A DNA stretch of 24,000 nt from Alphaproteobacteria bacterium (GCA_015231605.1 JADGBG010000004.1:44958-68957); one strand, 5' to 3'; shown: positions 1-24,000, counted from the first letter of the stretch. Program-made: numbers and translations. The notes: a model not told the origin generated them from the sequence alone.

Positions 1-1
1 C

Positions 2-97
2 GACGCGGCCGCGTTTCTGGCCTCGGACAGGGCGTCCTACATCACGGGTCATGTCCTCAACGTCAACGGGGGCATGTATCTCGGAGCCGGGAGTTAG
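2..97 (+). CDS. 3' end of a short-chain dehydrogenase/reductase (FabG-like); the 5' part lies outside the window
   Basis: Frame 2 reads ...AAAFLASDRASYITGHVLNVNGGMYLGAGS then a TAG stop at 95-97. This FLASD..ASYITG..NV.GG tail is the usual C-terminus of classical SDRs. Only about 31 codons are visible. Confidence 0.6.
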   Translation, partial: DAAAFLASDRASYITGHVLNVNGGMYLGAGS

Positions 98-100
98 GCC

Positions 101-1897
101 TCACTTCCCGTGCGACACGGCCTTGTCCAGCGCGGACTTGAGCGCCGCGGCGACATTGCCCACGCCCGTCCGCGGGGCCAGTTTTTCCGCCGCCCTCGAC
201 ATGTCCCGGCGGAGCTTCCCGTCCGTCAGAAGCCGTTCGATGCGCGTCGCCAAATCATTTTCCGTGACGCTCTTGTGGAGACCCAGGGACACGCTGACGC
301 CCGCGTCCGAAAACGCCTGGGCGGCAAGGGCATGGTCCTCGGTGAGACACAAGAGAATGGACGGCACGCAGCTGGCCGCGAGCTCATAGGCGGTGACGCC
401 GAACGACGCGACGGCCATCTCCATGCCGGACATCAGGCCGGCCATGTCTTCGACATTGCGGTGGATATGGATCGGGACGGAAAACCGCTCGACGACTTTG
501 TCGACAGCGGCCGTTTCCCGGAAGGCGTGGCCCAAAACCACATGGGCTTCGAAATCGGCGCGAACGCGGGCGAGGGCGTCCAGGACCGTGAAGATCATGC
601 CTTGCGGATCCGCCCCGCCCATGGAAACCAGGACACGGGGAACGTCGCCGCGCGGGACCGGCGTTCTTTCACGGGAAAACGACGGGTTGAGCAAGACCCA
701 TTCCCAGCCGACATGCAGCGTTCCGGTGAAGCCGGTCCAGGACATGGACCTGACTTGCGGTACGGGCGGGTAGAACGCCAGGTCACACGCCAAACGGCGG
801 TCCGATGGGTCGTCGATGCAGACGGCGAGCCGCTCCTTGTCGCGCAACCGAGCCACGTCGTCAGGGGACAGGTCCGTGCGGATATCGTAAATGATGGCGT
901 CGCACCGTTGCCGGCCGGCGATCTCCGCCAATTGCAAGGCTTCGCAAGCCCGGGCATCCAGGACATGACAGGGAAAATGGTGGGCGCGCAGGATGGTCTC
1001 CGCGATGGCGTCGTCGGGATCCGGCTGCGCCCTGACGGCGAAACGGCTGCCGACGGAATACCGGTCGCGCAAGGTTTGCGCCAGGGACAGGCAGCGCATG
1101 ACGTGCCCCATGCCCATCCGGCGGCCGCCGTCACAGCGAAATAGGACCGTGTGGGAATAATCATCTGCGGATTTTTGCCGAACGTGCGCGTTGATGGACA
1201 GGAGCTCCGGGCGACGGCGTAGCAAGGCGACCACGTCCGCGACGTCGGCTTCTCCGGGGGCAGCGCCCAAAAGGCCGTAGACGGTATTCATGAATTCGAG
1301 GTCGGCGGGGGTATCCACGGAAATCCGCGCCCCCTCGAAAAAATGATCGGGGCTGAAGGTGATCCAGGCGGCTTTGACGTCGGGTACGTTCTTGCGCAGG
1401 TCCACGGCGACGTGTTCGCGAACCGCAGGGTCGTGTCCGGCAAATTGTTCTTGGGCCTCGAGGGCACGGCGGGACATGGGGGTGAAGCCTTCGTGGATGA
1501 CGATTTGCCCTTGGGAATCCGCCTCGCATATGTCCGCGCCGTCCTTCTTCATGGCGGCCAGCATGGCGTCGATGATCACGGGGTCGACCAGGGGGGAATC
1601 GCCCGTCACCCGCACGATGTAATCCGCGTCGAACTGGCGCGCGGCCATGAGATAGCGGGTCAGGACATCGTCTTCGGGGCCGCGGACGATGGGGGCGTCC
1701 ATGGATCGGGCGAAATCGACAAGGGGATCGTCGATGGCGTTTGTCGACGTTGCGATGATGACGTCGTCGACTTCGCGGCATTTGCGGAGCCGGTGAACGA
1801 TGTGCCACATTACGGGTTTTCCGGCGACGGACTGCAACACCTTGCCGGGAAGCCGGGAAGATCCCATGCGCGCCTGAATGATTGCCGCGGTTCTCAT
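101..1897 (-). CDS. Fusion protein: N-terminal SpsF/FlmC/PseF-like cytidylyltransferase plus C-terminal PseG/FlmD-like glycosyltransferase-fold hydrolase (nonulosonic acid pathway)
   Basis: The N-terminus MRTAAIIQARMGSSRLPGKVL...VRVTGDSPLVDP is the CTP_transf_3 (acylneuraminate cytidylyltransferase/SpsF) signature. From about residue 250, VLFRCDGGRRMGMGHVMRCLSLAQTL matches the PseG N-terminus (C. jejuni [20 protein letters not shown]). I chose the start at 1897 rather than 1945 because it sits 1 nt after the upstream gene's stop and begins at the conserved motif. Confidence 0.75.
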   Translation of the reverse strand: MRTAAIIQARMGSSRLPGKVLQSVAGKPVMWHIVHRLRKCREVDDVIIATSTNAIDDPLVDFARSMDAPIVRGPEDDVLTRYLMAARQFDADYIVRVTGDSPLVDPVIIDAMLAAMKKDGADICEADSQGQIVIHEGFTPMSRRALEAQEQFAGHDPAVREHVAVDLRKNVPDVKAAWITFSPDHFFEGARISVDTPADLEFMNTVYGLLGAAPGEADVADVVALLRRRPELLSINAHVRQKSADDYSHTVLFRCDGGRRMGMGHVMRCLSLAQTLRDRYSVGSRFAVRAQPDPDDAIAETILRAHHFPCHVLDARACEALQLAEIAGRQRCDAIIYDIRTDLSPDDVARLRDKERLAVCIDDPSDRRLACDLAFYPPVPQVRSMSWTGFTGTLHVGWEWVLLNPSFSRERTPVPRGDVPRVLVSMGGADPQGMIFTVLDALARVRADFEAHVVLGHAFRETAAVDKVVERFSVPIHIHRNVEDMAGLMSGMEMAVASFGVTAYELAASCVPSILLCLTEDHALAAQAFSDAGVSVSLGLHKSVTENDLATRIERLLTDGKLRRDMSRAAEKLAPRTGVGNVAAALKSALDKAVSHGK

Positions 1898-1898
1898 G

Positions 1899-2789
1899 TC
1901 ACGGGTTCCAGGTTTGACGCGTCCGTATGATGGGGCGGAGCCCATCGGATGGGTCGGCGCGCCAGTCCCGGTCGGACAGTTCGGATGGCGATGGGGATTT
2001 CACGCCGTCGCCATCGGCCGCGATCCCGGTGCGAATGTCGTCGATGACCGCGCCGATGCGATCGGGAAGCCAGCAGTGCCCCGCGGCGTATTCCTCGCCC
2101 TCGCCATCCAGGTCGAGATGGAATTCAACAGCCGCCGCACCGAACCGATGCACGGCGCGGTGGATCACGCCCGAAGATACGGAATGGTCGGAAAGGCCGA
2201 CGGGCGCGGCGAAGGCCGCGCGCAACGTGTCGATGGCGGAAAGGTTCATTTCCACGGGGGGGGTGGGGTAGCTGGACACGCAGTGCAGCAAGGTGAGATC
2301 CCGGCATCCGGACCCGCGCAGCGTATCGCAGGCATGACCGATTTCATCCATGTCGGCCATCCCGGTGGACAGCACGACGGGTTTGCCCGTCCGTGCGCAC
2401 GCCCTCAGCAAATCGTCCCACAACAGTTCATAGGACGCGATCTTGTAGAAATCGACGAACGGCTCCAGCTCCCCGACCGCGTCCAGATAGAACGGCGTGC
2501 ACGAGAACAGCATGCCGAGCGCGTGGGTACGCTCAGTCAGGGCGGGGAGGAACTCCGGGGGCAATTCCCACTCCGTCCGCGCCCTGTGTCTGGCGCTCCG
2601 TTCGAGAATTTCCGGGGCAAAAAGTTCACGGATGCGGAACAACTGGAACTTGACCGCGCCGCATCCGCAGGCGTGGGCCGTGTCTATGAAATGCAGGCAG
2701 CGATCGAGATCGCGGTGGTGGTTGCTCGAAACTTCGGCAATGAATACGGGGCCGCCGACGCCGGAAAACAGCGGGACCGTCTCAGTCAT
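1899..2789 (-). CDS. NeuB/PseI-family nonulosonic acid synthase-like protein; short form without a recognisable C-terminal SAF domain
   Basis: Motifs seen: IAEVSSNHHRDLDRCLHFIDTAHACGCGAVKFQ, YKIASYEL, GKPVVLSTGMADMDEI, LLHCVSSYPTP and GLSDHS. These are the NeuB/SpsE TIM-barrel motifs. The protein is 296 aa, and its start overlaps the pseB stop by 8 nt (ATGACTGA). Confidence 0.8.
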   Translation of the reverse strand: MTETVPLFSGVGGPVFIAEVSSNHHRDLDRCLHFIDTAHACGCGAVKFQLFRIRELFAPEILERSARHRARTEWELPPEFLPALTERTHALGMLFSCTPFYLDAVGELEPFVDFYKIASYELLWDDLLRACARTGKPVVLSTGMADMDEIGHACDTLRGSGCRDLTLLHCVSSYPTPPVEMNLSAIDTLRAAFAAPVGLSDHSVSSGVIHRAVHRFGAAAVEFHLDLDGEGEEYAAGHCWLPDRIGAVIDDIRTGIAADGDGVKSPSPSELSDRDWRADPSDGLRPIIRTRQTWNP

Positions 2790-3786
2790 CCTTGGCCGTT
2801 CCGATCATCTCCAGCATCTCGTCGTCGCTCACCCAATGGGTATTGGTATCGCTGGAATAGACAAAGTCGTCAGGGACGGGGGTGCTGGCCGGGTGCATGT
2901 CGGCGGCCTTATCCCAGAATACCATGGGGGGCTTGATCACGTAGCAGGTGTCCAGTTCCACGGTGTTGCGGGCGTCGTCGCTGGTGATCATGGTTTCGTG
3001 CAGTTTCTCCCCAGGGCGGATGCCGATCACCTTGGTCGCCATGTCGGGTGCCATCACGCGGGCCAGGTCGGTGATGCGCATGGACGGAATTTTCGGCACG
3101 AAAATCTCGCCGCCCTGCATTCGCGTCAGGGCATTGACGACGAAATCAACCCCTTGGTCCAGGGTGATCCAAAACCGGGTCATCCGTTCGTCCGTAATGG
3201 GAAGATGGTCCGCCCCCCCGGCGATCCGTCTTTGGAAAAAGGGGATGACGCTGCCGCGCGACCCGACCACGTTGCCGTATCGCACCACGGAAAACCGTGC
3301 GCCGCCGCTTCCCGAAAGGCTGTTCGCGGCGGTGAAGATTTTGTCCGCCGCCAGTTTCGTCGCGCCGTAGAGGTTGATGGGGTTCGCTGCCTTGTCCGTG
3401 GACAACGCGACGACGCGCCGTACGCTCGCGCTGATGGCGGCGCGCACCACGTTTTCCGCGCCGATGATGTTGGTGGCGACGAATTCGAAAGGGTTGTATT
3501 CGGCGGCCGGGACCTGTTTCAGGGCCGCGGCGTGAATCACGATGTCGACGCCCCGCATCGCCATCGTCAGGCGGTCGCGGTCGCGCACGTCGCCGATGAA
3601 AAAGCGGATTTTCCGGGAACCCTCGATGCCCGGCATCAGACCCATTTCAAATTGTTTGAGTTCGTCGCGGGAATAGACGATGACGCGCCTCGGCTCGTGC
3701 TCAGACAGCAGCCGACGCACCATGCGCTTGCCGAAGGACCCGGTTCCCCCGGTGATCAGGACGGATTTGTCTTTGAAAATGTCCAT
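2782..3786 (-). CDS. pseB: UDP-N-acetylglucosamine 4,6-dehydratase (inverting), PseB/FlmA/FlaA1 type
   Basis: The sequence MDIFKDKSVLITGGTGSFGKRMVRRLL...VIVYSRDELKQFEM...FFIGDVRDRDRL...VIHAAALKQVPAAEYNP...YGATKLAADKIF is a close match to the PseB/CapD-like extended SDR family. The protein is 334 aa. Confidence 0.9.
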   Translation of the reverse strand: MDIFKDKSVLITGGTGSFGKRMVRRLLSEHEPRRVIVYSRDELKQFEMGLMPGIEGSRKIRFFIGDVRDRDRLTMAMRGVDIVIHAAALKQVPAAEYNPFEFVATNIIGAENVVRAAISASVRRVVALSTDKAANPINLYGATKLAADKIFTAANSLSGSGGARFSVVRYGNVVGSRGSVIPFFQRRIAGGADHLPITDERMTRFWITLDQGVDFVVNALTRMQGGEIFVPKIPSMRITDLARVMAPDMATKVIGIRPGEKLHETMITSDDARNTVELDTCYVIKPPMVFWDKAADMHPASTPVPDDFVYSSDTNTHWVSDDEMLEMIGTAKDD

Positions 3787-3822
3787 GGCGCGGCTCGCTT
3801 TCTGTGGCCGGTGGAGAGGGGG

Positions 3823-4287
3823 TTACTCGGTCGCCTCGACCTCGACCATGTCGACGTCCAAATCATTTTCGGCAAGGAATTGCTTGAGCTGCTGGCTGAA
3901 GGTTTCGAGGACGTCGGCCTCGTAGCGGATCAGGTTCTGCGCTTCCTTGAGCCCCTTGTAGATGCGGTCGGCGTCGATGTTGGACGTCACCTTGTCGGCG
4001 ATGGGCTTGGCCTTCGGACAGGCCGCGATGAACTCGCCAAGCCGTTGTTGGAAGCGCTTCAGGGCCTCGTCGCGCTGGGTCTGTTCCGGAAGGATGTAGG
4101 CGCTTTGCAGTTCGAAATAGACGCGCGACGCGGGCGTCTGCGCGTCCTCCTGGGACAGGACTTCCTTTTCCCGCAGCACGGCGGACTTATTGTGCACCAA
4201 CAGCTTGGTGTTGTGCCCGATGTTTTCCAGGGCGGATCCGTTGATCAGCAGCTTGTCGCCAGCTTTGAAGTCGATCAGGAGTGGCAC
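3823..4287 (-). CDS. flbT: Flagellin synthesis repressor FlbT
   Basis: The sequence MPLLIDFKAGDKLLINGSALENIG...LLVHNKSAVLREKEVLSQEDAQTPASRVYFELQSAYI follows the FlbT family pattern. It has a GTG start preceded by AAGGAAAG. Confidence 0.85.
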   Translation of the reverse strand: MPLLIDFKAGDKLLINGSALENIGHNTKLLVHNKSAVLREKEVLSQEDAQTPASRVYFELQSAYILPEQTQRDEALKRFQQRLGEFIAACPKAKPIADKVTSNIDADRIYKGLKEAQNLIRYEADVLETFSQQLKQFLAENDLDVDMVEVEATE

Positions 4288-4356
4288 GATCTTTCCTTTG
4301 CGTTTGTCAGAGGTCCGTTCTGGCCGGGAACGGGAAAGGGAGGGACGAGGCGCGCG

Positions 4357-5232
4357 TCAGGTGAACAGGTTCATGATGGAGCCCGGCTCGATCTGTCCGC
4401 CTTCCAGGGATTTGCTCAACTGTTCGTTGGCGCTCATCCGGGCTTCGAAGGACAACGAAATCACGCGCAGGATATTCGCGTAATGGGCTTTGATGTCTTC
4501 GATTTCCGCCTCGCGGCGCGCCAATTCCACGTTCGACAGTTGGGTCATGTCGGAAAGTTTGGTGGCGAGATTGGCCGACAGGGTGAGCGAGATGTCGGAA
4601 GCGTTCTCCTTGGTGACGGAGGTGACTTCGTATGCCGTTTCGACCAAGGTCTTGAAGGTGCCCAACGTATCCAGAATTTCCCGGTTGGCGTTGGTCGCGG
4701 CGCCGGGGTCGGTTCCCTCCGGATCGACGACGCCTTCCACCGGGGCCATGTTGCGCAGGGTGGTGAGGTAATTCTTGACGTCGCGGATGATGTCCGTCTG
4801 CACGATGTCGGGATGGATGGTGATCAGCAGGCGCTCAACGTCATCCGCCACCTTGGTGATCTTCGCCGAAAGGGTTTCGACTTCGGCTGCCGTGAGGTTG
4901 GTGTCGTCGTCTCCCGCACTGAAGGCGTCGATGGCTTCCCCAACGGTGTTGGTCATCGTTTCCAGACGGGTCGCGTTGGAGATCAGTTCGGTATGGAACG
5001 AGTCGATCAGCGCCTTGTTCTTTTCGAGCTTTTGATACTCTTTCTCCAAGGCCTGCAAACGGCGCGGCGTGTCATCGTTGGCGATGACCTTGTCGATTTC
5101 CGAATTGATGCGCTTGATGGTCGTTTCCTGGATTTGGCGGAATTGCGTCTCAAATCCGAAACGAAAACTGCCCTGGGCCACCTGTGACAGGATGGTCCCG
5201 AGCTTCGCTCCATAGGTACCTAGCGGGTTCAT
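4357..5232 (-). CDS. Hypothetical all-helical 291-aa protein between flaF and flbT; possible very divergent flagellin-like protein
   Basis: This is a clean ORF with a strong SD (GGAGGTCGGGAAGA-ATG) at the MNPLGTYG start. No family motif was recognised with certainty. The C-terminal segment LSNVELARREAEIEDIKAHYANILRVISLSFEA...SIMNLFT loosely parallels the flagellin CD1/CD0 helices (D.DLAKE.A.L...Q...Q.LSIAN...ILSLFR). Confidence 0.6.
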   Translation of the reverse strand: MNPLGTYGAKLGTILSQVAQGSFRFGFETQFRQIQETTIKRINSEIDKVIANDDTPRRLQALEKEYQKLEKNKALIDSFHTELISNATRLETMTNTVGEAIDAFSAGDDDTNLTAAEVETLSAKITKVADDVERLLITIHPDIVQTDIIRDVKNYLTTLRNMAPVEGVVDPEGTDPGAATNANREILDTLGTFKTLVETAYEVTSVTKENASDISLTLSANLATKLSDMTQLSNVELARREAEIEDIKAHYANILRVISLSFEARMSANEQLSKSLEGGQIEPGSIMNLFT

Positions 5233-5365
5233 TCTTCCCGACCTCCACTTCGGGCGCTTCGCCACGCCCTCTCAACCGTTCTGGTCGATCCTATGCGACA
5301 CCCCTTAACGTAACATCAAACCTCAAGATTTTCAAGCGTAATGCGACATGAGTTTTAAGTGAGAT

Positions 5366-5394
5366 TTGATAAGATACTGCAATTATTGTATAAT
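5366..5394 (+). promoter_or_regulatory. Near-consensus sigma70-type promoter (TTGATA-17 nt-TATAAT) facing the Fic gene
   Basis: TTGATA lies at 5366-5371, followed by a 17-nt spacer and TATAAT at 5389-5394. It sits in an AT-rich trough in otherwise GC-rich DNA, about 140 nt upstream of the proposed fic start. Confidence 0.5.
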
Positions 5395-5531
5395 TATCGG
5401 AAGGAAAACACGAAAATGCTCATCGAGAAGACGCGCACATTTTCCCACAAATGCGTATTTTGGGGAATGTGTGTGGGGTTGTGAGTGAAGAAGGCCTTTT
5501 AAACACCATCAAAAAAATAGTCCATGACGTA

Positions 5532-6173
5532 ATGGAACACAATGCCATGACAGCATCCTCGAACAAGTATAGCGCCAACGACCCAGCCTTCGACGCCGAG
5601 CACGGCGTGCTGAAAAACATGCTGGGGCTCACCAGCGAGGCGGCGTTGCTGCATGCCGAAAGCGAAGCCCTGATCGCGGCCTACGAAGAGGCGGCTTTGG
5701 GGTATTCGGAGCTCCACACCTTCACGGCGGACGACGTATGCCGATTGCATAAACTGTTTCTCGGCGGCATTTTCGAGTGGGCGGGAATGTACCGCACCAT
5801 CGACATCTCGTCGCCGGGCATCCGCTGGTGCCACGCCCAATACATCGACCAGGAGATGGCGCGTTTCGACACTTTGCTACGCGCCGCAACGCCGCTCTCG
5901 CCCAATTTGCCGCATGACGAGATCATTACAAAGGTTGCGGAAATTCACGGTGAATTCATCGCCATTCACCCCTTCCGAGATGGCAATGGACGCACGGGCC
6001 GCATGCTCGCCAACCTGATGCTGATGCAGGCCGAATGCCCGCCGTTTCGCATGGAGCTGTTTGACACTGCGGAAATGCAGGAAAAATACTTCGCCGCGAT
6101 TCGTGACGTGTGGGCGAATGTGGATTACACGAAGCTCACCCGGCTTTTTGCGGAACTGGTGCCGAAGCCGTAG
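5532..6173 (+). CDS. fic: Fic-domain protein (AMPylase-type toxin, class I-like: no internal inhibitory helix motif)
   Basis: It carries the canonical active-site motif HPFRDGNGRTGR (HxFx[D/E]GNGRxxR). The overall layout resembles E. coli Fic and VbhT FIC domains (LHKLFLGGIFEWAGMYRTIDIS). No E-G or E-N dipeptide occurs anywhere in the protein. The start is uncertain: ATG at 5451, 5532 or 5547, none with a convincing SD. Confidence 0.85.
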   Translation: MEHNAMTASSNKYSANDPAFDAEHGVLKNMLGLTSEAALLHAESEALIAAYEEAALGYSELHTFTADDVCRLHKLFLGGIFEWAGMYRTIDISSPGIRWCHAQYIDQEMARFDTLLRAATPLSPNLPHDEIITKVAEIHGEFIAIHPFRDGNGRTGRMLANLMLMQAECPPFRMELFDTAEMQEKYFAAIRDVWANVDYTKLTRLFAELVPKP

Positions 6174-6321
6174 CGCTTGCCTCAGCGGTTTCGAGCTTAC
6201 GCAACTCCTCCAGGCAATCCCGAACGGATTGCCCCATGCCCTCCATATAGGAATCGACAGCAACGGCGCGTAGCACCAGCTTCTTGCGTTCCAATGGATC
6301 GAGACGTTCGTAAAATTTCAT
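6136..6321 (-). CDS. Small VbhA/YhfG-like protein (candidate Fic antitoxin), convergent with fic and overlapping it
   Basis: The 61-aa product is MKFYERLDPLERKKLVLRAVAVDSYMEGMGQSVRDCLEELRKLE.... Compare YhfG ...NFQASRRLEGVEMP...LARLEELR and VbhA ...ALASQRLEGLEP. An AGGAAG SD lies 5 nt before the ATG. The last 38 nt overlap the fic 3' end tail-to-tail. Confidence 0.55.
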   Translation of the reverse strand: MKFYERLDPLERKKLVLRAVAVDSYMEGMGQSVRDCLEELRKLETAEASATASAPVPQKAG

Positions 6322-6393
6322 GGGACTTCCTGTGTTGCTCTGGGGGCATTCTACCATATCCGGACCGGTCACCAAAGCTGGATGCAGGCTGAC

Positions 6394-6843
6394 TTATGCG
6401 TCAGTGTTGAGCCCCGCGGACGCAGGCGCTCCGGGTTGGGAAGCGGGATTGCGGGGCGCGTTGGCGGCCCCTTCGAGCAAGCCTTGAGCGATGTTGCGGT
6501 TGATGTCGATCAGGGTCTTGATCTTTTCCGGATCCAAATCGGTCATGCAAGCGATGGTGTGGTTGTCCACGAATTGACACAGCGTCAGCATGTTCTGGCG
6601 CACATCCATCGGTACCGGATTGGTGTCCAGCGTCAATTCAGCCTGAAAAATGGTCCACAGCCGCCAATTCAGGCGGATGGCGTCGCGCAGTTCCCGCTTC
6701 GCCGCGGGAAGTTGCAGGTCGTCGGCTTCCGCCGCCTTTTCCAGCGCAATGGCGATGCGCCGGGCGGCTTCCGTCAGGGCCCAGGCTTCGGAATGGCTGG
6801 GTGAGCCGGCTTGAGGAACGGAAGAGTAAGTCTGCATCGCCAT
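6394..6843 (-). CDS. flaF: Flagellar biosynthesis regulator FlaF
   Basis: The sequence ...SEAWALTEAARRIA...LRDAIRLNWRLWTIFQAELT...NPVPMDVRQNMLTLCQFVDNHT...LIDINRNIAQGL matches the FlaF family pattern (N.KLWTIF, P.E.R.N...L..FV..HT, LI.IN..IA.GL). Confidence 0.85.
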   Translation of the reverse strand: MAMQTYSSVPQAGSPSHSEAWALTEAARRIAIALEKAAEADDLQLPAAKRELRDAIRLNWRLWTIFQAELTLDTNPVPMDVRQNMLTLCQFVDNHTIACMTDLDPEKIKTLIDINRNIAQGLLEGAANAPRNPASQPGAPASAGLNTDA

Positions 6844-6942
6844 GAAAACCCCACAGTCATTTGGTGCGAATCGCGTATCTGCATCCCTGAGACTACGATA
6901 GATTTGCCGGACCCTTCATGTCCAGCCTCAATCCTTCACCCT

Positions 6943-8793
6943 TTATAGGAAATTGGTCATGTTCAAATCCTTAATGCGGGCGAGAATTTCGTAGGACGCC
7001 TTGAGCGCCGTCTCCTCGGACAACATGTTGGACGCGATGGTCATGGGGTCGCCCTGCTCGATGCCGGTGATCTGCTTGTCCAGGAAACTGATGTATTTGT
7101 CGTGGCTTTTGGTGGCCTGCGAGATCATCACGCTGTGGTAGCTGATGGTCACGCTCAGCGCCTGGATGTTGCCGGTGCGCTCCGTGCCGTAGGGGGCGGA
7201 GACCGTGGTGGAGCCGTTGTAGGCGCTTTCGATCAGGTGAATGGCGTCGGTGGCGCGGGTCAGGTTCTGATCCAGGCCGCCTTCGGTGCCGTAGACGCCC
7301 TGGGCGACGATCGCCATGGCGCGGATGGCCTTTTCGAAGGCCGGGTCGAGCGCGTTGGTGTTGAAGTCGAACTTGCGCGTCTCGTCAAGACGGTGCGTCT
7401 GCGTCAACTCGTCGCCGTTGTAATAGTCCAGCGACTTGACGGTGCCGACCGCCCCGGGGATTTCCAGGGTCGTGCCCACGGGGGACGCGGCTTCGGCGGT
7501 GACGTTCTCGACCACCGTGATGGTCTTGTAATCCGACGACACTTCCTTGACGGTGAACGACGTGTTGTTGCTGGTGGTGCTGGCGAAGGTGACCTTCATG
7601 CCGGCCTTCACGTTGGTGAACACGGCCGCCGTCGACACGATGGTGTCGCTGGAGGGCGCATTGTCGGTGAACGCCAGGGCGCCGACCACGGTCGGGGACT
7701 GGATGCGCGTTTCCGTGGTGTCGCCGCTGAGCGTGGTGCCTTCGTCGGTCAAGGCTTTGCGTTCGATCTTCACCCAGGTCCCGCCCGGATCGTCCACCGA
7801 CGCGACCGTATAGGTTCCGTTGTTCTTGGCGGTGCCGGAAACGGTGAATTTGGTTCCCACCGCCAAAGACGCCAACGGAGTGGTGCCGCCAGCGGCGGTG
7901 ATCTTGTCGTCCGTGCGGGTAAAGCTGAGGTCGGTGAAATCGCCAAGAGCCGCGCTCAGTTCCGTGCCGTCGGCCAGGGTGATCTTGCCCGCCGCGTTGT
8001 TGGCTTCGTCGGTCAGCATCCGCGTTTCGACCTCGATGGTCTTGCCGCCGTTGGTGATGCTCTTGACGGTGTAGTAGCCGTTGTTGTTGGTGGTGCCGCT
8101 GACCTCGATGGTCGAGCCGACCGTCACGTTCGAGAACATCGCCGCGTCATACGCGGTGATGGAACCGTTGCTCTTGGTCGTGCCGTCGTTGTCGGCGTCG
8201 CGGCGGAACTCCAGCCAGTTGGTGTGATTGTTGCTGTCGCGGCTGAGGTCGAAGTGTTCGATGTGGGCGTCGCGGGTCGTCGGGTAGGTGACGGTCGCGC
8301 CGTTGTACTTGGTTTGGAAATCGGTCAGCGATCCCAGGTTCAGGGTTACCGGAGAGGTGTCGGTCCGCCCGCCGCCCAGAAGGGAACGTCCGCCCACGGA
8401 AATGTTCAGGTCCGCTTCCAGGGACTTGAGCGAGTTGAAGGCGAAGGTCTGGAGGTTCTTGGTAAGATCTGCCGTCTTGCCGGTTTCGTTGACGAACTTC
8501 TTCAATTCCTTTTTGAAATTGTTGATGGTCGTTTCCATGCTGGTCATGGCCTGGCTGAGGGTGTCGAGGCGCAACGTCATGGTGGTGTTGTTCAGCTTGA
8601 ACGCCTGGTAATTGTCATAAGAGGTTTCCAGCGACAACAAGTATTGCGTGCGCTTGGAAATCCCCATGTAATCCTGGGACAGATAGTTGTTGTTCGAAAG
8701 CTGCGTGCCGTAGTCCAGCATGCGCTGCTGGGTCTTCTGCATGTAGCCCAGGAACTGGGAATTGGCGGCGAGGTTCGTGATGCGGTCAACCAT
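6943..8793 (-). CDS. flgL: Flagellar hook-associated protein 3 (FlgL), enlarged 616-aa form
   Basis: It lies directly downstream of flgK, after a 24-nt gap with a GAGGAGAGGAG SD. It has flagellin-superfamily helical termini (MVDRITNLAANSQFLGYMQKTQQRMLDYGTQLS... and ...LSEETALKASYEILARIKDLNMTNFL) and a large Thr/Asn/Gly-rich central region. Confidence 0.8.
   Translation of the reverse strand: MVDRITNLAANSQFLGYMQKTQQRMLDYGTQLSNNNYLSQDYMGISKRTQYLLSLETSYDNYQAFKLNNTTMTLRLDTLSQAMTSMETTINNFKKELKKFVNETGKTADLTKNLQTFAFNSLKSLEADLNISVGGRSLLGGGRTDTSPVTLNLGSLTDFQTKYNGATVTYPTTRDAHIEHFDLSRDSNNHTNWLEFRRDADNDGTTKSNGSITAYDAAMFSNVTVGSTIEVSGTTNNNGYYTVKSITNGGKTIEVETRMLTDEANNAAGKITLADGTELSAALGDFTDLSFTRTDDKITAAGGTTPLASLAVGTKFTVSGTAKNNGTYTVASVDDPGGTWVKIERKALTDEGTTLSGDTTETRIQSPTVVGALAFTDNAPSSDTIVSTAAVFTNVKAGMKVTFASTTSNNTSFTVKEVSSDYKTITVVENVTAEAASPVGTTLEIPGAVGTVKSLDYYNGDELTQTHRLDETRKFDFNTNALDPAFEKAIRAMAIVAQGVYGTEGGLDQNLTRATDAIHLIESAYNGSTTVSAPYGTERTGNIQALSVTISYHSVMISQATKSHDKYISFLDKQITGIEQGDPMTIASNMLSEETALKASYEILARIKDLNMTNFL
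7486..8163 (-). repeat. Three tandem copies of a roughly 50-55-aa module inside the FlgL variable region (protein-level repeat)
   Basis: R1 is AMFSNVTVGSTIEVSGTTNNNGYYTVKSITNGGKTIEVETRMLTDE. R2 is LASLAVGTKFTVSGTAKNNGTYTVASVDDPGGTWVKIERKALTDE. R3 is AVFTNVKAGMKVTFASTTSNNTSFTVKEVSSDYKTITVVENVTAE. The copies map to roughly 8005-8163, 7741-7905 and 7486-7647. Confidence 0.7.
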
Positions 8794-8817
8794 GACTAAT
8801 GTCTCCTCTCCTCGCGA

Positions 8818-11046
8818 TTACCCGATGACCCGGTCAAGGGCTTCGAACATGTTCTGAATGACGGACACCACGCGCGCGGCGGCGGCGTAGGCCTGTTCGT
8901 ACAGGATCAGGTTCGACATCTCCTCGTCGATGTTCACGCCGCGGAAGGTGTCGGATTTGTGTTTCAGGCTCGACGTCAGGTCGTTTTGATAGGAACGCTG
9001 GCTGTAGTTCAGCTCCGCCTTGGTGGCGTTGTGCGACAGAATGCTGGTGGCCCGCACGGTGAAACTGACGCTGACCGATGACAGCGAGCCGGCGGCGTCG
9101 AACGTGTTGGACCCGCTGAACGTCTGGGCGATGGCCTTGATCAGGGTGTTGTCGCCCTTGCTGATGAAATATTCGCCGGACGCGCCACGGGACGAATCCC
9201 ATTGCGCGATGCCGCGCGAAATGTTGCCCGGCGTTTCCTTGATGTCGTCGCGCACGTCCAACTGCAAGCTGACGCGCACGTCGGCGGAATGCATCCTCAT
9301 ATCCGTCAGGACTTGATCGCCGCTGGCTTGCGTCACGGTGATGTTGGTGCCGTCGTTGCTGGCGATGCGCAAACGGTAGCCCGACCCGTCCGGGATCAGC
9401 GAAGCCGTCACGCCGATATTGGCGTTGTTGATGTTGTCGCGGATGTTGCCGAGCGTGTCCCCGGAATTCACGGTCACGGTTTTGACCGCGCCCGAACCGT
9501 TCCAGACACGGATGGTGTCGCTGCCGCCGGTAACGGTCGCACCGAACCCGGACGCCATGATCTCGCTTTCCCAGATGTTGTCGGCCAGGTCGTCGACAAA
9601 GAAATCGTTGAGGCCGAAGAAATTGGAAAAGCCGCTGACGGTTTCGTCGATGACGGTGTCGCCGTCGGAATCGAACTTGATGGTGGCGTCGGTCTGGGTG
9701 CTGCCGACGGGGGCGGGAACGGTGCCCGAAGAGTTCACTTCATCGCGGAACGCCAGGTTGTATGCCGTCGTGTTGAGCTCGATGTTCAGCTTCTTGGTGC
9801 TGGAGTCCACGGACACGCTGGCGCCGGACGCGCCGCTTGCCTGCAACCAGTCCTCGATGCTGGCGGCGACCTCGTCGATGGTCCACGGCCCGTTCGCGGC
9901 TTGCGCACCGGTGCCGTAGTTGGCGGACTGCATGATGGTCTGAAGGGTGGTTCCGTCATACTGGTTGCCGGAACCGTCGAACAGCATGATGCGCGTGTCC
10001 GAATTGTTGCCCATGGTGATGGTCTGAGTGGAGCCGTCAAGGAAAGCGCGGTTTCCGCTCATGGACTGGACGCCCGGATAAGGAACGCCCCGGTTGTGAA
10101 CCAGATTGATCGAATCGCGCAGTTCCGCCGCCATTTCGTCCAGCTGGGATTGCAGGCCCGGCAGGACGCTGTCGCGCAGTTCCACAAGGCCCTTGAGCTT
10201 GCCGTCGCGCACCTGGTTGGTGACGTCGTTGACGGAAATCTGAGCCCCGATGTAGATGGGCGCGAAATCGCCTTCCGCATGGGTGGTGGTGGGGGAGGTG
10301 GCGCTGGCGGGGTTGTGGACCACGGACACGGCCTTGTTGTCCACCAGGGTCTTGCCCGCCGTGGTGAACACGGCCACGTCGCCGTCGCCGCGATAGAAGT
10401 ACGCGATGTCGATCAGACCCGCCAGTTCGTCGAGCTTGGCGTCGCGCTTGTCGTAAAGGTCGGTGACGTCCGCGCCGGTGGTGGCGTTTTGGATGATGGA
10501 GTTGTTCAGCGTCACCAGGTCGCTGTTGAGCGTGTTGATCTGGTCGGCCACCTGATAGATCTCGACGTCGGCCTGATTGCGCAGCTCCTGAATGGTGTTG
10601 CTCATCTGCTGCAGCTGACCGATGATTTCCTGGGCCTGGCGCACCATCTCGCTTTGTTCGAGGGACTGGTCCGGGGCCACGGTGAGCGCCTCGATGGCCT
10701 TGCCGAACTCGTTCATCACGTGGACGATGGAGTTGTTGTCCTGCGGCGCGCCGAACAGGTCCTGCATGCGTTCGTAATAGCTGGTCTGCGCGTCCTTCTG
10801 ATTGAAGGTGGAAATCTCTTCGCGCAGGCTTTTCAGAAGGCCTTCGTCGACCGCGCGCCGGACTTCCGACAACTGCACGCCCGCGCCGATGCCGGCGACG
10901 ACGCGTTGCTCAAGCTGGACGATCTTGCGCGAGTAGTCGGGCGAGTTGACGTTGGCGACGTTCTGCGCGACGGCGTCGAGCGCGCTCTGGTTCACGAGCA
11001 GGCCGCTCTGCGCGGTTCTCAAGGCGAGGGTCAGGCTACCGGACAT
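8818..11046 (-). CDS. flgK: Flagellar hook-associated protein 1 (FlgK), 742 aa
   Basis: The N-terminus is MSGSLTLALRTAQSGLLVNQSALDAVAQNVANVNSPDYSRK. The C-terminus is VNIDEEMSNLILYEQAYAAAARVVSVIQNMFEALDRV. Both are canonical FlgK signatures. Confidence 0.92.
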   Translation of the reverse strand: MSGSLTLALRTAQSGLLVNQSALDAVAQNVANVNSPDYSRKIVQLEQRVVAGIGAGVQLSEVRRAVDEGLLKSLREEISTFNQKDAQTSYYERMQDLFGAPQDNNSIVHVMNEFGKAIEALTVAPDQSLEQSEMVRQAQEIIGQLQQMSNTIQELRNQADVEIYQVADQINTLNSDLVTLNNSIIQNATTGADVTDLYDKRDAKLDELAGLIDIAYFYRGDGDVAVFTTAGKTLVDNKAVSVVHNPASATSPTTTHAEGDFAPIYIGAQISVNDVTNQVRDGKLKGLVELRDSVLPGLQSQLDEMAAELRDSINLVHNRGVPYPGVQSMSGNRAFLDGSTQTITMGNNSDTRIMLFDGSGNQYDGTTLQTIMQSANYGTGAQAANGPWTIDEVAASIEDWLQASGASGASVSVDSSTKKLNIELNTTAYNLAFRDEVNSSGTVPAPVGSTQTDATIKFDSDGDTVIDETVSGFSNFFGLNDFFVDDLADNIWESEIMASGFGATVTGGSDTIRVWNGSGAVKTVTVNSGDTLGNIRDNINNANIGVTASLIPDGSGYRLRIASNDGTNITVTQASGDQVLTDMRMHSADVRVSLQLDVRDDIKETPGNISRGIAQWDSSRGASGEYFISKGDNTLIKAIAQTFSGSNTFDAAGSLSSVSVSFTVRATSILSHNATKAELNYSQRSYQNDLTSSLKHKSDTFRGVNIDEEMSNLILYEQAYAAAARVVSVIQNMFEALDRVIG

Positions 11047-11096
11047 CTTTGCTTCCTTTCTGGGGCGCGTCCATCAGGCGCGGGGCCTATCCGTCC

Positions 11097-11540
11097 TCAA
11101 AGGGTTTCGTCCAAGGTCAACGAGGGCGCTTGCTTCTTCAACGCGTGCTGGCTGGGCGCGACCAGGCCGTTGGAGGAATAGGCCCCCGTGTTGGGCGTGG
11201 CTTGGCGCGCGGCCTTTTGCAAGGTGTTCATGAACAGGCGGTTCACTTCCAACGCGATCTTGAGACTGTGTTCGTTTTCGGTGACGAGTTCCTCGACGCG
11301 TTGGCCCAACTCGCGCAGGCGCTCCACGTTGGGCAGATCGTCTTCGCTGAATTGCGCGTCGTCCTGCTTCATGCCGAATACGCGGATTTCATAGGCCCGG
11401 CACAACATGGTCTTGCGTTCCAAGAGTTCCTGCACCACGTCGAGACGGTCGGTGCGCAGCGCCGCGTTTTCCTTTTCCAACAACTTCGCCAGTTCCTCGG
11501 TCAGAAACAGCATGTCTTCAAGGCGTTTGCTCGGTTCCAT
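11097..11540 (-). CDS. flgN: FlgN-like flagellar export chaperone (candidate)
   Basis: This 147-aa helical protein sits immediately upstream of flgK. Its N-terminus LEDMLFLTEELAKLLEKENAALRTDRLDVVQELLERKTMLCRAY fits the FlgN-family pattern (L..L...L..E...L...d...l......K..L). The assignment rests on pattern and context only. Confidence 0.55.
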   Translation of the reverse strand: MEPSKRLEDMLFLTEELAKLLEKENAALRTDRLDVVQELLERKTMLCRAYEIRVFGMKQDDAQFSEDDLPNVERLRELGQRVEELVTENEHSLKIALEVNRLFMNTLQKAARQATPNTGAYSSNGLVAPSQHALKKQAPSLTLDETL

Positions 11541-11541
11541 G

Positions 11542-11859
11542 TTACTGCACCTCCTGCATTTTCAGCATTTCCGCCATCACGGCGTCGGCGATGCCGATGC
11601 CGCCGTTCTTGGCAATGGCCTTGCCGTATTCGTCGATCATCACGCCCCGCCAGGTTTCTTCCGCCGCGCCGCCGCCAAAGGGACCGTCGGTCTCGATGCC
11701 GTCGAACATCGGCTTCAGCATCTGCGACAGGAACACGGCTTCGAAGTCCTGGGCGGTTTCGCGGAGCTTGCGCATGTCCGCGGTCTTGGGGATGCGGGGC
11801 AGGGCCCTGCCCTGGTCCACCGTGCTCTGGGTGTCGATGGGGAGTGCGAAGTCGCTCAT
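11542..11859 (-). CDS. flgJ: Flagellar rod-binding protein (FlgJ N-terminal-domain type, no muramidase domain)
   Basis: The sequence LRETAQDFEAVFLSQMLKPMFDGI...WRGVMIDEYGKAIAKNGGIGIADAVMAEMLK is the rod-binding family pattern. Its ATG overlaps the flgI TGA (TGATG); a GTG at 11862 is an alternative start. Confidence 0.85.
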   Translation of the reverse strand: MSDFALPIDTQSTVDQGRALPRIPKTADMRKLRETAQDFEAVFLSQMLKPMFDGIETDGPFGGGAAEETWRGVMIDEYGKAIAKNGGIGIADAVMAEMLKMQEVQ

Positions 11860-13049
11860 CACATCACCTCGATTTCGGCCTGCAGGGCGCCGGCCGCCTT
11901 GACCGCCTGCAGGATGATGATCATGTCGCGCGGGCCGATGCCGAGCGCGTTCAGGCTGTTTACGAACTCCTGCAGGGACACGCCGTCCTGCACCACCGCC
12001 AGACGCTTTTCGCCGTCTTCGGTGACCTGCACGTCGGTGCGGTTGACGGTGGTGGTGGCGCCGGTCTGGGTGAACGGACCGGGTTGGGACACCTGCGGCG
12101 TTTCAGTGATGCGCACCGTCAGGTTGCCCTGGGCCACCGCGACGGTGGACAGCCGCACGTTCTCGCCCATGACGATGACGCCGGATTGTTCGTCGATGAT
12201 GATGCGCGCGATCTGGTCGGGTTCGATGCGCAGCTGTTCGATGTCGGTGATCAGGTTGACCACCTGGCCCTGGTAACCGGCCGGCACGTCCAGCTTCACG
12301 GTGTTGGGGTCGGTGGCGCTGGCGGCGGATGTGCCAAGGAAGGCGTTGAGCGCCTGGGCGATGCGCCGCGCGGTGGTGAAGTCGGGGTTGCGCAGGCTCA
12401 GCTTAAGCGATTCCATGCCGTCGATATCGAATTCGACGATGCGTTCCACGATCGCCCCGTTGGCGATGCGCGCGGACGTCGGCACGCCCTTGGTGACGGT
12501 TTCGGCCGCGCCCCCGGCGGTGAAGCCGCCCACGGCGACCTGGCCCTGGGCCACGGCGTAAACCTCGCCGTCGGCGCCCAGCAGCGGGGTCACAAGCAAC
12601 GTGCCGCCCAGCAGGCTCTTGGCGTCGCCCAGCGCGCTGACCGTGACGTCCTGGCGCGAACCCGTGCTGGCGAACGCCGGCAGGGCCGCGGTCACCATCA
12701 CGGCGGCGACGTTCTTGGAATCCAGGCCCGCCTCGGTCGGCTTGACGCCCAGGCGGTTCAACATCGCCTGCAGGCTCTGTTTGGTGAAATGGCCGCTTTT
12801 CAGCGTGTCGCCCGTGCCGTTGAGGCCGACCACCAGACCGTAGCCCACCAGCATGTTGTCGCGCACGCCTTCGAAATCGACGATGTCCTTGATGCGGGAC
12901 TGCGCCCCGGCCGGGTTGGACCAAAGCAGCAGCACCAAAACCATCAGCAAGGCCAGGGCCGCGGCCACCACGTTGATCGCGGACGCGATCAGACGTTTGG
13001 CGGGGAGCGGCGCGTCCTCTGCGGGGTTGTATGCGATAGCGCGGTTCAT
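11859..13049 (-). CDS. flgI: Flagellar P-ring protein FlgI
   Basis: A signal-peptide-like segment (INVVAAALALLMVLVLLLWSNPAGA) is followed by QSRIKDIVDFEGVRDNMLVGYGLVVGLNGTGD. The C-terminus is LQEFVNSLNALGIGPRDMIIILQAVKAAGALQAEIEVM. The start could be 13049 (MNRAIAY) or 13094. Confidence 0.92.
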   Translation of the reverse strand: MNRAIAYNPAEDAPLPAKRLIASAINVVAAALALLMVLVLLLWSNPAGAQSRIKDIVDFEGVRDNMLVGYGLVVGLNGTGDTLKSGHFTKQSLQAMLNRLGVKPTEAGLDSKNVAAVMVTAALPAFASTGSRQDVTVSALGDAKSLLGGTLLVTPLLGADGEVYAVAQGQVAVGGFTAGGAAETVTKGVPTSARIANGAIVERIVEFDIDGMESLKLSLRNPDFTTARRIAQALNAFLGTSAASATDPNTVKLDVPAGYQGQVVNLITDIEQLRIEPDQIARIIIDEQSGVIVMGENVRLSTVAVAQGNLTVRITETPQVSQPGPFTQTGATTTVNRTDVQVTEDGEKRLAVVQDGVSLQEFVNSLNALGIGPRDMIIILQAVKAAGALQAEIEVM

Positions 13050-13129
13050 CGTTGTATTCCCGTTCCGGGCCCTTGTGGGCCTTGTTGGTTCCATGGACGG
13101 TCTTCGCCGTCACTTTTCACGGAATCTCA

Positions 13130-13145
13130 TGCGAAAGGCATGCCA
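13130..13145 (-). promoter_or_regulatory. Sigma54 (-24/-12) type promoter upstream of flgI
   Basis: The minus strand reads TGGCAT-GCCTT-TCGCA(T), against the consensus TGGCAC-N5-TTGCW. GG and GC are correctly spaced. It lies 36-80 nt upstream of the candidate flgI starts. Confidence 0.55.
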
Positions 13146-13202
13146 GTTTCGCGAACCCCATAACCATATGAAAACAAATGGAAAATATTTGCGCGGGATG
13201 AA

Positions 13203-13241
13203 CAAAAAAGCCCCCGCAGGGCAGAGACTGCCGTGCGGGGG
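13203..13241 (-). terminator. Rho-independent terminator after flgE
   Basis: The minus strand reads CCCCCGCACGGCAG-TCT-CTGCCCTGCGGGGG (14-bp stem, one mismatch) followed by CTTTTTTGTT. It begins 27 nt after the flgE stop. Confidence 0.75.
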
Positions 13242-13267
13242 AAAAATATGCCGGGTGGGCAAGAACC

Positions 13268-14848
13268 TTAGCGTTTGAGGTCGCGGGCCACGGTGGTCAT
13301 TTCGTCGGTGGTCTTGAACACCGTGGAGGACGCGTTGTAGGCGGTCTGGGTCATCATCATGCGGGTGAATTCCTCGGCGATGTCGACGTTGGACAGTTCC
13401 ACCGCGTTGGGCATGAACAAGGCGTAGCCATCGTTGCCGGCGGACTTGATTTCCGCTTCGCCGGACATTTCGTTGGCGGTGAACAGGTTGCCGTTGACCT
13501 GGGTCAGGCCGTTGGGGTTGGCGAACACGCCCAGCGACACCTTGTAGATCTTGCGGAACGTGTTGTCCTCGAACACGCCGACGACGTTGCCGACCTCGTC
13601 GAAATAGAACGACCGCATGTTCGACGATGCAAACCCATCCTTGGTATAGCTGTGCGGGATGAAGCCGCCATAGAACTGGGTCAGGTTGGCGATGTCGAGG
13701 GTCATGCTGGTGGTGCCGATCGCGCCGTCGGTGACGCTGTCGGTGGTGTCGGTGTTGGCGGCGAAGTTCAGGTTATAGGTGATGGTGGTGGGCGACGTCA
13801 TCTGGCCGTTCGATCCGAACGTGGAATAGGTCGCCCGGTTCGACGACACCGACGCCGTCGTGTCGGCGGTCGGGCCGGTCACGCCTTCGCCCGTCGAGGC
13901 CGTGGTGTAGAACGTGTTGGTCGCGTTCAGCGCGGTCAGGGTGACGACGTTGCTGCCGGCGGTGGTGGTGGGGGTGAGCTTGGCGCTGATCGTGGGGTTG
14001 GCGGCGATCAGGTTGACCAGTTCCGTTCCGACGTCCTCGCCGTCGACGGCCGCGGTCCTGGAGAACAGGATGCCGTCGATGTTGATCTGGTAGGTGTCCC
14101 CGGCTTCCACGGTGCCGCCGAGCGTGACCGTGTCAACCATCGGATCCTGCGTGCCGTCCGTTTTCGGCATGATCTGCCAGGAATTGACGCCGGTCTTGGT
14201 GAACGTCAGCTGGATCGACTTCAGCTCGCCCAAGCTGTTGACCATCTCGATGGTGTAAATTTCCGTGTCGCCGACCTCGGCGTCCGCCGGAATGTTCATC
14301 GCAAGCGTGCCTTCGGTGGTCGCCTCGAACCGGTCGAGGAACGCACGCGCGTCGATGCGCATGCTCGACGGCGAGCCGGAGGTGCTGACGGTTCCGTTGG
14401 TATAGGCCCACCCCTGGACGAAATAGCCGTTCTTGTCGGACAGGTAGCCGTCCTTGACCTCGATCGTGTTGGTTCCGGCGGTGATCGTATCGATCACGTT
14501 GACGGTCTTCATGTCGAAGCTTCCGTCGCGGCCGTAGAACGTCTGCCCGCTGCCGTCCTGCGCGGAATTGAGAATGAAGAAGCCGCTGCCGCTGATGGCG
14601 ACGTCGGAGGGCTTGTCGGTGGCGACCACGTTGCCTTGTTGGCTGACGTTGATCTTTTCCTTGGGCCGCACCCCGCCGATGTCGGAAACGTGATCAAGGC
14701 TGTTGCTGAGGAGCGTCGAGAACTGTGTCGTGCCGGATTTGAAGCCGCCCGTGTTCACGTTCGAAATGTTCACGCCGATCGTGCGCAGGCTGGCGGCCTG
14801 GCTCATCATGCCCAGCATCGAACTGGAAAAAGCGCCGTAGAGGGCCAT
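13268..14848 (-). CDS. flgE: Flagellar hook protein FlgE (526 aa, with a large central insertion)
   Basis: The N-terminus is MALYGAFSSSMLGMMSQAASLRTIGVNISNVNTGGFK...SGSGFFIL. The C-terminus is LFMPNAVELSNVDIAEEFTRMMMTQTAYNASSTVFKTTDEMTTVARDLKR. A GGAG SD lies 7 nt before the ATG at 14848; the longer ORF reaching 14956 was rejected. Confidence 0.92.
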   Translation of the reverse strand: MALYGAFSSSMLGMMSQAASLRTIGVNISNVNTGGFKSGTTQFSTLLSNSLDHVSDIGGVRPKEKINVSQQGNVVATDKPSDVAISGSGFFILNSAQDGSGQTFYGRDGSFDMKTVNVIDTITAGTNTIEVKDGYLSDKNGYFVQGWAYTNGTVSTSGSPSSMRIDARAFLDRFEATTEGTLAMNIPADAEVGDTEIYTIEMVNSLGELKSIQLTFTKTGVNSWQIMPKTDGTQDPMVDTVTLGGTVEAGDTYQINIDGILFSRTAAVDGEDVGTELVNLIAANPTISAKLTPTTTAGSNVVTLTALNATNTFYTTASTGEGVTGPTADTTASVSSNRATYSTFGSNGQMTSPTTITYNLNFAANTDTTDSVTDGAIGTTSMTLDIANLTQFYGGFIPHSYTKDGFASSNMRSFYFDEVGNVVGVFEDNTFRKIYKVSLGVFANPNGLTQVNGNLFTANEMSGEAEIKSAGNDGYALFMPNAVELSNVDIAEEFTRMMMTQTAYNASSTVFKTTDEMTTVARDLKR

Positions 14849-14916
14849 GGGGCGTCTCCGTGTTTGAATTCCGTATCCTGGCGGCGCACGCGCCGCACAC
14901 ATTTCCGCTGAGAAAA

Positions 14917-14933
14917 ATGCAAGGATGATGCCA
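14917..14933 (-). promoter_or_regulatory. Sigma54 (-24/-12) promoter upstream of flgE
   Basis: The minus strand reads TGGCAT-CATCC-TTGCAT, a near-perfect match to TGGCAC-N5-TTGCW. It lies about 70 nt upstream of the flgE ATG. Confidence 0.7.
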
Positions 14934-15131
14934 AGATGCTTATCGTGGAAATTCAATGGATTGATGCCGCCGTGGTCGGCGATCCGTTGCCGGATGGCGG
15001 GAAAGAACGGACGGGACCGTGCATTTCTTGCCGGGTGCCGGGGACTCTAAGACATATTTAACCCGCATTGGTGATGATCTATGATGACGCGCGGCCTTGG
15101 GCCGTTCGAGTGGAACACGGGACCAACGCAC

Positions 15132-15581
15132 ATGAAGATCGGCAACGTCGAGCAAGGCCGGGGCGCGGATCGCGCCAAGCGCAAGGAGGGGGTGTCCAAA
15201 GGGGGATCGTCCTCTTTCGCCGACCAACTGCGCGGCGCCCATGCGGCGTCCGAAGTGGATGAAACCGAAAGCGCCCGGGTCGAGAGGACCGCCCCGATCG
15301 AAGGCGTCGACGCCTTGTTGGCCATGCAGGAAGTGGGAAACGCCACCGACGACCAGCCCCGCCGCAAGGCCGTGCGCTATGGCGAGGACCTGTTGCAACG
15401 CCTGCAGACCTTACAGGACGCCCTGTTGATGGGGGCCATCCCGAAAGATCGCCTCATGGCCATGGCGCAGCACATGCGCACCAGCCGGGTCAAGGTGGCG
15501 GATCCGCGCCTGAATGAAATTCTCGACGCCATCGAATTGCGCGTCGAAGTTGAAATCGCCAAATATGCGCGCGGCCGCTGA
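15132..15581 (+). CDS. fliX: Flagellar assembly regulator FliX
   Basis: It begins MKIGN..., followed by a low-complexity basic region. It then reads VDALLAMQEVGNATDDQPRRKAVRYGEDLLQRLQTLQDALLMGAIPKDRL...DPRLNEILDAIELRVEVEIAKY. This follows the Caulobacter FliX pattern (LLALQEV...RR.A...G..LD.L......LL.G, DP.L...L.EIE.RA.VELAK). It is divergent from flgE. Confidence 0.75.
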   Translation: MKIGNVEQGRGADRAKRKEGVSKGGSSSFADQLRGAHAASEVDETESARVERTAPIEGVDALLAMQEVGNATDDQPRRKAVRYGEDLLQRLQTLQDALLMGAIPKDRLMAMAQHMRTSRVKVADPRLNEILDAIELRVEVEIAKYARGR

Positions 15582-15747
15582 CGTCGTCGCCCCACGACCG
15601 CAATGGCGGATCCTCTTCTTCCGATAATTCCCCACAGCTCGCGTTTCATCGCCTTTAGCGCGATTTTTTTGCCCCGGGCGCGTATCCCCCCCTTGCGGTG
15701 ACGTGTCGGCTTCGCCTATATTCCGCCCAAATTTGGTTACTTGGGGT

Positions 15748-16176
15748 ATGGATAAGATTATGAACGTGACGCTTCCGCCCGATTACAAGCCCTCCGACAA
15801 GGAGGAGTTCATGAATCCGATGATGCTCGAATATTTCCGCCAGAAGCTTCTGGAATGGAAGTCCGAGCTTCTGAAGGAATCCAACGAAACGCTTGAACAT
15901 CTCCAGGAAGGCGGGATCATGGAACCCGACATCGCGGATCGCGCCTCCATCGAAACCGACCGTGCGTTGGAACTGCGCACCCGCGATCGCGCGCGCAAGC
16001 TGATCGGCAAGATCGACGAGGCGCTGGAACGCATCGCCGACGGATCGTACGGCTATTGCGAGGACACCCACGAACCCATCTCCATCCCGCGTCTGGAAGC
16101 GCGCCCCATCGCGACCCTGTCGATCGACGCCCAGGAGCGCCACGAGCGCATGGAAAAGACCCATCGCGACGACTGA
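15748..16176 (+). CDS. dksA: RNA polymerase-binding transcription factor DksA, Cys-poor (zinc-finger-degenerate) variant
   Basis: The sequence FMNPMMLEYFRQKLLEWKSELL...PDIADRASIETDRALELRTRDRARKLIGKIDEALERIADGSYGYCEDTHEPISIPRLEARPIATLSIDAQE includes the DxxDxA coiled-coil tip motif. Only the first of the four zinc-ligand Cys remains (CxxT...SxxA, versus CxxC-N17-CxxC in E. coli). An alternative start lies at 15760. Confidence 0.9.
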   Translation: MDKIMNVTLPPDYKPSDKEEFMNPMMLEYFRQKLLEWKSELLKESNETLEHLQEGGIMEPDIADRASIETDRALELRTRDRARKLIGKIDEALERIADGSYGYCEDTHEPISIPRLEARPIATLSIDAQERHERMEKTHRDD

Positions 16177-16199
16177 GGCCATGGCATCGCACAAAAAGC

Positions 16200-16233
16200 A
16201 AAAGGCCGGTGCGGCGATCGCACCGGCCTTTTT
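16200..16233. terminator. Bidirectional rho-independent terminator between convergent dksA and ibpA
   Basis: AAAA-GGCCGGTGCG-gcgat-CGCACCGGCC-TTTTT forms a perfect 10-bp GC-rich stem flanked by an A-run and a T-run, so it can terminate both strands. Confidence 0.85.
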
Positions 16234-16252
16234 CGTGAGCGCGCGAGGCGGG

Positions 16253-16714
16253 TCAGGCGGCCTTGTGCTCGATGGTCTTGCCGCGCGCGTCCGCGCCGGC
16301 GATGGCGATCTTGCGCGGCTTGAGCGCTTCGGGCACTTCGCGGGTGAGTTCGATGTGCAGGAGGCCGTTGTGCATTTCGGCCCCGCTGACCTTGATGTGG
16401 TCGGCGAGTTCGAAGCGGCGCTCAAACGTGCGGTTGGCGATGCCGCGATGCAGGTACTTCACATCCTCCGCCGGCTTGTCGATGCGGCCGGATACGGTGA
16501 GCTGGGTGTCCTGCACGGTGAGGTCGAGGTCCTCGACCCCGAAACCGGCCACCGCCATGGTGATGCGGTAGGCGTCCTCGCCCAGCACCTCGATGTTGTA
16601 GGGCGGATATGCGCTGGCGGCGTCGTCCAGGTGCGCCATGCTTTCAAGCTGGCGCTGCATCCGGTCGAAACCGACGGCGAAACGGTTGAGGGGGGTGAAG
16701 TCGATGGTGCGCAT
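16253..16714 (-). CDS. ibpA: Small heat-shock protein, IbpA/Hsp20 family
   Basis: The sequence MRTIDFTPLNRFAVGFDRMQRQLE...YPPYNIEVLGEDAYRITMAVAGFGVEDLDLTVQDTQLTVSG...YLHRGIANRTFERRFELADHIKVSGAEMHNGLLHIEL is nearly collinear with E. coli IbpA. A GGAG SD lies 7 nt before the ATG at 16714. Confidence 0.92.
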   Translation of the reverse strand: MRTIDFTPLNRFAVGFDRMQRQLESMAHLDDAASAYPPYNIEVLGEDAYRITMAVAGFGVEDLDLTVQDTQLTVSGRIDKPAEDVKYLHRGIANRTFERRFELADHIKVSGAEMHNGLLHIELTREVPEALKPRKIAIAGADARGKTIEHKAA

Positions 16715-16825
16715 GTCTGTTCTCCTATCTTGAGCAACATTGGGTTCGAAGTCGCCCGCTTTGCGGCGCGGCTTCCGCGTTTCTTGCACCGAATGCGGGA
16801 CCCGCGATCGGCATCCCTCGGTGCA
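16715..16825 (-). promoter_or_regulatory. ROSE-like RNA thermometer in the ibpA 5' leader
   Basis: The leader contains successive hairpins: UGCACCGA...UCGGUGCA, CGCGG-AAG-CCGCG and CCGC-AAA-GCGG. The final hairpin at 16719-16738 is GUUGCUC-AAGAUAG-GAGAAC. In it the conserved UUGCU motif pairs with the SD, leaving one bulged G opposite the SD, which is the defining ROSE feature. Confidence 0.55.
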
Positions 16826-16831
16826 GGAATG

Positions 16832-16860
16832 ATGTAGGTTTGGGATTTTTTCTTCGCAAG
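16832..16860 (-). promoter_or_regulatory. Candidate sigma32 (RpoH)-type heat-shock promoter for ibpA
   Basis: The minus strand reads CTTG-cgaagaaaaaatcccaaa-CCTACAT, against the alphaproteobacterial RpoH consensus of roughly CTTG-N17-CYTATNT. The spacing is one nt long and there is one mismatch in the -10 element. Confidence 0.4.
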
Positions 16861-16888
16861 GGATGAATGCGAAAAAAACGGGAAGGGG

Positions 16889-18886
16889 TTATTTCGGCTG
16901 GTCGGAGGGCGGCAGGCCGCTGGCGGCGGCGTAGGCCTGCTCCAGCTTCGGGCGCTCGGCTTCCGCCTCCGCCTGAATTTGCGTGATGTCGGCCTTATCG
17001 TCCCAAACCAGTTCATGCAAAAACGCCGGGCCGTCGATGCCTTTCAGGAAGAAGGGGCCGCGCTTGACGAATTGCCAACTCCCACCTTTCGCCATACCGT
17101 AAACGGTGTCGGATACCAGGACACGGCCTTCCTTGGACTTGTCGACGATGCGCGCCGCCATCTGCACGGTGACGCCATACAGGTCGCTTTCCTCGACCAC
17201 CACACGTCCGGCGTTGATGCCGACCTTCACCTTCAACGGGATGGCGGGCATCTGTTCGTTGTGCAGGCGGATCAGGAACTGCATCTGTTGGGCGCACAAC
17301 AGGCTGTCGGTGACCTTTTCGAAAGACGCCATGATGCCGTCGCCGGTGTGCTTGATTTCGTGGCCGTGCGTCTTGGCCAGCGCGTCGCGGACCACCTGAT
17401 TGTGGGCGCGCACCACTTCCTGGGCGGCCAGGTTGCCCTTTTCGTGGGTCATGGCGGTGGAACCGACGATGTCGGTGAACATCACCACCACTTCCTTTTC
17501 CGGATCATCGGGGGCCTTGGGCTTGTTCCATTCATGCAGGTGGCCGTCCAGGTTCTTGACCGTGGACTTGTCGCCGCCGAGGTAGCTGGACATGGTGCTG
17601 CGTCCGGCCTGGAACATTTGCATGTAGCGCGCGTCCTGAAGCAGATAGTCCTCGTAACGGTTGGCGAACGCGGCCGCGTGTTCGGGTTTCAACCCCATGA
17701 CGGAAAGGGATTCGGCGAGGATCTCGGAAATGGTCTGGCCGTCCAGATTGCGCGCGCCGCCCAAGGCCTCGGTCGCGCCGGCAAGGAACAGGTTCACGCC
17801 GAAGCGGTTGTAATTGTCCATTTTCTTGCGCTCGGCGGGCAGTTCGCGGATGGATTCCGCGAAGAAACCCATCAGCACCGTCTTTTGCGCCTGCGCCGCC
17901 GGGGTCAGCTGGGAATCGTCCTCCGGCTCCGGCTTTTCCTCTTTTTCTTCCGGGGCGGGTTCTTCCTTGACCGGTTTTTCCTGGGCGGGCTTTTCCTCCG
18001 CCTCGGGCGCTTCGTCCTCGTCGTTCTGCTTCTTTTTCTTTTTGCGTTTCTCCAGCGCGGCTTCCTTGGCGGTCAACTCGTCGATGGTGCGCTCTTCTTC
18101 GGTCTTTTTCGATTTCTTCGCCTGTTTTTCCTTGAGCTCCTTGAGGCCATCCTCGGCGTTGCGCTTGTTGCGCGCGTCGATGATGTCCTGTTCACGTTGC
18201 TCGGACGAGACGCGGGATTTGGAAGGGGCGCGCCCCTTGACTTCCTTGCGTCCCCTGCGCCCGATGCCCGGCGTGGGCAGGTCGATGTCCAGCTGGTCGC
18301 GCGCCATGAAGGCCTTGAAACTGACCAGCATGGACAACAGAAAGAACACGATGGCCGACACCATCAGCACGTTGGCGCGCACTTGGCCGTACAGATGGAT
18401 TCCGGCCAGGGTCTTATACGGCAGAAATGCCGACAGGATGCCGGTCAGGGTCGCGGAAATGGCGATGGAAAAGAGCAGCACCAGCATCAGCTTGACCACC
18501 ACGCCCATGCCGCCGGACAGCACGCCTCCGCCAGTGCCGGACGAGCCGCGTCCACCGCCGCCGCCCCCACCTCCGTCTAGCGCGCCGTCGCCGAAATCCA
18601 TGTCGTCCATTTTGCTCTGCGCCGCGCGCTGCATGTATTTATCGTATCGCGCGCCGCTGGCGGCCTGGGGCGTGGCCACCTTGCTCTTGAAGACGGTGTG
18701 TTCCTTGTGCATGCCGGATACGCTGTCGAATTCGTCGCGCACGACCTTGATGCCGCCGAGCCCCGGCATGGACTCCAGCATCTTCGCCTCATCGATGGCG
18801 TCTTCGCGGGCGCTGGCCGGGAACTGGGCGTGAATGCGCCACTTCCCCCCCTGCATCACGAGAACTTCGTAACTCGACGATCCCAT
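16889..18886 (-). CDS. Membrane-anchored class III adenylate/guanylate cyclase with N-terminal unknown domain, Gly-run, 2 TM helices and a K/E/P-rich linker
   Basis: The C-terminal domain (about 17006-17503) reads VVVMFTDIVGSTAMT...EIKHTGDGIMASF...VKVGINAGRVV...DLYGVTVQMAARI, carrying the class III cyclase metal-Asp, Lys and Arg motifs. The TM helices are VVVKLMLVLLFSIAISATLTGILSAF and VLMVSAIVFFLLSMLVSFKAF. Confidence 0.85.
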   Translation of the reverse strand: MGSSSYEVLVMQGGKWRIHAQFPASAREDAIDEAKMLESMPGLGGIKVVRDEFDSVSGMHKEHTVFKSKVATPQAASGARYDKYMQRAAQSKMDDMDFGDGALDGGGGGGGGRGSSGTGGGVLSGGMGVVVKLMLVLLFSIAISATLTGILSAFLPYKTLAGIHLYGQVRANVLMVSAIVFFLLSMLVSFKAFMARDQLDIDLPTPGIGRRGRKEVKGRAPSKSRVSSEQREQDIIDARNKRNAEDGLKELKEKQAKKSKKTEEERTIDELTAKEAALEKRKKKKKQNDEDEAPEAEEKPAQEKPVKEEPAPEEKEEKPEPEDDSQLTPAAQAQKTVLMGFFAESIRELPAERKKMDNYNRFGVNLFLAGATEALGGARNLDGQTISEILAESLSVMGLKPEHAAAFANRYEDYLLQDARYMQMFQAGRSTMSSYLGGDKSTVKNLDGHLHEWNKPKAPDDPEKEVVVMFTDIVGSTAMTHEKGNLAAQEVVRAHNQVVRDALAKTHGHEIKHTGDGIMASFEKVTDSLLCAQQMQFLIRLHNEQMPAIPLKVKVGINAGRVVVEESDLYGVTVQMAARIVDKSKEGRVLVSDTVYGMAKGGSWQFVKRGPFFLKGIDGPAFLHELVWDDKADITQIQAEAEAERPKLEQAYAAASGLPPSDQPK

Positions 18887-19064
18887 CCCACCGATCCCCG
18901 CCCCAGGCGGCGTGAGGTTGACTCATACGTGCGCTCCCGCGCGCGTCGTTCCACACACAGTAACGCCCATTTTATGAAAAGCATACTAAGTCTGGGATTT
19001 TAAGGAATATTAAACACGCAGAGAATGGGGGCATCGTTTCAAACGGCAACCCGGACACGGCAAA

Positions 19065-19092
19065 GGGGCGCACCGTCCGGGACGGGCGCCCC
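19065..19092 (-). terminator. Probable terminator hairpin after rpmE (weak U-tract)
   Basis: GGGGCGCACCGTCC-GG-GACGG(G)CGCCCC forms a GC-rich stem with one bulge. On the minus strand only TTTG follows it. It lies 30 nt after the rpmE stop. Confidence 0.45.
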
Positions 19093-19121
19093 TAAAATCC
19101 CGTTTCGGCAAGCCCGCTGGC

Positions 19122-19346
19122 TTAGCCTTTGAGGCCCAAGTTCTTGAAACGCTTGTTGAACTTGGCAAGCTGACCGCCGCTGTCGAGCAGACGATGGACG
19201 CCGGTCCAGGCCGGATGGGTCTTGGGATCAATGTCGAGCTTCAGGGTGTCGCCTTCCTTGCCCCAGGTCGAACGGGTCTGGAAGGTGCTGCCATCGGTCA
19301 TCACGACGGTGATCTCATGATAATCAGGGTGAATGTCTTGCTTCAT
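19122..19346 (-). CDS. rpmE: 50S ribosomal protein L31 (Cys-free form)
   Basis: The 74-aa sequence is [49 protein letters not shown]...[21 protein letters not shown] precedes it. It has no Cys residues, so there is no CxxC zinc ribbon. The 176-aa ORF in the track is an upstream read-through artefact. Confidence 0.92.
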
Positions 19347-19497
19347 CACTCGGCTCCAAAAATGAGAGCGCTTATATAACCAAGCCCGCCAGGGGACGCA
19401 AGGAATTAAAAGGATATTCGCCCGATTAATTTTTGCCCCGCGCCCGTTGTGGGGAGTAAAATGGTCAAAACCACCGCAGTTGAAGGAAAATCCGCAC

Positions 19498-19824
19498 ATG
19501 GACGCCGCCGAATTCGAAACGCTTGCCGAAGAAACCCTGGAGAATCTGTTCGATTCCGTCGAGGACATGTTGGGCCTGGACGAGGACGCGGATTTCGCCC
19601 ATGGCATCCTCAACATCGAACTTGGGGACGGACGCAAGTACGTCATCAACAAGAACTCCGCCAGCCAGGAAATCTGGGTCTCGTCGCCGGTCAGCGGCGC
19701 CAGCCACTACGCCTTTGACGCCGACAGCGGCGACTGGCTCAACACCCGGGGCGGGGGCAATCTCGTGGAGACGCTGTCCACGGAATTGTCGCGCTTGACG
19801 GGGAACACGGTCTCTCTGGGCTGA
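19498..19824 (+). CDS. cyaY: Frataxin homologue CyaY (Fe-S cluster assembly)
   Basis: The sequence [25 protein letters not shown]...[43 protein letters not shown]...[25 protein letters not shown] is collinear with E. coli CyaY. A GAAGGA SD precedes the ATG at 19498. Confidence 0.9.
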
Positions 19825-19828
19825 GACT

Positions 19829-21088
19829 TTAGTCCAGCGGCGCGTCGCGGTTTTCGTCGGCGTCGTCCGGGGCCGCCGTGGCGCTGCCGGCGGCGGCCTG
19901 CAGGGCGGCGGTTTTGGCGTCCTGATTGTCCTTGAGCGACCCGATGGCGAATGCCGACACCACCACCATCAAGCCCATGCCCGCGAAGTAGGGCCAGTCC
20001 ATGCCCAGTTGCGCGAACAGAACGCCCGCCCAGGCCGGGCCGACGACCCGCGCCATCGTGGTGGCGGAGCGGGTCACGCCCATCACTTCCCCTTGTTCGG
20101 CCGCCGACGTGCGCAACGAGATCAGGCTGTTGAGCGCGGGATTCATGACGCTGAATCCGTAAGCCACCAGCAGCATCGCGCCCACCAGCATTTCCGCGTT
20201 GTCGCAGAACGGGATGAGCCCCAGGCCCAGCCCCAGGGTGACGGACCCTTGAACGATCAGATTGCCCTCGCCGAACCGGCGGGCCATGCGCCCCACCAAG
20301 CCGCCTTGAAGGATGACGGAAGCCACCCCGATCAGGGCGAACAGGAAACCGTTTTGTTCCGGCCCCCAGCCCAATCGGCGGCTGGACCACATGGCGAAGG
20401 TGGTTTCCATGCCCGCGAATACGAACGTTGCCATGAATGAGATGGCGAGCAGCATGCCGAGGCCGGGCCGTTGCAGATTGTGGCGGATCATCGTCCAACG
20501 GCTGCGCCGGGGCGCCCTGGCCATGGCCTTGCGCATCTCCGGCGGCAAGGATTCCTTGAGCAGCAGAACCGTCAATACCAGCGCCAGGGCGGAAAGACCC
20601 GCGGCGGCGAAGGCCGGGGTCTGGTAATCGGCGGTGAGTGGATCGGGGCCCGCCAAAAGCCCGCCGATCGCCGGGCCCGCGATGAAGCCCAGTCCGAACG
20701 CCGCGCCCACCATTCCCATGCCCTTGGCACGGTTTTCCGGCGTGGTGACGTCGGCGATATAGGCGAACGCGGTGGAAATGTTGCCGGCCATCAAACCGCC
20801 CAGGATGCGCGCCGCAAACAGGATCCACAGCGCATCCGCGAACCCCAGCCAGACATAGGACGCGGCCGCGCCCGCCAGGGTGAGGATCAGCACAGGACGC
20901 CGCCCGATGGCGTCGCTCAACCGTCCCCAGAACGGCGCGGCGGCGAACTGCCCCAAGGAATAGGACGCCATGATCAGCGACACCGTGAACGGATCCGCCT
21001 GGAAGTGTTCGCCATAGAACGGCAGCAGGGGAATGACGATGCCAAAGCCCACGAGGTCGATGAATACGATGAGAAAAAGAATCAGCAT
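19829..21088 (-). CDS. MFS transporter, TetA/DHA1-like (12-TM efflux type)
   Basis: The sequence FIDLVGFGIVIPLLPFY...ASYSLGQFAAAPFWGRLSDAIGRRPVLILTLAGAA...ARILGGLMAGNISTAFAYIADVT...GAAFGLGFIAGPAIGGLL parallels the TetA class motifs (G.LSDR.GRRPVL, motif A/C). The substrate cannot be inferred. Confidence 0.85.
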   Translation of the reverse strand: MLILFLIVFIDLVGFGIVIPLLPFYGEHFQADPFTVSLIMASYSLGQFAAAPFWGRLSDAIGRRPVLILTLAGAAASYVWLGFADALWILFAARILGGLMAGNISTAFAYIADVTTPENRAKGMGMVGAAFGLGFIAGPAIGGLLAGPDPLTADYQTPAFAAAGLSALALVLTVLLLKESLPPEMRKAMARAPRRSRWTMIRHNLQRPGLGMLLAISFMATFVFAGMETTFAMWSSRRLGWGPEQNGFLFALIGVASVILQGGLVGRMARRFGEGNLIVQGSVTLGLGLGLIPFCDNAEMLVGAMLLVAYGFSVMNPALNSLISLRTSAAEQGEVMGVTRSATTMARVVGPAWAGVLFAQLGMDWPYFAGMGLMVVVSAFAIGSLKDNQDAKTAALQAAAGSATAAPDDADENRDAPLD

Positions 21089-21142
21089 GCCTGGATTTTC
21101 ATGGTCGTTCGGGGAGACGAATGCGGGACTTATAGCGCGCCG

Positions 21143-22231
21143 TCAGCGCTGTGTCAGCTTGAGTTCGATGCGCCGGTTGCGCAGCAGGGCTTCCGGGGTC
21201 GCGCCGCGTGAAAGCGGTTGGTATTCGCCGAAGCCCGCCGCCACCAGCCGGTTGGGGGGGACGCCTTGCGCGATCAGGAACTTGACCACTTCGATGGCGC
21301 GGGCGGTGCTGAGCTCCCAGTTGGACGCGAACGCGGCGGTCTTGATGGGAACGCGGTCGGTGTGGCCGTCAACGCGCAGCACCCAGTCGATGTCTTCCGG
21401 GATCTGATCCTGCAGGGCCGTGATGTGTTCGGCCAGACGGCCCAATTGTTCGTGCGCGCCGACGTTGATCCGCGCCTCGCCGCTTTCGAACAACAGTTCG
21501 GACTGGAACACGAAACGGTCTCCGACGATTTCGATGCCTTCCTGCGCGCCCAAAATCTTCGCCAGACGGCCGAAGAACTCCGAGCGGTAGGCCGAAAGCT
21601 CCATCACCTTCGACGCCAGCGCGGCGTTGAGGCGCTTGCCCAGCGACACGATCTGCGCGTTCTGTTCCTCGGCCTTGGCCTCCGACGCCTCCAGCGCCTT
21701 GTTCAGCGCCGCGATCTGGTCGCGCAATTCCGCCGTCTGGCGGTTCAGCAACGCCACCTCGGCGCGCGCGCTTTCCGAGAGTTCCTGCTCCGCCAGCAAC
21801 GCCTTGGACTTGTCGTCGACCTGGGCCGCGAGCTTGCCGATGTCGGCTTCCAATTGGCTTTTCAGCGCCTCCAGCTTCACCACGTCGCCGACCAGCCGGG
21901 TGATTTCCGCCGCGCCGTTTTCCACGTCCAGCTTGAGGCGGTCCGTTTCGGCGATGCTGGCCTGAAGTTCGCCGGAAAGCCGGCTGACGTCGCCGCGCAG
22001 GTTGGCGTTGGATTTCTTTTCCAGCGCCAGCAGGTCGACCAGTTCGGCGACTTCCTTGTCCAGCTTCTCCAGCGCGCTTTCCCGGCCCGACAGCGCCTCG
22101 CCCAGAAAGAACTGGGCCAGCACGAACACCAGCAGCAAGAAGATGATGACCATCAGCAAGGACGCCAGCGCGTCCACGAAGCCCGGCCAGATGTCGGAGC
22201 GATGGCGGTTGCGGCGGGCCAGGGCGGGCAT
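21143..22231 (-). CDS. MotB-family protein: N-terminal TM helix with conserved Asp, roughly 170-aa coiled coil, C-terminal OmpA/MotB peptidoglycan-binding domain
   Basis: The segment SDIWPGFVDALASLLMVIIFLLLVF can be compared with E. coli MotB [20 protein letters not shown]; the Asp at residue 20 sits at the equivalent position. Residues about 45-215 are heptad-like and E/L/A/K-rich. The C-terminus reads LRVDGHTDRVPI...SNWELSTARAIEVVKFLIAQGVPPNRLVAAGFGEYQP...NRRIELKL. A GGAGG SD precedes the ATG. Confidence 0.8.
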   Translation of the reverse strand: MPALARRNRHRSDIWPGFVDALASLLMVIIFLLLVFVLAQFFLGEALSGRESALEKLDKEVAELVDLLALEKKSNANLRGDVSRLSGELQASIAETDRLKLDVENGAAEITRLVGDVVKLEALKSQLEADIGKLAAQVDDKSKALLAEQELSESARAEVALLNRQTAELRDQIAALNKALEASEAKAEEQNAQIVSLGKRLNAALASKVMELSAYRSEFFGRLAKILGAQEGIEIVGDRFVFQSELLFESGEARINVGAHEQLGRLAEHITALQDQIPEDIDWVLRVDGHTDRVPIKTAAFASNWELSTARAIEVVKFLIAQGVPPNRLVAAGFGEYQPLSRGATPEALLRNRRIELKLTQR

Positions 22232-22245
22232 CGGGGGCCTCCCGC

Positions 22246-23466
22246 CTAGTTGTCGGCGCGGCCCGCGACGGTGCGGGCCAGAAGTTTGATTTCACTGCGC
22301 ACCTGATTGGCCAGGTCCTCGCGCCCGGTGCGCGTTTCCTCCAACAGGCGGGACACGCACAGATCGATGTTGCGGATATGCTGGCGGGTCGCCCCGTCCA
22401 TCTCGCCACGGCCCGCGCCGCTCCCGCCCTCGGCGCTGGAGATGCGCTCCAGGACCGGTTTCAGGTCCATGTGGGTTTCCGCCAGCTTCTTCATGATGAC
22501 CTGTTCGGTCTGCATGTAGTCGGTGATGGTGCTCATCTTGTCCGACAGCAGGCGCAGCGCCTCGCTGGTCTGGATGCGCGATTCCTCGCCCCGCGCCAGG
22601 GTGCGCTGGAGGTTTTCCAGGCTTTCCGCGGTCTGCTCCAGCAATGCTTCGACGTAGGCCGGAACGGTCTGCTCGCCGTCCGAGCCCAAGGAACCGCCCG
22701 ACAGCTTCGCCAGTCCCGCCAACCAGTCTTCCAATTCGGTGTAGAAGCGGTTCTGCGCCTGACCGGTGGTGAGGTCGAGGAACCCCAGGATCAAGGACCC
22801 CGAGAGGCCGAACAGCGAGCTGGAAAACGCCGTGCCCATGCCCGCCAGCGGCGCTTCCAGGCCCCGCTTCAACTCGTCGAACATGACGGTGATGTCCGCG
22901 CCCCCGCCCACCTGGATGTTGGCGATGACATCGCGGATGGCGGCGAGCGTGTCCAGCAGTCCCCAGAACGTGCCCAGGAGGCCCAGGAACACCAGCAGAC
23001 CGATGGTGTAGCGGGAAATGTCGCGCGCTTCGTCCAGGCGGCTGGCGACCCCGTCCAGGACGGAACGCAACGCCATGGCGCTCAGCTTGATCTGCGTGCG
23101 GCCGCCCACCATGGCGGCCAGCGGGGCCAGCATGCGGGGCGAAACATCGACGGGGCGCGGCTTGGCGTTCCCCTTGGGTCTCGGGGGCCGCGGTTCGGAG
23201 GACGCCACCAACGGTTCGGCAATGAGGTCCTGAGACAACGCGTGGCTTTCGCGGAACGCATCGATCCACGTCACTTCCGGGCGCAGTTGGATGACTTGCC
23301 GGAAATTGTAGGCCATGCCCAACAGGAACACGCCGACGATCAGACCGTTCAAGGGGGCGTTGGTCATGAACGCGGTCAGCAGCGGCTGATGAACCGCCGC
23401 CATGGCCGCGCCGACCGCGGCCAGGAACAGGGCCATGCGGATCAGAAAGCGAAGAGGATTGGACAT
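22246..23466 (-). CDS. MotA/TolQ/ExbB-family proton-channel protein with a roughly 170-aa C-terminal helical extension (406 aa)
   Basis: It has four predicted TM helices. The family signature appears as YTIGLLVFLGLLGTFWGLLDTL and LEAPLAGMGTAFSSSLFGLSGSLILGFL. The TM2-TM3 loop is Pro/Lys-rich, and the long tail (ELEDWLAGL...LLARTVAGRADN) is absent from canonical MotA/ExbB/TolQ. Confidence 0.75.
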   Translation of the reverse strand: MSNPLRFLIRMALFLAAVGAAMAAVHQPLLTAFMTNAPLNGLIVGVFLLGMAYNFRQVIQLRPEVTWIDAFRESHALSQDLIAEPLVASSEPRPPRPKGNAKPRPVDVSPRMLAPLAAMVGGRTQIKLSAMALRSVLDGVASRLDEARDISRYTIGLLVFLGLLGTFWGLLDTLAAIRDVIANIQVGGGADITVMFDELKRGLEAPLAGMGTAFSSSLFGLSGSLILGFLDLTTGQAQNRFYTELEDWLAGLAKLSGGSLGSDGEQTVPAYVEALLEQTAESLENLQRTLARGEESRIQTSEALRLLSDKMSTITDYMQTEQVIMKKLAETHMDLKPVLERISSAEGGSGAGRGEMDGATRQHIRNIDLCVSRLLEETRTGREDLANQVRSEIKLLARTVAGRADN

Positions 23467-23505
23467 CTGTTCGGGTTCCCTCGCCGGTCCGATCCGACCG
23501 CCCAG

Positions 23506-24000
23506 TTAGCGTTCGACCACGGTGATATCGACCCGCTCGGTGATTTCGTCGGTCGTCTTGTTGCCGAGCGCGCGCACGTCGATGCGCGTCGAGCGCACGC
23601 CGTTTTCGATCAGGAACGAGCGCACCGCAAGCGCGCGCGACAGGGAAAGGCGCCGCGCCGCGCTGGCGGACGTCTGGGCGTCGCCGGCGAAGGCCTTGAG
23701 CTGAATGCGCAGCCCCTTTTGCGACTGCATCTTCTCGCTGATGGCGCTGAGCGCCGCGCGGGTCTGTTGCGGCAGTTTCGAGGACTCCGCGTCGAACACG
23801 ATGCGGAAATTGTCGCCGTCGGCCAGATCGCCCGTGGGCGGGGTCAGCGCGGCCAGTTGATCTTGCGGGATTGCGGGCGGCAAATCCACGACCGTTTCGC
23901 CGGGGGTCTCGGCGGGCGCCAGGGGTTCGGCCGGTTCCGCGGACGACGGCGGGATCAGAGCGCCCGGCATGGGCGCGGGGGGCATCGCGGGGGCGGGCGC
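23506..24000 (-). CDS. Pro/Ala-rich protein with C-terminal OmpA-like domain; the 5' end probably lies outside the window
   Basis: The C-terminus reads FRIVFDAESSKLPQQTRAALSAISEKM...RIQLKAFAGD...ARRLSLSRALAVRSFLIENGV...RIDVRALG, following the OmpA_C-like pattern. The frame stays open (APAPA) to position 24000. This is the first gene of the three-gene operon. Confidence 0.6.
   Translation of the reverse strand, partial: APAPAMPPAPMPGALIPPSSAEPAEPLAPAETPGETVVDLPPAIPQDQLAALTPPTGDLADGDNFRIVFDAESSKLPQQTRAALSAISEKMQSQKGLRIQLKAFAGDAQTSASAARRLSLSRALAVRSFLIENGVRSTRIDVRALGNKTTDEITERVDITVVER

Follow-up and report, generated by a model that had tools for sequence, protein, structure and literature searches.

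The three genes described here are a genuine and widely conserved alphaproteobacterial gene set that is predicted, on sequence grounds, to specify an ion-driven membrane motor of the MotAB/ZorAB type. They lie at positions 21143 to 24000 of the window, by which we mean the entire 24,000-nucleotide stretch of alphaproteobacterial DNA that was analyzed (GCA_015231605.1 JADGBG010000004.1:44958-68957). In the interpretation we favor, to which we give a probability of about 0.55, the products of the second and third genes, hereafter the A and B subunits, would form a non-flagellar, wall-anchored A5B2 rotary motor that is driven by ions, delivers its output through the cytoplasmic tail of A, and is distinct from both flagellar stators and Zorya systems. 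This interpretation builds on the gene set itself, the domains of its products, an invariant aspartate, a coiled-coil stalk, conserved synteny and the coexistence of the pair with a canonical MotA.

All three genes are encoded on the minus strand. Gene 1 (23506..24000) runs on past the end of the window; its frame has no stop codon up to base 24000 and therefore only the C-terminal 164 aa are visible, comprising a Pro/Ala-rich linker and an OmpA-like domain. A 39-nt spacer (23467..23505) separates it from gene 2 (22246..23466), which codes for the A subunit, a divergent channel protein of the MotA/ExbB/ZorA superfamily with 406 aa, and a 14-nt spacer (22232..22245) leads on to gene 3 (21143..22231), which codes for the MotB-type B subunit of 362 aa, a member of NCBIfam NF006543 (PRK09039.1-2). 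Each spacer contains a Shine-Dalgarno-like site, namely GAGGGA 10 nt 5' of the gene 2 ATG and GGGAGG 6 nt 5' of the gene 3 ATG, and no terminator-like site has a convincing position between the genes. The co-directional arrangement described in the initial annotation, with its two short gaps and a ribosome-binding site for each gene, is thus confirmed, the Shine-Dalgarno-like sites being those before genes 2 and 3, and the motifs it quoted (GLLGTFWGLLDTL, TAFSSSLFGLSGSLILGF and FVD20ALASLL) are all found in the respective ORFs. The HMM searches it proposed recover an OmpA domain in genes 1 and 3 and a borderline MotA_ExbB domain in gene 2. Protein searches initiated with A and with B returned at least 8000 matches each, and the A relatives, which are mostly 350–440 aa in length, fall into 516 clusters (50% identity) at E<=1e-30. 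Furthermore, B is situated directly 3' of A in every related locus with enough sequence. Given these numbers of matches and clusters, and the regular succession of A and B in the relatives, the genes are real and not chance ORFs.

The A subunit is a very divergent member of the MotA/ExbB superfamily in which the channel core is present. Its match to the Pfam MotA_ExbB model (2.3e-4, 21.4 bits) lies just below the 22.9-bit cut-off, and 91 of 101 homologues likewise match it weakly (E<=0.01). ZorA1 and ZorA3 of PADLOC are its best-matching profiles, the ZorA1 match (3.6e-12) covering residues 151–311 and thus extending ~80 residues into the tail, and every one of the 101 aligned homologues is also recognized by ZorA profiles of PADLOC. 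The NCBIfam MotA models show no match to A at E<=0.1, hhalign assigns a probability of 7% to the match between the A family profile and E. coli MotA, and the cytoplasmic loop of A has no detectable similarity to the torque-generating domain of MotA. A search with the A profile against solved MotA, PomA, ExbB, TolQ, ZorA and GldL chains found none of them by sequence, even at E<=10. The monomer AlphaFold2 model of A is of moderate quality (pLDDT 69.5, pTM 0.35) and retrieved nothing significant with Foldseek, the best membrane-protein match being ZorA (8vvn_D, E 0.96, probability 0.72).

The N-terminal part of A (residues 7–55; 23302..23448, minus) corresponds to a MotA-type TM1-TM2 hairpin, with a hydropathy peak at 7–25 and AlphaFold helices at 4–33 and 37–82; the arginines preceding it (R6/R10) and following it (R56/R62) suggest that both its ends are cytoplasmic. 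The channel core (residues 151–235; 22762..23016, minus), in which TM3 and TM4 flank a periplasmic loop (FLGLLGTFWGLL ... GMGTAFSSSLFGLSGSLILGFLDL), coincides with the MotA_ExbB and ZorA profile region and is the most conserved part of the protein, with mean identities across 68 genomes of 0.69 for TM3 and 0.79 for TM4 and with T166, S215 and S217 invariant. The four-TM topology originally assigned to A stands in part: hydropathy shows two strong segments (7–25 and 153–171), whereas the other two TM helices are deduced from the helices of the AlphaFold model and from homology. The core is followed by a cytoplasmic helical tail (residues 236–406; 22249..22761, minus), with AlphaFold helices at 192–257, 268–347 and 358–405 and with the ZorA1 match reaching residue 311. 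The helical tail of about 170 aa noted at the outset is therefore borne out, and its residues 236–300 are conserved on par with the TM core (0.71 for residues 268–300), which points to the tail as a probable functional element. The initial annotation had further held that the extensions are laid out differently from those of Zorya, but A proves closer to ZorA than this implied, and its tail looks like a short ZorA-type tail into which the profile match continues.

The B subunit is an equivalog-level match to NF006543/PRK09039 (447.5 bits against a cut-off of 305, residues 3–362 of 362), and additionally matches Pfam OmpA (2.3e-16), several coiled-coil families, and the PADLOC ZorB3 profile (1.2e-21). 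Its single TM helix (residues 15–40; 22112..22189, minus) bears the WPGFVD motif (W15–D20), which is invariant in the family alignment, and four arginines before this helix suggest that the N-terminus is cytoplasmic. Asp20 (codon GAC, 22172..22174), which had been proposed to occupy the proton-binding position and whose conservation among orthologues was a key prediction, is retained in 84 of 84 loci, 81 of 81 that were aligned by tblastn without a motif filter and three that were read directly. At the other end of the protein is a MotB-type OmpA-like domain (residues 233–362; 21146..21535, minus) predicted to bind peptidoglycan, whose best solved relatives are MotS (4.8e-26), MotB (8e-24) and PomB (1.5e-16). 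It adopts an α/β fold in the AlphaFold model (pLDDT 80–90) and has G289, H290, D292, N304, W305, E306, L307, S308 and R311 as invariant residues, including the D292/R311 signature. The designation of B as a MotB-type protein is supported in all its elements, namely the Asp-bearing TM helix, the coiled coil and the OmpA/MotB domain.

Between the membrane and the wall-binding domain, residues 41–230 (21542..22111, minus) form a proline-free periplasmic coiled-coil stalk of ~26 nm if extended, for which AlphaFold predicts two helices, one at 16–138 that runs without a break out of the TM helix and another at 145–227. The spacing between the Asp and a YRSEFF motif equals 6 modulo 7 in 163 of 190 B homologues, and of the 50 different spacings observed, 30 belong to a single residue class (binomial P ~1e-13). 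Residues 101–106 (21914..21931, minus) are a hot spot of heptad gain and loss, where homologues have lost 7 or 14 residues or gained 7, 14, 35, 49, 56, 63, 70, 84 or 112, and where only a single 3-residue insertion and a single 4-residue deletion break the heptad rule; one further insertion, of 42 residues, is placed at residue 147. The region encompassing the hot spot (residues 101–144) shows the lowest conservation within B (0.23), and the distal coiled coil (residues 145–230) is well conserved (0.57). As the length of the stalk, which ranges across homologues from ~23 to 87 nm (~3.8-fold), changes in whole heptads, it is a true coiled coil, yet no ruler of periplasmic width, and the earlier suggestion that it could span the periplasm is weakened by this variability.

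The OmpA-like domain of gene 1 is readily recognized (Pfam OmpA, 5e-14), and the protein also shows a weak NCBIfam match to MotY (2.4e-5). Full-length relatives (353–533 aa) have a Sec signal peptide (AxA|Q) and carry VxVDLSVL as an N-terminal motif, and a long P/A linker leads to their C-terminal OmpA domain. At least 60 of 78 loci have a homologue of gene 1 immediately 5' of A, and in most loci from Acetobacteraceae the two genes share 4 nt; Sinorhizobium and other clades lack this homologue. Hence, the extra OmpA-like partner claimed for this locus is found in most clades but is not universal, unlike the A-B pair; gene 1 is an accessory gene and A-B alone constitute the universal core. The secreted gene 1 product, with its Pro-rich spacer and OmpA-like domain, probably assists in holding or positioning B at its wall-bound end, in a manner loosely comparable to that of MotY with PomB, and would be dispensable in some clades.

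Contextual analysis shows that the A-B family is present in at least 583 species genomes, and that the pair resides in one housekeeping neighborhood (suhB to rpmE) from Rhodospirillales to Sinorhizobium. The arrangement suhB / (gene 1) A B / ... rpmE ... DUF1192 is common to Varunaivibrio, Magnetovibrio, a third genome and Sinorhizobium meliloti, and the genes found around A-B across the compared loci are suhB, efp, cyaY, rpmE, an MFS gene, an ABC transporter gene and xerC/D-like genes. The survey of neighborhood conservation advocated earlier thus reveals conserved synteny for A-B, with gene 1 in most clades, which suggests that the pair has been vertically inherited within Alphaproteobacteria. 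The flagellar genes of the window start ~6 kb from A-B, behind MFS, cyaY, rpmE, cyclase, hsp20 and dksA genes, in agreement with the separation by housekeeping genes noted at the outset, although at ~6 kb. In four other loci there are no flagellar genes within 10 kb of A-B (L082, L083 and L084) or within 6 kb (L085). The stated lack of an adjacent Ton, Tol or Zorya effector gene holds in the window and in the compared loci, and no partner gene for the A tail was found near A-B in any clade compared. A canonical MotA is encoded on the same replicon as the orphan A, more than 2 Mb away, in Sinorhizobium sp. C101 and Shinella sp. PSBB067; the concern that A-B might simply be the sole MotAB of its host is countered by this co-occurrence in two other genomes.

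As to prior knowledge of the family, the answer is mixed: it is annotated, B being an NF006543/PRK09039 equivalog, and its probable orthologues in Komagataeibacter hansenii have been manipulated as "motAB", but it is without mechanistic characterization. The name 'peptidoglycan-binding protein' attached to NF006543/PRK09039 is a generic database name without function. The primers used in K. hansenii encode a MotA starting VTRPTTY... and a MotB ending ...EFRLTDR*, to be compared with the family termini MTRPTTY (P0107) and RIELRLTDR, and these 7-residue termini deduced from primers indicate that the two genes are probably orthologues of A and B. When the genes were overexpressed, cells became longer, colonies spread more and the cellulose was looser (Jacek et al. 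2019, PMC6570709), and GFP fusions of their products were polar (PMC6570709). Disruption mutants were also obtained, in which the cellulose was denser. The genes were handled as flagellar-type motility genes, and a separate motor family was not recognized (PMC6570709). These phenotypes, derived as they are from overexpression, provide an indirect hint to the role of A-B.

In the mechanism we favor, two B chains would sit inside a ring of A subunits, the A5B2 stoichiometry being assumed from the superfamily, and Asp20 would take up periplasmic protons via a polar path lined by T166 and S215/S217 of A. Beyond the membrane, the B dimer would continue as a single unbroken parallel coiled coil, ~26 nm long in the window protein, that ends in the peptidoglycan-binding domain. 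If the tip of B binds peptidoglycan, B would be the fixed part, and with B fixed, proton flow would turn the A ring around it; this rotation, the fixed part, the output and the cellular role are all what we infer for the complex. The output would be provided by the conserved helical tail of A in the cytoplasm, as proposed for the ZorA tail, and might act on a partner encoded elsewhere. One feature counts against the geometry of a wall-anchored stator in this model: a stalk of 23–87 nm greatly exceeds the distance from inner membrane to peptidoglycan, which is ~9 nm in E. coli (PMC11946911). The physiological role is most likely to be a housekeeping one at the level of the envelope, cell pole or cell length, and is unlikely to be swimming or phage defense.

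A quite different division of labor is conceivable, to which we assign roughly half the weight of the rotary model, in which A-B would transduce force in the periplasm in the manner of Tol, Ton and GldLM, with a static A ring, a B coiled coil that carries proton-driven movement or tension to the wall or outer membrane, and the gene 1 product as distal partner in envelope integrity, constriction or polar remodeling. TolQR and ExbBD are proton-driven 5:2-type systems with which the ExbB/TolQ-like TM motif LGLLGTxWG is shared, and TolQR-TolA-Pal and ExbBD-TonB have comparable building blocks in their elongated periplasmic helix, Pro-rich spacer and wall-binding OmpA-like part. Several features speak for this idea: B joins a TolR/MotB-like Asp-bearing TM helix, a TolA-like long helix and a Pal-like OmpA domain, its distal coiled coil is well conserved, and the Pro/Ala spacer of gene 1 recalls TonB/TolA linkers, with a conserved N-terminal motif that could dock a partner. 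The elongation of K. hansenii cells was likened by the authors to the effect of TolQR overexpression (PMC6570709). Yet the parts are differently distributed, since here B itself includes both the helix and an OmpA-type periplasmic domain, and the Pro-rich spacer is on a secreted protein without a TM anchor; the NCBIfam TolQ, TolR, ExbB and ExbD models have no match to the proteins of the trio, and no TolA, TonB, TolB or Pal homologue is adjacent in the compared loci. A peptidoglycan-binding tip speaks for a fixed rather than a moving B, and a stalk that is so variable in length and poorly conserved in its middle is more readily reconciled with a tether than with a calibrated shaft. The absence of gene 1 from Sinorhizobium and other clades and the strong conservation of the A tail, which a transducer leaves unexplained, weigh in the same direction.

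Two further possibilities appear to be long shots. One is that A-B are an alternative or auxiliary flagellar stator paralogous to MotAB, as the MotA/MotB names in NCBI and JGI (including 'flagellar motor protein MotA' in NCBI) would have it. The A-B gene order, the four-TM topology of A, the N-terminal TM helix of B with its essential Asp, and a gene 1 product that is an OmpA-like periplasmic accessory loosely like MotY are all reminiscent of MotAB, PomAB and MotPS; moreover, the wall-binding domain of B is nearest to those of flagellar proteins, flagellar genes lie ~6 kb off in the window, and the K. hansenii fusions are polar. Against this, A is remote from MotA in the NCBIfam and hhalign comparisons, the short plug and linker give way to a long coiled coil, linkage to flagellar genes is not conserved in the compared loci, a canonical MotA is found elsewhere on the replicon in two genomes, and probable orthologues occur in Komagataeibacter, which lacks flagella according to the authors (PMC6570709). 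We therefore consider that A-B are very probably not the flagellar stator. The other, no less improbable, is that A-B act as an anti-phage sensor resembling Zorya, with effector genes elsewhere in the genome. ZorAB is the motor core of Zorya anti-phage systems, an A5B2 complex with cryo-EM structures from E. coli and Shewanella. It provides the best profile-level relatives of A and a ZorB3 match for B, and was the top, though not significant, membrane-protein match in Foldseek; likewise, A continues from its last TM helix into a cytoplasmic helical tail that begins like that of ZorA, and B combines an Asp-bearing TM helix with an OmpA-like peptidoglycan-binding domain. However, A has a MotA-like N-terminal TM hairpin, giving four helices in place of the three of ZorA, and B has a coiled coil of 150–590 residues that is lacking in ZorB. 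PADLOC detected at the locus only the ZorA and ZorB models and not ZorC/ZorD (type I), ZorE (type II) or ZorF/ZorG (type III); the neighbors are housekeeping genes, with no ZorC, ZorD, ZorE, ZorF or ZorG homologue adjacent, which upholds the original remark that ZorC/D-like genes are missing. The locus is very widespread, syntenic across orders and apparently vertically inherited, unlike patchy defense islands. Finally, the tail of ~170 aa contrasts with that of ~500 aa in E. coli ZorA, every truncation of which abolished defense (PMC11946911).

Returning to the rotary motor with a cytoplasmic output, a more specific version of it can be put forward tentatively: A-B may be an ancient alphaproteobacterial housekeeping relative of the Zorya motor, in which a wall-tethered proton-driven rotor has a short, highly conserved tail that turns or signals to a partner, and thereby controls a basic property of the cell, for instance pole identity, cell length or envelope state. 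If this is true, the 5:2 motor with output through a cytoplasmic tail would be a general cellular device, of which Zorya would be the defense-specialized offshoot, or alternatively the A-B family the domesticated one.

The gene trio at the end of the window lies on the minus strand and consists of a gene for an OmpA-like protein (gene 1; 23506 to at least 24000, with the ORF open at the window end and the last 164 residues visible), a gene for a MotA-like A subunit (gene 2; 23466..22246, 406 aa) and a gene for a MotB-like B subunit (gene 3; 22231..21143, 362 aa). The genes are separated by gaps of 39 and 14 nt, with the purine-rich ribosome-binding sites GAGGGA before gene 2 and GGGAGG before gene 3. 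Pfam searches recover the OmpA domain in gene 1 (5e-14) and again in gene 3 (2.3e-16), where several coiled-coil families are also detected, and a borderline MotA_ExbB match in gene 2 (21.4 bits, with the cut-off at 22.9). The ORFs and Pfam matches together confirm the three-gene operon and the gap lengths proposed in the initial annotation, every motif quoted there was found in the sequence, and its interpretation of the trio proved to be essentially right. The MFS gene located downstream of B (54-nt gap) was also weighed as a fourth operon member and rejected as part of the core, because it directly follows B in just 13 of the 79 related loci with downstream room, mostly those of closer relatives, and is not adjacent to B in Sinorhizobium meliloti. 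A public contig (GCA_015231505.1, JADGBJ010000012.1) that ends 4 bases before the window end bears the same genes. Comparison of the visible part of gene 1 (window 23506-24000) with this contig (L081:3-488) reveals a difference of one residue (AEPAEPLAP against AEPAEPPAP).

The testable features of the 5:2 motors (the A5B2 superfamily of MotAB, ExbBD, TolQR and ZorAB), namely a channel core, an Asp-bearing transmembrane (TM) helix in B and paired genes, are all present, and the A-B pair is a member of this superfamily. Within it, the pair belongs to the annotated but uncharacterised PRK09039 family and lies outside the flagellar-stator, Zorya and Tol/Ton families, since defining features of each of these were looked for and were absent. 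It is distinguished by the combination of a four-helix A subunit whose tail is short and ZorA-like, a B subunit with a stalk varying in length by heptads and an optional secreted OmpA-like partner.

The A subunit is highly divergent in sequence searches. No MotA, TolQ or ExbB model in NCBIfam matches it at E<=0.1, the sole match being a weak one to ZorA, and the best PADLOC matches are ZorA1 (3.6e-12, residues 151-311) and ZorA3. The ZorA profiles of PADLOC are matched by all 101 aligned A homologues and Pfam MotA_ExbB, weakly, by 91 of the 101. Profiles of the A family (A1, A2) retrieve no A-subunit chain of any 5:2 motor, MotA, ExbB, TolQ and ZorA included, among solved structures even at E<=10, so that there is no structure-anchored alignment of the pore residues, and an hhalign comparison of the family profile with Escherichia coli MotA gives a probability of 7% with mis-paired helices. 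An AlphaFold2 model of moderate quality (pLDDT 69.5, pTM 0.35) places helices at residues 4-33, 37-82, 114-120, 130-183, 192-257, 268-347 and 358-405. Foldseek searches with this model return nothing significant; the top membrane-protein match, likewise non-significant, is Shewanella ZorA (8vvn_D; E 0.96, probability 0.72), with ExbB and TolQ next. Hydropathy delineates two strong TM segments (7-25 and 153-171), beyond which we infer the remaining two TM helices and, overall, a MotA-like four-helix topology. Arg residues flank the first hairpin, suggesting that the loop spanning residues 56-150 and the C-terminal tail (residues 236-406) are probably cytoplasmic. Across 68 genomes conservation is highest in TM4 (0.79), followed by the tail segment 268-300 (0.71) and TM3 (0.69), indicating that the start of the tail is constrained as much as the channel. 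Public names for the A family are inconsistent (P0197, P0215 and P0235; P0001, P0009 and others). The chemoreceptor label carried by some homologues probably stems from the helical tail, and recalls the described similarity of the ZorA tail to chemoreceptors (PMC11946911).

The B subunit is recognized by the NCBIfam equivalog NF006543 (PRK09039.1-2, 'peptidoglycan-binding protein') at 447.5 bits, above the cut-off of 305. Its N-terminus contains four Arg residues followed by WPGFVD, in which Asp20 is encoded by the GAC codon at 22174-22172. This Asp is retained in 81 of 81 loci in an alignment made without a motif filter, as it is in three further loci whose sequences were inspected directly. 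The C-terminal domain is nearest to the peptidoglycan-binding domains of the flagellar proteins MotS, MotB and PomB (4.8e-26 to 1e-16) and displays an invariant GH.D ... NWELS..R signature. In the AlphaFold2 model a single helix reaches from the TM segment as far as residue 138; beyond a short break come a second helix (145-227) and then an OmpA fold.

The coiled-coil stalk of B (residues 41-230) shows a distinctive mode of length variation among the homologues compared (P0391-P0510 and loci L001-L084), whose lengths include 348, 355, 362, 369, 376, 397, 411, 418, 425 and 432 aa. Measured as the spacing from the Asp to YRSEFF, a motif conserved at the foot of the OmpA module, stalk length takes values of 174, 181, 188, 195 (the B subunit of the window), 202 and so on, up to 608. 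The spacing equals 6 modulo 7 in 163 of 190 sequences, and this class accounts for 30 of the 50 distinct spacings against an expectation of one seventh (binomial P ~1e-13, the sequences not being independent). The second commonest class, 3 modulo 7, looks like a coiled-coil stutter. In closer relatives nearly all indels map to residues 101-106 (window 21914-21931, minus strand), with deletions of 7 and 14 residues and insertions of 7, 14, 35, 49, 56, 63, 70, 84 and 112 residues; the non-heptad exceptions here are one 3-residue insertion and one 4-residue deletion, and a single 42-residue insertion occurs elsewhere, at residue 147. The monomer model is interrupted at residues 139-144, which raised the idea of an antiparallel hairpin; this is ruled out by the insertions of 7-112 residues at a single site in the first helix without a matching change in the second. 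The stalk is thus a continuous canonical coiled coil, presumably forming a parallel dimer. If extended, it would measure from ~23 to 87 nm, and ~26 nm in the B subunit of the window. The initial annotation had suggested that the coiled coil, if extended, could span much of the periplasm, and this 3.8-fold range speaks against a ruler matched to periplasm width. In E. coli the distance from the inner membrane to the peptidoglycan is roughly 9 nm (PMC11946911), a value exceeded by every calculated extended length.

While the visible part of gene 1 in the window encodes the OmpA-like domain, full-length homologues (e.g. L082:8281-9882, L083:8675-9952 and L084:8876-9937), which extend past the point corresponding to the window end, are 353-533 aa long. 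They contain, in order, a Sec signal peptide ending in AxA|Q, a short, conserved VxVDLSVL(D/N/E) motif near the start of the mature protein, a long Pro/Ala-rich region and the OmpA-like domain. The motif lies within ~20 residues of the cleavage site, precedes a Pro/Ala linker of several hundred residues and looks like a docking peptide; a strict pattern detects it in at least 19 of 47 full-length homologues. In at least 60 of 78 loci a gene 1 homologue immediately precedes A, overlapping the A start by 4 nt in most Acetobacteraceae loci; the gene is absent from Sinorhizobium and several other clades. Its product is an accessory partner outside the universal core. A search for functionally informative neighbours in clades lacking gene 1 (L014, L050 and S. 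meliloti) recovered housekeeping genes only.

Relatives of A are present in at least 583 genomes in a scan of one genome per species. The best 80 of these are, by record titles, essentially all Alphaproteobacteria, barring a few oddly labelled metagenome bins, and include Rhodospirillales, Acetobacteraceae, Azospirillum, Kiloniella, Thalassospira and some Hyphomicrobiales. A HMMER search against 1.84 billion representatives recovers 516 clusters at E<=1e-30, rising to 1506 when the threshold is E<=1e-10; most of the proteins are 350-440 aa long. In Varunaivibrio, Magnetovibrio and a third genome the trio is preceded by thiE, efp and suhB and followed by MFS, (cyaY), rpmE, cyclase and hsp20 genes and, further on, DUF1192. 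In S. meliloti (L085), A (368 aa) and B (342 aa) lie between thiE, sel1 and suhB on one side and an ABC transporter gene, rpmE and, further on, DUF1192 on the other. The S. meliloti orthologue of B is catalogued as CAC47355.1 / Q92JX6. The ancient block thiE-(efp)-suhB, A-B, rpmE and DUF1192 is common to Rhodospirillales and Sinorhizobium (L082-L085, window 19122-24000), with closer relatives adding the MFS gene, cyaY, a class III nucleotidyl cyclase gene and hsp20. That two orders share this housekeeping neighbourhood argues for vertical descent of the pair from an early alphaproteobacterium. The S. meliloti locus (CP090106.1 3079190-3091999) is on a 3.7-Mb replicon labelled 'plasmid pSymB' in PLSDB, which carries rpmE, purE, suhB and thiE and looks like a chromosome, as do several other multi-megabase PLSDB 'plasmids' (E. 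coli, Proteus, Shinella).

Among the neighbourhoods compared, flagellar genes occur near the pair only in the genome of the window. Elsewhere in the window, a 614-aa protein (101-1945, minus strand) with an N-terminal CMP-sugar cytidylyltransferase domain (CTP_transf_3, 1.9e-28) adjoins the flagellar cluster and may have a part in flagellin glycosylation. Between the flagellar genes and a cytidylyltransferase gene lies a Fic/DOC-domain gene (5451-6173, plus strand; Pfam 1.9e-19); it falls in the lowest-GC stretch of the window (5001-6173, 0.53 versus ~0.62) and could represent a small acquired insert. Directly downstream of flgK, in the usual place of flgL, is a 616-aa ORF (6943-8793, minus strand) with no Pfam match at 1e-5.

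The output is known for just a few types of 5:2 motor: flagellar rotation, Ton uptake, Tol-Pal function, gliding/type IX secretion and Zorya defence. For the present pair, the MotB-type wall-binding domain at the C-terminus of B makes it the simplest reading that B would be fixed at the cell wall while the A ring turns. Outside the membrane the highest conservation is in the first part of the A tail, which at profile level is homologous to the first part of the ZorA tail. This favours the A tail as the output, with a partner encoded elsewhere as its target, a reading to which we assign a probability of about 0.55. The main rival is a periplasmic transducer comparable to Tol, Ton or GldLM, in which the stalk and the gene 1 protein, the latter present in most loci and missing from several clades, would carry the output; we regard this as possible but rather unlikely.

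Despite the kinship of its B subunit to MotB in the wall-binding domain, the pair is very improbable as a flagellar stator, given the lack of similarity of A to MotA and the occurrence of both a canonical MotA and the orphan A on two replicons. These are in Sinorhizobium sp. C101 (MotA at 0.57 Mb, sharing 44% identity with E. coli MotA across 95% of its length, and orphan A at 2.84 Mb) and Shinella sp. PSBB067 (4.50 Mb and 2.53 Mb, respectively). A role in Zorya defence has a similarly slender chance: the ZorA-like profile of A is shared, and defining features of Zorya are lacking. Readings beyond these four together retain a small share of the probability.

Searches of the literature on PRK09039, alphaproteobacterial MotAB-like systems and 5:2 motor surveys found no paper describing this family as a distinct motor. 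In the sections consulted of a 2025 survey on the evolution of MotAB (PMC12505986), ion transporters are divided into flagellar and 'generic' ones, and non-flagellar homologues are grouped broadly without singling out the present architecture. Generic B subunits are there said to lack OmpA-homologous domains, whereas the B subunit of this family has a clear MotB-type OmpA domain. The idea that the Rgs polar-growth proteins of S. meliloti might include the A-B pair was rejected, as MotA, OmpA and ExbB are unmentioned and the SMc numbers differ (PMC7327166).

The sole experimental lead comes from Komagataeibacter hansenii, described as lacking flagella by Jacek et al., who overexpressed the one 'motA' (348 aa) and the one 'motB' (321 aa) of this bacterium (PMC6570709). 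Their primers encode a MotA start, VTRPTTY, matching the family N-terminus MTRPTTY (P0107), and a MotB end, EFRLTDR-stop, matching the Acetobacteraceae B C-terminus RIELRLTDR, and the proteins in their BLAST table are of the kind recovered here (PMC6570709). On the strength of these short termini, 'motAB' is a probable orthologue of the A-B pair. Overexpression led to elongated cells, threefold greater colony spreading and looser cellulose, and GFP fusions were polar (PMC6570709); disruption mutants could be obtained and made denser cellulose (PMC7347698). The phenotypes bear only indirectly on the motor. These cellulose-engineering results may need rereading, as 'motAB' is probably the motor described here rather than a flagellar remnant.

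More generally, the labels 'flagellar motor protein MotA' and 'chemotaxis MotB' in many genomes are misleading and can skew motility predictions. The heptad-quantised stalk offers a natural length series for studying the effects of a long tether on a wall-anchored motor. As the family is large and ancient, syntenic from Rhodospirillales to Rhizobiales and present in the tractable Sinorhizobium, Azospirillum and Komagataeibacter, the search for its output is a testable project.
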